64,000 nt of DNA, taken from the NCBI GenBank assembly GCA_902761975.1, contig CACWMG010000002.1:4179-68178 (forward strand). Direction: 5' to 3'. Positions 1 through 64,000 of this stretch are shown piece after piece. This DNA is from Candidatus Avelusimicrobium pecoris. Lineage in GTDB: Bacteria > Elusimicrobiota > Elusimicrobia > Elusimicrobiales > Elusimicrobiaceae. Made by a program: the position numbers and the translations under genes. The notes beneath the pieces are model-generated. The model had not been told where the DNA came from. It saw nothing but the letters and a program-made list of their open reading frames with translations, and did no database searches. Positions within the stretch are counted from its first letter, which is position 1, and the number at the start of each line of letters is the position of its first letter.

Positions 1-483
1 GGGGACGCGCTGACCGGGCTACAAGTAGGGGTTTTTACGGAACTGCTTTTTATTGATGTTTCTCCTTTGGGCGGAACGTTGCCCCCCAGTGCGGCGGTGT
101 GCTGTGCTATTACCCTGGCGCTATGCAGTTTGCAAATACCGGCGTATGCGGCCTTTTTTGTGGGGGTGGTAGGGGCGCTTGTGTTTGCCCAGGTGGAGCT
201 TGCTATGCGCCGCGCCCGGGCCGGTTGGATTGCCCAACAGGAACAGAAAATCCGGCGCAATCCCAATTATTTACGTCATGCGGTGGTGGAAGCGTTATCG
301 CTTAGTTTCATGGGGAATTTTGTATTTATTTTAGCGGTATGTTTAGCCGTAGGTTTGCCGCTAGCCAAAGTAATGCCGTTAGTGCCGGAAAAATTACAAC
401 TGGCGGGGAAATTTTCGTACATGGCGGTACCGTGGATTGGGTTGGCCACTCTCTTGTCCACGTTCCGGCTTAAAACGAGGTAG
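1..483 (+). CDS. PTS mannose/fructose/sorbose family EIIC component (5'-partial)
   Basis: Frame open from base 1 (GDALTGLQVGVFTELLFIDVSPLGGTLPP), hydrophobic, directly upstream of EIID, HPr and EI. Confidence 0.8.
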   Translation, partial: GDALTGLQVGVFTELLFIDVSPLGGTLPPSAAVCCAITLALCSLQIPAYAAFFVGVVGALVFAQVELAMRRARAGWIAQQEQKIRRNPNYLRHAVVEALSLSFMGNFVFILAVCLAVGLPLAKVMPLVPEKLQLAGKFSYMAVPWIGLATLLSTFRLKTR

Positions 484-485
484 CT

Positions 486-1313
486 ATGCTGACCAAAGCC
501 ATGCAACTCAACTTGTTTTTACGCTCGTTTTTAATTCAAACGGGGTGGAACTTTGCCAAGTACCAAAATCTGGGGCTTTGTTTTACCTTGTATCCGTTTG
601 TAAAAAAATTGTACGCGCAGGACCAAGAATCCATCCCCTCGGTTTTGGAGCGGTATTTGGAAAATTTTAATACGCAGCCCGTCATGGCGTCTTTTTGTAT
701 TGGGGCCCTGGCCAAACAGGAAGAACGCTTGGCCGGTGCCAAAACGTTGGCCTTATACCAACAGCGCCTGAGCGAGTGGAACAGCATGAAACGCAGTTTG
801 TCTATCACCACCGCTTCCATTGGGGACCGCCTCTTCTGGGGCACGTTAAAACCGTTTACGTTATTACTGGCCTTGTGTATTTGGTTGGTGCAAGACATCA
901 ATTTTTTTGAAGTAACCTTACAGGAAAACGTAACTTTCTGGCAAGTATTTGGCGGCGCGTTAGTAGCGTTTTTTGTGTTTAATGCCGTGGCCCTGTTTGT
1001 AAAATGGCAAGGGCTTTCCCTCAGTTATTTTGCGGAAAATAACGGTTGCTTTGGTCTTACTAAATTTGATTGGAATAAAACCATTTTTAATGCTAAAAAA
1101 ATGGGAATTATTGCCGCCGTAGTTCTTCTGTTGTGGGGCGTGTATTATTTTGTCAATGACTTACAGGCCTCCCTGGGGTTAGGGTTTATAACGCGGGCCG
1201 TCATGGTGCTTTTCTTTGTAAGCATTAGCCTAATGACCCGCAATTTGCGTATCCCCAATATGTACGTTTATTTAATTGCCGCTGTAATGTTTGCGGTGGC
1301 TTGTTTATTTTGA
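486..1313 (+). CDS. PTS mannose family EIID component
   Basis: RSFLIQTGWNF, FNTQP and ASIGDRLFWGTLKP motifs. Confidence 0.9.
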   Translation: MLTKAMQLNLFLRSFLIQTGWNFAKYQNLGLCFTLYPFVKKLYAQDQESIPSVLERYLENFNTQPVMASFCIGALAKQEERLAGAKTLALYQQRLSEWNSMKRSLSITTASIGDRLFWGTLKPFTLLLALCIWLVQDINFFEVTLQENVTFWQVFGGALVAFFVFNAVALFVKWQGLSLSYFAENNGCFGLTKFDWNKTIFNAKKMGIIAAVVLLLWGVYYFVNDLQASLGLGFITRAVMVLFFVSISLMTRNLRIPNMYVYLIAAVMFAVACLF

Positions 1314-1315
1314 GT

Positions 1316-1585
1316 ATGATACAAAAAGAACTAAAAATTTTAAACCGCCTGGGCTTACACGCCCGCCCCGCCGCGCAAATAGCGCAGACGGCCAGCGGCT
1401 TTGCGAGCGAAATTGAACTCACCAAAGACAACGTAACTATTAACGCCAAAAGTATCATGGGCGTTATGATGTTAGCGGCGGAGTTTGGCTCGTCCGTGCG
1501 CATTACCGCTAAAGGCAGTGACGAAGCACAAGCGGTGCAAGCGCTTGAAAAACTATTTGACGAAAAATTTAATGAGGAATTTTAA
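1316..1585 (+). CDS. ptsH: Phosphocarrier protein HPr
   Basis: GLHARPAA (His15) and NAKSIMG (Ser46); ATG at 1316 preferred. Confidence 0.95.
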   Translation: MIQKELKILNRLGLHARPAAQIAQTASGFASEIELTKDNVTINAKSIMGVMMLAAEFGSSVRITAKGSDEAQAVQALEKLFDEKFNEEF

Positions 1586-1588
1586 ACC

Positions 1589-3328
1589 ATGCTCGTATTA
1601 AAAGGGATCCCCGCCAGCCCGGGTATTGCTATTGGCAAAGCCGTTTTATTGCCGGGGCAAACGCTTACCGTATCTAAGCACTATATTGCGCTAGAAGCGG
1701 TAGAAGGGGAACTGCGTAAATTAGAGCGGGCTTTGGCAAAAACCTTGCAAGAGCTGGACGAAAGTGCCGTAAAAGTGCGCGAAACCTTGGGGGCCGAATA
1801 TGCCAACTTAATGGCTACCCATAAACTGATTTTGCAAGACCCCGCCTTAAAAGGCGCGGTGGTGAAAAAAATCCAAACCGATTTTTTAACAGCGCACTCG
1901 GCTATTTCGCTCACGATTCAAGAGTTAGCCGCTAATTTTGATAAAATAGAAGACCCCTTTTTCAAAGAGCGCCGCAACGATATTTACGACGCAGGCAAAC
2001 GCTTGCTTGCCAACTTAGAAGGCAACAAAAAAGATTTTCTGGCCTCTATTAAAAAACCCTCTTTACTGGTGGCGCATGATTTATTCCCGTCGGACACTAT
2101 TGCCCTGCCGGAAAACCAAATTTTAGGCTTCTGTACCGATATTGGCGGCAAAACCAGCCACACTGCGCTGCTAGCACAAAGTTTAAATATCCCGGCCGTA
2201 GTGGGGCTGTCCACCGCGTCTAAAGACGTAGCCAATGGGGACACTCTTATTATTGACGGGGAAAACGGCCTCTTAGTTATTAACCCGGACCGCTACACCC
2301 TGGCTAACTACCGTCAAATTAAGCGTGAACTTAAAAAAACAGAATCCCTCCTAAAAACCATTAACCATTTGCCGGTCATCACGCAGGACGGCCGCCGGGT
2401 CCACTTGTATGTAAATTACGACCCGCGCACCGACAATAAATATAATAAAACCTTAATTACCGACGGTCTTGGCCTGCTACGCACGGAATTTTTGTTTATG
2501 AACACCCCCGTGCCACCGTCCGAAGAGGCCCAATATAAAATTTATTTAGCCGTGGCCAAACGCTTTGATATGCGCCCGGCCACCATTCGTCTGGCAGATT
2601 TGGGAGCGGACAAAATGCCCGATTTTCCGCTAGACGAACTGGATGATGACGATAACCCGTTTATGGGTTGCCGCGGGGTGCGTCTACTGCTTAAAAACCC
2701 GGATATTTTGCGCACGCAACTGCGCGCCATTGTGCGCACCGCGTGCGAAGTGCCCGCGCAAGTAAAAGTGATGATCCCCATGGTGTCCTCGGTAGAAGAG
2801 GTACGCCACGTACGCCGCGCGTTTGACGAAGTATTGGCCGATTTTGCCAAAGAAGGCAAAAAACCGCTTAACAAAATTGCCCTGGGGGCTATGATTGAAG
2901 TGCCCGCCGCGGCAATTGCGCTAGACGGTATGATTAACGAGCTGGATTTTATTTCCATTGGCACGAACGATTTAATCCAATACTTAGTAGCGGTGGACCG
3001 CGTCAACCCCGAAGTGGCCCACATGTACGACCCCTGCCACCCGGCGGTGGGGCGCACGATACACAGTATTATTCAAACGGCACACAAACGCAATAAATTT
3101 GTGTCTATTTGCGGGGAAATCGCCTCGGACGCTAAAATGCTGCCGCTCCTTTTGGGGTGGCAAGTGGACGGGCTTTCCGTTACACCGCGGATGTATTTAC
3201 GCGTTAAAAACAATATCCGCAATTCCAATTTTGAGCACTGTTGCGACTTGGCCCAAGCCGCCCTGTTAATGGGTAGCTCGGCCGAGATTCGCGCATTAGT
3301 AGAAGACAACAACCATGAAAATTCGTAA
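1589..3328 (+). CDS. ptsI: PTS enzyme I
   Basis: GGKTSHTA phospho-His, GLLRTEFLF, SIGTNDLIQY, ICGE motifs. Confidence 0.95.
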   Translation: MLVLKGIPASPGIAIGKAVLLPGQTLTVSKHYIALEAVEGELRKLERALAKTLQELDESAVKVRETLGAEYANLMATHKLILQDPALKGAVVKKIQTDFLTAHSAISLTIQELAANFDKIEDPFFKERRNDIYDAGKRLLANLEGNKKDFLASIKKPSLLVAHDLFPSDTIALPENQILGFCTDIGGKTSHTALLAQSLNIPAVVGLSTASKDVANGDTLIIDGENGLLVINPDRYTLANYRQIKRELKKTESLLKTINHLPVITQDGRRVHLYVNYDPRTDNKYNKTLITDGLGLLRTEFLFMNTPVPPSEEAQYKIYLAVAKRFDMRPATIRLADLGADKMPDFPLDELDDDDNPFMGCRGVRLLLKNPDILRTQLRAIVRTACEVPAQVKVMIPMVSSVEEVRHVRRAFDEVLADFAKEGKKPLNKIALGAMIEVPAAAIALDGMINELDFISIGTNDLIQYLVAVDRVNPEVAHMYDPCHPAVGRTIHSIIQTAHKRNKFVSICGEIASDAKMLPLLLGWQVDGLSVTPRMYLRVKNNIRNSNFEHCCDLAQAALLMGSSAEIRALVEDNNHENS

Positions 3329-5144
3329 CTTTTCCATTGTGGCCCACATTGACCACGGCAAAACCACGCTTTCTGACCGCATTTTAGAAGATACCGGCAC
3401 TGTGCCCAAGCGCAAAATGCAAGCGCAACTGTTGGACGGTATGGACTTAGAAAGAGAGCGCGGCATTACCATTAAAGCCAAAGCCGTGCGCATTGCCTAC
3501 AAAGATTATATTTTAAATTTGATTGACACCCCCGGCCACGTGGATTTTTCGTACGAAGTCGCGCGTTCCTTGCGCGCGTGCGAAGGGGTACTTTTACTCG
3601 TGGACGCTTCGCAAGGGGTAGAAGCACAAACAGTCGCGCACGCGCATTTAGCGCAAAGTTTAGGCCTTAAAATTATCCCGGTTATGAACAAGGTGGATTT
3701 GTCCCAATCGGACGCGGACGCGTCGGAAGAGCAACTGTGGGACATTTTAAAAGAGCCCATTGAGGCCGAGCGCGTAAGCGCCAAAACCGGCATGGGCATT
3801 GAACATTTATTGGGCCGCATCATTACCGATATCCCCGCTCCTACCGGGCAAGCAGATAAACCCTTGCGCGCCCTGATTTTTGATTCATATTACGACCCGT
3901 TCCGCGGAGTCATTATGTATATCCGCTTAGTGGACGGCACGTTAAAGCCGGGGCAAACCGTGCAGTTTATGTCTTCAGGTGCCACGTACAAGGCCGAGGA
4001 AATCGGGTTTATGACGCCCAAGCAGCTGCACAAGTGCGACGTTTTATCCGCCGGGGAAGTAGGGTATTTAGCGGCCGGGATTAAAGACATCCACCAAGTA
4101 AAAGTGGGCGACACGATTACCTTGGCCGAAAACCCCGCCCAAGAACCACTCCCCGGTTACGAGGACGCCAAACCGGTGGTCTTTGCCAGTATCTTCCCGG
4201 TGGAAACGACCGATTTTCCGCTCCTTAGAAAGGCACTGGAAAAACTCCACTTGTCCGACAGTTCCTTTCAGTACCAGAGCGAAACTTCCAAAGCGCTTGG
4301 TTTTGGGTTTCGTTTGGGATTTATGGGCATTTTGCACATTGAAATTGTAAAGGAACGCTTAGAGCGCGAGTTTAATTTGTCGCTCATTGCCACGTCGCCT
4401 AACGTAGTGTATCACGTCAAATTTACGCCGCGCAAATCCCACTCGCAGGAACTGGCCGCCTTGCCGGAAGCGCCCGACGATCCCGGTTATAAAATCATTG
4501 ACAACCCGGCCAACTTCCCGCCGTACGGCGATATCATTGATATTAAAGAGCCCGTCATCCACATTACCATTGTTACTCCGGTAGAATTTATGGACGGCGT
4601 CATGACGCTACTGAAAGAAAAGCGCGGTACGTTTATGAGCATGGACCACCTTTCTAACCAGCGCGTCATTATCAAGTACGAAATGCCCATGGGCGAAATG
4701 GTCATTGATTTTTACAACAAATTAAAATCCGTTTCCAAGGGCTACGCGTCTTTTGATTATGAGGTAGCCGGCTTTAGAAGCTCCGACGTGGTACTTATGG
4801 AAATTTTACTCCACGGTAGCCCGGTGGACGCACTCTCTACCGTGGTGCATAAAGACAAAGCGCAAACCATTGGCCGCGCGCTGTGTGCCAAGTTAAAAGA
4901 GCTAATCGGCCGCCAACAATTTGAAGTCGCCGTGCAAGCCGCTATCAACGGCAAAGTAATTGCGCGCGAAACCATCCCCGCCTACCGCAAAGACGTTATT
5001 GCCAAGTGTTACGGGGGCGACATCACGCGCAAACGCAAACTGTTAGAAAAGCAAAAAGAAGGCAAAAAGCGCATGAAGTCCATTGGTAGTTTGAACATCC
5101 CGCAAGAAGCCTTCGTGGCCATGCTCAAAATTGACGAGGAATAA
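3315..5144 (+). CDS. lepA: Elongation factor 4
   Basis: IRNFSIVAHIDHGKTTL; C-terminal KCYGGDITRKRKLLEKQKEGKKRMK. Confidence 0.98.
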   Translation: MKIRNFSIVAHIDHGKTTLSDRILEDTGTVPKRKMQAQLLDGMDLERERGITIKAKAVRIAYKDYILNLIDTPGHVDFSYEVARSLRACEGVLLLVDASQGVEAQTVAHAHLAQSLGLKIIPVMNKVDLSQSDADASEEQLWDILKEPIEAERVSAKTGMGIEHLLGRIITDIPAPTGQADKPLRALIFDSYYDPFRGVIMYIRLVDGTLKPGQTVQFMSSGATYKAEEIGFMTPKQLHKCDVLSAGEVGYLAAGIKDIHQVKVGDTITLAENPAQEPLPGYEDAKPVVFASIFPVETTDFPLLRKALEKLHLSDSSFQYQSETSKALGFGFRLGFMGILHIEIVKERLEREFNLSLIATSPNVVYHVKFTPRKSHSQELAALPEAPDDPGYKIIDNPANFPPYGDIIDIKEPVIHITIVTPVEFMDGVMTLLKEKRGTFMSMDHLSNQRVIIKYEMPMGEMVIDFYNKLKSVSKGYASFDYEVAGFRSSDVVLMEILLHGSPVDALSTVVHKDKAQTIGRALCAKLKELIGRQQFEVAVQAAINGKVIARETIPAYRKDVIAKCYGGDITRKRKLLEKQKEGKKRMKSIGSLNIPQEAFVAMLKIDEE

Positions 5145-5147
5145 ATT

Positions 5148-6008
5148 ATGATTTTAGAAGGTAAAACACTCGCCGCAAAAATTCGCGAACCCTTAGCCCA
5201 AAGGGCCGAAGTTGTGCACCAAAAAATCGGGCGACCTATTACCTTGCGCGCCGTGGGCTCTACCGAGGATTATGGCGCCTACACCTACCTCAAAAAAGAG
5301 GTGTCCGCCGCCGAAAAAATCGGCATCCAAACGCACGTGCACACCGTTAGCAACCAAACCTCCGCCGCTGATTTTGTGGCCCTGGTAAAAGAACTTTCCC
5401 AAGATAAAAACACAGACGCAATTTTAATTCCGCGTCCTTTACCCACCCATTTGGCGGCCACCGATTACGCCGCCTATTTAGCCCCGCAAAAAGACGTGGA
5501 CGGTATGTCCAACGTCAACATGGGGAACTTGTTTTTGTGTAAAACGTGGGCGGAAATAGAGACTCTGCCCGGCTTTGTACCGTGCACGGCCATGGCGGTA
5601 CTTAAGTTATTAGAATTTCATCATATAGACTTAGCCGGCAAAGAAGTTTCCGTGGTAGGGCGTTCTTCTACCGTCGGGCGACCGCTGGCACATTTACTCA
5701 CTTGTAAAAATGCCACCGTTAAAATTTGCCACCGCCAAACCAATTTACCCCGCGCCGTAAAAGACGCAGACATTGTCTGTTCGGCCGCCGGTGCGCCCGG
5801 GCTGTTAAAAGCCGCGTGGCTCAAACCGGGGGCAGTGGTCATTGATATTTCTACCAATTGGCACAATAACCGGTTGGTGGGGGATGCGGACCCGGCGGAA
5901 CTAACCGCGCGCGGGATTAGTTATTCCCCGGTCCCTGGCGGAGTCGGGCCGGTAACGCTTGCGGTGTTACTGGAAAATATGGTACGCTCAAAAGAGAGGA
6001 CTTTATGA
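5148..6008 (+). CDS. folD: Methylenetetrahydrofolate dehydrogenase, FolD family (cyclohydrolase residues altered)
   Basis: KDVDG, VPCT, VVGRSSTVGRP, SPVPGGVGPVT motifs. Confidence 0.9.
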   Translation: MILEGKTLAAKIREPLAQRAEVVHQKIGRPITLRAVGSTEDYGAYTYLKKEVSAAEKIGIQTHVHTVSNQTSAADFVALVKELSQDKNTDAILIPRPLPTHLAATDYAAYLAPQKDVDGMSNVNMGNLFLCKTWAEIETLPGFVPCTAMAVLKLLEFHHIDLAGKEVSVVGRSSTVGRPLAHLLTCKNATVKICHRQTNLPRAVKDADIVCSAAGAPGLLKAAWLKPGAVVIDISTNWHNNRLVGDADPAELTARGISYSPVPGGVGPVTLAVLLENMVRSKERTL

Positions 6009-6418
6009 AGAAAATTACACTTTTTTGCTTGTTTGTAGCCGCAGTAAGTATGGCGGCCGGTTGCAAATCTAACGACACGCGCGGAATTAACAGCGAACGG
6101 TATGCCAAAAAAATCTATCTTACCAAAGAAGATTATATGGAAGATTTAAAGCAAACCGCCCAACGCCGCGAACTACAACCTAATAAAGAATCCGAATATG
6201 TTTTTAAAGTAACTCCGGAAGTAACACAAGACCCTACGGTGTATTTTTTTGATAAACGCCAACAACCCAAAGTCCCCGGCACCTATTCCGCCCAAGAATA
6301 TAAGAACGAAAAACGGTTGTGGAAAAAGCCCAAACGCTACACGCCCGAGCAATACTACGGCATGCAAGAAAGTGCCGCTCCTACCAACAACGGCGGCGAA
6401 GAAAGTTATTACGAATAA
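6005..6418 (+). CDS. Hypothetical lipoprotein
   Basis: Signal peptide with lipobox-like AAGC; overlaps the folD stop. Confidence 0.7.
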   Translation: MKKITLFCLFVAAVSMAAGCKSNDTRGINSERYAKKIYLTKEDYMEDLKQTAQRRELQPNKESEYVFKVTPEVTQDPTVYFFDKRQQPKVPGTYSAQEYKNEKRLWKKPKRYTPEQYYGMQESAAPTNNGGEESYYE

Positions 6419-6420
6419 TT

Positions 6421-6447
6421 AAAACCCCGGTTTAAGCCGGGGTTTTT
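6421..6447. terminator. Bidirectional intrinsic terminator
   Basis: AAAACCCCGG-TTTAAG-CCGGGGTTTT between convergent genes. Confidence 0.85.
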
Positions 6448-7136
6448 TATGCCAAAAAATCAGCAATTTTATCGGTAAAAATACCGTCTGCCCCTTGGGC
6501 CGCCAGCCGGTCGGCCAGCGTTTTTTCGTTGACCGTATAGCAATAAATTTTAAGGTTATGTGCGTGGCACGTTTGCGCAATTTGCGGCGTAAAACGCGTG
6601 TGGTTGATATGCACGCTTTGCGCTTTTAAACTAAGTGCTTCTTGCACATTAAAACAGCGCGTCAATTGCCCGATACACGCCGTGGGGTCCAACGCGCGCA
6701 ACCGTTGCAAAGTGGGGTAGTCAAAACTGGAAAACAAAACGCGGGGCCGCAGTTTTGGCGGGAGCGTGTTTAATAAAATTTTTTCCAAACCGGGATAAAC
6801 GTTTCCGTCGTTTTTAAGCTCTATGTTTAAAAGTTCCAAATCAGGGGTAATGTGCGGTAAAATTTCCGGCAACAAGGGCACATATACCGGGCAAGGCGTA
6901 AACGGGTTTTTGAGCGGATAATTTTTTAAATCCGCGGCGGTAAGGTCTTTTAGTTTTACGTCCACTCCAGCAGTGCTTAAGAGGGAATAATCGTGATGAA
7001 CAGCCAGCTGTCCGTCCTTTAACAAGTGCACGTCCAATTCAAAAAACCGTGCGCCCTGGGCGTGTGCCAAAGCAAAAGCATCCACCGTATTTTGAACACG
7101 CAACGTATTGGCCCCGCGGTGTGAAAAGTAAATCAT
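6447..7136 (-). CDS. Glycerophosphodiester phosphodiesterase
   Basis: SHRGA, ELDVH, VHHD, NIELK, YTVN, GIFTD motifs. Confidence 0.92.
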   Translation of the reverse strand: MIYFSHRGANTLRVQNTVDAFALAHAQGARFFELDVHLLKDGQLAVHHDYSLLSTAGVDVKLKDLTAADLKNYPLKNPFTPCPVYVPLLPEILPHITPDLELLNIELKNDGNVYPGLEKILLNTLPPKLRPRVLFSSFDYPTLQRLRALDPTACIGQLTRCFNVQEALSLKAQSVHINHTRFTPQIAQTCHAHNLKIYCYTVNEKTLADRLAAQGADGIFTDKIADFLA

Positions 7137-7177
7137 AGTTATAGTGTAAAAAAAAATACGCTACTAGGCAAATAAAG

Positions 7178-7234
7178 TATAATGTAAATACAATTTGATT
7201 CTGTTTTTGGAAGCGTTTAAGAAACGCAGTGCTT
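7178..7234 (+). promoter_or_regulatory. -10 box plus 5' fragment of the pilin-leader RNA element (truncated copy)
   Basis: TATAAT then TACAATTTGATTCTGTTTTTGGAAGCGTTTAAGAAACGCAGTGCTT, near-identical to the reverse complement of ~56451-56508. Confidence 0.75.
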
Positions 7235-7244
7235 AGCAAAGCCC

Positions 7245-7436
7245 TCATTCCCGATTTTTCCGTCCGCAGGACTCGGGAATCTTCCACATACTAAGTCGTT
7301 AGCGTTGTTCATATAGCATTATTGCCGAACTTGTTTCGGCATCTTCCACGCTTGCCTTTTTTATTAGTTTCATCCCCGAGCGCTAATAAAGTGTCATCCT
7401 AAACTTGATTCAGGATCCCCACCTTATTTTTTCCCC
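7245..7436 (+). repeat. Cluster of GTCAT...GATCTCC-type REP-like palindromes
   Basis: tcattcccga..tcgggaatcttcc, attgccgaacttgtttcggcatc, gtcatcctaaacttgattcaggatcc. Confidence 0.8.
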
Positions 7437-7481
7437 CGCGCCGCGGTGGTCGTTGCTGTATTAAATTGATATAATACTAGT

Positions 7482-8156
7482 ATGAAGAAATGTGCCGCCT
7501 TTCTAGCCGCTTTTTTACTGTGGGCCTGTGCCCCCAAAACGGTACTCAGCCCCAGTTATGATTTCAGCCAAATGGACCGCATTGGCATTATGGCGTTTTC
7601 CAACGCGTGGGCGGACCTAAACGGTGTGGAAAACCTATTCGCCAAATACTTAATCCGGAGCGGCTTTAAAGTGGTAGAGCGCGCCCAGCTGGAAAGCATC
7701 TTGCGCGAGCATAACATTTCCGTTTCCGGCTACTTATCGCCGGACACCACGCGCGAAATCGGCCGTATTTTAGGCGTAGATGTACTGCTTATTGGCGAGG
7801 TCAGTTCCTACACCCCCGCCCGTACCGAGCTTACCCTTACCTCTTCGCGCCGCACCGAATCGCGCCCCGTTATGCGCCAGGACGTCATGCGCATGCCCGA
7901 CGGCACCTACGTGGGCTACCAACGCCCCATGGGCACCCAATACACTAACTCCGTGGACGTGCGCCCCACCCAATATACCATTGACGCCAAAGTGGCTTTA
8001 ATTGCCAAACTGGTGGACGTAGAAACGGCCGAAATCGTATGGATCGGTTCGGACAGTGAAGAAAGTTCGTTGCCCTTAGACGCGGCCGATTATTTAGCCC
8101 GCAAGCTCGTCAAAAGTTTTACCAAAGAGCTTGCCAAGCGGGAGAAACAAAAATAA
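7482..8156 (+). CDS. CsgG/HfaB-like lipoprotein
   Basis: Lipobox LWAC; GFKVVERAQLESILRE, IGRILGVD, KLVDVETAEIVW. Confidence 0.75.
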   Translation: MKKCAAFLAAFLLWACAPKTVLSPSYDFSQMDRIGIMAFSNAWADLNGVENLFAKYLIRSGFKVVERAQLESILREHNISVSGYLSPDTTREIGRILGVDVLLIGEVSSYTPARTELTLTSSRRTESRPVMRQDVMRMPDGTYVGYQRPMGTQYTNSVDVRPTQYTIDAKVALIAKLVDVETAEIVWIGSDSEESSLPLDAADYLARKLVKSFTKELAKREKQK

Positions 8157-8212
8157 GCCCGCTTTCTCCCCGGGCAAAAACACCCTTTTAAATCGTTAGT
8201 AACGAGGACTTT

Positions 8213-9499
8213 ATGTTAGACATTAAACAAATTATCGCAAACCCCGAAGAAATTAAAAAACGCCTTTCCCTGCGCAAGCCGGAATTGGCCACCCAAATTG
8301 ACGACGTTTTAACCAAATACAACGCCTACAAAAAAATCTTAGCCCGCGTGGAAGAACTGCGTGCCAAACGTAACGAAATGTCCAAATCCATTGGCAAAAT
8401 CAAAAAAGAACAAGGCGACGCGGCCGCCCAAGAAGCCATGAAAGCTGTAGGCGCACTCAAAGAAGAAATGACCGCCAAAGAGGCCGAACTGGAACCCGCC
8501 AAGGCGGAAATTGACAACCTGCTTTTAAGCATCCCCAATTTACCCAACGAAAAAATCCCCTTCGGCACCAGTGATGCCGACAACCCGGAAGTCGTGCCCT
8601 GCACCCTCCCTTTGCCGCAGTTTGACTTCAAACCGTTGGACCACCAAGCCGTCGGTGAGAAACTGGGTATTTTGGATTTTGAAGCCGCCGCCGCGTTGTC
8701 TGGTAGCCGGTTTGCGTTGTTCAAAGGGGACGGCGCCCGCCTGGAGCGTGCCATCATTTCCTTTATGTTGGATTTACACGCCAAAAAGGGCTACACCGAA
8801 ATTATGCCCCCTGTTATCGTCAATGAAAACATTTTAGTAGGCACCGGCCAACTGCCCAAATTCCGCGAGGACATGTACGAACTGACCGGCGAGCCGAAAC
8901 AATTTTTAATCTCCACGGCCGAAATTCCGCTTACCAACTTAAACCGCACCCGCACCGTGGCCGAAGAAGAACTGCCCATTAAACTCACCGCGCACACACC
9001 GTGTTTCCGCAAGGAATCGGGCACGTACGGCAAAGATACCCGCGGCCTGATTCGCAACCATCAATTTGACAAAGTGGAACTGGTCATGCTCTCCAAGCCC
9101 GAAAATTCCTATGAGATGCTCGAGCAAATGGTGCTGGACGCGCAAGACGTTCTTAAACAGTTGGAAATCCCATACCACGTCGTAGAACTATGCAGTGGGG
9201 ACATTGGTTTCTCCTCTGCCAAGACCTACGATATTGAGGTCTGGATGCCCAGCGAAAATAAATTCCGCGAAATTTCTTCCTGTTCCAACTGTTTGGACTT
9301 CCAAGCCCGCCGCATGGGCCTGCGCTTTAAAAACGCGCAAGGCAAATTGGAATATGTCCACACCTTAAACGGCAGTGGGTTAGCCGTCGGGCGCACGTTT
9401 GCCGCCATTTTGGAAAACTTCCAACAAAAAGACGGTTCCGTACGCATCCCCAAAGCCTTAGTGCCGTATTTTGGTAAAGATAAACTTGAGGTAAAATAA
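8213..9499 (+). CDS. serS: Serine--tRNA ligase
   Basis: GQLPKF, CFRKESG, EISSCSNC, HTLNGSGLAVGR. Confidence 0.98.
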   Translation: MLDIKQIIANPEEIKKRLSLRKPELATQIDDVLTKYNAYKKILARVEELRAKRNEMSKSIGKIKKEQGDAAAQEAMKAVGALKEEMTAKEAELEPAKAEIDNLLLSIPNLPNEKIPFGTSDADNPEVVPCTLPLPQFDFKPLDHQAVGEKLGILDFEAAAALSGSRFALFKGDGARLERAIISFMLDLHAKKGYTEIMPPVIVNENILVGTGQLPKFREDMYELTGEPKQFLISTAEIPLTNLNRTRTVAEEELPIKLTAHTPCFRKESGTYGKDTRGLIRNHQFDKVELVMLSKPENSYEMLEQMVLDAQDVLKQLEIPYHVVELCSGDIGFSSAKTYDIEVWMPSENKFREISSCSNCLDFQARRMGLRFKNAQGKLEYVHTLNGSGLAVGRTFAAILENFQQKDGSVRIPKALVPYFGKDKLEVK

Positions 9500-10692
9500 T
9501 GCGTAAGATGTTGCACGTACTGGTAGCGGTTTGCTTGCTTATAACTGCTCCCTTGGCTCCGGCGCGTGCCGAGCTTACCCTCCCGCCCGACGTTATGCAC
9601 CACGCCACGGTGGGCATTAACGGCGTATATAGCTTGGATTTTGACACCGCCCAAGAGCACATTGCCTGGGTCTTTGAACACTACCCGGACCACCCCTTCG
9701 CGCATTTTGGCAACGCCATGATCGCCTGGAGCCGCTACGAGTACGAGTTTGAAACCAGCGACGACGCCCAACGCAAAGTCTTTGAAAAAATCCTGGACGA
9801 TTCCATTTCCGGCATCAAACGCTGGATCAAAAAAAACCCGCAGGATTCCAACGCCTACATGGGCATTGGGGCGCTGTACGGGTTGCGTGCGTTGTTTAAC
9901 ATGCGCAACCGCAACTGGATTACGTCATATTTTGCGGGGCGCAAAGCCATTAACAATTTGGAAAAATCCCTCAAGTTGGACCCTACGTACTACGACGCCT
10001 ATTTTGGCCTGGGCATTTACCAGTATTACGCAGGCACGTTACCCTCGGTCATCAAGGTACTGGCCAAAATTGTAGCCATTAAAGGCAATCCGCAAGAGGG
10101 GGTCCAATTTTTAAACCTCGCGCGCGAAAAAGCCCACTTCACCTCCGACAGTGCCAAACTAATTTTAATAGAAGTGCAAAACACCCGGAACAGTCCCTTT
10201 TACGCGCCCGAAAAATCCCTGGAATTTATCCGTCAGCTTCGCGCCAAATTTCCCAACAATCCGCTCATGCACTATGTGGAAATTATCTGCCTGTACGAAA
10301 CCGGCCACTTGGACGACGTAACCGCCCAAGCCAACCAGTTTTTAAAACGAATTGGCACCGATAAATTTTATAAAGATATTTACATCCCCCGCGCCTACAC
10401 CGCCCTGGGCACCGCCCAAATGGCGCAAGGCAATTTTGAGACCGCCCGCCAACTGTTTGAAGAAGGGCAAGAAAAAATTAAAAACCAAGAGCCCAGCCGT
10501 TGGGGCGTATGGAACGCTTTGCGTTTAGGCCAAGTGTACGACGTACTGGGCCAGCGTACCCAAGCGCAAGCCCAATACAAATACGTGCTTTCGTTTAAGG
10601 ACAAATGGGGCTTTGATGATTTGGCCAAAAGTTATTTAAAAAAGCCCTATGTCGTCCCGGCAGACGGCGTCGGCCCCTTGCCACCGCTGTAA
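9499..10692 (+). CDS. Secreted TPR-repeat protein
   Basis: Signal peptide; TPR-like helices (LKLDPTYYDAYFGLG). Confidence 0.7.
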   Translation: MRKMLHVLVAVCLLITAPLAPARAELTLPPDVMHHATVGINGVYSLDFDTAQEHIAWVFEHYPDHPFAHFGNAMIAWSRYEYEFETSDDAQRKVFEKILDDSISGIKRWIKKNPQDSNAYMGIGALYGLRALFNMRNRNWITSYFAGRKAINNLEKSLKLDPTYYDAYFGLGIYQYYAGTLPSVIKVLAKIVAIKGNPQEGVQFLNLAREKAHFTSDSAKLILIEVQNTRNSPFYAPEKSLEFIRQLRAKFPNNPLMHYVEIICLYETGHLDDVTAQANQFLKRIGTDKFYKDIYIPRAYTALGTAQMAQGNFETARQLFEEGQEKIKNQEPSRWGVWNALRLGQVYDVLGQRTQAQAQYKYVLSFKDKWGFDDLAKSYLKKPYVVPADGVGPLPPL

Positions 10693-10915
10693 CCGTACAA
10701 CCTGTATAAAACACCGCATTTCCCCAAGGACAAGGGACATAGCGGATAAGATGATTTTTCAAATTTGAGCCGTATTTGCGGGGCAAGTTGCCCGAAGTTG
10801 TACTGCAAGGTACTACGAGAGGCAAGGGACCGCAAAGACGTCCAAATTTGGAAAATTGTTTCGCTGGCAAGCAACAAAATTTAAAAATCTTTTGTTTTTA
10901 AATTTTGTGCGAAAA
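10692..10915 (+). repeat. Dispersed rod-hairpin element, copy 1
   Basis: GGATAAGATGATTTTTCAAATTTG...CAAATTTGGAAAATTG rod plus AT hairpin 10874-10908; homologous to five other copies. Confidence 0.85.
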
Positions 10916-10982
10916 ATGGATATTTGCGTCTGACGTCTTTCCCCCCCTTGCATTTTCCCGTCGGTATTTGTATCATAATCGT

Positions 10983-11615
10983 ATGACTACCGAAATGCTT
11001 ATTAAAATTTTTCTCTCGTTGGTCCTAGGCGGTGCGCTGGGCATGGAACGCCAATATCACGATAAGCCCGCCGGCTTTGCCACCAACTGCCTGATTTGTT
11101 TGGGGGCCATGCTGTTCACCATTTTGTCCCAAATTATGGGCCACGCCGGGGGAGACCCGGGGCGCATTGCGGCGCAAATTGTAACGGGCGTAGGTTTTAT
11201 TGGCGCCGGGTCTATTTTGCGCGACGGCAATAAAATTTCCGGCCTTACCACAGCGGCCAACGTGTGGATTGTAGCCGCTATCGGGATGGCGGTAGGATAT
11301 GGGGAATATATCTGGGCCTCTTCTTGCACCACGGCTATTTTGCTGATTCAACTGTTGCTACGCCGTGCGCTCATATGGGTAGAACAACTGCGCCATTACG
11401 ATACACTCTATATTACGTGTGAGCCGCATTGGAACGTGGTGGAAAAAATCACCACCCAAATTGAAAAACAAAACATCCGTATTTTACGTAGCGAAGTGAA
11501 CAAGCAAGACAATCTTTTCCACGTCAACATTGTGGCGTCGTTCACCGCGCACGAATTTCAAAATGTAACCAAAGAACTCTTGGAAATGCCCGAAGTCCAC
11601 AGCCTTTTCCAGTAA
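10983..11615 (+). CDS. MgtC/SapB family membrane protein
   Basis: GMERQ..KPAG, DPGRIAAQIVTGVGFIGAG, GLTTAA; ATG 10983. Confidence 0.9.
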   Translation: MTTEMLIKIFLSLVLGGALGMERQYHDKPAGFATNCLICLGAMLFTILSQIMGHAGGDPGRIAAQIVTGVGFIGAGSILRDGNKISGLTTAANVWIVAAIGMAVGYGEYIWASSCTTAILLIQLLLRRALIWVEQLRHYDTLYITCEPHWNVVEKITTQIEKQNIRILRSEVNKQDNLFHVNIVASFTAHEFQNVTKELLEMPEVHSLFQ

Positions 11616-11626
11616 TTGCATTTATT

Positions 11627-11932
11627 TCGCCCCTCGCCCCTGGAGGTGCAAAGCACACCCTGCCGCTTGTTCTGCATTTTCCCCCTCCCCCCTGGAGGGG
11701 GAGGATGCCCGTAGGGCAGGAGAGGGGGAAACCGTACTTCTTTTCGTCGTCATGCTGAACCGCGGCCTTTACCGCTTGGCCGCGCCCTGAAAAGTTTTAA
11801 TTCAGGGTCTTATCAAACAGGTTCAGCATCTCCACCTCTTTAAGTCGTCGTAGGTCAGGTTTTACCTGACATCCATAAAGCCGTCATCCCCGATTTTTCC
11901 GTCCGCTCGGGGATCCCCGCCTTATTCCCCTT
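11627..11932 (+). repeat. Composite REP array (CCCCTCCCC-type, GTCAT-type, GTAG-type)
   Basis: ccccctcccccctggagggggagg..agaggggg; gtcatgctgaac..gttcagcatctcc; gtaggtcagg..cctgac; gtcatccccga..tcggggatcc. Confidence 0.85.
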
Positions 11933-12008
11933 CCACTATATTCCTATTGCTTTTTTTAACTTTGTTTTGTAAATTGTAGTTGTCAGTTATCTTACAAAAG
12001 GAGACCAC

Positions 12009-12632
12009 ATGAAAAAACTACTCATTGCAGTACTAGCCGTACTATTTGTTGCCCCGGCCGCTATGGCTAAAGACTGGGGTATTGGGGTAAAACTCGGGGC
12101 AGGTGAAAACGACCCGAAAGACCTTAAGAACATATATGATAAAAGTTCCGGCTACAACCGCGAGCTGGACAAAAGTGCCGGTTTCTTTAGTTTAGAAGTC
12201 CTGCACGAATGGGCCCTTAACGACGAAGCCAATAAAATTGGTGCCAAAATCGGTTGGGACATGTATGGGGAAAACAAAGTGGAACGCCACTTAGGTGTTT
12301 ATAATCAAGAAATTAAAGAAGAAACGTACGCTTTCCCCTTTACCGTTTATTATAAACGCGATAACGGTATCCAAAAACTCTCTTGGTTTGGTGGTGCTGG
12401 TTTTACCATTATGCACTCCAAATTAAAAGCAACCGGTTGGGTAAAAGACGACACTTCTAAAACCAAAGTGTTCCCGCACTTAGTAATCGGTGGCGAATAT
12501 CGCTTTACGCGCGTATTTGCCCTGGGGTTAGAAGCCCGCTACAACTTTGCCGCCAAAGTGAAAAAAGACGGGGATGTCCTTTCGGATCGTTCCGGCTTTG
12601 GGGGAGCTTTAACCGGCCGTTTCTACTTCTAA
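12009..12632 (+). CDS. Outer membrane beta-barrel protein (OmpW/OmpA-like)
   Basis: Signal peptide, alternating beta strands, C-terminal GRFYF Bam signal. Confidence 0.8.
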   Translation: MKKLLIAVLAVLFVAPAAMAKDWGIGVKLGAGENDPKDLKNIYDKSSGYNRELDKSAGFFSLEVLHEWALNDEANKIGAKIGWDMYGENKVERHLGVYNQEIKEETYAFPFTVYYKRDNGIQKLSWFGGAGFTIMHSKLKATGWVKDDTSKTKVFPHLVIGGEYRFTRVFALGLEARYNFAAKVKKDGDVLSDRSGFGGALTGRFYF

Positions 12633-12647
12633 GTTTTCTTAGAAACC

Positions 12648-12675
12648 CAAACACCCGCTTTTAGCGGGTGTTTTT
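12648..12675 (+). terminator. Intrinsic terminator
   Basis: AAAACACCCGC-TTTTA-GCGGGTGTTTTT. Confidence 0.85.
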
Positions 12676-12777
12676 ATTTCCCTTAAATTTTAAGCATTTT
12701 TGTTATATTGTGTGAAAAATCCGTAAAACTTCTGTGTAAACCTGGCATTTCTCGCCGTCCTTGTGCGTATACATTAG

Positions 12778-12900
12778 CGTCATCCTGAACTTGATTCAGG
12801 ATCTCCACATCTTTAAGCCGTTATAGGTCAGGTGTAAGCCTGACATCAAATAAGGTTGTCATTCCCGAGAGTCTCTGTCGGGAATCTTCCACGTACTAAG
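12778..12900 (+). repeat. Composite REP array (GTCAT, GTAG, GTCAT)
   Basis: Same order and linkers as 11748-11932. Confidence 0.85.
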
Positions 12901-12904
12901 TTGT

Positions 12905-13255
12905 TGTTTTTAAATTTTGTGCGCAAAAACCCAACATCACGCCCGCCGTCAACCTGGCCGTGCAGGATAGCACCGGGAAAAATAGAGGATAAGATGATTT
13001 TTCAGATTTGAGCCGTATTTGGAGACAAGTCGTTGCCGTCCGTCACATCACCGCGTAAAACTTACGGTTGGCTGATTTGTCAGATTTGAGGCAGATTGAA
13101 ACCGTAAGTTGCCCGAAGGCGTAGCAGCGCTACGTCGAGTCGGCAAGTCGGTTTCAAGGTGCCCAAATGTGGCAAATGGTTGCCCGGAAAACAACAAAAC
13201 CCAAAACTTTACGTTTTGGGTTTTGTGCGTACAAAAATGTGCGTCACCGGGAAGT
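12905..13255 (+). repeat. Dispersed rod-hairpin element: tail-head junction, truncated head and full rod (copy 5)
   Basis: 12905-13005 matches the reverse complement of 17937-18035; 13035-13255 matches the reverse complement of 38856-39080. Confidence 0.85.
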
Positions 13256-13257
13256 CG

Positions 13258-14181
13258 TTACAACATTTTGCTTTTCAAGCGGCTGGCAATATTATCCAAC
13301 TCCTCTAACGAGTGATAATGAATTACCAACGTCCCTTTTTGCGGGTTGCGCCCGTGTTTTATTTCCACCTTAGTGCCCAACGCCTCCTGCATGTCTTGCT
13401 CAAAGGCATATATGTCGGGATTTTGTTGCTTTTCCGCGGTAGCATTTCTTTCTTGGGCACGGTTTTGCTCTGCCAACAACCGGTTGACCATTTGTTCCGT
13501 CTGCCGTACCGAGCATTTCATACGCATAATATGGTTAAATACGTCTACGCGGAACGCCCCCGGCGTCAGCATCAGTAACGCACGGGCATGCCCTTCGGTA
13601 ATCGTTCCGTCTTGCAAGGCCTGTTGCACTTCGGGCTCCAATTCCAGCAAGCGCAGTGTATTGGAAATAGACGCTTTGGATTTCCCACAATACCCCGCCA
13701 AATCTACCTGTTTAATGAAGAATTTTTGCATCAAACTGCGGTAGCCAAGCGCGGTTTCAATGGGGTTTAAGTCTTCGCGTTGGATGTTTTCAATTAAAGC
13801 CAGAGCGCAGAGTTGTTGGTCGTCCAAATGTTTGTGGATAATGGCGTCTATCGTCGTAAGGCCGGCTAGTTTAGTGGCTCTAAAACGTCGTTCGCCCACT
13901 ACAATTTCATATTTATCCAAGCTAGCGTCATACACTACCACAATAGGTTGCGTAAGCCCATGCTCTTTAATAGAGGCGGCCAGTTCTTGCAGTTTTTCTT
14001 CGTCAAATACACGGCGGGGCTGAAAGCGGTTAGGTACAATTTTGCTCACTTCAATTTTTTGTACGCTCAGCTCGGGCAAATTGGCCACGGCCTGTACGGC
14101 CTCCTGCGTCGGTAAATTGGAAATTTCTTGCGTCTGTTTCAGTAAGGCATCTAAGCCCTTTCCTAATGCTTGTCTGGCCAT
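13258..14181 (-). CDS. parB: Chromosome partitioning protein ParB
   Basis: LGKGLDAL, PNRFQPR, VGERRFRA, ENIQREDLNPIE; GGAGG RBS before ATG 14181. Confidence 0.97.
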   Translation of the reverse strand: MARQALGKGLDALLKQTQEISNLPTQEAVQAVANLPELSVQKIEVSKIVPNRFQPRRVFDEEKLQELAASIKEHGLTQPIVVVYDASLDKYEIVVGERRFRATKLAGLTTIDAIIHKHLDDQQLCALALIENIQREDLNPIETALGYRSLMQKFFIKQVDLAGYCGKSKASISNTLRLLELEPEVQQALQDGTITEGHARALLMLTPGAFRVDVFNHIMRMKCSVRQTEQMVNRLLAEQNRAQERNATAEKQQNPDIYAFEQDMQEALGTKVEIKHGRNPQKGTLVIHYHSLEELDNIASRLKSKML

Positions 14182-14182
14182 A

Positions 14183-15016
14183 TTATCCTCCAAAATCGTA
14201 ATTTAACGGCGTATCGCCGGCTAATTTAAAGTCGCGGTAGTCTTCAATCTTGCCGCCGCGGCGGACTAAAAACTCTACCGCTAATTTAATATAGGCCTCT
14301 GCCCCCCGGCAAGCGGGTTCATAGTCAAAAATAGCTTGTCCAAAACTGGGGGCTTCTGCCAAGCGGATATTACGCGGGATAGGCGTTTTATAAATTTTAT
14401 CGCCAAAATAGCGGCTGACTTCCTCGCGCACTTGTTTGGCTAAGTTCAGGTGGGAATCGTACATAGTAAGTACCCCCCCATCCATTTGGAGTTTAGGGTG
14501 CAGAAATTGTTTAATTTTATTGACAGTACCCATAAAATGGGCCAACCCTTCCATGGCATAATACTCGCATTGTACCGGGGTAATAACGCTATCGGCAGCC
14601 ATCATAGCATTGAGGGTTAAAAGCCCCAAAGAGGGTGGACAATCAATAATAATAAATTTGTACATATCCCGGATAGGGGCTAATGCGTCGCGTAGCATAT
14701 TTTCGCGCCCGCGCACATTTACCAGTTCCACCTCGGCCCCAGCCAAATCTTTACAGGCCGGCAGTACATCTAAAAATTCATTAGAGGTTTGCCGTACTAC
14801 CTGGTCAAAGGGGGCTACTTTGGTAAGCAAATGATAAACTGATTTTTCCCCATCTGCCACCGTTACCCCTAGGCCCGAGCCGGCATTACCTTGCGGGTCA
14901 AAATCCACTAAAAGCACTTCCTGGTTTAAGCAGGCCAGTGCGTATGCTAAATTGATAGAGGTGGTAGTTTTCCCCACCCCGCCTTTTTGATTCGCTACGA
15001 CTACAATTTCTGCCAT
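14183..15016 (-). CDS. parA: Chromosome partitioning ATPase ParA/Soj
   Basis: NQKGGVGKTT, DPQGN, IDCPPSLG, RLAEAPSFG. Confidence 0.97.
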   Translation of the reverse strand: MAEIVVVANQKGGVGKTTTSINLAYALACLNQEVLLVDFDPQGNAGSGLGVTVADGEKSVYHLLTKVAPFDQVVRQTSNEFLDVLPACKDLAGAEVELVNVRGRENMLRDALAPIRDMYKFIIIDCPPSLGLLTLNAMMAADSVITPVQCEYYAMEGLAHFMGTVNKIKQFLHPKLQMDGGVLTMYDSHLNLAKQVREEVSRYFGDKIYKTPIPRNIRLAEAPSFGQAIFDYEPACRGAEAYIKLAVEFLVRRGGKIEDYRDFKLAGDTPLNYDFGG

Positions 15017-15064
15017 AAATCCTCCTGCCTATATTTAACTATATTCCATAAAAAAAAGCAAGAA

Positions 15065-15080
15065 GTTTTCACGTGAAAAC
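15065..15080. promoter_or_regulatory. parS-like site 1
   Basis: Perfect palindrome GTTTTCACGTGAAAAC upstream of parA. Confidence 0.85.
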
Positions 15081-15109
15081 TTCCTGCCGGGGTTTTAAAG
15101 TGTTAAAAA

Positions 15110-15125
15110 GTTTTCACGTGAAAAC
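15110..15125. promoter_or_regulatory. parS-like site 2
   Basis: Identical palindrome. Confidence 0.85.
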
Positions 15126-15144
15126 TTTTTAGGCCTTTTAGCGC

Positions 15145-16116
15145 TTATTTAATAAGCCCTACTTTATTTAAAGGCCAGTGAATAAACCAGGCTTTACCTT
15201 TAATATTTTTGCGCGGCACCGGGCCCCAAAAGCGTGAATCGCACGAATTATCCCGGTTATCCCCCATTACAAAATAGCTATCTGCGGGTACTGTTACAGG
15301 GCCAAAATCGTCCCGTAGTTCCATACCCATATAATTATCTAATAGGTGCTCTTGCCAAATTTGTTGGTACAATTCCGGGTCGTCATTGATTACACCCGAA
15401 ATACGGGGTATATCCTCATAAACCTCATAAGGTTGGGCGGGTAGTTCCTTCCCATTAACCCAAGGGCGGCCATTTTTAACCTCTACCACATCCCCAGGGC
15501 CGGCAATAACACGTTTTACAAAATCACGCCCGTACTGGGTTTGATAGCCGCAATTTACTTGGCTGCGGTCTTTAGCCGGAAATTCAAAAATGATAATATC
15601 CCCGGGGGTAATCTCTTTAAATTGGCCAAAACGGTAATTTGTAAAAGGGATTCTAAAACCATAGACCGCTTTATTTACAAATAAATGGTCTCCCTCCACT
15701 AATGTATAGCGCATAGAGGCAGAAGGGATTTTAAAGGCTTGGATAAAAAAGAACATAACTATAGAGGCTACAAATCCGGCAAAATAAACGGTATTACACC
15801 AATCTAGGTCTGCCTTGATTATTTTTTCCTGGGCTTTTTCCCCCGCTTTAGAGGCGGTAAAATAGCCATAAATACTAGCCCCTAAAACAAGGATTTCCCC
15901 TACTATAAATTTTTTAACCGGGTAAGGTTCCCCTAATCCTCCGTTCATTACAAACAAGAAAATATAGAGAGCACAGGTTAAAATTAAAAATAAAAAACCG
16001 GCATGCCACTTATTGAAAATATGTGGTAGTGTTAATTTGTTGTGCTTTTTAAGCCAACGCGTGCCTAGCATAAAGGCGTACATAATGCATGCGGCAGTAA
16101 ATAATCTTGCTTCCAT
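15145..16116 (-). CDS. lepB: Signal peptidase I
   Basis: IPSASM (Ser), DFVKRVI (Lys), MGDNRDNSCDSRFWG; GGAGG RBS before ATG 16116. Confidence 0.95.
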   Translation of the reverse strand: MEARLFTAACIMYAFMLGTRWLKKHNKLTLPHIFNKWHAGFLFLILTCALYIFLFVMNGGLGEPYPVKKFIVGEILVLGASIYGYFTASKAGEKAQEKIIKADLDWCNTVYFAGFVASIVMFFFIQAFKIPSASMRYTLVEGDHLFVNKAVYGFRIPFTNYRFGQFKEITPGDIIIFEFPAKDRSQVNCGYQTQYGRDFVKRVIAGPGDVVEVKNGRPWVNGKELPAQPYEVYEDIPRISGVINDDPELYQQIWQEHLLDNYMGMELRDDFGPVTVPADSYFVMGDNRDNSCDSRFWGPVPRKNIKGKAWFIHWPLNKVGLIK

Positions 16117-16129
16117 AATCCTCCAAAAA

Positions 16130-16145
16130 GTTTTCACGTGAAAAC
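16130..16145. promoter_or_regulatory. parS-like site 3
   Basis: Identical palindrome. Confidence 0.85.
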
Positions 16146-16190
16146 TTTTTTAGTTTTAAATTTTTAAAATCGGTCCAAATTTTGTAAAAA

Positions 16191-16206
16191 GTTTTCACGT
16201 GAAAAC
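16191..16206. promoter_or_regulatory. parS-like site 4
   Basis: Identical palindrome, extendable to 32 bp (16183-16214). Confidence 0.85.
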
Positions 16207-16209
16207 TTT

Positions 16210-17298
16210 TTACAGGTTTGCAATTTGCTCATATAGCCGTTCATATTGCTGATTACTATCCGGGACTAAATGAGCTTTTTTAAAGTTTTCCTGCCCCATA
16301 CGCTCCCGTAAGCGGGTATTGGTATAGAGCTCGGTTAATAGACAACTTACCAGGGTTTCATCCGTTGAATTGCAGACAAAACCATTTTGCCCATGGATAA
16401 TTTGGCGGGGCATATCCCCCACCTTACTGACAATACAGGGGAGCCCCACTTGTTGGGCCTCTAATAAGGCCAAGGGCAGGGATTCCTCTTTAGATAATAA
16501 TACAAATACATCTGCCATATTGAGCCATTCATTGATATTTCGCTGGGCCCCCACTAAAAATATATTTTTTTCTAAAAGATTCACTTTAATAAAGTTTTCT
16601 AAATCTTGTTTTAATTCCCCCTCCCCCACTAAAATAAGTTTGGCATGGGGACAAGTGGGAATAATATTAGAAAACGCTTGCACCAAGTCTAGCGGATTTT
16701 TAACCGGGGCTAAACGCGCCACACTTATAAAAATAATATCATCCTTGGAAAAGTTGTTTTTTTGGCGCATTTGCGTTCTTATAAAATTATCCTTAAAAAA
16801 TAAGGATTTTTCTACAGAATTAGTTATAAGCAACGTTTTTGAGGGGGGGTAACCTTGGATATCCCGCAAATAGTTAAAAGTGGACACGGATTCGGCCGTG
16901 CTCACGCTATCTAGGTTTTTAAGCGTGCGGTCCAACCAGCGCATCCACAACGGTTTTTGGGATAAATCAAAATGCGGGGTGGTAATTAATTTTACGTTTA
17001 GGCCCGCACAAGCCAGGCGCGCAAACTCTATGGCGCGAAACAGCAGGGCGTGGACTATATCCGGCTGAAAGGTTTTAATTTCTTGTTTTAATTTAGAGAC
17101 ACACCCCAGGCCGGCCCCGGTCATTTCTAACGACGTAACCGACGCGCCAAGCGCCTGCAATTGGGCGGCGACAGGGCCGCAAGGCTTGAGGCTTACTACG
17201 CGTACGGTGTGGAGGGGGGAAATGGTTTTGACCAGTGAAACGAGGGATTTTTCCGCGCCGCCGACGTCGGTAGAGGTGATGACGTATAATAATTTCAT
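16210..17298 (-). CDS. GT4 family glycosyltransferase
   Basis: GGAEK, VARLAPVKN, EX7E motif (ESLPLALLE). Confidence 0.9.
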   Translation of the reverse strand: MKLLYVITSTDVGGAEKSLVSLVKTISPLHTVRVVSLKPCGPVAAQLQALGASVTSLEMTGAGLGCVSKLKQEIKTFQPDIVHALLFRAIEFARLACAGLNVKLITTPHFDLSQKPLWMRWLDRTLKNLDSVSTAESVSTFNYLRDIQGYPPSKTLLITNSVEKSLFFKDNFIRTQMRQKNNFSKDDIIFISVARLAPVKNPLDLVQAFSNIIPTCPHAKLILVGEGELKQDLENFIKVNLLEKNIFLVGAQRNINEWLNMADVFVLLSKEESLPLALLEAQQVGLPCIVSKVGDMPRQIIHGQNGFVCNSTDETLVSCLLTELYTNTRLRERMGQENFKKAHLVPDSNQQYERLYEQIANL

Positions 17299-17320
17299 TA
17301 GGTTTATTATAGCAATTATA

Positions 17321-17560
17321 ACGGCGGACGTGACGTTGGGTTTTTGCGCACAAAATTTAAAAACAGGGGATTTTTAAATTTTGTTGCTTGCCTGCGATAC
17401 AATTTTCCAAAACCGGGCCCCTTTGACGTACCTTGGGCTTGACGTGTCATCCAGACACGCCTTTGCGCCCAACTTGTCCGCCAAATTGTCCTCGGTTTTG
17501 AAAAATCATCTTATCCTCTATTTTTCCCGGTGTTTGGGGAAAACGGTGTTTTGTACAGGC
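17321..17560 (-). repeat. Dispersed rod-hairpin element, copy 2
   Basis: Near-identical to 29215-29380 over the rod; hairpin 17350-17384. Confidence 0.88.
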
Positions 17561-17608
17561 GGGAGAAATTTATTGACGATAAAACAGTAATTTAGTAGTG
17601 TAAGTATT

Positions 17609-17923
17609 ATGAAAAAATTTTTTATTTTATTAATTGCTTGCACCCTATTTTGCGGGTGCGGATTATACGGCACGACGAAATACTCCGTCACTTTAAATGC
17701 CCAGGCTGCTGATTTGCACGACATAGAACACCTTAAAAAGACGTCGTCGTGCTCGTTTTTGATTTTAGGGTTTATCCCATGGCCGTGGCATAAAAACAAA
17801 ACGCCCGATACCCTCTTAGAAGCCATACAAAAAGAGGGCATTCAAAAAATTGTGTGGATAGACAGCACGTATGACTACAAATTCACATACGCTGACAAAT
17901 GCCAAAATGCGTATGGATATTAA
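17609..17923 (+). CDS. Small lipoprotein, TRL-like family
   Basis: Lipobox-like FCGC; SSCSFLILG..AIQKEGIQKIVWID pattern. Confidence 0.55.
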   Translation: MKKFFILLIACTLFCGCGLYGTTKYSVTLNAQAADLHDIEHLKKTSSCSFLILGFIPWPWHKNKTPDTLLEAIQKEGIQKIVWIDSTYDYKFTYADKCQNAYGY

Positions 17924-17936
17924 GCGGTTTGTTTGA

Positions 17937-18400
17937 TGAAAAAAAATCTTATCTTCTATTTTTTCTGGTGCTATCCTAAACGATCTGGTTGACGGCGGGC
18001 GTGATGCTGGGTTTTTGCGCACAAAATTTAAAACAGAGGGTAGTTGGGCTTATGTAAGGGGGAAAATAAGGTGGAGATCCCCGAGTCCTGCGGACGGCAA
18101 TATCGGGGATGACAACTTTTTTATGTCAGGCTTACACCTGACCTATAACAGCAAGAGGAAATTTCAAAATAAATTTGCGCCTGTTCGCAAGAATTTGTCC
18201 TGTTTTCAAATTTGAGAAAATAAGCCGCCGTATGTTGCCCCGTCAAACCGAAAACTAAATAGCAAAGGGAAATTTCAAAATAAATTTGCGCCTGTCTAGG
18301 CGTGGGCCGACGTAGCGTACGGTTTGCGGACGGCCCGCAAGGGCCGCAAGTACGTAAGGAGGCCCAGAACAAAGAGAGGCGCAAATTTAGGAAGAAATTT
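17937..18400. repeat. Repeat cluster: element tail-head junction, GTCAT and GTAG REPs, ERIC-like foldback
   Basis: 17937-18035 matches 12905-13005; 18057-18146 REP pair; 18270-18400 long inverted repeat; partial duplicate at 18151-18184. Confidence 0.8.
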
Positions 18401-18409
18401 GTGTAAGTT

Positions 18410-18571
18410 CTATTCAGCTGCTTTGAATTGGTCCTTGCCTACACCACACACCGGGCACACCCAATCTTCCTTCACATTCTCCCACGCCGTGCCGGCCGGT
18501 ACCCCGTTATCCGGGTCCCCGACGGCCGGGTCATACACATATCCACAAACTTCACATACGTATTTTACCAT
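18410..18571 (-). CDS. Rubredoxin (53 aa, not in ORF track)
   Basis: [53 protein letters not shown]; two CxxC; GGAG RBS. Confidence 0.97.
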
Positions 18572-18581
18572 ATACATTCTC

Positions 18582-19088
18582 CTATAAATGAGTTGCCCCC
18601 GCAGGGGTTTTACCCTTTATGACCGTATGATAATACGCATACGTCAAAGGGGGTTGTTGCTTAAAAACTTGTCCGGCCACGACGGGACCGATAAACAACG
18701 TGTGTGTGCCCACGTCCACCGATTGCTCCACACGCACTTCCAAACACGAGAGCGTATGTTCTTGGACAATCGGCGCGCCGGTTTGGCCTTTGGTAAAAGG
18801 CACTTTGGCAAATTTATCGTAATTGCGCCCGGTGCGAAACCCAAAATTACCAATAAACACCAGGGGCGTGGCTTGCTCAAGCGGCATGAGCGCAAAGACA
18901 CCGCTTTTGGAAATAATTTCGTGCGTGAAACTATTTTTACAGACGCAGACCGCTACTTGGGCCGGGTCCGCCGATACTTGAAACGCCGTATTGACAATGA
19001 GCCCGTTTTGACGGGCACCGTCTGCCGACGTAACTATATAAAGCCCGTAAGAAATACAGTTTAAACTATCACACACGCACGCGTCCAT
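18582..19088 (-). CDS. Flavin reductase-like protein
   Basis: [37 protein letters not shown]. Confidence 0.88.
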
Positions 19089-20281
19089 TAGCCCAGTTTC
19101 TCCTGTAGTTTTTGGCTGACGAGTTGGCCTAATGCTTCACACTCTTTTAGTTTGGCCTCGTCGGGCACGAAGAGTGATTTGACCGCCGGGCTAACCACTT
19201 CTACGCCCATTTCTTCCAAATTTTTGGTGAGCCCGTCAATCGGGGCTCCGTTCCAACCGTACGAGCCAAACGCCGCGCCGATCAGGTTTTTCTTTTTAAG
19301 CCCTTTTAAGTAGCAAAGTACGTCGGCCATGGCGGGGTAAATTTGGCTGTTGAGTACCGGGGAGCCCACCAAAATAGCTCCGGCGTCTAACAGCTCGGTA
19401 ATGACGTCGCTGCGGTGGTTGGCGTGCATGGACATCAACTTGACGGTAGTGCCGTGTTGGCGTAGGCCGTCGGCAATGGATTGGGCCATTTTCTCGGTAC
19501 TGCCCCACATGGTGTCATAGACAATCACAGCTTTGTTAGTGGGTTTTTGGGCGGCCATTTGGGCGTACAAATCTACAATTTTAGACGGATCTTTACGCCA
19601 AATAAAACCGTGGTCCGGCGCAATAATTTTAGGATTTAAGCCCATTTGCTGGACTTGGCCCAAAAAGCGGGTGACAATATCGCTATACGGAAGCACGATA
19701 TTGGCGTAGTATTTGCGGGCCTCCTGGAGCCAGATGTGTTCGTCGTTCTCGTCGTCAAACAGTTTAGAGGTGGCCAGGTGCATGCCAAAAACGTCGTTGG
19801 TAAAAAGGACGTCTTCTTGGACGAGGTAGGCCAGCATACTGTCCGGCCAGTGGAGCATACGCGCTTCTACAAAGCAAAGAGTGTCGCTACCCAGGTCAAT
19901 TTTATCGCCGGTTTTGACGGCCTTGATTTCAAAGTTAGGGTGCAACTGCGCTTGCAAATTTTTAACCCCCATGGCCGAAGCATAGACGGCCGCGGGTTGC
20001 AGTTCCGCTACCGCTTGGCACAGCGCGCCCGAGTGGTCCATTTCCGCGTGATTTGAAATGATGATTTCTATTTTTTTGGGGTCAATCACGCTTTGGATGC
20101 GCGAAAGCATCTCGTGATAAAACGGTTTTTTGACGGTGTCAATTAAAGTGGGTTTTTCGCCTAAAATTAAGTACGCGTTATACGTGGTACCGCGCGTGGT
20201 GGCATAGCCGTGAAAATCGCGCAGGTTCCAATCAATCGCGCCCACCCAATAGACGTTGGGGGAAATTTGCATTGCTTTCAT
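19088..20281 (-). CDS. fprA: Flavodiiron protein (FprA-type O2/NO reductase)
   Basis: GTTYNAY, HAEMDHSG, HWPD, AFGSYGW. Confidence 0.95.
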   Translation of the reverse strand: MKAMQISPNVYWVGAIDWNLRDFHGYATTRGTTYNAYLILGEKPTLIDTVKKPFYHEMLSRIQSVIDPKKIEIIISNHAEMDHSGALCQAVAELQPAAVYASAMGVKNLQAQLHPNFEIKAVKTGDKIDLGSDTLCFVEARMLHWPDSMLAYLVQEDVLFTNDVFGMHLATSKLFDDENDEHIWLQEARKYYANIVLPYSDIVTRFLGQVQQMGLNPKIIAPDHGFIWRKDPSKIVDLYAQMAAQKPTNKAVIVYDTMWGSTEKMAQSIADGLRQHGTTVKLMSMHANHRSDVITELLDAGAILVGSPVLNSQIYPAMADVLCYLKGLKKKNLIGAAFGSYGWNGAPIDGLTKNLEEMGVEVVSPAVKSLFVPDEAKLKECEALGQLVSQKLQEKLG

Positions 20282-20335
20282 AGTTGCTGACTCCTTACGG
20301 CCCCCGCGTCGGGCGGGGGCGTTGGTTACATTATA

Positions 20336-20722
20336 TTATTTTTTGCTCTGCCACAGGCCGTGTAAGTTGCAATACTCGCGCGCGGTGACATCGTCCGAGC
20401 AGGCCTTGAAGGTAACTTGGGCCGGGTCGCCCGGTTTGATATAGGCGCGCTGGACTTGGTGGCACCGGTTGCAAATCAGCTCAATAAATTCAATGTGATG
20501 CTCGGCAGTGGCCGGGTGCGGCACCGAGCCCACTTTGACGAGGTAACCCTCGGCTGTTTTTTCTAACACCGGTACGTGCTTTTCGGCCGCGCCGTCGGTC
20601 TCCCCCGCTACCATTTTGTGCATGGGCTTGCCACAACACGAAAGTTCACCCGCCGAAGCGTGCACCACTTCTACCATGTTTCCACAGACGGTGCATTTGT
20701 AAATTTCGTTTAAGTTGGTCAT
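20336..20722 (-). CDS. dfx: Desulfoferrodoxin / superoxide reductase
   Basis: CTVCGN..CCG, EKHVP, CNLHGLW. Confidence 0.95.
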   Translation of the reverse strand: MTNLNEIYKCTVCGNMVEVVHASAGELSCCGKPMHKMVAGETDGAAEKHVPVLEKTAEGYLVKVGSVPHPATAEHHIEFIELICNRCHQVQRAYIKPGDPAQVTFKACSDDVTAREYCNLHGLWQSKK

Positions 20723-20979
20723 ATCGTCCCCCTATTGAATGAATTTATTACTTATTATAACATAGGTGCAAAAGGGTTTGGCAACCTAAAAAATTGATTA
20801 GTTTTTCCAAAATTCAGCATAAATTTTGAGTTTTGGTGCTACAGTACCCCAAGGGCCCCTTTTTAAAAAAATACCTATAATCCCCGTTTTTATGCGTTTT
20901 TGGGCATATTATAAATTTTACCCCATTGAAAAATGGGGGGAGAAGTGGTACAATAAGAGAAGTTATTTTTGTGAGGATC

Positions 20980-22353
20980 ATGGCAGTGGATAATTTTCAA
21001 CTGGACAGCGCACTGCTGCCCATATTCCAAGAAGTAGAACAGATTATTGGAAAAGAAACCTACGATTTGTGGTTTAAAGCGGCCGGGTTTATATTGGAAG
21101 GAACGGTACTACGGGTAACTATCCCTAATGCGACGTGGGGACAGACCATCCAGTCGCGCTATGAGAATATTATTAAGGATGCTTTTTTAAAACATACCGG
21201 CGCTACGATTACGGTGCAATATACGGTAGATACCACCCCCGCCCCGGTAATCCCGGCTATTGTGTCGGCCCAAGATGTAATTTCGTCCGTGCCGCAAACG
21301 GTAACCCCTGTCGTCAACCCGTTTGCCGCGCGCTTTAACCCCCATTATACGTTTGATAATTTTATTGAGTCCCCCGCCAACCGCTTTGCCTATAAAGCGG
21401 CGCAAGCTGTGGTGGGAAAACTGGGCGCACGCGAAAATAATCCGCTGGTCATTTATTCCGCCCCGGGGCTGGGTAAAACCCATTTACTCCAAGCCATCGG
21501 TAACCAGATTTTAAAACAAAACCCGCAGGCAAAAGTGATGTATATGTCCGGCGAGGAATTTGTGAACGAATATATTGAATCCATGTACCAAAAAACCGGA
21601 GATGCCTTCCGCAAAAAGTACCGGTTTTTGGATTGTTTTTTAGTAGATGATATCCAATTTGTAGTAGGCAAACAATATAGTTCGGAAGCGTTTTTTTACA
21701 CGTTTAATACCCTTTTTGAAAGCGGAAAACAAATTGTGTTATCTTCCGATCGGTCCCCACAACAACTAGAGTGGGATGAGCGTTTATCCTCTCGTTTGTT
21801 AAGCGGAATTAGTACCGAAATTAAAAAACCTAACGTGGAGGCGCGTATTGCGATTTTACGCCAAAAGCGCGACTCTATGAATTTTATTGTGGGCGACGAC
21901 GTCATTACGTTTTTAGCCGAGGGCATTCAAACCAATATCCGTGAGCTGGAAGGCGCACTGATCCGCTTGCGGGCTTACTGCACTACGCACAGTGTGACCC
22001 CGACAATCCCTATTGCTAAGGAATTATTAGGTGATTTACTGGTAGATGAAAATAAGGTAAATGTTTCTATTAACGTCATTAAAAAGGTGGTGGGAAAACA
22101 CTTTAATGTGCGGATGGAAGATTTTAATGCCAAGAAAAAAACCCAGTCTATTGCGTGGCCGCGCCAAATTGCTATGTATTTGGCTACGGAACTGACGGAA
22201 CTATCCCTGCCGGAAATTGGACGCGAATTTAACCGCGACCACAGCACCGTGTTACATGCGCGGGATGTAGTAAAGGATAAAATTGAGGCCGACCCGTTTT
22301 TTAGTGCCGAAATTAACCAAATTGTGGCGGATGTACAAGCTGTGGGTAAGTAG
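20980..22353 (+). CDS. dnaA: Replication initiator DnaA
   Basis: [37 protein letters not shown]; GAGG RBS before ATG 20980. Confidence 0.97.
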
Positions 22354-22505
22354 TGGATAATCTGTGAAAAAGCGGATTTGAAAAGATAAAAATGTGGATA
22401 ATGTGGAAAAGTGAAGACAGATATGCACAGAAAGCAGAAGGAAAGGTGTATCTAGGTTATGCACAGTATGCACATTATGCACAGGACATATAAATAAGGA
22501 TTATT
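22341..22505. other. Predicted oriC (DnaA-box cluster)
   Basis: TGTGGATAA 22393, TTATGCACA 22457 and 22475, near matches at 22341, 22352, 22402, 22421, 22466; dnaA-dnaN spacer. Confidence 0.85.
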
Positions 22506-23612
22506 ATGAAAATAAATATTACTAAATCTACACTGCTGGAAGGTCTGCAGGTAATTTCTTCGGGTGTTTCGGCCCGGACGACGTTGCCTATCTTGCATAA
22601 CTTTTTGATGGAAACGCAAGGGGGAAAGTTAAAGTTGGTACGCACGGATATGGAAATGGCTACCGTGCATTTTATACCGGCAGAAGTGGTGGAAGAGGGT
22701 AGTATTACAGCTCCGCTTAAGGAATTTGCCGATATTGTAAAAAATTTGCCGGATGATAAAGAAATTACACTCACCACAGATGAGAATAATAAGGTGCATA
22801 TTAAGGCGGGTAAAAGTAAGTTTTGGGTAATTGGAACGCCAAAGGCGGAATACCCGGCGATCCCGGAAATTGAGAAGAATAATCGGTTAGAGTTGGACCC
22901 GGTGCTTTTACAACAAATGGTAGAAAAAACGGCGTTTTCCGCCTCTACCCAAGAGACGCGTTATATTTTAAACGGGCTATTGTGGAGCCATGATGCCAAC
23001 GGATTTGAAGTGGTGGCCACAGACGGCGGACGTTTAGCCGTAGCCAGCCAAACTGCGCTGGGTAGCAGTGAATTTAAGGTAATTATTCCCACGAAAATTT
23101 TAACGGAAGTGTGCCGGTTTATTGGCATTGTAAAGCCGGAAAAAGAGGATAAAATTGAGGTGAACGTAGCCGCCAACCAAGTGAGTTTTATTTTAAAGGA
23201 AACGACGTTTATTTCACGCCTGATTGAGGGGAACTTCCCCAATTATAAACAGGTAATCCCAACGAAAACAACGGTAAAATTTGAGTGTTTTGTAAAGGAA
23301 CTCTTGGCCTCTACCCGCCGGGCCGCGTTGTGTGCGGGCGAATTTGGAAGCATTGTGAAGTATAAGGTGGAAAATAATGTGCTGACCGTGTCTTCCAATT
23401 CCCAAAATATGGACTTTACGGATGAAATCCCCGTGGAATATGGCGGGGAGGCGTTTGAAACCAATTTTAAGCCGCAATATATTATTGACGTACTGAAAAA
23501 TATATCGGCCGATAAAGTATCGTTTGCGTTTGTCAATGCGTCGCAACCGGTGCTGATTGAACCGGTTGAAGATAAGACGTTTAGGTACGTGATTATGCCA
23601 ATGCGGGCCTAA
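22506..23612 (+). CDS. dnaN: DNA polymerase III beta clamp
   Basis: TLPIL, RYILNG, VATDGGRLA, SRLIEGNFPNY, VIMPMR. Confidence 0.97.
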   Translation: MKINITKSTLLEGLQVISSGVSARTTLPILHNFLMETQGGKLKLVRTDMEMATVHFIPAEVVEEGSITAPLKEFADIVKNLPDDKEITLTTDENNKVHIKAGKSKFWVIGTPKAEYPAIPEIEKNNRLELDPVLLQQMVEKTAFSASTQETRYILNGLLWSHDANGFEVVATDGGRLAVASQTALGSSEFKVIIPTKILTEVCRFIGIVKPEKEDKIEVNVAANQVSFILKETTFISRLIEGNFPNYKQVIPTKTTVKFECFVKELLASTRRAALCAGEFGSIVKYKVENNVLTVSSNSQNMDFTDEIPVEYGGEAFETNFKPQYIIDVLKNISADKVSFAFVNASQPVLIEPVEDKTFRYVIMPMRA

Positions 23613-23614
23613 GT

Positions 23615-23908
23615 ATGTGGCATCCTGCCGTTAAAAAACAGTGGCGTAGCAGCCAAGAACTGGCCGCCCACCGTAGTACACTGGGACGCAGTTTAAACCG
23701 CTTAATGGTACTAGATTATGTGTGGACCCAGTTGGTGGGGAACAAAGGCCGGTTTTGGGTGTTGCATGCTGTTAAAAAAGATACGCTTTACGTGCAGGTA
23801 AAAGTGTCGGTAGCGAAAAACGAACTAACTACCAAACGGCGTTGGTTAATTAGTGAGCTTAATAAACATTTTGATACGCCGTGGATTAAACATATTGAAA
23901 TCATTTAA
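23615..23908 (+). CDS. DUF721/DciA family protein
   Basis: WTQLVG..LYVQV..KNEL..LISELN pattern; position between dnaN and gyrB. Confidence 0.65.
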   Translation: MWHPAVKKQWRSSQELAAHRSTLGRSLNRLMVLDYVWTQLVGNKGRFWVLHAVKKDTLYVQVKVSVAKNELTTKRRWLISELNKHFDTPWIKHIEII

Positions 23909-23920
23909 CAGGAGTTGTAG

Positions 23921-26395
<2,475 letters not shown>

Positions 26396-26430
26396 CGCGT
26401 ACGGCCCACCGTTATTAGGAGAAATTTGAA

Positions 26431-28974
26431 ATGAGTGAAGAATTAAATAACCCGCAACAAGAAGTAAATGTAAAAGTGGATTTGTTTAGCGACATTGAAC
26501 AGCGCGATATTGCCACGGAAATGCGCTCGTACTATATTGACTACGCCATGAGCGTCATTGTAGGGCGTGCACTGCCCGACGTGCGCGACGGCTTAAAACC
26601 CGTACACCGCCGGGTACTTTATTCCATGAACGAAATGGGGCTTAAATACAACCGCCCCTATAAGAAATCGGCCCGTGTAGTGGGCGACGTGTTGGGTAAA
26701 TATCACCCGCACGGAGACACCGCCGTGTATGATACGCTGGTGCGTATGGCGCAAGATTTTTCTATCCGCGAGCCGCTGGTGGACGGACAGGGAAACTTCG
26801 GCTCCATTGACGGAGACTCCGCCGCCGCCATGCGTTATACCGAGTGCCGCTTGGAAAAAATTGCCGACACCATGCTAGACGATTTGGACAAAGATACCGT
26901 CAAAATGATTCCAAACTACGACGGCTCTTTGTTGGAACCCTCCGTACTGCCCGCGAAACTGCCTGCGTTGCTAGTCAACGGCTCGGCCGGGATTGCCGTA
27001 GGCATGGCAACCAACATTCCTACCCACAACTTGGGCGAAGTGTGCGACGGGATTATTGCCTACATCAAAAACCCGGACATCACCACCAAAGAGATGATGA
27101 AAATCATCAAAGGGCCGGATTTTCCGACGGGTGCTACCATCCGCGGGACCAAGGCCATTTACGAGTATTTTGAAACCGGCCACGGCAGCGTAAAAGTGCA
27201 AGCCGATACCGAAATTGAAGAACGTAAAGGCGGCCGCCAAGCCATTATTGTAACGGCGATTCCGTATCAGGTAAATAAAACGTCTTTGATTGAAAGCATT
27301 GTGGGCTTGGTGCGCGATAAAAAAGTAACCGATATTGCCGATATCCGCGACGAGTCGGACCGCCGGGGTATGCGCCTGGTAATTGAAGTAAAACGCGACG
27401 GTAACGCCCAAGTGGTGCTCAACCATTTGTTTAAACATACGCAACTGCAAACCACGTTCCCCGTCAATATGCTAGCCATTGTGGACGGGCGGCCGCGGGT
27501 GCTTTCCCTTAAAGAAGTCATGAAGGCGTATGTAAAACACCGCCAGGAAGTAATTACCAACCGCACGAAATTTGACCTCAACAAAGCGCAAAAACGCGAA
27601 CACATTTTAAGCGGGTTACTTATTGCCATTGCCAATATGGATGAAGTGGTGGCTATTATCCGCAACGCCAAAGACCCGACCGAGGCCAAATTTACCTTGA
27701 TGAAACGCTTTACCTTGACCGAAGTGCAAGCGCAAGCGATCTTGGATATGCGGTTGCATCAACTGACCCAACTTTCTAGCTTGGCGATTGAAAACGAACG
27801 CAAAGATTTACTAAAACTCATTGCCGACTTGCAAGCCATTTTGGCAAGCCCGCAAAAGATTTTAGACATCATTGTGGAAGAACTCACGCAACTTAAAAAA
27901 GACTTTGACGACCCGCGCCGTACCAAAATTGGGCCGGATATGGAAGACTTCTCTATGGAAGATTTCATTGAGAAGGAAGATGTGGTCATTACCTTGTCTA
28001 ACGACGGGTATGCCAAACGCATTCCGCTTTCCACCTACCGCAGCCAAAACCGCGGCGGCAAAGGCATTATTGGCAGTAAGACCAAAGAAGAGGACTTTAT
28101 GGAAAACCTCTTTATCACGTCTTCACACGCCACCATTTTGATGTTCACCAACCGCGGACGTGCGTTCCAACTGCGCGCGTTTGAAATCCCGGAAGGCAAC
28201 CGTATGTCTAAGGGCAAGGCACTGGTTAATTTACTCCAACTGACCGGCGAGGAAAAAGTAACCTCTACCTTAGCCATTGAGGACTTTAACCCGGCTGAAC
28301 ACGACGAGAGTGAACAGGCCTATTTAACCATGTGTACCCGCTTGGGCACCATTAAACGCGTGGCACTTAAAGAGTTTGCCAACATCCGCCGCAGTGGGCT
28401 TATTGCCATTGGCTTGGAAGAGGGCGACGTGCTGATTAGCGTGCAGATGACGTTTGGTAAGAGCGATATTTTAGTGGCTACCCAAAACGGTAAATCCATC
28501 CGCTTTGACGAAAACGAAGTGCGTGCCATGGGCCGCCAAGCCCGCGGCGTGCGCGCGATTGCGTTGGAAGACGGCGACGTAGTGGTGGGCATGGAACAGG
28601 CCCCCAACGACGGCTCCGTTCAGCCCGACGTGCTTTCCGTATGTGAAAACGGGTTTGGCAAACGTACCGAATTTAGCGAGTACAAACGCCAACACCGCGG
28701 CGGCATGGGGGTCATTACCATTAAAACCACCGCCCGCAACGGCAAAGTAGTGGGGATTAAACTGGTGGACGAATCCAAAGACCTCATGATTATTACCGAG
28801 AAAGGCATGACCATCCGGTTGCGCTGTGGGGATATTAGCTCCGTCGGGCGCAACACGCAAGGGGTAACCTTGGCCAAGATGGAAGAGGGCGACAAGATTG
28901 CCCGGATTGCGCCGGTAGTAAAGACGGAGGAAGAGGAAAACACAGAGGAACCCACAAAGGAACCCGCGAAATAA
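26431..28974 (+). CDS. gyrA: DNA gyrase subunit A
   Basis: [14 protein letters not shown], GyrA box QNRGGKG. Confidence 0.98.
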
Positions 28975-28976
28975 CG

Positions 28977-29112
28977 GTTTCCAAATTTGAACCCTAAGCC
29001 GCCGATTTGCCCACCTCGCGTACCTGCAATGCTGACGCATTGTCTTGCAGATGTACGCCACGGGGCAACATACGGCGGCTTTTATGCCGTCCGCAGGACC
29101 AAATTTGGAAAC
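28977..29112. repeat. Long foldback (ERIC-like) element
   Basis: GTTTCCAAATTTG..TAAGCCGCCG / CGGCGGCTT..CAAATTTGGAAAC; one arm is also at 18200-18243. Confidence 0.75.
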
Positions 29113-29147
29113 AGGGGCAATGTTTCCTTTACACTGCGCTTTTTTTA

Positions 29148-29385
29148 CGGCGGACGCGATTATCCATTAACCGCACACGGGCACAAACAAAAAGTTTGAG
29201 CCCGTGTGTCTTTTTCAGCGATACAATTTTCCAAAACCGGGCCATTTTGACGTACCTTGGGCTTGACGTGTCATCCAGACACGCCTATGCGCCCAACTTG
29301 TCCGCCAAACTGACCTCGGTTTTGAAAAATCATCTTATCTTCTATTTTACCCGGTGCTTGGGGAAGAGCGGTGTTTTAGGTTGAC
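29148..29385 (-). repeat. Dispersed rod-hairpin element, copy 3
   Basis: Near-identical rod to copy 2; different 3' hairpin 29174-29208. Confidence 0.88.
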
Positions 29386-29485
29386 TCTACCGTGTGTTTG
29401 CAAGGGCGATAATAAAAAAGGGTGCGGAAAAAGCTTTACAACACCGCCGGAAAATTAGTATAAAAAATGTGGGGGATGAAATTTC

Positions 29486-30943
29486 ATGCGCAGTAATCCG
29501 CACATTTTGGAAATCAATGCACGCTCGTGGCTTAAACGCCATGCGGCGCGTGCCGGCCATCCGGTAACGCTGGCCGATATCCCCGCCGACGTGTGGGATA
29601 AAATCCAAAAAACCGGATTTGATGCCGTGTGGCTCATGGGCGTGTGGAAACGCAGCCCGGCGGCTGAAAAAATTGCGCGTGAAAACCAAGATATTACCTC
29701 CTATGTGCGCTCGGTAAAGCCCGATTTTTCCATGGACGATATTGCCGCTTCCCCGTATGCGGTGTATGAATATACCGTGGACGAAGCGTTAGGCGGAAAC
29801 GAGGCCTTGGCCGAGTTTCGCAAACAACTCAACGAGCGTGGCATCCAACTGTTTTTAGATTTTGTCGGCAACCATACCGCTATTGATTCACCGGCGGTAA
29901 CACAGCACCCGGAGCTGTTTATTACCACCGGGAAAAATGCACCGCATATCCACCCCGATTGGTTTTTTAAAACCCAAAAAGGCGACTACATCGCCCATGG
30001 GCGCGACCCGTATTTTGCCCCGTGGACCGATACCGCGCAACTTAATTACTTTAACCCGCAAACGCGCGATTTTATGACGCAAAAACTTCTGCAAGTGGCC
30101 GCTATGTGCGACGGCGTGCGCTGTGATATGGCCATGCTGTCGTTAAACAAAGTACAGCGCGATACGTGGTGGGAGTTTATCGGCGGGGAACTGCCGCGTG
30201 AAGAATTTTGGACGCAAGCCTTAAACGCCGTGCGCGCCGAACACCCGGAATTTGTATTTATGGCCGAAGTATATTGGGGCTTGGAGTGGGATATCCAGGA
30301 ATTAGGATTTGATTACACATACGACAAAGTGTTGTATGACCGCTTACGCTTTGCCGACGCGGACAGTATCCGCGGGCACTTACGGGCGGAACACTTATTC
30401 CAAATGCGTTCCTTGCGCTTTATTGCCAACCACGACGAGGAAGAGCCCCTCAAAGCCTTTGGGCGCGAAAAATCTTTAGCGGCCGCCACGATTATTGCTA
30501 CCTTGCCCGGGGCGCGGCTATTCCACTTGTTCCAACTGTTAGGGCGTCCCGTGCGTATGCCGATTCAATATGTAAATGACGATTTTACCGTGGATGAGCC
30601 GGTGGAACAGTATTACTGGAAGATTTTGGAAATTGTGTCCGACCCGGCGTTCCACGGCGGACAATGGGCCCTGAAAGAAAGTATCCCCGTGTATGCGGGC
30701 GAAAATACCTGCCATAACATTTTGTGTTGGCAATGGAAACAACGCCATACCGGCAAGTTTGTCATCATCAATTACAGCGAAAACCCGGCCCAATGCCGCG
30801 TGCCTTTTAAGGGAATTGCCGACTATAAAGTGCGCGAAGAAATAGAAGGAAAAGAATTTAATTTGCCGCCTGAACTGGTTGCGCAGGGGATGGAGTTGGT
30901 GTTAAAACCCTACGAATGCAAAATTTTTACGTTTAGTATTTGA
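29486..30943 (+). CDS. GH13 alpha-amylase family glycoside hydrolase
   Basis: LDFVGNH, DGVRCDMA, AEVYW, FIANHDE conserved regions. Confidence 0.92.
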   Translation: MRSNPHILEINARSWLKRHAARAGHPVTLADIPADVWDKIQKTGFDAVWLMGVWKRSPAAEKIARENQDITSYVRSVKPDFSMDDIAASPYAVYEYTVDEALGGNEALAEFRKQLNERGIQLFLDFVGNHTAIDSPAVTQHPELFITTGKNAPHIHPDWFFKTQKGDYIAHGRDPYFAPWTDTAQLNYFNPQTRDFMTQKLLQVAAMCDGVRCDMAMLSLNKVQRDTWWEFIGGELPREEFWTQALNAVRAEHPEFVFMAEVYWGLEWDIQELGFDYTYDKVLYDRLRFADADSIRGHLRAEHLFQMRSLRFIANHDEEEPLKAFGREKSLAAATIIATLPGARLFHLFQLLGRPVRMPIQYVNDDFTVDEPVEQYYWKILEIVSDPAFHGGQWALKESIPVYAGENTCHNILCWQWKQRHTGKFVIINYSENPAQCRVPFKGIADYKVREEIEGKEFNLPPELVAQGMELVLKPYECKIFTFSI

Positions 30944-30974
30944 TAACAACGGGCGCGAAGTATCTTTTCAGTCA

Positions 30975-31188
30975 TACAAAACCTAAAACATAATGTTTTA
31001 GGTTTTGTACTTTTCTGCGATACAATTTTCCAAAATCTGCCTATTTGCGCGTCCCTGCCCGCTCGTAGCACCTAGCAGTGCAACTTCGGGGCACTTGCCC
31101 GCACAACTAGGCTAGATTTTGAAAAATCATCTTATCCTCTACGGTACCTTGTACTTGGGGAAAAACGGACTGCTGTACAGGTTGTACG
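30975..31188 (-). repeat. Dispersed rod-hairpin element, copy 4
   Basis: Homologous to copy 1 with compensatory changes; hairpin 30975-31009. Confidence 0.85.
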
Positions 31189-31356
31189 AAAGTATGGCAA
31201 AGCTGTCTGCTGAGTATTTTGCCCAGTAATGTTGCGTGTGTGAAACTTCCCTTTTAAAGAGCCCTAATTTTGGCATTTCTTTTCCTAAAAATTTTTTGTG
31301 AAAAAATGGGTCATTTTTTTTATAATGTAAATAGATAGTTTGATAGGAGAAAAACA

Positions 31357-31581
31357 ATGCCTTATAAGCCGTTTGGCACCCGGGACCAGTTGGAAATACT
31401 TTCCTTAGGGACCGAGCTGGCGTTGACCGAGATAATCGGCGCGGCGGTGGGGTATTGGCTAGACATAAAACTGGGTACGTTGCCGTGGTGTTTGGTGGGC
31501 GGCGTGCTAATTGGATTTGTGCTGAGCTTGGTACGCATTACGAGCATAGCTAAAGGCGCGAGGAAAAATGGACGTAGCTGA
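31357..31581 (+). CDS. AtpZ/AtpI family small membrane protein
   Basis: GYWLD..LGTLPW motif; first gene of the atp operon. Confidence 0.8.
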   Translation: MPYKPFGTRDQLEILSLGTELALTEIIGAAVGYWLDIKLGTLPWCLVGGVLIGFVLSLVRITSIAKGARKNGRS

Positions 31582-32329
31582 AACCATATCTCATCATATT
31601 TTAGACCACGACTGGGGCGTTGCCTTAGGCGGGCTACGCTTGCCCATTACAACGCACTCTGTAACGATTTTTTGCGTGAGCGTGCTATTGCTGTTGGGCC
31701 TGGCCTGGGCCGCACGCAAACATACCAGCCGCGGCGGGAAACTTGTTTCCGTGCTCATGGAAGAATATGTTTCGTTCATCCGCGGAGGCATTGTGCTACC
31801 TAACATGGGCCCCGAAGGACGCAGTATGCTACCGTATTTCTGCACGCTGTTTTTATTTATTTTATGCGTCAATTTGGCCGGGATGATCCCCGAAATGAAA
31901 ACCGCTACGTCTAACATTTCGGTAACGGCCGCGCTGGCACTTTGTTCGGGCGCGCTTATTATAGGAAGCGGCTTAAAATTCCACGGACTTATTGGGTTTT
32001 TAAAAGGGTTTGTGCCGTCGGGCACGCCGGGGTGGCTCATTCCGCTTATTTTCCCGCTGGAAGTAGTGAGCTTAATTATTAAAGTGTGCGTGCTTGCTAT
32101 CCGTTTATTTGCCAATATGCTTTCAGGCCACATGGTGCTGATTTGTTTGCTGCTCATTATTTTTATCATTGGCGAGATGAGCAAACTATTTGGCGTGGTG
32201 TCTATGGTGCCCGCCATGGCGTTAGAGATTTTTATGACGTGTTTGGAGTTGTTGGTGGCCTTTTTACAGGCGTATGTGTTTACCTTGCTGACCGCTATTT
32301 TTGCGGGCTCGGTCATTCACACCCACTAA
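31568..32329 (+). CDS. atpB: ATP synthase subunit a
   Basis: LAIRLFANM, QAYVFTLL. Confidence 0.95.
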   Translation: MDVAETISHHILDHDWGVALGGLRLPITTHSVTIFCVSVLLLLGLAWAARKHTSRGGKLVSVLMEEYVSFIRGGIVLPNMGPEGRSMLPYFCTLFLFILCVNLAGMIPEMKTATSNISVTAALALCSGALIIGSGLKFHGLIGFLKGFVPSGTPGWLIPLIFPLEVVSLIIKVCVLAIRLFANMLSGHMVLICLLLIIFIIGEMSKLFGVVSMVPAMALEIFMTCLELLVAFLQAYVFTLLTAIFAGSVIHTH

Positions 32330-32364
32330 ATTTAAAAGGGGCGTTTGCCCAAAGGAGAAAACGT

Positions 32365-32595
32365 ATGGAATTAGTTGCACTGAAATATATTGCCGCCGGT
32401 ATTGGTGCCGGTTTAGTAGTGTTAGGGGCCGGGTTTGGCTTAGGTAAAATTGGGGCGGCCGCCTTGGAAGGCGCGGCCCGTCAACCCGAAGCCGCCGGCG
32501 ATTTACGCACGACCATGATTATTATTGCTGCCTTGTTAGAAGGGGCTGCCATGTTGGGGCTGGTTATCTGCCTCTTAACCATGGTCATGAAATAA
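32365..32595 (+). CDS. atpE: ATP synthase subunit c
   Basis: GxGxG, ARQPE, ALLEG; AGGAG RBS before ATG 32365. Confidence 0.95.
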   Translation: MELVALKYIAAGIGAGLVVLGAGFGLGKIGAAALEGAARQPEAAGDLRTTMIIIAALLEGAAMLGLVICLLTMVMK

Positions 32596-32598
32596 GCT

Positions 32599-33093
32599 AT
32601 GGAAGATTTGTTAAAACCGGATGTTGGCGTACTACTGCTGACGGTTTGTAACTTTTTATTATTGGTGTTTTTGCTGAAAAAATTTGCCTGGGGGCCGATT
32701 ATCGGCGCCTTGGAAAAACGCGAAAACCAAATAGAAAGCGACAAACAAACCGCCGCTAACGCACGCCAAAGTGCCGAAGAACTTAAAAAAGAGTTGGACG
32801 AACGCTTGGCCCAAATTTCAAACGAAGCCGCGCAAAAAATGGCCGCGGCTGTGAAAGCGGGCGAAGCACAAAAAGAACAACTCTTGGCGCAGGCAAAAGA
32901 ACAAACCGAGCGGATGTTACAACAGGCCAAAGCGCAAATAGAGGCCGAAAAAAACCAAGCCTTGGCCGACGTGCGCGGAGAAATTGCACAGCTTAGTTTG
33001 CTAGCGGCCGCGCGTGTAATGCAGCGGCAAGTAAAAGAGGATACCGCTGACCAAATTGTCGCCCAAGTGCTAGAAGAGGTAAAAAGAAAATAA
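32599..33093 (+). CDS. atpF: ATP synthase subunit b
   Basis: N-terminal TM helix, KFAWGPI..LEKRE, coiled coil. Confidence 0.95.
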   Translation: MEDLLKPDVGVLLLTVCNFLLLVFLLKKFAWGPIIGALEKRENQIESDKQTAANARQSAEELKKELDERLAQISNEAAQKMAAAVKAGEAQKEQLLAQAKEQTERMLQQAKAQIEAEKNQALADVRGEIAQLSLLAAARVMQRQVKEDTADQIVAQVLEEVKRK

Positions 33094-33094
33094 T

Positions 33095-35153
<2,059 letters not shown>

Positions 35154-35162
35154 GGAGAATCT

Positions 35163-36104
35163 ATGGAAAACAATAAAAACAGAAAAAAATATTTAGTAAC
35201 GGGCGGAGCCGGATTTATTGGCAGTAACATTGCCAAAACCTTAGAAGCCCAAGGGCACGAAGTAACCGTGCTGGACGATTTTGCCAAAAACGGAAACTTT
35301 AAAAACTTAATCGGTTTTAAGGGAGACGTGATTACGGCGGATTTATTCCAACAAGTTCCCATGGATATGTATTTTGATGCCATTTTCCACGAGGCCGCTA
35401 TTACCGATACTACGGTAAAAGACCAAAAAGCCATGATGGAACAAAACGTGGAAGCGTTTAAGAATTTGCTGAATTTTGCCGCCGAAAACGACATTAAAAA
35501 AGTGGTATATGCCTCTTCCGCCGCTACCTACGGAAACGGACCGGTGCCCAACGTGGAAACGCAACCTACCCACCCCGAAAATGTGTATGGGTTTTCTAAA
35601 GCGATTATGGACAATGTGGCCCGCCAATTTGCCGGGGATAACCACGATATGACCATTATTGGGCTACGTTATTTTAACGTGTATGGACCGGGTGAATATT
35701 ACAAAGGCAAAATGGCCAGTATGATTTATCAGCTCTATTTGCAAATGAAAGAAGGCAAGCGCCCGCGCGTGTTTAAAATGGGCGAACAACAACGCGATTT
35801 TGTGTACGTAAAAGATATTGTTAAAATTAACCTCTGCGCGCTCACTAACGGTAAAGAAACCGGCGTGTATAACGCCGCTACCGGCATCCCGCGCAACTTT
35901 AACGAAATTATTGCGTGCCTGAACAAAGAAATGGGTACGAATCTGGAGCCGGAATATATTGATAACCCGTATAAGGATTTCTTCCAGGTGAAAACTCAGG
36001 CGGATATTACCAAGTCTAAAGAGAAATTGGGATACACGCCCGATTACACGTTAGAAGCCGGGATTGCCGACTACGTGAAAATTTTAAAAGCAGAAAACAG
36101 ATAA
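35163..36104 (+). CDS. rfaD: ADP-L-glycero-D-manno-heptose 6-epimerase (extended SDR)
   Basis: VTGGAGFIGSN, YASSAATYG, YGFSK, LRYFNVYGP.E..KGKMAS, RDFVYV. Confidence 0.85.
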   Translation: MENNKNRKKYLVTGGAGFIGSNIAKTLEAQGHEVTVLDDFAKNGNFKNLIGFKGDVITADLFQQVPMDMYFDAIFHEAAITDTTVKDQKAMMEQNVEAFKNLLNFAAENDIKKVVYASSAATYGNGPVPNVETQPTHPENVYGFSKAIMDNVARQFAGDNHDMTIIGLRYFNVYGPGEYYKGKMASMIYQLYLQMKEGKRPRVFKMGEQQRDFVYVKDIVKINLCALTNGKETGVYNAATGIPRNFNEIIACLNKEMGTNLEPEYIDNPYKDFFQVKTQADITKSKEKLGYTPDYTLEAGIADYVKILKAENR

Positions 36105-36105
36105 T

Positions 36106-38439
<2,334 letters not shown>

Positions 38440-38440
<1 letters not shown>

Positions 38441-38853
38441 TGGCAGACAAAAAACTGACCCTTAATTTAATTACGCCCGAAAAACAGCTCATCACGGATA
38501 AGCCGGTGGATATGGTGATTTTGCCGGCGTTGCTGGGCGAAATGGGAATTTTACCCGGGCACGTGAAAACCGTGGTACAGTTGGGGCTGGGGTCACTACG
38601 CTATAAGGCAGACGGCAAAGAGGAAGAATTTGCCGCGTTGGGCGGGTTTGTGGAAGTGCTTAACGACGTGGTAAATGTGTTTGCCGAAAGCGCCGCCTTG
38701 GCGGGCGAAATTGACGAGGAAAAAGAACGCCAACGCATTAAGGCGCTCAAGGATTCACTATCTAACAAAGATGCGGACATTGATTTTGAGTTGGCCGAAA
38801 TTGAGATTAAACAGGCTATTGCCCGCATGAAAGTGAAAAAGAAACGGATGTAA
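38440..38853 (+). CDS. atpC: ATP synthase subunit epsilon
   Basis: ITPE, GEMGILPGH, GGFVEV. Confidence 0.95.
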
Positions 38854-38855
38854 GA

Positions 38856-39190
38856 ACTTCCCGGTGATGTACCTTTGTAACGGTAGGGTTTCAAACACGT
38901 AAAGTATTTGAAACCCTACTCGTTTTCCGGGCAACCATTTGCCACATTTGAGCATCTTTGCACCGACTTGCCACTCGACGCACCTAGCAGTGCGCCTTCG
39001 GGCAACTTACGGTGCAAATCTATCTCAAATCTGACAAATCAGCCCACCAAACACTTTACTCGGTGATGTTGCGGACGACATAACATTTAACTTTTCCCGC
39101 CAAACTGGGTTAGAATTTGAAAAATCAGCTCACTTTTAGTGTTCCCTTGTGTTTGGGGAAGTGCGGTGTTACCAGTAAAAAGGTTGTACC
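38856..39190 (-). repeat. Dispersed rod-hairpin element: truncated head plus full rod (copy 6)
   Basis: Reverse complement aligns to 12985-13255; hairpin 38883-38919. Confidence 0.85.
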
Positions 39191-39317
39191 CAGGCGCGAC
39201 AAATCAGTCAACCGTAAGTTTTACCCGGGCACGCTTTTTCTATGAATTTCCGTTATATGGCTTGCTTGCGAATTTGAAAACTTTCTCTGCTAAGTATTTT
39301 AGTGCTTTTTGTTGCCG

Positions 39318-40019
39318 TTAATACACGTAAATAGTATCTAAGCCGCTTGCTCCTTTTGCTTTATTTGTTTCACTTTGGCACACTTTAGCTGCCAAAGAAG
39401 AGTCTGCATTCACCACCTCACACCGTCGGGCGTCCGGTAAGTAAGTAGCATGGTGTAAAATAGCTCTATATAATATTTCATTGTTCCAAATGCATACAAT
39501 TTCCGTGGAAGGAGCCGCTGAGAGATAACAGAATGCTTCTTGGCCGCCCCAAGAATATCTAAGATGTCTTTTGGATGTATTTTCGCTTTCTATGTTTCCA
39601 CTGGGCATACTAATATCCAGTGCCGAAAAATCATCTGCATATTTTTCATTTGCCAAGTAATATAATTCTTGAGCTTTTGCTATACTCTCAACCACAGTTT
39701 TTAATTGTACGAACCGACTTTTCATTACGGCTTTTTGGTATTGCGGCACGGCGACGGCGGCAAGAATACCAATAATCAGCACCACGACTAAGAGCTCAAT
39801 GAGGGTAAAGCCGCTATGCCCGCTATGTCCCGCATAGATTGCCGCCCGCAGGGTCGGGGTGACGGAGCGGGTGGTAAAGATGAACGATTTCCCCCTCACC
39901 CGGCACTGCGTGCCACCCTCTCCCTCCAGGGGCGAGGGGGAAAATAAGGTGGAGATCCCCGACGGAAACACTCGGGGATGACAGCCTTTTTTTATAACTA
40001 GATTTCTGTTTTGCATCAT
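39318..40019 (-). CDS. Type IV pilin (PilE-like) with 70-aa repeat-derived leader
   Basis: G|FTLIELLVVVLIIGILAAVAVPQYQKAV; AAGGAG RBS before ATG 40019; C-terminal Cys residues. Confidence 0.93.
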   Translation of the reverse strand: MMQNRNLVIKKGCHPRVFPSGISTLFSPSPLEGEGGTQCRVRGKSFIFTTRSVTPTLRAAIYAGHSGHSGFTLIELLVVVLIIGILAAVAVPQYQKAVMKSRFVQLKTVVESIAKAQELYYLANEKYADDFSALDISMPSGNIESENTSKRHLRYSWGGQEAFCYLSAAPSTEIVCIWNNEILYRAILHHATYLPDARRCEVVNADSSLAAKVCQSETNKAKGASGLDTIYVY

Positions 40020-40300
40020 ACGTTCTCCTTTTGGATGTTGGGTTGGCACCCAACCTATATTTCAATTTACCCGCTTGGAAAACGTATGCAAAAACGGCGG
40101 CTATACTCAGTGCCTGCGACAGTCCTGAGGATAACAGCCGTAGTTTCCCACCGCAGGGTGGGAAACACTCGGCACACACGGACCGTCGTCCCTGTGTGCC
40201 TGATATCGGCTGTTTTTGGAGTCGCAGACAACTCAATTGAGTGACCTGTATTCTTGCAATACAGTTCCAAAAACAAGTTAAATTGTACCCATAGTGTAGC
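40020..40300 (-). ncRNA. Putative structured cis-regulatory RNA leader with promoter, copy 1
   Basis: TGcTACACT -10 box; multi-helix fold covarying with 56220-56510. Confidence 0.65.
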
Positions 40301-40369
40301 AAAAAATGTGCAAAGTTTGTATAATATATCTACCAAATTTAATTTATTTTTAGGCAAGAGTTAAACAAA

Positions 40370-41770
40370 ATGGTAGCCAAAAATAGAAGTGTTTTAATCC
40401 TCGCGGCCGGCAAAGGCACGCGGATGAAGTCCTCCCTCCCCAAACCGCTCCACGCGGTATGTGGGTTCCCCATTTTAGCACATATTTTACGTGCCGCCCA
40501 GGAACTAAACCCGGCGGCTATAGGTGTTGTAATTGGTCATGGGGCCGAACAGGTCAAACAAACCGTTTTAGATAATCTGTCCGCTTGGGGCATTACCGCC
40601 CCGGTGGAATTTTATGAGCAAACCGAACTGGCCGGGTCCGGCTCGGCCGTCAAAGCCGCGTTGCCGTTTTTGCAAAAACAGGAAAGCGTATTAGTGTTGG
40701 CCGGCGATACGCCGCTACTTAAAGCCGACACGTTGGCACAAATGTATGCCCAGTTTGAGGCGCAACAAGCCGGCACGTTAGTACTGGCGGTAAAAGTACC
40801 CAATCCGGCCGGATATGGGCGCATTGTGCGCGACGGGCAAAACAATTTTGAAAAAATTGTAGAAGAGGCCGACGCGGACGAAACCACTAAACAGATTGAC
40901 GAAATCAATAGCGGTATGTATGTATTTAACAGTGCCTCTTTGGTAAAAGCACTGGGGCAATTAACCCCGCAAGGGCCCAAGCACGAGTATTATTTAACCG
41001 ATACCCTTTCTTTTATTAAACAAACCGGACTGCCGGCGGTGGTATTTACGTCTAAGGACTTTGAACAAGCGTTAGGCGTTAACAGCCGCGTGCAACTGGC
41101 GCAGGCCGCGCAAATTATGCGCGCACGCATTAATGAGTTTCACATGGATAACGGCGTTACGCTTATTAACCCGCAAGACACGTATATTGACGCGGGAGTG
41201 GAAATTGGTGCGGACACGGTAATTGCGTCGGGCTGTTATTTACTAGGGAACACCAAAATCGGCCCGAACTGCACGTTAGAGAGCAGTGTGTATGTAAACA
41301 ACTCCACCATTGCTAACGACGTAACTTTAAAATTGGGTACGTACATTGAAGAAAGCGAAGTGGCCGAAACGTGCCAACTGGGGCCGTATGCGCATTTGCG
41401 CCCCAAATCGGTACTGAAAAAAGGTGCTAAAGTAGGCAATTTTTCTGAAATTAAAAAAGCGGTCATTGGGGAAGGGTCCAAGGTGAACCATTTAAGCTAT
41501 ATTGGCGACACCCAAATGGGTGCCGAGGTAAATGTAGGCGCGGGGACCATTACCTGCAATTATGACGGCAAAAACAAACACACCACCGTTATTGAAGACC
41601 ATGTGTTTGTAGGGTCTAACGTGAATTTTGTAGCACCGGTTACGGTGCACGAATATGCAAAAATCGGCGCGGGGTCAACCATTACCAAGGAAGTAAGTGC
41701 CCAAGGATTGGCGATTGCACGCTCGCGTCAGGTAGTGCTAGAAAATAAAGGTGTAAAGAAAAATGACTAA
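40370..41770 (+). CDS. glmU: Bifunctional GlmU
   Basis: LAAGKGTRMKS, GYGRIVR, EYYLTD, NYDG, hexapeptide repeats. Confidence 0.98.
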   Translation: MVAKNRSVLILAAGKGTRMKSSLPKPLHAVCGFPILAHILRAAQELNPAAIGVVIGHGAEQVKQTVLDNLSAWGITAPVEFYEQTELAGSGSAVKAALPFLQKQESVLVLAGDTPLLKADTLAQMYAQFEAQQAGTLVLAVKVPNPAGYGRIVRDGQNNFEKIVEEADADETTKQIDEINSGMYVFNSASLVKALGQLTPQGPKHEYYLTDTLSFIKQTGLPAVVFTSKDFEQALGVNSRVQLAQAAQIMRARINEFHMDNGVTLINPQDTYIDAGVEIGADTVIASGCYLLGNTKIGPNCTLESSVYVNNSTIANDVTLKLGTYIEESEVAETCQLGPYAHLRPKSVLKKGAKVGNFSEIKKAVIGEGSKVNHLSYIGDTQMGAEVNVGAGTITCNYDGKNKHTTVIEDHVFVGSNVNFVAPVTVHEYAKIGAGSTITKEVSAQGLAIARSRQVVLENKGVKKND

Positions 41771-42707
41771 AAGCGTAAACGGCGACTTGCGCATCTTTTC
41801 CGGCAATGCAAATTTGCCCTTAGCCCAGAAAATTTGCGAACACTTAAATATAGAACTAGGCAAACTGCATGTGGAACGGTTTGCCGACGGCGAAGTAGAT
41901 GTGCAGATTTTGGAATCTGTACGCGCGCACGATTGCTATATCATTCAGCCCACGTGCCCGCCCGTCAACGAAAATTTGATGGAACTTTTAATTATGATTG
42001 ACGCGTTTAAACGCGCCAGTGCGGGTAAAATTACCGCCGTTATCCCCTATTTTGGATATGCGCGTGCCGACCGTAAATCGTCCCCGCGTGTGCCGATTAC
42101 CGCTAAACTGGCCAGTAACTTAATTACCGAGGCTGGGGCCGACCGCATTATGGCGATTGACTTGCACGCCGGGCAAATCCAGGGGTTTTTTGACATTCCC
42201 GTGGACCACCTTAGAGCGCGCAAAGTGTTTTTGGATTATTTCCAAAACTTTAAACGCGAAGATTTAGTAGTCATTTCCCCCGACGTGGGCGGCGTGGAAC
42301 GCGCCCGCAAATTTGCCGCTAAAATGGATGCGGGGCTGGTGATTATTGATAAACGCCGCCCTAAACCTAACGAGGCGGTGGTCTATAACGTCATTGGGGA
42401 CGTGAAAGACAAAGTGTGTATTATTTTTGATGATATTGTGGATACAGCCGGAACGCTGACCACCGTAGCTAATAAAATCAAAGAACAGGGTGCGCGCGAA
42501 GTATATGCGGCGTGTGCCCATGGGTTGTTATCGCGCAATGCGTTGGAACGGATTGATCAAAGTGCCATTAAAAAATTGATTATTACCGATTCCTTGCCCG
42601 TGCGGGATTTAGGCCCAAAAGTGGAAACGCTGTCCGTAGCCCATATTTTGGCGGACGCTATCCAACGCAACCACGATGGACAATCCATCAGTGGGATGTT
42701 TAACTAA
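41763..42707 (+). CDS. prs: Ribose-phosphate pyrophosphokinase
   Basis: FADGE, PYFGYARADRK, DLHAGQIQGFF, DDIVDTAGT. Confidence 0.98.
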   Translation: MTKSVNGDLRIFSGNANLPLAQKICEHLNIELGKLHVERFADGEVDVQILESVRAHDCYIIQPTCPPVNENLMELLIMIDAFKRASAGKITAVIPYFGYARADRKSSPRVPITAKLASNLITEAGADRIMAIDLHAGQIQGFFDIPVDHLRARKVFLDYFQNFKREDLVVISPDVGGVERARKFAAKMDAGLVIIDKRRPKPNEAVVYNVIGDVKDKVCIIFDDIVDTAGTLTTVANKIKEQGAREVYAACAHGLLSRNALERIDQSAIKKLIITDSLPVRDLGPKVETLSVAHILADAIQRNHDGQSISGMFN

Positions 42708-42734
42708 TTTCTAATAACTTGGAGGAAAGTAAAG

Positions 42735-43415
42735 ATGGAAAAAGTAGCAATCTCTGCCACCGCCCGCGAAGGCATTGGCGTAAAAGGGGCTCTTTCTAAA
42801 ATTAGAGCCGAAAAAAATGTACCGGCCGTAGTGTACGGCGGGCACAAAGAACCTGTTAGCGTAACCGTAAGCGTAAAAGATTTAGATAAAATCATTAAAG
42901 CCGGTAAAAATACGTTAGTAGAAATTTCTTTAAACGGGGCCCAAGAACTGGCCTTGGTAAAAGAAGTACAATACCACGCGGTAACCGATAAACCGATCCA
43001 TGCCGATTTTCAACGCGTAAGCATGAAAGACAAAATGGACGTGGTGGTACCGATCCGCTTGGAAGGAACTTCCCCGGATATTGCCCAATACGGCGCTATT
43101 GTGGAACACATTATGCGCGAAATTGAAGTACGCGCCTTGGTAAGTGCTATCCCGCACGAAATTGTGGTAGATACCACCGCTATGACCATTAACAAAGGGA
43201 TTGTAGCCGGCGATATTAAACTGCCCGAAGGCGTGGAACTGAAAACCGACAAAGAAGCCCCGGTGGTGCACTTGGCTATCCCGAAAGATGAAGAAACCCC
43301 CGCTCCTGCCGCCGCCGCTACGGACGCGGCCGCTCAGCCGGAAAGCTCTTCTACCAAAGGGAAGAAAGACGAAGAAGGGAACCTTACCAAAGGGACCGAC
43401 GCGGCTAAGAAATAG
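42735..43415 (+). CDS. rplY: 50S ribosomal protein L25/Ctc
   Basis: VPAVVYG, HADF; prs-rplY-pth synteny. Confidence 0.95.
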   Translation: MEKVAISATAREGIGVKGALSKIRAEKNVPAVVYGGHKEPVSVTVSVKDLDKIIKAGKNTLVEISLNGAQELALVKEVQYHAVTDKPIHADFQRVSMKDKMDVVVPIRLEGTSPDIAQYGAIVEHIMREIEVRALVSAIPHEIVVDTTAMTINKGIVAGDIKLPEGVELKTDKEAPVVHLAIPKDEETPAPAAAATDAAAQPESSSTKGKKDEEGNLTKGTDAAKK

Positions 43416-43418
43416 TCT

Positions 43419-43979
43419 ATGCAATACCTCCTGGTGGGGCTGGGTAATCCCGGCGCTGAGTATGAACGGACGCGGCACAATGTGGGGTTCCGCATGGTGG
43501 AAGCGGCCGGACAGAAATGGGGCGTGCAGTGGCAACCTTGGCAAAAACTGGGAGTGTACGGCAAAGTATCCGTGGCAGGGAAGGACGTTTTCTTGTTGAA
43601 ACCCTACACGTATATGAATTTATCGGGTCAGGCTGTGAGCAGCCTGGCCCGGTTTTATAAAATTCCGCCTGAAAGAGTGATAGTATGCTTTGATGATGTA
43701 TCCCTGGCGGTTGGAAAACTGCGCCTGCGCGGCAGTGGCTCGGCCGGCGGCCAAAAAGGGATGAAGAGCATTATTGAACAATTGGGTACCGATAACATTG
43801 CGCGATTGCGCTGTGGAATTGGGCCCAAACCCGAGAAATTTGATTTGGCTAACTTTGTGCTGGGGAAATTTTCCCGCGAAGAAGAAACGTTGTTAGCCCC
43901 TACCTTGGAGCGTGCGGTCTTGGCGCTAGAAACCTATTTTAAAGACGGCCTGGAGAAGGCCATGAACGGGTTTAATTAA
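43419..43979 (+). CDS. pth: Peptidyl-tRNA hydrolase
   Basis: VGLGNPG, TRHNVGF, KPYTYMNLSG. Confidence 0.97.
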   Translation: MQYLLVGLGNPGAEYERTRHNVGFRMVEAAGQKWGVQWQPWQKLGVYGKVSVAGKDVFLLKPYTYMNLSGQAVSSLARFYKIPPERVIVCFDDVSLAVGKLRLRGSGSAGGQKGMKSIIEQLGTDNIARLRCGIGPKPEKFDLANFVLGKFSREEETLLAPTLERAVLALETYFKDGLEKAMNGFN

Positions 43980-43998
43980 AACCACTTGATATCCAACG

Positions 43999-44030
43999 TA
44001 AAAGCCCGCCTCATGTTAGGCGGGCTTTTA
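43999..44030. terminator. Bidirectional intrinsic terminator
   Basis: AAAGCCCGCCT..AGGCGGGCTTT between convergent genes. Confidence 0.85.
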
Positions 44031-44036
44031 GCTATT

Positions 44037-45452
44037 TTATTTGCTTTCAAAGGCCATGCAACAGTTGCCCAGCATGCATTTACTGCAGTTGCATAAACTT
44101 TGCGCCACACGCAACGCGGCAAGGAGTTTGCGCGCAAAATCCGTTAAGGTCGGGTCACGCGCGCCCAGGACGAGCAGAATATCGCCCGGTTTGGCGGCGG
44201 CCGCCATTTGCGCTAAAATGCGCTCGCGGCAGGCCTCGTAATCCACATTTACCCCGCGCTTTTTAAGCCCGTCATACACGGTTTTGCACGTAATCCCTTC
44301 AGGGATTGTGCCGCCGGGGTAATACACTTCCGTGAGCCATAGGTGGTCATCCGGCCCGATACTCTTGGCAAAGCTGTCCACAAATTCGTGCGATAATAGT
44401 TTGATAGACGTGAACGCGTGGGGTTGGTAAAACGCCAGTACGCGTTTGCCGCGCAAATGCGCCGCGGCAATGGTGGCGGCTAGTTTGTGCGGGTTGTGGG
44501 CAAAATCGTCCACCACTTCAATTTTGTTGTAACTGCCGATAGAGGCAAAACGGCGGGCAATCCCGGTAAATTTATTTAAGGCTTGGGCACAGGTTTGTAA
44601 ATCTACGCCCATGTGCAAGGCGGCCGCTACGGCGGCGGTGGCGTTGGCCACGTTGTGCACACCGGGGATTTGCAAGCGGAAGGGTTGGCCGTTAATGGTA
44701 AAGTCCGAGCCGAAACCGTCCACCTTGATATCCGTGGGGTGCACGTCTCCTAGGGAAATACCAAACGATTTATCCCCGCCTAAGGCGCGCAGGTTTTCTT
44801 CTTCCGCGTTAATGATGGCGGTTTTGCAGTGGGAGATAAATTCTTTAAAATAGCCTTGTAAAATGTTAATTTCTTTGTGGTCTTTTTGCAAGTTAAGGCA
44901 CAGGCCCAGGTAGGGCTGATATTTGACGATAGAGCCGTCGCTCTCGTCGGCCTCAATAACTAAAATATCGCTATTGCCTTTATAGACGTTGCCAAAAACG
45001 CCCTGTTCTTTTTGTAACGACAAAATAGCCGCGCCCGTAATTACAGACGGAGACAGGCCCGCAAAGGCCAAAATATCGTACACCATGGCGGTGGTGGTGC
45101 TTTTGCCACTGGTGCCGGAAACGGCAATCGTGCGGTGTTGGGCTACGTGTTGGGCGAGTAGTTCGCTGCGGTGCATGGTGCGGATGCCCAGTTGTTTGGC
45201 TTTGATAAGCTCCGGGTTGTCTTCTTCAATAGCGGAGGACAAAATAACCAGTTCGGTTTTTTCGTCAATGCCGCTACCGTCCTGCGGGAAGAGTTTAATG
45301 TTTAATTTTTTAAGGTAATCCCACAGGGCCATATCGGTGTAGCCCTTGCTAATCAAACGGTCCGAGCCGGTAACTTCGTCGGCCCCCATGGCGTGAAGTT
45401 GGGCAAGGGCGCTCATCCCTACGCCGCCAATTCCTACAAAGTGTATTTTCAT
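44037..45452 (-). CDS. murC: UDP-N-acetylmuramate--L-alanine ligase (MurC family)
   Basis: VGIGGVGMSALA, GTSGKSTTT, EADESD, DDFAHNP, YQPH. Confidence 0.85.
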   Translation of the reverse strand: MKIHFVGIGGVGMSALAQLHAMGADEVTGSDRLISKGYTDMALWDYLKKLNIKLFPQDGSGIDEKTELVILSSAIEEDNPELIKAKQLGIRTMHRSELLAQHVAQHRTIAVSGTSGKSTTTAMVYDILAFAGLSPSVITGAAILSLQKEQGVFGNVYKGNSDILVIEADESDGSIVKYQPYLGLCLNLQKDHKEINILQGYFKEFISHCKTAIINAEEENLRALGGDKSFGISLGDVHPTDIKVDGFGSDFTINGQPFRLQIPGVHNVANATAAVAAALHMGVDLQTCAQALNKFTGIARRFASIGSYNKIEVVDDFAHNPHKLAATIAAAHLRGKRVLAFYQPHAFTSIKLLSHEFVDSFAKSIGPDDHLWLTEVYYPGGTIPEGITCKTVYDGLKKRGVNVDYEACRERILAQMAAAAKPGDILLVLGARDPTLTDFARKLLAALRVAQSLCNCSKCMLGNCCMAFESK

Positions 45453-46141
45453 TTTTTCAGTTCCTTTAGTTTAAATTTTGCAAAATCGCTCATAGTATAA
45501 AAACCACCCTCGCGCTTGACGAGCCACGCGGTAATGTCCAGCACAGAGGCGGCAAATAAATCGCGGTTGGTGGCCTTGTGCGTGAGGGTAATTTCATCCA
45601 AGGCAGAGGTTAACGTAGCTTGGTGTGTGCCGACGGTTTCGCCAATGCGCTCGTACGTTACTTGCTCGGCGGGTAAATTCATTTCCGCCGCCAGGCGCTT
45701 GGCGGTACCGCTGGGGGCGTCTTTTTTGTGCACGTGGTGAATTTCGTGCAAGGCTTTTTGGTAGCCCTTGTACATGTTGCACGCCTGTTTAACAAGCTCG
45801 GTAAAAAAGTACACGCTTAGGCTTACGTTTGGGGCAAAAAATACGGGAATTTTTTCTTCCGACTGTAAGCTAAACAAAAACGTTTCGGGCAAGTTGGTGG
45901 TGCCGGTTAAAAAGGGTTTTTTGTGTTTTTTGGCAAGCAAAAAAGCCTCTTGCGCGCCTTGCGGGGTGGAAAAATCCACGACGACGTCAAACGGCTCTGT
46001 CACGTCCGTTTGGCCGGCTTCACGCGTGGCGCAAACAAGCAGGTTTTTTTGCGGATTTTCGGCAATCAGCCGCGCAATGGCACGGCCCATTTTGCCTTGG
46101 GCTCCGTTTAACAGCACACGGATTTGCGTTTGTTTTTTCAT
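45449..46141 (-). CDS. dapB: 4-hydroxy-tetrahydrodipicolinate reductase
   Basis: GAQGKMG, DFSTP, EIHHVHKKDAPSGTA. Confidence 0.95.
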   Translation of the reverse strand: MKKQTQIRVLLNGAQGKMGRAIARLIAENPQKNLLVCATREAGQTDVTEPFDVVVDFSTPQGAQEAFLLAKKHKKPFLTGTTNLPETFLFSLQSEEKIPVFFAPNVSLSVYFFTELVKQACNMYKGYQKALHEIHHVHKKDAPSGTAKRLAAEMNLPAEQVTYERIGETVGTHQATLTSALDEITLTHKATNRDLFAASVLDITAWLVKREGGFYTMSDFAKFKLKELKK

Positions 46142-47019
46142 TTGAAAAAATGCTCCAACAAATATTCTACAATTTGGCGCCCGTTCATGGCGGCCCCTTT
46201 GAGTAAATTGTCAAACGTGACAAAATAATGGATAATTTTGGGGTCTTCCACGTCGGCGCGTAAACGGCAGATAAAGGTGTCTTCCTGCCCGCTGGCCTCT
46301 TTGGGGGTGATAATGCCCTCTTTATACACTAAGTTGGGCCAAGCGTTCCACAATTTTTTAACTTGGTCTAAATCAAAATTTTCTTGCGCTTTTAAGGTAA
46401 CGCCTAACGAGTGGGCGTTTTCCACCGCTACGCGCACGGTGTGGCAATATACTTTAAAGTGCGGCCAACCCATAATTTTGCGCGTTTCGTACAGCCCTTT
46501 GAGCTCCTCGCTCGTGTGTCCGTTGGCTTGCACGGAGCCAATGAGTGGGACGCAGTTGTTGGCGTATAAAGAGCCGGGGGTGTGGAAATCGTCCAATAGT
46601 TTTTTGCCGCCGCCGCTAATGGCCTGATAGGAGCAGAAAAACGCTTCGGTCAAATGATAAAACGGTGCCAAGGGCGCTAGCGACATCACAAGCCCGGTGG
46701 TGGTGCAGTTGGGGCTGGCAATCAGTTGCGTGTGGGCGGTAATGGTGTGGGGGTTAATCTCCGGGATGACGAGCGGAACGCCAGGCGTTTGCCGAAATTC
46801 GGACGACATATCCACCATAAATTTCACGCGGTTTTTAAGCTGTGGGACTAAGGCCGCACTGACGGGATTGTCCGTGCAGAGTACCGCAATATCTAAGGCC
46901 GGGATTTCGTCGTTGCGGCCGAACGTTTTTAGTTCAAACGGCGTTTTTACTTTTTTAAGTTGAGCCAGTACATTTTGCCCTACTTTGCCGTTAATTCCAA
47001 TAATACCTACGGTTGTCAT
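46138..47019 (-). CDS. asd: Aspartate-semialdehyde dehydrogenase
   Basis: PLVIPEIN, ASPNCTT, YQAISGGG, DNLLKGAA; ATG 47019 overlaps the dapA stop. Confidence 0.92.
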   Translation of the reverse strand: MTTVGIIGINGKVGQNVLAQLKKVKTPFELKTFGRNDEIPALDIAVLCTDNPVSAALVPQLKNRVKFMVDMSSEFRQTPGVPLVIPEINPHTITAHTQLIASPNCTTTGLVMSLAPLAPFYHLTEAFFCSYQAISGGGKKLLDDFHTPGSLYANNCVPLIGSVQANGHTSEELKGLYETRKIMGWPHFKVYCHTVRVAVENAHSLGVTLKAQENFDLDQVKKLWNAWPNLVYKEGIITPKEASGQEDTFICRLRADVEDPKIIHYFVTFDNLLKGAAMNGRQIVEYLLEHFFK

Positions 47020-47903
47020 ATTAAAAATTCCTTGGGGGTTTGCGCCAAAAGTGCGTCTAATTTGGCTTTGCTGTGCGCCGAGATGGTGCCCAGCGGCAAG
47101 CGCACTACGTCCGTGCCGTACCCTAATTTGTGAAGTACATATTTGATACAGGTGGGGTTGGTTTCTAAGTAGCACGCTTTGACAAGCGGATAAATTTGTG
47201 CAAAAACGTCAAACGCCGCTTGCGGGTGGTTGGATGTGAACAGATTGTAAATTTTTACAAACGCCGGGGCCAGTACGCACGCGGCGGCACTGATAATGCC
47301 GGCGGCGTTTAGTGCCAAAAAATGCGGGAAAAGGTCGTCATTGCCGCACAGATAAGACAGGCGGTTTTTGTAAAATACAGCTGTGTCCGTGACGTGGGAC
47401 ATATCGTAATCGGACTCTTTTATTCCTATAATTTGCGGCACTTCTTTTAGTAGCGCACTTAAAACGGGTGCGGCTAATTTTTGGCCGGTCCGGCCCGGAA
47501 TATGATAAAGCACCAAAGGTACTTGTGCATCGGCGGCGGCTTTAAAATGAGCCACCATCCCCGATGGGTTTGGTTTGTTGTAATACGGCGTAACCACCAG
47601 GGCGGCGTCGGGCGCGTAAGCGGCGGCTTGGCGTACGTTTTCTACGGTAGAAAGCGTGCTATTGGTTCCGCAACCTATAATTAACCGGCGACCGGCTTGT
47701 TTAATTTCGGCCGCGCAAACATCTAAAATTTGTTTTTTTTCAAGCGCGCTAAGGGTGGGCGTTTCGGCCGTCGTCCCTAAGAGGACTACGCCGTGCACAC
47801 CGGCATTGAGTTGGGCGCGTAATAATTGAAGTAAAGAGGGAGTGTCCAGCGTGCCGTCCGGCAAGAACGGGGTGGCAAGCGCGGTAAAAACACCTTGTAG
47901 CAT
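47016..47903 (-). CDS. dapA: 4-hydroxy-tetrahydrodipicolinate synthase
   Basis: GTTAE, VTPYYNKP, YHIPGRTG, GIKES. Confidence 0.95.
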   Translation of the reverse strand: MLQGVFTALATPFLPDGTLDTPSLLQLLRAQLNAGVHGVVLLGTTAETPTLSALEKKQILDVCAAEIKQAGRRLIIGCGTNSTLSTVENVRQAAAYAPDAALVVTPYYNKPNPSGMVAHFKAAADAQVPLVLYHIPGRTGQKLAAPVLSALLKEVPQIIGIKESDYDMSHVTDTAVFYKNRLSYLCGNDDLFPHFLALNAAGIISAAACVLAPAFVKIYNLFTSNHPQAAFDVFAQIYPLVKACYLETNPTCIKYVLHKLGYGTDVVRLPLGTISAHSKAKLDALLAQTPKEFLI

Positions 47904-47973
47904 AAAAGCCTCCTGTGTTCATATTGTAGCAATTTAATTGGTATAATAAAGTAACTTATTTAAGGGGTCTACT

Positions 47974-49005
47974 ATGAGTGAAGAAATGTCTAACGAAGTA
48001 AAAGAAACTCCCGCCGTGCAAAACGCCGCCCAACGGCCCGGCACGTGGGGAGCCCTGTTGCTGATTTTGTTTTTAGTGTCGTCGGTTTGCGGGATTTATT
48101 TAAGCGTAAAACCGGGGATGAAGTGTGATAAACAACCGGCTAAAAATGAAAGCGTAGGGGCGGCGTTGTCGTCCTTAGCGGCCAAAAGTGATAAGGGCAG
48201 TGTGGCGTGGATTAAAGTGCGCGGCGTGATTGCCACGGATAATTCATCCTCCCCGTTTGCCCGCCCGCAAGGCGCGGGGGCTATTGCCAAAAAAGTGCGT
48301 GATGCTGGCGAAGATGACGACGTAAAAGCCATTGTGCTGGATATTAACTCCCCCGGCGGCACCGTAGCCGCGGTGCAAAACATTTATAGCGAAATTTTAC
48401 GTGCTAAAAAGAACGGCAAAAAAGTAGTGGCATTGTTCCGCGACGTGGCGGCCAGCGGCGGGTTTTATATTGCCATGGCGGCGGACAAAATTGTGGCCGA
48501 ACCGGGGACGATTACGGGCTCGGTCGGTGTGATTATGCAAGGGGCCAACGTAGAGGGGCTGTTTGAAAAAATTGGCGTGAAAATGGTGCCGATTACGTCG
48601 GGCAAATACAAAGATATGGGCTCTGCCTACCGCCCCATGACAGATGCCGAAAAAGCACTCTTGCAAGATATGGTAGATGATACGTACACGCAATTTTTTG
48701 CCGCGGTAAAAGCCGGGCGGCCCAATGTGGAAGAGGCGGTTTTGAACGAATATACCGACGGACGTGTATTTACCGGGCAACGCGCGTATAAGCTGGGGTT
48801 TATTGACCAGTTAGGCGGCGAAGAAGAAGCGTTAAATTTGGCCGGGGAACTGGCCGGGATAAAGGACCCGAAAATTATTTCTTCTAAGTCCGACAATCTG
48901 CGCGATTTTATTTTCTCGTTTGGCTCGTCCGTGGAAAGTGCGAGCGTAGTGAAACAACTAGAAGCGTTGACAACGCCCAGTGTGTCTTATTTGTGGATGA
49001 ACTAA
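47974..49005 (+). CDS. sppA: Signal peptide peptidase SppA (S49)
   Basis: INSPGG, AASGGFYIA, TGSVGV, GRVFTG. Confidence 0.93.
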   Translation: MSEEMSNEVKETPAVQNAAQRPGTWGALLLILFLVSSVCGIYLSVKPGMKCDKQPAKNESVGAALSSLAAKSDKGSVAWIKVRGVIATDNSSSPFARPQGAGAIAKKVRDAGEDDDVKAIVLDINSPGGTVAAVQNIYSEILRAKKNGKKVVALFRDVAASGGFYIAMAADKIVAEPGTITGSVGVIMQGANVEGLFEKIGVKMVPITSGKYKDMGSAYRPMTDAEKALLQDMVDDTYTQFFAAVKAGRPNVEEAVLNEYTDGRVFTGQRAYKLGFIDQLGGEEEALNLAGELAGIKDPKIISSKSDNLRDFIFSFGSSVESASVVKQLEALTTPSVSYLWMN

Positions 49006-49571
49006 TGAAACATTTACTTGGTAGCTATTTTTTGTATATGCAGGACCCCGCCGCCGGCGTGCGCCGGCTACTTACCCGGCGGTCTTTCCGGCAGGCGTGC
49101 TTGGGGTATTTGGTAGGGGCTCTGAGCTGGGTATTGTTTTTTAATATCGGCGACCAGTTAAGTATTTTTGCACTATGCTTTAAACTGCTGGTTGTGTTTT
49201 TAGCCGAAATTACCGCGGGGTATTTTGTGGCCGCTTTGTGCGGACTATTTTTGGATTTGCGCCGTGTGAAAGTGTCCGCCGCGCAGTTGTTTGTGCTGGT
49301 GGGCAGTGCGGGGTTTATCCAGGCGCTTTTGATTGCGTTTGCGCTCCTCTCTGCCGCGTGGCCGCAAGGAAACTTGGGGATATTGGCCCCGTTTGCAGTG
49401 CTACTGGTATGGGCGTTGCAACTGGTGTATTTGGTGCGCGGCCTTAAACACGTATGGGATGTGAGCACCGGCGAAGCACTGGGCGGGTGGCTGTTTGGCT
49501 TGGTACCGGTGGGTGCGGCGTTTGGGTTGGTAGGAATTTTCTTTATTTGGTTTTTAGTTGTGTTGTTTTAA
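48993..49571 (+). CDS. Multi-pass membrane protein (Yip1-like); start may be 49005
   Basis: About five hydrophobic helices; follows sppA. Confidence 0.55.
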   Translation: MDELMKHLLGSYFLYMQDPAAGVRRLLTRRSFRQACLGYLVGALSWVLFFNIGDQLSIFALCFKLLVVFLAEITAGYFVAALCGLFLDLRRVKVSAAQLFVLVGSAGFIQALLIAFALLSAAWPQGNLGILAPFAVLLVWALQLVYLVRGLKHVWDVSTGEALGGWLFGLVPVGAAFGLVGIFFIWFLVVLF

Positions 49572-49604
49572 AAATAAATAGTTTATTTCTATAGGTTAGG
49601 CATC

Positions 49605-50711
49605 ATGGGTTCGCATCAGAAATTGAATTATATTCATGTTTTCCGTGCGTTGGCTATTTTTATTATTGTGGCCGGGCATTGTGTAGCCGGAACAGGTCCC
49701 GTTTCGAGACCATTGTTGCAAAGCATTGTGCAGGATGGCACGGTGCTTTTTGTGTTTATATCGGGTTTTTTGTTTCAATATTTATCCGATGGGTTTGCTT
49801 ATAAACCTTATTTGAAGAAAAAGTTTTTCAATATTATTTGTCCGTATTTGTTTACTTCTATACCGGGGATTGCTTTTCTTTTGTTGGTTCCCCGATTAGA
49901 TCCCTTTGACGGAGTGAATAAAGTATTGCAAATCCCTATGTTTTTAACAACCGGATGGTTCCATAATTTACCCACTTGGTATATCCCTATGACATGCGTA
50001 TTTTTTATTTGTGCGCAATTGTTGGTGAACTTACGCCAAAGAAATTTCATCGGGAGCAAAAAACCGTTATTGTTTTGTGTGCTACCGCTGTTGCTACTCT
50101 TTTCAGCTTGTTTCCCCCGGTTACCATTTGGTGTGTTTGTGTTACCCTCTTTTTCCGCATGGCAGACATATGTGGGAACGCTGAAGATGTTACTTTTTGA
50201 ATCGGCCTTATTTTTTCCTGTTTATATTTTGGGGATGTTTTTAGCGGCCTACCGGGATAAAATTTTCTTGCTTTATAAATACAGAGGTTGGTTATGGGCC
50301 GGGCTTTTGCTGTCCACAATAATTTCTTTTCAATGTTTGTACGAGCATGTTTTTGCAGGTAGATTATTAATCTCCAAGTTGTTTTTAACCCTTTTGTCTT
50401 TGGGCTATTTGGAACATTACGATGCTAAATTGCTTGGCGTGCCCAAATTAAATCATGGGCTGGGGGTAGTGGCTGATTATAGTTTTGCGATATTTTTTAT
50501 TCACAACTATTTAATTAAGGTTTATTCTGCGGTTTCCCGGCATTTGTTTCATATAAAACTGTCTGTCGAAACAGATGTTTGGAAATGGGCAATCTACGAA
50601 ATAGTGGAATTGGGGTGTATTTTCTTAAGCAGTTTGTTGCTTGCTATGTTTCTTAAAAAACTTCTTACCTGGTTTGGTATTAAGCATACGCGGTGGTTTA
50701 TCGGCGTGTAA
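49605..50711 (+). CDS. Acyltransferase family 3 (OafA-like) membrane protein
   Basis: FRALAI..VAGH, FVFISGF, WYIP, YSFAIFFIH. Confidence 0.88.
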   Translation: MGSHQKLNYIHVFRALAIFIIVAGHCVAGTGPVSRPLLQSIVQDGTVLFVFISGFLFQYLSDGFAYKPYLKKKFFNIICPYLFTSIPGIAFLLLVPRLDPFDGVNKVLQIPMFLTTGWFHNLPTWYIPMTCVFFICAQLLVNLRQRNFIGSKKPLLFCVLPLLLLFSACFPRLPFGVFVLPSFSAWQTYVGTLKMLLFESALFFPVYILGMFLAAYRDKIFLLYKYRGWLWAGLLLSTIISFQCLYEHVFAGRLLISKLFLTLLSLGYLEHYDAKLLGVPKLNHGLGVVADYSFAIFFIHNYLIKVYSAVSRHLFHIKLSVETDVWKWAIYEIVELGCIFLSSLLLAMFLKKLLTWFGIKHTRWFIGV

Positions 50712-50733
50712 AAGCTTTTTTGGGTAGAAAAGA

Positions 50734-50946
50734 TAGGTGCGGGTGGAGATCGGCCACAAGTCGCCTTACTGACGTGCGGCGCTCGCGGCCCCGGCTCGCC
50801 ATCCTCGCCTTTCGCTTACGCTCAAACTCGGATATGGCTGCGCCTTTCGATTCCCGACGCAACACCAAGCAGTTGGTGTTGCTCCAACGACCTAATTTGT
50901 TAAAATAAAAACCCCCTTGCGGGAGTTTTCATTCTAACAAATTAGG
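50734..50946 (-). repeat. tRNA-Cys 3'-linked repeat with terminator-like foldback
   Basis: 13-bp duplicate of the tRNA 3' end at 50734-50746; inverted T-arm at 50846-50855; hairpin 50891-50946. Confidence 0.6.
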
Positions 50947-51015
50947 TGCGGGTGGGAATCGAACCCACGAATAAGAGTTTTGCAGACTCTCGCCTTACCA
51001 CTTGGCCACCGCACC
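50944..51015 (-). tRNA. tRNA-Cys (GCA)
   Basis: GGTGCGGTGGCCAAGTGGTAAGGC..CTGCAAA..GGTTCGATTCC; cloverleaf. Confidence 0.95.
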
Positions 51016-51072
51016 GTCAAAATAATTCAAATTATATTCTTATTATAGCAAAAATAAAAGTTTACCGCAACG

Positions 51073-51175
51073 AAAAACCCCGGCACCCATAATGCCGGGG
51101 ACAAAAAAGACGGGAGGCCGATGTCCCCTACAAGAGACGTTCCCGTAAAATCGGGTCTGTGTTGGCACTCCCTTA
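51073..51175 (-). ncRNA. Candidate small RNA (~100 nt)
   Basis: TTGACA-16-TATACT promoter at 51181-51208, internal hairpin, terminator CCCCGGCA..TGCCGGGG-TTTTT. Confidence 0.45.
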
Positions 51176-51236
51176 CTGGTAGTATAAGGGTATATGGCAA
51201 ATTGTCAAGGCCTATATTTAAAAAAATTTAAAAGGA

Positions 51237-51272
51237 GGAGATCCCCGATAGAAACCCTCGGGGATGACAGCC
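51237..51272 (-). repeat. GTCAT-type REP palindrome
   Basis: GGAGATCCCCGA..TCGGGGATGACAGCC, same family as 39951-39986 and 18072-18114. Confidence 0.8.
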
Positions 51273-51418
51273 TTATAACTTTACAGTTGCATAAACCAGA
51301 CCAATTTGTTATAATAAAAATGTAAATGACCCCTGCGGGGGTCGTTTTTATCGGTACCTACGCCCTAAAAAATTGTTGCTTTTAGGCAAATTTTGGTATA
51401 ATAGTAAGGTAGTAATTT

Positions 51419-51489
51419 GCGGGCGTGGTTCAATGGTAGAACACTAGCCTTCCAAGCTTGTGACGAGGGTTCGATTCCCTTCGCCCGCT
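51419..51489 (+). tRNA. tRNA-Gly (TCC)
   Basis: GCGGGCG acceptor, CTTCCAA loop, GGTTCGATTCC. Confidence 0.95.
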
Positions 51490-51503
51490 AGTAAATTTGT
51501 GTT

Positions 51504-51576
51504 GCTGGGGTAGCTCAGTAGGTAGAGCATTTCCATGGTAAGGAAAAGGTCGTGGGTTCGATTCCCACTCCCAGCT
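51504..51576 (+). tRNA. tRNA-Thr (GGT)
   Basis: TTTCC-ATGGTAA-GGAAA anticodon arm. Confidence 0.95.
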
Positions 51577-51605
51577 GAAAATTTGAAGTAATAAAAGTAG
51601 GTAGT

Positions 51606-51678
51606 GCTGGGGTAGCTCAGTAGGTAGAGCATCTCCATGGTAAGGAGAAGGTCGTGGGTTCGATTCCCACTCCCAGCT
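51606..51678 (+). tRNA. tRNA-Thr (GGT), second copy
   Basis: TCTCC-ATGGTAA-GGAGA anticodon arm. Confidence 0.95.
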
Positions 51679-51717
51679 ACCTAAAACTAACGAAATAAAT
51701 TAAGGAGAACTAAACAA

Positions 51718-52908
51718 ATGGCTAAAGAGAAATTTTCTCGCAGCAAACCGCACGTGAACGTCGGTACCATTGGTCACGTAGACCACGGTAAGACCACGCT
51801 CACCACCGCTATTACCAAAGTATTAGCGAAAGAAGGTAAAGCCAAAGCTATGGCTTATACCGACATCGCCAAAGGCGGTGTAGTACGTGACGCTTCCAAA
51901 ATTGTAACGGTAGCCGTATCTCACGTAGAATATGAATCCGACAAACGCCACTATGCGCACATCGACTGCCCCGGCCACGCTGACTACATTAAAAACATGA
52001 TCACCGGCGCCGCGCAGATGGACGGTGCTATCTTGGTAGTTTCCGCCGAAGACGGCCCGATGCCGCAAACCCGCGAACACGTACTGCTTGCCAAACAGGT
52101 AAACGTACCGAAACTCGTGGTATTTTTAAACAAAGCCGATTTAGTTGACGACAAAGACATGTTGGACCTCGTGGAAGAAGACGTCCGCGAACTTTTGGGC
52201 AAATATGACTTTGACCGCGACAACACCCCGATCATCCGCGGTTCTGCTTTAAAAGCCATTGAAGGCGACCAAAGCGAACTGGGCGAACCCAGCATTCACC
52301 GCTTGATTGACGCGTTAGATTCTTGGATCCCCGAACCCAAACGCGAAACCGATAAACCGTTCTTGATGGCTGTAGAAGACGTATTCTCTATTACCGGCCG
52401 CGGTACGGTAGCTACCGGTCGTATTGAACGCGGTAAGGTACACGTGGGTGATCCGCTCGAAATCATTGGTTTCCGCGACACCCTGAACACCGTTGCCACG
52501 GGTATTGAAATGTTCCGCAAACTCTTGGACGAAGGTATCGCCGGCGATAACGTAGGTATTTTGCTACGCGGTATTGACAAGAACCAAGTGGAACGCGGCC
52601 AAGTATTAGCCGCCCCCAAAACGGTAACCCCGCACAAACACTTCAAAGGCCAAGTGTACATCTTGAAGAAAGAAGAAGGCGGCCGCCATACGCCGTTAGC
52701 CAAAGGCTATAAACCGCAATTTTACCTCCGCACCACGGACGTAACCGGTGAATTGTCTTTTGACCAAGACATGATTATGCCTGGCGATAACGCCGAAATT
52801 GAAGTAAAACTTATTACCCCGGTAGCTATGGAAGAAGGGTTGCGCTTCGCTATCCGCGAAGGCGGCCACACCGTAGGCGCTGGTGTAGTAACCAAAATTA
52901 TTGAGTAA
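51718..52908 (+). CDS. tuf: Elongation factor Tu
   Basis: [34 protein letters not shown]. Confidence 0.98.
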
Positions 52909-53011
52909 CTTAAGTAACTTGCATGTTTAGTTCTCTACCGCAGGGCGGGGGTTTCCCCGCCTCTGCGGAAGTGAACACGACGCAAGTTCACCTAGTTAGA
53001 AGGAAAAAAAG

Positions 53012-53173
53012 ATGGCAACCGAAAGAATGACAATCGCGCTGATTTGCACCGAGTGCAAAAATAAGAACTATTATAAAGTGCGCGGTAAAAAGAAAGAGTA
53101 CAAATTAGAACTCAACAAATTCTGCAAAGCCTGCGGAAAACAAACGGTGCACAAAGAAGGCAAAGCCTCGTAA
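53012..53173 (+). CDS. rpmG: 50S ribosomal protein L33 (Zn-binding type; not in ORF track)
   Basis: MATERMTIALICTECKNKNYY..LELNKFCKACGKQTVHKE. Confidence 0.96.
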   Translation: MATERMTIALICTECKNKNYYKVRGKKKEYKLELNKFCKACGKQTVHKEGKAS

Positions 53174-53181
53174 AATTTTGT

Positions 53182-53256
53182 GGGAGCGTCGGTTAACTGG
53201 TAAACCACCGGTCTCCAAAACCGGGACTGAAGGTTCGAGTCCTTCCGCTCCTGCCA
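53182..53256 (+). tRNA. tRNA-Trp (CCA)
   Basis: CCGGT-CTCCAAA-ACCGG; encoded CCA; rpmG-trnW-secE synteny. Confidence 0.95.
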
Positions 53257-53281
53257 GGTTTTATACTAAGGAAAACCACCT

Positions 53282-53470
53282 ATGAATAAAGCAATCCAAT
53301 TTGTAAAGGATTCTGTTAGCGAACTGAAAAAATCTACCTGGCTTTCCAGGCAAGAAGTCATCCAATCCACCATTTTGGTGGGCATTGTTGTGGTGTTGGT
53401 ATCGGCTTACGTCGGTATCATTGACTTTGGCCTTACGCGCATTTTAGGCGCCGTAGTAGGAGGAAACTAA
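53282..53470 (+). CDS. secE: Translocase subunit SecE
   Basis: ELKKSTW, single TM helix, upstream of nusG. Confidence 0.93.
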   Translation: MNKAIQFVKDSVSELKKSTWLSRQEVIQSTILVGIVVVLVSAYVGIIDFGLTRILGAVVGGN

Positions 53471-54009
53471 TGACGCAAGAAATTCCTACCGCTTGGTACG
53501 TAGTACACGTACAAACCGGGTACGAAGAAAAAGTTCGCAAGAAAATTTTGCTGGACATTGAAACCCACCAAATGGGCGACCGCGTCCTGCAAGCGCTTGT
53601 TCCTACCGAAGAAGTGCGTGAAGTAAAACAAAATAAAGAAATCCGCCACCAACGCAAATTTTTCCCTAGCTATGTGCTAGTACAAATGCAAATGACGAGC
53701 GAATCCTACTGGTTTATCCGCAACATTACGGGGGTAACCGGATTTTTAGGAGGCTCCACCCCGGTACCGCTGCCCGAAGAAGAAGTAGCTGATATCTTAG
53801 ACCGCATGAACAACCCGGGCGGCAAACCGAAATACTTGGTGGAATTTAAACGCGGCGAAAGTGTGCGCATTACCGAAGGCCCGTTTAAACATTTCATTGG
53901 GGTTGTAGAAGAAGTGAACGAACAAAAGAGCAAACTAAAAGTAATGGTAACGGTGTTTGACCGTGCTACCCCGGTGGAAGTGGACTTCTTACAAGTAGAA
54001 AAGAACTAG
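53470..54009 (+). CDS. nusG: Transcription factor NusG
   Basis: WYVVHV..GYE, FFPSYVLV, KOW motif VRITEGPF. Confidence 0.97.
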   Translation: MTQEIPTAWYVVHVQTGYEEKVRKKILLDIETHQMGDRVLQALVPTEEVREVKQNKEIRHQRKFFPSYVLVQMQMTSESYWFIRNITGVTGFLGGSTPVPLPEEEVADILDRMNNPGGKPKYLVEFKRGESVRITEGPFKHFIGVVEEVNEQKSKLKVMVTVFDRATPVEVDFLQVEKN

Positions 54010-54047
54010 ATTTTACCGCGTAAGCAGTAAAAATTATGGAGTAACAA

Positions 54048-54482
54048 ATGGCAAAAGAGAAAAAAATTAAAGGATACATTAAATTGCAAATTCCTGCCGG
54101 CGCTGCCAACCCGGCCCCGCCTGTGGGCCCGGCCTTAGGTCAGCACGGTGTGAACATCATGGAATTTTGCAAACAATTCAACGCCAAGACCGCTAAAATG
54201 GAAAAAGGGATCAAGATCCCGGTCATCATCACCGTGTTTGAAGACCGCTCTTTCACCTTTATTACCAAAATGCCGCCTATGGCTACGCTGATTATCAAAG
54301 AGCTTAAACTGGCCAAAGGGTCCGGGGCTCCGCACAAAGATAAAGTCGGCAAGATTACGCAAGCCCAATGTGAAAAAATCGCGGCCGCCAAACTGCCCGA
54401 TTTGAACACCAAAGACATCAAACAAGCTGCCGAAATGGTAAAAGGTACCTGCCGCAGCATGGGCGTGGACGTAGTTAAATAA
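54048..54482 (+). CDS. rplK: 50S ribosomal protein L11
   Basis: [15 protein letters not shown]. Confidence 0.98.
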
Positions 54483-54531
54483 TTTAAACTGAGGGAGGGC
54501 GCAAGCCCGCTTGAACCTAAGGAGAATATAG

Positions 54532-55206
54532 ATGGGAAAAAGACTAGAAGCTGCCGCAAAAGCGTACGATAAAAAGAAAGTGTACACCGTAGAAGAAGGC
54601 GTGCAAATCGTAAAAGATAATGCAAAAGCCAAATTTGACGAAACGGTGGAACTGCACGTAAAGCTGGGCATTGATACCAAAAAAGCCGACCAACAGGTCC
54701 GCTCCACGGTAGCCTTGCCGCACGGTACGGGTAAAACCAAACGCATTGCTGTTATTGCCAAAGGCGAACATGCGCAAGAAGCGCAAAAAGCCGGCGCCGA
54801 TAAAGTAGGATGCGAAGACATTGTGGAAGAAGTGCTCAAAGGCAAAATTGACTTTGACGTACTCGTTGCCACGCCGGACACCATGAAAGATTTAGCCAAA
54901 GCCGCTAAAATCTTGGGTCCGCGCGGTTTAATGCCCAACCCGAAATCCGGCACCGTAACGTTTGACTTAGCCAATACGATTAAAGCTTTGAAAGCCGGCC
55001 GTATTGAGTTTAAAGCCGATTCTTACGGGATCGTACACGCCATTATTGGTAAAGCGTCCTTTGATGCTGCCAAATTGGCGGAAAACGCAAAAGCGGTGTT
55101 AGAAACCATTCTGCGCGTAAAACCCAGCACGTCTAAAGGGATTTATGTGCAGAGCATCTCGGTCAGCTCTACGATGGGCCCTGGGGTGTTTGTAAATAAC
55201 AAGTAA
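54532..55206 (+). CDS. rplA: 50S ribosomal protein L1
   Basis: AKFDETVE, LGPRGLMPNPK, STMGPG. Confidence 0.98.
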   Translation: MGKRLEAAAKAYDKKKVYTVEEGVQIVKDNAKAKFDETVELHVKLGIDTKKADQQVRSTVALPHGTGKTKRIAVIAKGEHAQEAQKAGADKVGCEDIVEEVLKGKIDFDVLVATPDTMKDLAKAAKILGPRGLMPNPKSGTVTFDLANTIKALKAGRIEFKADSYGIVHAIIGKASFDAAKLAENAKAVLETILRVKPSTSKGIYVQSISVSSTMGPGVFVNNK

Positions 55207-55225
55207 CAAACTCTCTTTTGCACGA

Positions 55226-55259
55226 AAAAACAACCCGCTCCAATGAGCGGGTTGTTTTC
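55226..55259. terminator. Bidirectional intrinsic terminator
   Basis: AAAACAACCCGCTC..GAGCGGGTTGTTTT. Confidence 0.85.
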
Positions 55260-55271
55260 TGTATAAGGCTT

Positions 55272-56219
55272 CTATATTTTATTGCAAACGTCTAGAAAGG
55301 AATATTTTTCACACAATTGTTGATAAGTGCCCCAAGACGGATTGGGGCAGGGTGGTGCAACACAATAGCTTTCGTTTCCAGCACGCGCGGTACATGTGTT
55401 GTTCAAACATTGAAAAATAGAATAATAATATCCTTGGTTGCTTGCTAAAACGTTATTAGATCCATTAGAATATATATATTCCCTTCCGGAAGAGGATTGT
55501 AATGTATATGGGAAAGATCCAGCGCTATTTCCACTTAGCAAGTATAGCGTATAGTTCCCATGGGTTGGTCCGCCCGTTTGCCCTCCATTTGCTATACATA
55601 ATGGATCGTCCTTAGTTAATGCTTCGCAGTACACATTACCGGCAAAATTTTCACTATGGTTAAAGTAAATTCGGTAACGGTTGTCCAGTTTGGTACTCCC
55701 CACACTTACATATTCATGTGTATCAGTAGAGCTTAATTGTATGTCCGTGCCCTCCGGGATACTAATATCCAACTGGTCAAGTTTAGAGCTAGAGGCATAA
55801 TCGCCATTTGCCTCAAAATAAATTTCTTGAGCGTCTTTAACGGCCTTGGCTATGGGTTTTAAAGCCGCAAATCGACTCCTTAGAACCGCTTTTTGGTATT
55901 GGGGGACAGCTACCGCCGCTAAAATACCAATAATCAGCACGACGACTAAAAGCTCAATAAGGGTAAAGCCGGAACGCCCGCTATACCCCGCATACCGACC
56001 CTGCGGGGTGACGGAGCGTGCGGTAAAGCCGTGGGCTGTTGACTTCCCCCCTAGTGTGGGGGAAGTGGCACACAGTGCCGATGGGGGGTTAACCAATAAG
56101 GTTGCCTTATTTACAACCCCCTTGCCCCCTTTGAGGGTACTTTCCCCACAAGGGGGACAGATAACTACATGCTTATTTATTTGCGTGAATCCCCGCCGGG
56201 TGTTTTTGTTTTGCATCAT
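55272..56219 (-). CDS. Type IV pilin (PilE-like) with 84-aa repeat-derived leader
   Basis: G|FTLIELLVVVLIIGILAAVAVPQYQKAV; AAGGAG RBS; Cys-rich variable C-terminus. Confidence 0.93.
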   Translation of the reverse strand: MMQNKNTRRGFTQINKHVVICPPCGESTLKGGKGVVNKATLLVNPPSALCATSPTLGGKSTAHGFTARSVTPQGRYAGYSGRSGFTLIELLVVVLIIGILAAVAVPQYQKAVLRSRFAALKPIAKAVKDAQEIYFEANGDYASSSKLDQLDISIPEGTDIQLSSTDTHEYVSVGSTKLDNRYRIYFNHSENFAGNVYCEALTKDDPLCIANGGQTGGPTHGNYTLYLLSGNSAGSFPYTLQSSSGREYIYSNGSNNVLASNQGYYYSIFQCLNNTCTARAGNESYCVAPPCPNPSWGTYQQLCEKYSFLDVCNKI

Positions 56220-56510
56220 ACGTCTCCTTTTTAACGTTGGGTTGCACCCAACCTATAATTTCAATTTTTGCTGCCTTGGAAACGTACATAAAAACGGCTC
56301 CTATGCCCGAGTTCATTGAGGAAGACCCAAAGTATAACAGCCGTAGTCTGCCGTGCAAACGGCAAACATTCAGCATAACACAACTCAGGGATCAGCTTCG
56401 TCATGTTATGCTTAATTTCGGCTATTTTTGGACCTCAATGATACTTCTACAAGTACTGCGTTTCTTAAACGCTTCCAAAAACAGAATTCAAATTGTACCT
56501 ATAGTATAAT
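56220..56510 (-). ncRNA. Putative structured cis-regulatory RNA leader with promoter, copy 2
   Basis: TTGTAA-17-TATACT promoter; fold covarying with 40020-40300. Confidence 0.65.
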
Positions 56511-56544
56511 AAAAAAGGGTCCCGGTTACAAGGGACCCTTTTTT
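56511..56544 (-). terminator. Intrinsic terminator of the glc/HD-GYP operon, overlapping the pilin -35
   Basis: AAAAAAGGGTCCC..GGGACCCTTTTTT. Confidence 0.8.
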
Positions 56545-56559
56545 GAGGATATTAAAAAA

Positions 56560-57807
56560 CTACTCTTTGTCGTTCTCTATCATGCGGCGGAACGTAGCGT
56601 CATGCGCCGAGGAGTTGGCACTTTCAAAAGCGGCTTGGGTTTCGGCCGCGCCGGAGGCGGGTTGCTTTTTATTCACGGAAATGTGTGCGTATAATTTACG
56701 CACGGAGGGGTAAATTTTCTTAAAAGCGGCCACAATGCGTGGGTCAAACGACGCGCCCGACTCTTTTAAAATATATTCGTAAGCGTCCTCGGTTTTCCAC
56801 GCCTGTTTATACACGCGGAATTGACACAGCGCGTCAAACACGTCGGCCACGGTAATGATGCGGGCCTCTAACGGGATTTCTTCGCCTTTTAAGCCGTTGG
56901 GGTAGCCCTTGCCGTTCCATTTTTCGTGGTGGTATAAGCTCATTTTGTGGGCAATTTTAAGCACCTTAGAGTGCGCCCCTTCCAAAATGCGCCCGCCGTA
57001 AATGGTGTGGGATTTCATAATTTCAAATTCTTCGGGCGTGAGTTTGCCGGGCTTTAACAAAATGTTATCGGCCAGGGCCACTTTGCCAATATCGTGGAGC
57101 GGACTGGCGTTTTTGATAAGCTCAGAATCTTTGGTGCCCATGCCTAGCGCGCGTGCCAGTAGGTACGAAATAATGCTGATGTTTTTTAAGTGGGCGCGGG
57201 TGTCTTGCTGGTCGCGATATTCGGCCGTGATAGCCAGGCGGTAAATAGTTTCCAACTGGGCTACGTGAACGTCCTGGTATAGCTTTGCAATTTCAATGGA
57301 GCTACCCGCCAGGGTGGCCAGTAAGGTTAACAGGCCCTCGTCATTTTTATCAAAGGGGGCACCGTCTGCTTTGTTGACCACTTGGAAAACGCCCAGCACT
57401 TTGCCGGAGTTGTTTTTAAGCGGCACAGCCAGTAAGGTGTGGGTGCGGTAATCGGTTACCATATCCACATCTATAGAAAAACGGGGGTCTTCATACGCGT
57501 TGGGCAAGTTAATCACTTCGCCGGTGCGCGCCACGATAGAAATAATGTTGTTGCCGGCTAGCGGGACGCGGATTTCGGTATGTTCTAAGCCGCGGCCTTG
57601 GGCAATTTTGGACCACAGTTCGTTTTTTTCAATGTCTTTGAGGTAAATGGTACAGCGGCCCACATCTAACATGGCGGAAATTTGTTGGGCAATAATATCT
57701 AACAGTTTATCCAGGCGGATTTCGCCAGACGTGCGGGCCCCAAACTCCACCAAGAGTTTGAGTTTTTGTTCGGCGGTTAGCTTGTTGCTTTCGTGAAAAA
57801 TCTGCAT
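56560..57807 (-). CDS. GAF + HD-GYP phosphodiesterase (likely cyclic dinucleotide)
   Basis: GAF (NAYEDPRF, QVVNK); LHDIGK, HHEKWNGKGYP, VADVFDAL. Confidence 0.92.
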   Translation of the reverse strand: MQIFHESNKLTAEQKLKLLVEFGARTSGEIRLDKLLDIIAQQISAMLDVGRCTIYLKDIEKNELWSKIAQGRGLEHTEIRVPLAGNNIISIVARTGEVINLPNAYEDPRFSIDVDMVTDYRTHTLLAVPLKNNSGKVLGVFQVVNKADGAPFDKNDEGLLTLLATLAGSSIEIAKLYQDVHVAQLETIYRLAITAEYRDQQDTRAHLKNISIISYLLARALGMGTKDSELIKNASPLHDIGKVALADNILLKPGKLTPEEFEIMKSHTIYGGRILEGAHSKVLKIAHKMSLYHHEKWNGKGYPNGLKGEEIPLEARIITVADVFDALCQFRVYKQAWKTEDAYEYILKESGASFDPRIVAAFKKIYPSVRKLYAHISVNKKQPASGAAETQAAFESANSSAHDATFRRMIENDKE

Positions 57808-57810
57808 AAC

Positions 57811-59055
57811 TTACCCGTTTAACTTGGCGATATGGCACACCCGGGCAGTAGGATAAAACTGACGCAGTGACAACCCTAACTCCAGGGCGGCAAGCCCGCT
57901 TAATACAACCACCGTTTGCACTTGTTGGCGCGCTACGGTGCGGACCGCTTGTAAATTGTACGCATTGGCGCGGGACCCTTTTATAAACCCATATCCCGCA
58001 GGAACCACTTGCGGCTCCTTATACCCACACTCTACAAAATTTTTCTTAAAAAGGGAACGCAAAATTTGGGCGGATTTTTCTTGGGCCGAACTTTGATTGT
58101 TAAACAGGGCACTGGTCATCAGTAAAACAGGGTTGGAAATGGTTTTTAGGGCGGCCGGCTTTTTAGGCAAGTAGTCCGCAATGTAGCGGGTACAGGCGGC
58201 CAGATTTTGCGCTTTTTGCTGCCAGGTGGGGTAGCCCTCAAAGAGTTGTGGGGCTTGTGTTAAAAAATGGTAAACGTCTATGCTGTCTGTTACTAAGGGT
58301 AGTTTGGCTTTGCCCGTTTTTTGGTGGCGCGTAATCAGCGCGCGCAGTTGGCGGCGCGCGCGTGATAAATCCCCATACACAAATTCAAAAAGGCCACACG
58401 CCGTATTTTCCCACACGGCTACGCGGTGCTTTTTGGTAAGCAGTTGATAGGCGCTTTGGGCGATATCCGGTAGGAAAAACTGCGCCTCTAGCGAAGGCAA
58501 ATAAATAAACGTAGGGCGTGTTTGGTTAGACATTTTAAATGGGCGCGGGGTGCGCGCGGGGAGCAGTTTGTTAAGATGTTTGAGCCACGCAAAACCGGGT
58601 AAGTACATCAGCACCGACCACCCTTGCAAGCGGCGCATCCATAACCCCGTGTGGACTAAATAAGAAAATAAACGGGGGGCTGTGCCGCGCAAGCGCAAAA
58701 GTTTAAATAACAGGGTAGGCAATAAACGCGCTTGTAACGTGCGGCGCAGTTCTAATACGTGTTGCGCGGTAGGGATTTGCCCCGGGCAAACGGCTTGGCA
58801 ACGCCCGCATAACGTGCAAGAAGTAAGGAGTTCCAGTAGTTCGGCGCGCACTTGCCGAGGTTTTAGTTTCCCTTCTAATACGCCGCGTAAGGCCTGGTTA
58901 CGCCCGCGGGGGGAGTTACTTTCTTGCGGCGCATTTTGATAAGCCGGGCACAGTGGCGCGCACATCCCGCAACGGTTGCAAAAACAAACGCTGTCATATA
59001 AGCCGCGCTTGCCTAACGGAGTGTGCAACGTGTCAAGATGTTGGTTGTTTTTCAT
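57811..59055 (-). CDS. GlcF-like Fe-S oxidoreductase subunit
   Basis: CNRCGMCAPLCP, SPRGR, CTLCGRCQAVCP; ATGA overlap with the upstream gene. Confidence 0.8.
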   Translation of the reverse strand: MKNNQHLDTLHTPLGKRGLYDSVCFCNRCGMCAPLCPAYQNAPQESNSPRGRNQALRGVLEGKLKPRQVRAELLELLTSCTLCGRCQAVCPGQIPTAQHVLELRRTLQARLLPTLLFKLLRLRGTAPRLFSYLVHTGLWMRRLQGWSVLMYLPGFAWLKHLNKLLPARTPRPFKMSNQTRPTFIYLPSLEAQFFLPDIAQSAYQLLTKKHRVAVWENTACGLFEFVYGDLSRARRQLRALITRHQKTGKAKLPLVTDSIDVYHFLTQAPQLFEGYPTWQQKAQNLAACTRYIADYLPKKPAALKTISNPVLLMTSALFNNQSSAQEKSAQILRSLFKKNFVECGYKEPQVVPAGYGFIKGSRANAYNLQAVRTVARQQVQTVVVLSGLAALELGLSLRQFYPTARVCHIAKLNG

Positions 59056-61016
59056 ACCAGTCCTCCACCCAAAGCGCGCGTAAAGAGGGCCCAAAAATCG
59101 GTTATTTCTGCCTTGTGAAACGGATGCGGTTTTACGGTGGGTTGCTTGCGTGCAAAAACTTTAAACGTAAGTTGCGTGACTAGCCCCAGCGTCCCTTGCG
59201 ACCCGGCAAACAAACGCGTCAGCGGATATCCGGCGGCGTTCTTCATCAATTTGCCCCCGTAGCGCACGTAAGAGCCGTCCGGTAACAGGGCTTCCACCCC
59301 TAACACATGGGAATAAAATGGTGGGAGGGTGCCGCCGCAAAACAGACCGCCCAGGGTGCCTTTATCTTCGGGCAAAATAGTGTAGACACCCGCTTTTTTT
59401 AGGGCCGTATGTAACGCGCTAAGCGTTACCCCGGCTTGCGCGGTTACGGTGTAGTTGGCGGTATCAATTTCTATAATTTGGTTGAGCGTTTGCGTGCAAA
59501 GTACGGCAGGGTGCTTGGTTTTTAAATGTGTATTGCTCCCGGCAATTATAAAAGGGGTTTTAGCTTGTTGCCAGGCCAAAAGTTGCGTTTGCAAAGCTGA
59601 AATTTCCGGCGGGAGCGCAAGGGCCGGTTTGGCTTTTTCTTTAAAATTTTGCGGCACAATTTTAAGCGGGTTGGACAGGTTTTGTGGGTCTAATGTGCGT
59701 TTGATTTTTTGGAACAAAGACAAGGTGTCTTCCTCGTACTGAGTTGCCATCACGGCGCGTTTCTCTACGCCAATGCCGTGTTCGCCCGAAATAGTGCCCC
59801 CGCAAGACACGCATGTTTTTAAAATTTCATGCAAAACGTGTGCGGCCGAGCGGGTTTGGAGTTTGTTGCGTTGGTCAAATAAAATGTGCGGATGAAAATT
59901 TCCGTCCCCGGCGTGAAAAAGCAAACTGGCTTGCAACGGATAGTCTTTTAGAATTTTCTGTACGCGCGCTAAGGCAGTGGGCAGTTGGTCGCGCGGGACG
60001 GTGCCGTCCCCTACCATTACGTTGGGGGACAAGCGTGCCATGGCCGCGTACGCACTGCGCCGGCCCCGCCAGAGTTGGGCGCGTTCTTCGTCTGTTTTGG
60101 CCGACGTAAAATGCTGGGCGTGAAACTGCAAACAAACTTGTGTAAGCACGGCGGCGTCCTTTTTAGTTTGAGCGGGTGTACCGTCCAGTTCCAAAATGAG
60201 TAGCGCTTCGGCTTGGGTAGGGTAGCCGGCGTGTGCAAACCCTTCCACGGCTTGTAGGGTGGTTTTATCCATGGCTTCTATGCAACGCGGGATAACGCCG
60301 CGGGCAACCAGTGCGCTGACGGCTTGGATACTTTCGGACAGAGAAGGAAATGTTACCAAAAATGTTTGGATGTGGGTGGCAAGGGGTAAAATTTGAACGG
60401 TTAATTGCGTAATAACGCCTAGGGTGCCTTCGCTCCCGGCAAACAGACCAACAAAATCCGGCCCCGGCGTTTGGCGCGAAAGAGTCGTTTGGGTGCCGTC
60501 CGGCAGGACCACCTGCGCGCTTAATACGTGGTCCAACGTGCCCCCGTATTTTAAGCAACGCGCGCCGCTAGCGTTTTGTGCTAAATTGCCCCCTATCGTG
60601 CACGCTTGGGCACTGGCCGGGTCCGGCGCGTAAAAATAACCCAGTGGCGCCAAAGCGGCTTGTAAATCGGCCGTAATGACGCCGGGTTCTACCACGGCAA
60701 AGCCGGCTTGTGTATTGATTTCCAAAATGTTGTTTAGCGCGGTTAAATTTAAAATAACACCGCCTTTTAACGCACAACAACTGCCCGCATGATTGGTGGC
60801 ACCGGCCCGCGGTACAAACGGAATTTTATAGTGATGTAAGAGGCGCAAAACAGGGGCAACTTGCGCGGCTTTATCTAGCAGCAGGACTCCGTCCGGGCGG
60901 GTAGCTGAAAGGGAACAATCGTAACTATACAAAGAAAGAGAGAGCGCATCTGTACGGACGTGGTCCGCCCCTAACAGGGAGCTCAGTTCTTTTATAGCGT
61001 GCGGGGAAAGTTTCAT
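59052..61016 (-). CDS. FAD-linked oxidase GlcD-like, fused to a second GlcE-like FAD-binding module
   Basis: APDPAS..CTIGGN, GSEGTLG, HAGDGNFH, SGEHGIG; second module GGKLMKNAAGY..GSQGTLG. Confidence 0.85.
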   Translation of the reverse strand: MKLSPHAIKELSSLLGADHVRTDALSLSLYSYDCSLSATRPDGVLLLDKAAQVAPVLRLLHHYKIPFVPRAGATNHAGSCCALKGGVILNLTALNNILEINTQAGFAVVEPGVITADLQAALAPLGYFYAPDPASAQACTIGGNLAQNASGARCLKYGGTLDHVLSAQVVLPDGTQTTLSRQTPGPDFVGLFAGSEGTLGVITQLTVQILPLATHIQTFLVTFPSLSESIQAVSALVARGVIPRCIEAMDKTTLQAVEGFAHAGYPTQAEALLILELDGTPAQTKKDAAVLTQVCLQFHAQHFTSAKTDEERAQLWRGRRSAYAAMARLSPNVMVGDGTVPRDQLPTALARVQKILKDYPLQASLLFHAGDGNFHPHILFDQRNKLQTRSAAHVLHEILKTCVSCGGTISGEHGIGVEKRAVMATQYEEDTLSLFQKIKRTLDPQNLSNPLKIVPQNFKEKAKPALALPPEISALQTQLLAWQQAKTPFIIAGSNTHLKTKHPAVLCTQTLNQIIEIDTANYTVTAQAGVTLSALHTALKKAGVYTILPEDKGTLGGLFCGGTLPPFYSHVLGVEALLPDGSYVRYGGKLMKNAAGYPLTRLFAGSQGTLGLVTQLTFKVFARKQPTVKPHPFHKAEITDFWALFTRALGGGLV

Positions 61017-61054
61017 ATTTTGCTATACTATATTATAGTATTTAGGACGAAATT

Positions 61055-61831
61055 ATGCAGAAGACAACGCGTAAGCTTATTGCCGTAGGGGATGTGCATG
61101 GCCAGTTTGAAGGACTGGTGGCAATTTTACGCCACGCCAAACTCATTGACAGCGCGCATAATTGGTGCGCCGGAAGGGACCGACTGGTGCAAATTGGCGA
61201 TATTTTGGACCGAGGGCCGTTTTCTTTAAAAGTGGACGCGTTGTTAGATAAACTGCAAGCCCAAGCGCAAGGGGAAGGCGGGGATGTGATCCGCCTGGTA
61301 GGAAACCACGAGCTAGAGCTTATGATGGAAAATTATTTGATTTGCGAATTGCAACGCGAACAAGCTATGCAAATGCGCGAAAAACTCATTGGGCAAGTGC
61401 TGGCCAGCCAATTAAAAGCCGCGTATGCGTATAAGGGGTTTTTGTTCACACATGCCGGTGTAACACGCAAACTACTGCGCATTTTTAAATTGCAGTTAGA
61501 TGACCCCAATGCGGCTAATTTAGCTATTTTAATCAATTTAATTTTTAAAGAGTCCATTAAACACGCTTTTTTTAAGCATCCCATTTTCAACATTAGCATC
61601 AGCCGCAAAGGGCCGGACCGGTTTGGCGGTATTTTTTGGGAAGATTTGGAAGACTTAATATCCTCTTACCCGCAAGGCAGCCCTGTGTGGCAAGTGTTTG
61701 GGCATACCCCCGTGGAAACTATGGTGGTGGACCGGGTGATGAATATGATTGCCCTGGATGTGGGAATGCACCAGAAATTACAGTATTTGGAAATTAACGA
61801 ACAGGGGGTGCCTACGGTAGTTAGTTTATAG
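61055..61831 (+). CDS. Metallophosphoesterase, PPP/Shewanella-like phosphatase
   Basis: GDVHG, GDILDRG, GNHE, HAG, GHTP, LDVGM. Confidence 0.85.
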   Translation: MQKTTRKLIAVGDVHGQFEGLVAILRHAKLIDSAHNWCAGRDRLVQIGDILDRGPFSLKVDALLDKLQAQAQGEGGDVIRLVGNHELELMMENYLICELQREQAMQMREKLIGQVLASQLKAAYAYKGFLFTHAGVTRKLLRIFKLQLDDPNAANLAILINLIFKESIKHAFFKHPIFNISISRKGPDRFGGIFWEDLEDLISSYPQGSPVWQVFGHTPVETMVVDRVMNMIALDVGMHQKLQYLEINEQGVPTVVSL

Positions 61832-61883
61832 GGACGCTTATAAGTTTTGGACGAAACCGTCCAGAAATGCTATTGTATATACT

Positions 61884-62888
61884 ATGAACCTAGATACCCT
61901 GCTTAAAAAAACGGCCCGCACCTTATATTTAAGTGCCCGTATTTTGCCTACCTCTATCCGGCCGGCCTTTACGGTGGCTTACCTGCTTTGCCGTTATGCA
62001 GATACCATTGCAGATACGCATTTGTTGCCGGCACAGCGCCGGTTATACTGGGTGCAGAAGTTTCCGCAAATTGTACAAGCCGAAAAATTGGAACAGCAGG
62101 CGGTGTTGCTGAAAGAAATTACCGGATCCAGCAGTAACCCTTATGAAAAAACACTCCTTACACATTTGGAAGATTGTTTGGAAGAATTGCGGCATATTGA
62201 ACCGGATTTAAAACCGTTTATTGTGCGGGTCGTAAAAGCCGTATGCCAAGGCATGGAGCTGGATTTACAACGTTTCCCACAACAAAAAAAAGCGCCTGCG
62301 GTGCCGTTGCAAACGCGGCAAGAGTTGGAACAATACTGTCAGCTTATGGGCGGGGAACCGGGATTATTTTGGAGTGAGCTAATAGCGTACGCAAGCCCGT
62401 TACTACTGCCTAAGGAAGTATTTTTTGAGCTAGGACAGCAAATTGGAAACGCCTTGCAAATTGTAAATATACTGCGCGATTTGCCGCGCGATTTGCGCCA
62501 AGGCAGATGCTATTTTGCACGGGAAGAACTTACCAAGGTGGATTTGACGGTGGCGGATTTGCTGCTTACGAAAAATTCTATCCGTTTTGCCCCCATTAAA
62601 AAAGAAGGGATTGGTTGGGGGCGAAAAAATTTAGAACAAGCGGCCGCGTATTATGCCGCTATCCCTAAAAGCCAATGGCGTATCCGCGCCGCGGTGGCAT
62701 GGCCCATGTTGTGGACGGCAGACACGTTTTATAAACTAGCCCAAGCGCCGGATTTATTAAACCCAACACGCCGGATTAAAATTTCTAAAAAGCGTGTATA
62801 TTCCACGATGATGAAGTCGGTGCTGTTTGTGGTAAGCAACCGCTATTTTGAGAAAACCTTAATGGCCAAATTGGCCCAATTACATTAA
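61884..62888 (+). CDS. Squalene/phytoene synthase family protein
   Basis: YLLCRYADTIAD, ALQIVNILRD..DLRQGRCY. Confidence 0.85.
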   Translation: MNLDTLLKKTARTLYLSARILPTSIRPAFTVAYLLCRYADTIADTHLLPAQRRLYWVQKFPQIVQAEKLEQQAVLLKEITGSSSNPYEKTLLTHLEDCLEELRHIEPDLKPFIVRVVKAVCQGMELDLQRFPQQKKAPAVPLQTRQELEQYCQLMGGEPGLFWSELIAYASPLLLPKEVFFELGQQIGNALQIVNILRDLPRDLRQGRCYFAREELTKVDLTVADLLLTKNSIRFAPIKKEGIGWGRKNLEQAAAYYAAIPKSQWRIRAAVAWPMLWTADTFYKLAQAPDLLNPTRRIKISKKRVYSTMMKSVLFVVSNRYFEKTLMAKLAQLH

Positions 62889-62930
62889 AATCAACTTGTG
62901 TGTTAGCCCCTCACTATGAAAGGAGCCTGT

Positions 62931-64000
62931 ATGGATTTATTTTATAAATATCTTTCTTTTTTAAATGACCAATGTTTAGGGTACGTGTTAGTGGCCGGTT
63001 TAATCCTGTGCGGAGTGTATTTTACGCTTGCTACCCGCGGAGTGCAGTTTGTCCATCCCAAGGAAATGTTACGGCTTATGCTAGGTGGCAACGAAAAACG
63101 CGAAAAGGGCCATATTTCCCCTTTCCAAGCGTTTGCCATTAGCACGGCTTCGCGCGTGGGGACGGGCAACATTGCCGGTGTAGCGCTGGCCATTACCGTG
63201 GGTGGGCCGGGGGCTATTTTTTGGATGTGGCTCATTGCGATGTTCGGCGCGGCCTCGGCTTTTGCTGAGAGTACCTTGGCACAAATTTATAAAGTAAAAA
63301 CCGGCAAAAACTTCCGCGGCGGTCCGGCCTATTATATCCGCACGGCACTACATAACAAACCCTTATCTGTTGCCTTTGCTCTTAGCCTGATTTTGACGTT
63401 TGGATTTGTGTTTAATTCCGTCCAGGCAAATACCATTGCGCAAGCTTTCCAAACTACGTTTCAGGTTTCCCCGTTGACAACCGGGCTTGTGTTGGCGGTG
63501 GTGGCAGCTGTTATTATTTTTGGCGGACTCAAACGGATTGCTAATTTTTCGGCTATTGTAGTACCGGCATTTGCTTTGGCGTATATTGCGATTACCCTGG
63601 TCATTATGCTCTTTAACATTACTAAAATGCCGCACGTATTGGGATTGATTATGAGTGATGCGTTCAGTTGGAATAAACTAATGGCGGGTACTTTGGGGGC
63701 TACCGTCATGATTGGGGCGCGGCGCGGGCTGTTTTCCAACGAAGCCGGTATGGGCTCGGCCCCAAACGCCGCCGCTACGGCGCACACCTCTCACCCGGTA
63801 AAACAGGGTTACGTGCAAGCCTTTAGCGTATTTGTGGATACGCTGATTATTTGTAGCTGTACAGCGTTTATTGTGCTTTTGGCCGATTACACCAAATTCC
63901 CGGGGTTGGAAGGCATTGCCCTGACGCAGGCCGCCCTAACCACACAGCTAGGCTCTTTTGGGAACTACTTTTTAACAGCCAGTGTATTGTTGTTTGCGTT
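62931..64000 (+). CDS. Alanine/glycine:cation symporter, AGCS family (3'-partial; not in ORF track)
   Basis: ISPFQAF..SRVGTGNIAGVA..GGPGAIFWMW, RGGPAYYI, RGLFSNEAGMGS; AGGAG RBS. Confidence 0.93.
   Translation, partial: MDLFYKYLSFLNDQCLGYVLVAGLILCGVYFTLATRGVQFVHPKEMLRLMLGGNEKREKGHISPFQAFAISTASRVGTGNIAGVALAITVGGPGAIFWMWLIAMFGAASAFAESTLAQIYKVKTGKNFRGGPAYYIRTALHNKPLSVAFALSLILTFGFVFNSVQANTIAQAFQTTFQVSPLTTGLVLAVVAAVIIFGGLKRIANFSAIVVPAFALAYIAITLVIMLFNITKMPHVLGLIMSDAFSWNKLMAGTLGATVMIGARRGLFSNEAGMGSAPNAAATAHTSHPVKQGYVQAFSVFVDTLIICSCTAFIVLLADYTKFPGLEGIALTQAALTTQLGSFGNYFLTASVLLFA

Follow-up and report, generated by a model that had tools for sequence, protein, structure and literature searches.

A predicted bistable RNA leader upstream of pilin and other cell-surface genes in the Elusimicrobiaceae

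Introduction

Two prepilin genes lie on the minus strand of a 64,000-nucleotide stretch of DNA, here called the window, that comes from the metagenome-assembled genome (1.24 Mb, 85.5% complete) of an uncultured gut or rumen member of the Elusimicrobiaceae. Each of the two genes is preceded by a long leader, and the locus raises the question of whether these leaders are copies of one RNA element, what that element does, and whether it serves pilins only. A first-pass annotation had read them as a covarying RNA of an undescribed kind that controls pilins, either as a switch or as an antisense-type system. Here we report on the structure, the distribution and the predicted behaviour of this leader, and on the explanations that can be offered for what sets it.

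Results

The leader copies of the window

The leader shared by 40020-40300 and 56220-56510 was found to be real, as both copies (40298-40017 and 56508-56217, minus strand) can be aligned with each other over their full length of about 270 nt, from the -10 box to the Shine-Dalgarno (SD) sequence and the start codon (Table 1). The bounds 40020-40300 had located the first element, but the functional unit reaches the SD and start codon at 40017-40030. Each helix that had been named as covarying was recovered in the two copies, with the compensatory sequences as quoted, and both copies fold much better than shuffled sequence (z = -8.45 for copy 1 and -5.78 for copy 2). A -35 box was called by the promoter scanner for copy 2. 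In addition, an orphan 5' fragment of the leader lies on the plus strand; it is interrupted by REP-like repeats after P3, and no pilin motif was detected 3' of it.

Table 1. Positions of the leader copies, their segments and the associated genes in the window.
Feature	Position	Strand	Remarks
Leader copy 1, complete	40017..40298	-	-10 box TACACT 40293-40298; SD and ATG 40017-40030
Copy 1 segment 1 (P1a)	40265..40285	-	Predicted partner: segment 2 (OFF) or segment 5 (ON)
Copy 1 P2 and variable P3 hairpins	40231..40264	-	P2 40246-40264; P3 40231-40242
Copy 1 hypervariable P4a and segment 2	40207..40230	-	P4a 40221-40230; segment 2 UCCAAAAACAGCCG 40207-40220
Copy 1 core hairpins P6 and P7	40143..40200	-	P6 40171-40200 (GACG tip); P7 40143-40166
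Copy 1 segment 3	40111..40141	-	P5b 40131-40141, P8a 40125-40130, P4b 40111-40120; terminator left arm and loop, or antiterminator partner strand
Copy 1 segment 4	40090..40110	-	P8b 40106-40110; terminator 3' strand and U tract 40090-40105
Copy 1 segment 5 (P1b, anti-TIR)	40063..40089	-	Complementary to segment 1 and to the SD/start region
Copy 1 optional hairpin GGUUGGGU/ACCCAAC	40037..40055	-	Between segment 5 and SD
Prepilin gene 1	39318..40019	-	N_methyl motif at residues 68-90, behind a long in-frame leader peptide
In-frame insert in prepilin gene 1	39810..39986	-	
Leader copy 2, complete	56217..56531	-	Promoter TTGTAA-17-TATACT 56503-56531, -10 box 56503-56508; SD and ATG 56217-56229
Copy 2 segment 1 (P1a)	56473..56495	-	
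Copy 2 P2 and P3 hairpins	56442..56472	-	P2 56458-56472; P3 56442-56455
Copy 2 P4a and segment 2	56419..56441	-	P4a 56433-56441; segment 2 56419-56432
Copy 2 core hairpins P6 and P7	56346..56412	-	P6 56372-56412 (loop CUGAUCC, GAUC palindrome inside); P7 56346-56367
Copy 2 segment 3	56313..56344	-	P5b, P8a, P4b; P4b 56313-56321
Copy 2 segment 4	56290..56312	-	P8b, terminator 3' strand, U tract
Copy 2 segment 5 (P1b, anti-TIR)	56262..56289	-	
Copy 2 optional hairpin GGUUGGGU..ACCCAAC	56236..56253	-	
Prepilin gene 2	55272..56219	-	N_methyl motif at residues 81-104
In-frame insert in prepilin gene 2	55962..56192	-	
GAF and HD_5 (HD-GYP-type) gene	56563..57807	-	Directly upstream of leader copy 2
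Orphan leader 5' fragment	7176..7240	+	-10 box, segment 1, P2, P3

Comparison of the whole window with Rfam 15 at the gathering threshold returned tRNAs only, and when both copies were searched at E<=10 only weak, unrelated families were listed (E 0.68 to 8.5). In the full-text literature on Elusimicrobia, pilins and RNA motifs we found no paper describing the leader. The first impression that this is no known riboswitch is borne out by both searches, and the leader appears to be an RNA family without a description in the databases or the literature searched.

Both window pilins carry in-frame inserts of the kind that is present in roughly half of the leader-bearing pilins of the genome. These inserts are about 20-80 codons long, separate the short prepilin leader MxxKNTRRG from the G|FTLIELL cleavage site, and have the look of translated REP or MITE-type palindromes, with recurring peptides (VICPPCGE..LPPQG, CHSR..SGIP..GGDPRQ..SGMT and LNSFQHL..ILNQVQDD); some are flanked by RRGFT duplicated at either end. 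The GUUGGGU/ACCCAAC hairpin that had been described before the ribosome-binding site is present in both window copies, but by eye this hairpin or one like it occurs in only about 6 of 43 aligned copies of the source genome, and it is hence an optional part. Related GGUCAG..CCUGAC hairpins occupy the same site in a few other copies, and the optional hairpin may be another small inserted palindrome. It was scored as terminator-like by the scanner on the plus strand, opposite to the leader.

The promoters and neighbours of the leader vary. At least three promoter contexts precede it in the source genome, namely TATACT/TATAAT directly upstream, a TATGTTAAAATAG..GTAGTAAAA type and a GC-rich AGGAGG..GCGCA type, which suggests that it has been recombined behind different promoters. 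The gene directly upstream of copy 2 encodes a GAF and HD_5 protein, and a GGDEF-domain gene is located directly upstream of another copy on contig 3 (G000:C3:45870-46184, minus strand); given about 45 copies in the genome, such adjacency may be coincidence.

Distribution and downstream genes

Using nhmmer with a two-sequence profile, about 45 leader copies were found in the source genome, and a GFTLIELL-type pilin ORF lies 3' of about 40 of them. The same genome has 78 pilin-type N-termini (GFTLIELLVVV-like), of which 39 are preceded by the leader. Many of these 78 pilins have an identical 25-residue N-terminal helix; the leaders and the C-terminal parts have diverged. All full copies examined were in sense orientation and immediately 5' of an ORF, and a recognisable -10 box is present in most copies of the source genome.

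Of 121 Elusimicrobiaceae genomes, 107 gave a match to a covariance model of the leader, and these belong to three genera. Matches were found in 70 of the 71 genomes searched in the window's own genus, in all 34 of a second genus and in two of the five of a third, and in none of the 10 genomes sampled from seven other genera of the family or the 24 sampled from two other families of the order. The number of copies per genome ranged from 1 to at least 49. About 350 matches were listed in one search and about 900 in another, the latter covering 121 genomes with no more than 24 candidates scored in each.

In other genomes, Pfam searches placed the leader upstream of genes for GT2, GT9 and RgpF glycosyltransferases, a polysaccharide pyruvyl transferase, a sulfatase-domain, EptA-like membrane protein, an outer-membrane beta-barrel protein, a TRL lipoprotein and an HSDR_N-domain protein. 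Further targets, read from their N-terminal sequences without Pfam, are presumably a sugar-nucleotidyl transferase and a LicD-like protein. In several genomes with a single match found, the leader stands before a glycosyltransferase or outer-membrane gene, and the pilin link seen here therefore looks like co-expansion with the pilin family. The idea of a pilin-specific controller had to be given up, since only half of the pilin-type genes in the source genome have the leader and other surface genes have it elsewhere in the family. The leader is not pilin-specific, and the theme shared by its targets is the cell surface.

Core helices and their covariation

Alignment of full-length copies by MAFFT followed by RNAalifold gave P5-P7 only, because the variable helices were misaligned, and was replaced by anchor-based parsing and covariance-model alignment. 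The covariance model has 157 positions and describes the core, with P4a and the U tract as its ends, and 100 copies from the three genera were aligned to it. The nested helices P4-P7 were paired in 96.0% of cases, compared to 36-43% when the 3' partners were slid by 1-3 columns, and compensatory double changes were observed at 34 of the 37 pairs. The observed covariation score was reached by none of 500 shuffles; a set of 73 copies was also analysed. The covariation first noticed between two copies thus extends to the larger set.

The P4 helix is hypervariable: each of the central 8 of its 10 positions shows four Watson-Crick pair types, and 6 of these 8 are without any mispaired cell. Matches between P4a and the P4b of the same copy had a mean of 10.2 bp, versus 5.5 bp with the partners of other copies. 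The stretch from segment 1 to P4a consists of exactly two hairpins, P2 and P3, in 65 of 69 copies. The P3 sequences are all distinct, with 65 different ones among the 65 parsed copies, and sequence conservation is seen in segment 1 and over much of P2, including the GAAGA-type loop that P2 usually has.

Terminator and alternative pairings

The strand that follows P7, segment 3 (ACGGCUGUUAU, then P8a), is complementary to segment 2 (UCCAAAAACAGCCG), with which it makes P5 and its extension, and also to a downstream near-duplicate of segment 2 (P8b, AUA, AACAGCCGU). The latter pairing is a terminator hairpin with P4b in the loop, and a U tract follows its 3' strand AACAGCCGU. The alternative GCCGU/ACGGC pairing suggested at first pass is genuine and forms the base of this hairpin. 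Folded alone, the hairpin has a mean length of 49 nt, 19 bp and -22.5 kcal/mol. In 63 of 70 copies, at least five of the 8 nt that follow are U, and the tract was weak in the other 7. In an alignment that was not fitted to the terminator, this register was 86.7% paired versus 30-51% when slid, with double changes at 10 of its 16 pairs. For the terminator of the other two genera, the assessment covered anchor motifs plus the U tract rather than a folded hairpin. A simple terminator scanner made no call at the predicted hairpin in either window copy.

The P4 and P8 helices cross, with a spacing of 0-1 nt between P4b and P8b, and the crossing was judged to be more simply two alternative registers than a static, compact pseudoknot. 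A further alternative involves segment 1 (CUGUUUUUGGA) near the predicted 5' end, which is the exact complement of segment 2; this 1:2 helix was 89.8% paired versus 36-57% when slid. A third copy of the motif, segment 5 (UUCCAAAACAG), located 3' of the U tract, is another complementary partner for segment 1, and this 1:5 helix is P1. Native P1 pairs had 7.9 bp and non-native ones 7.6 bp, with no gain because both strands are conserved. For the 1:2 and 1:5 helices the support comes mainly from conserved complementarity, with little covariation. All of these pairings are made within one transcript, and nothing indicates the antisense-type system that had been offered as an option.

Segment 5 can pair with the SD and start region of the gene that it precedes, with a native mean of 8.9 bp versus 7.2 bp for non-native combinations and with many gene-specific matches. 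In a crude test under forced registers, in which a constraint was off by one base and some start sites were mis-called, the SD was paired at 0.55 versus 0.62, with no clear difference. Before GT2 genes in other genomes of the genus (L105 and L106), segment 5 (GUUUCCUCC) forms a perfect hairpin with the SD (GGAGGAAAC), and this predicted hairpin is the clearest example of a start-site masking layer.

Energetics and the proposed switch

At the U tract the mean energy was -85.6 kcal/mol for the terminating (OFF) register and -82.3 kcal/mol for the read-through (ON) register, and OFF was the lower in 53 of 70 copies; the gap of about 3 kcal/mol lies inside the error of the folding model. The most stable fold was then followed with growing transcript length in 98 copies of the three genera. 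For transcripts ending after P7 the 1:2 helix was present in 97 copies, and the antiterminator (P5) and the terminator base in none. Once P4b had emerged, 1:2 was present in none, the antiterminator in 91 and the terminator base again in none, and at the U tract the three counts were 70, 24 and 71, respectively. The preferred fold hence changes twice within about 60 nt of synthesis, as one would expect of an attenuator whose outcome is decided kinetically.

The anatomy of a switch, one of the possibilities raised at first pass, is present in the form of these two alternative registers. We consider the leader very probably to be a cis-acting bistable attenuator, with both transcriptional and translational control, in which six segments are arranged in two registers. 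The model builds on what was observed by computation, namely the helices with their covariation, the signature of a terminator, two registers of near-equal energy and the flipping with transcript length. In the OFF register, segment 1 (CUGUUUUUGGAA, near the predicted 5' end) would pair with segment 2 (UCCAAAAACAG-CCG), leaving segment 3 (ACGGCUGUUAU and P8a, with P4b as loop) and segment 4 (P8b and AACAGCCGU) to form the long intrinsic terminator with its U tract, and segment 5 would pair with the SD and start codon region (segment 6) and mask the start. In the ON register, segment 2 and the hypervariable P4a would zip onto segment 3 and P4b, extending P5, the closing helix of the P6/P7 three-way core, and removing the terminator; the freed segment 1 could then pair with segment 5 as helix P1 and leave the ribosome-binding site open.

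As the antiterminator is predicted to form first during transcription, read-through would be the kinetic default, as in zipper-type attenuators, and some input would tip the choice to termination. The input might be a protein or RNA by which 1:2 is stabilised, a ligand of the P5/P6/P7 junction, or the elongation rate.

A palindromic tip on P6

In 69 of 100 copies the apical loop of P6 contains a perfect palindrome of 6 nt or more, compared to 6.1 expected from shuffled loops (maximum 14); palindromes of 4 nt or more are present in 94 of the 100, compared to 38.7 expected. Six of the 100 copies are without a P6 palindrome, among them window copy 1 with its plain GACG tip, and the palindrome of window copy 2 is GAUC only. 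Among the P6 tips there are ten distinct hexamer palindromes, and the commonest layout, 2 nt + 6 nt + 1 nt, accounts for 40 of the 69 palindromic loops. In the P7 loops of the same 100 copies no palindrome of at least 6 nt was found. Judged from these sequences, the self-complementarity of the exposed loop looks selected and suggests kissing (loop-loop) pairing between leaders as its simplest explanation; the palindromic tip would allow one leader to pair with another.

Discussion

The leader described here is, on our model, an attenuator with two registers, and the explanations for what sets it differ in the input that they assume. One tentative explanation is a factor-dependent zipper attenuator, in which a protein or small RNA that acts on segment 1 or P2, or that blocks P4a, would stabilise 1:2 and bring about termination, with the antiterminator winning where the factor is lacking. 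The layout is that of the zipper-type attenuator cATTpLS20 (see below), including the default antiterminator and a factor proposed to act at a conserved upstream hairpin, and segment 1 and P2, with the GAAGA-type loop, are conserved in sequence beyond the needs of pairing. However, no factor emerged as a candidate, NusG is encoded once in the genome, without a paralogue, and a leader peptide is not conserved, the P2 AUG being missing in many copies.

Two specific kinds of attenuation or antitermination were tried and rejected. Leader-peptide attenuation of the trp type does not agree with the many copies in which the P2 AUG is replaced (ACG, UUUAAG and AUG-UAG variants) or with the lack of an SD before it. 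Antitermination of the RfaH/UpxY/LoaP type does not agree with the presence of only one NusG-domain gene in the source genome (85.5% complete).

It is also possible, if rather doubtful, that the leader is a ligand-sensing riboswitch, with the P5/P6/P7 junction as the aptamer and a metabolite or second messenger, for example c-di-GMP, that would stabilise P5 and hence the ON register. Two near-isoenergetic and mutually exclusive folds are a suitable platform for this, and a many-copy regulon of surface genes recalls the known c-di-GMP riboswitch regulons. The genome also has three GGDEF matches, one PilZ match and the GAF-HD_5 protein beside copy 2, which is circumstantial. Few unpaired junction nucleotides are conserved, however, conservation being concentrated in the switching strands, and this weakens the reading as a classical aptamer. 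No known aptamer in Rfam was matched; the RF01051 (GEMM-I) model gave no match in the source genome, and none in the control genomes either.

The double flip of the preferred fold within about 60 nt of synthesis means that timing alone could decide the outcome. A factor-free kinetic device of this type, in which the speed of elongation and pausing (NTP pools, growth rate) sets the fraction of termination, would give constant or growth-linked partial attenuation, and P4 might act as a toehold beside segments 2 and 3. We think it unlikely, as the conserved and elaborate architecture, with P2, P3 and the P6 palindrome, exceeds what a speed sensor needs.

The P6 palindrome would instead find a use if terminated leaders of about 215 nt acted in trans and paired with other leaders through this loop, by which expression among the many pilin genes could be coupled or made exclusive. 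The excess of palindromes of at least 6 nt in P6, their absence from the P7 loops and the ten different hexamers speak for such self-association, but the palindrome is lacking in 6 of 100 copies, including window copy 1, and many P6 loops are common by descent. We regard it as improbable that the leaders act in this way. That there is no switch at all, and that the leader is a static stabilising 5' UTR whose 5'-end pairing could shield the mRNA from decay, or a dispersed repeat or mobile element near pilin genes by chance, is very improbable, since the high copy number and the orphan fragment that would fit it are set against the sense orientation of all full copies checked, just 5' of ORFs and mostly with a -10 box in the source genome, the conservation of both alternative registers with covariation in the terminator, and helices that are hypervariable yet compensated, unlike those of a recently spread repeat.

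For the bistable attenuator as we prefer to see it, the significance lies in the combination of its parts. The domino layout of three alternating helix pairs would couple transcription termination to masking of the translation start, and most helices of this design are already backed by natural covariation. With its copy numbers, the family would rank among the more copy-rich cis-regulatory RNAs within single genomes, and few members of the lineage in which it occurs have been cultured. The leader suggests one layer of control shared by pilins, LPS and polysaccharide enzymes and outer-membrane proteins, which are the surface molecules that gut and rumen Elusimicrobia show to their hosts. As the palindromic loop looks selected, pairing of mRNA leaders with one another becomes conceivable. 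More speculatively, the leader could represent a new class of sensor RNA, either a riboswitch for a second messenger or envelope precursor or a self-recognising RNA that dimerises through its P6 loops; this we consider possible but on balance doubtful. If it is true, one RNA design would govern about 80 pilin genes along with LPS and outer-membrane genes of uncultured gut Elusimicrobia, either coordinating their expression or making it mutually exclusive.

Among known systems, partial likenesses can be found in several directions. In the dimerisation initiation site of HIV-1, the kissing loop of 9 nt is composed of 2 nt, a 6-nt palindrome and 1 nt. The P6 tip has the same 2 + 6 + 1 nt layout, with a self-complementary hexamer in a hairpin loop; however, the context is unrelated, the flanking bases in P6 are not consistently purines, and dimerisation of the leader is an inference only. 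A c-di-GMP-II riboswitch lies upstream of pilA1, a type IV pilin gene of Clostridioides difficile, and like c-di-GMP riboswitches the leader has a terminator platform before pilin and other surface genes. Unlike them, it is about three times larger, has a different fold and matches no Rfam model. The trp and his leaders of enterobacteria are built on successive alternative pairings (1:2, 2:3 and 3:4), the last of which is the terminator. The present leader follows the same four-segment logic with a 3:4 terminator, but it has no conserved leader peptide or tandem regulatory codons, and segments 5 and 6 are extra.

The closest system in mechanism is cATTpLS20, a zipper-type transcription attenuator of the Bacillus subtilis plasmid pLS20 (Gonzalez-Alvarez et al., NAR 2026, PMC13401043). 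In cATTpLS20 a central stem is extended when an upstream strand base-pairs with the terminator's 5' arm and loop, the two states are near-isoenergetic with the antiterminator as the default in vitro, and a factor that acts on a conserved upstream hairpin was proposed as the trigger (PMC13401043). Like cATTpLS20, the leader has a central stable stem, an upstream sequence with a weak helix of its own and a downstream intrinsic terminator; its upstream strand, here P4a and segment 2, is complementary to the terminator 5' arm and loop and would zip the central stem, and its two conformations are of similar free energy, here about 3 kcal/mol apart. It differs in that the core is the P5/P6/P7 three-way junction instead of a single long hairpin, in the addition of helix P1 and an anti-TIR layer for translational control, and in the palindromic tip of P6. 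It resides on the chromosome, numbers 1 to at least 49 copies per genome, and stands before single surface-protein genes of Elusimicrobiaceae, whereas cATTpLS20 stands before conAn1 in the conjugation operons of Gram-positive plasmids. By this analogy, the leader is predicted to work like a zipper-type attenuator and is not placed in the cATTpLS20 family, the likeness being drawn from mechanism.
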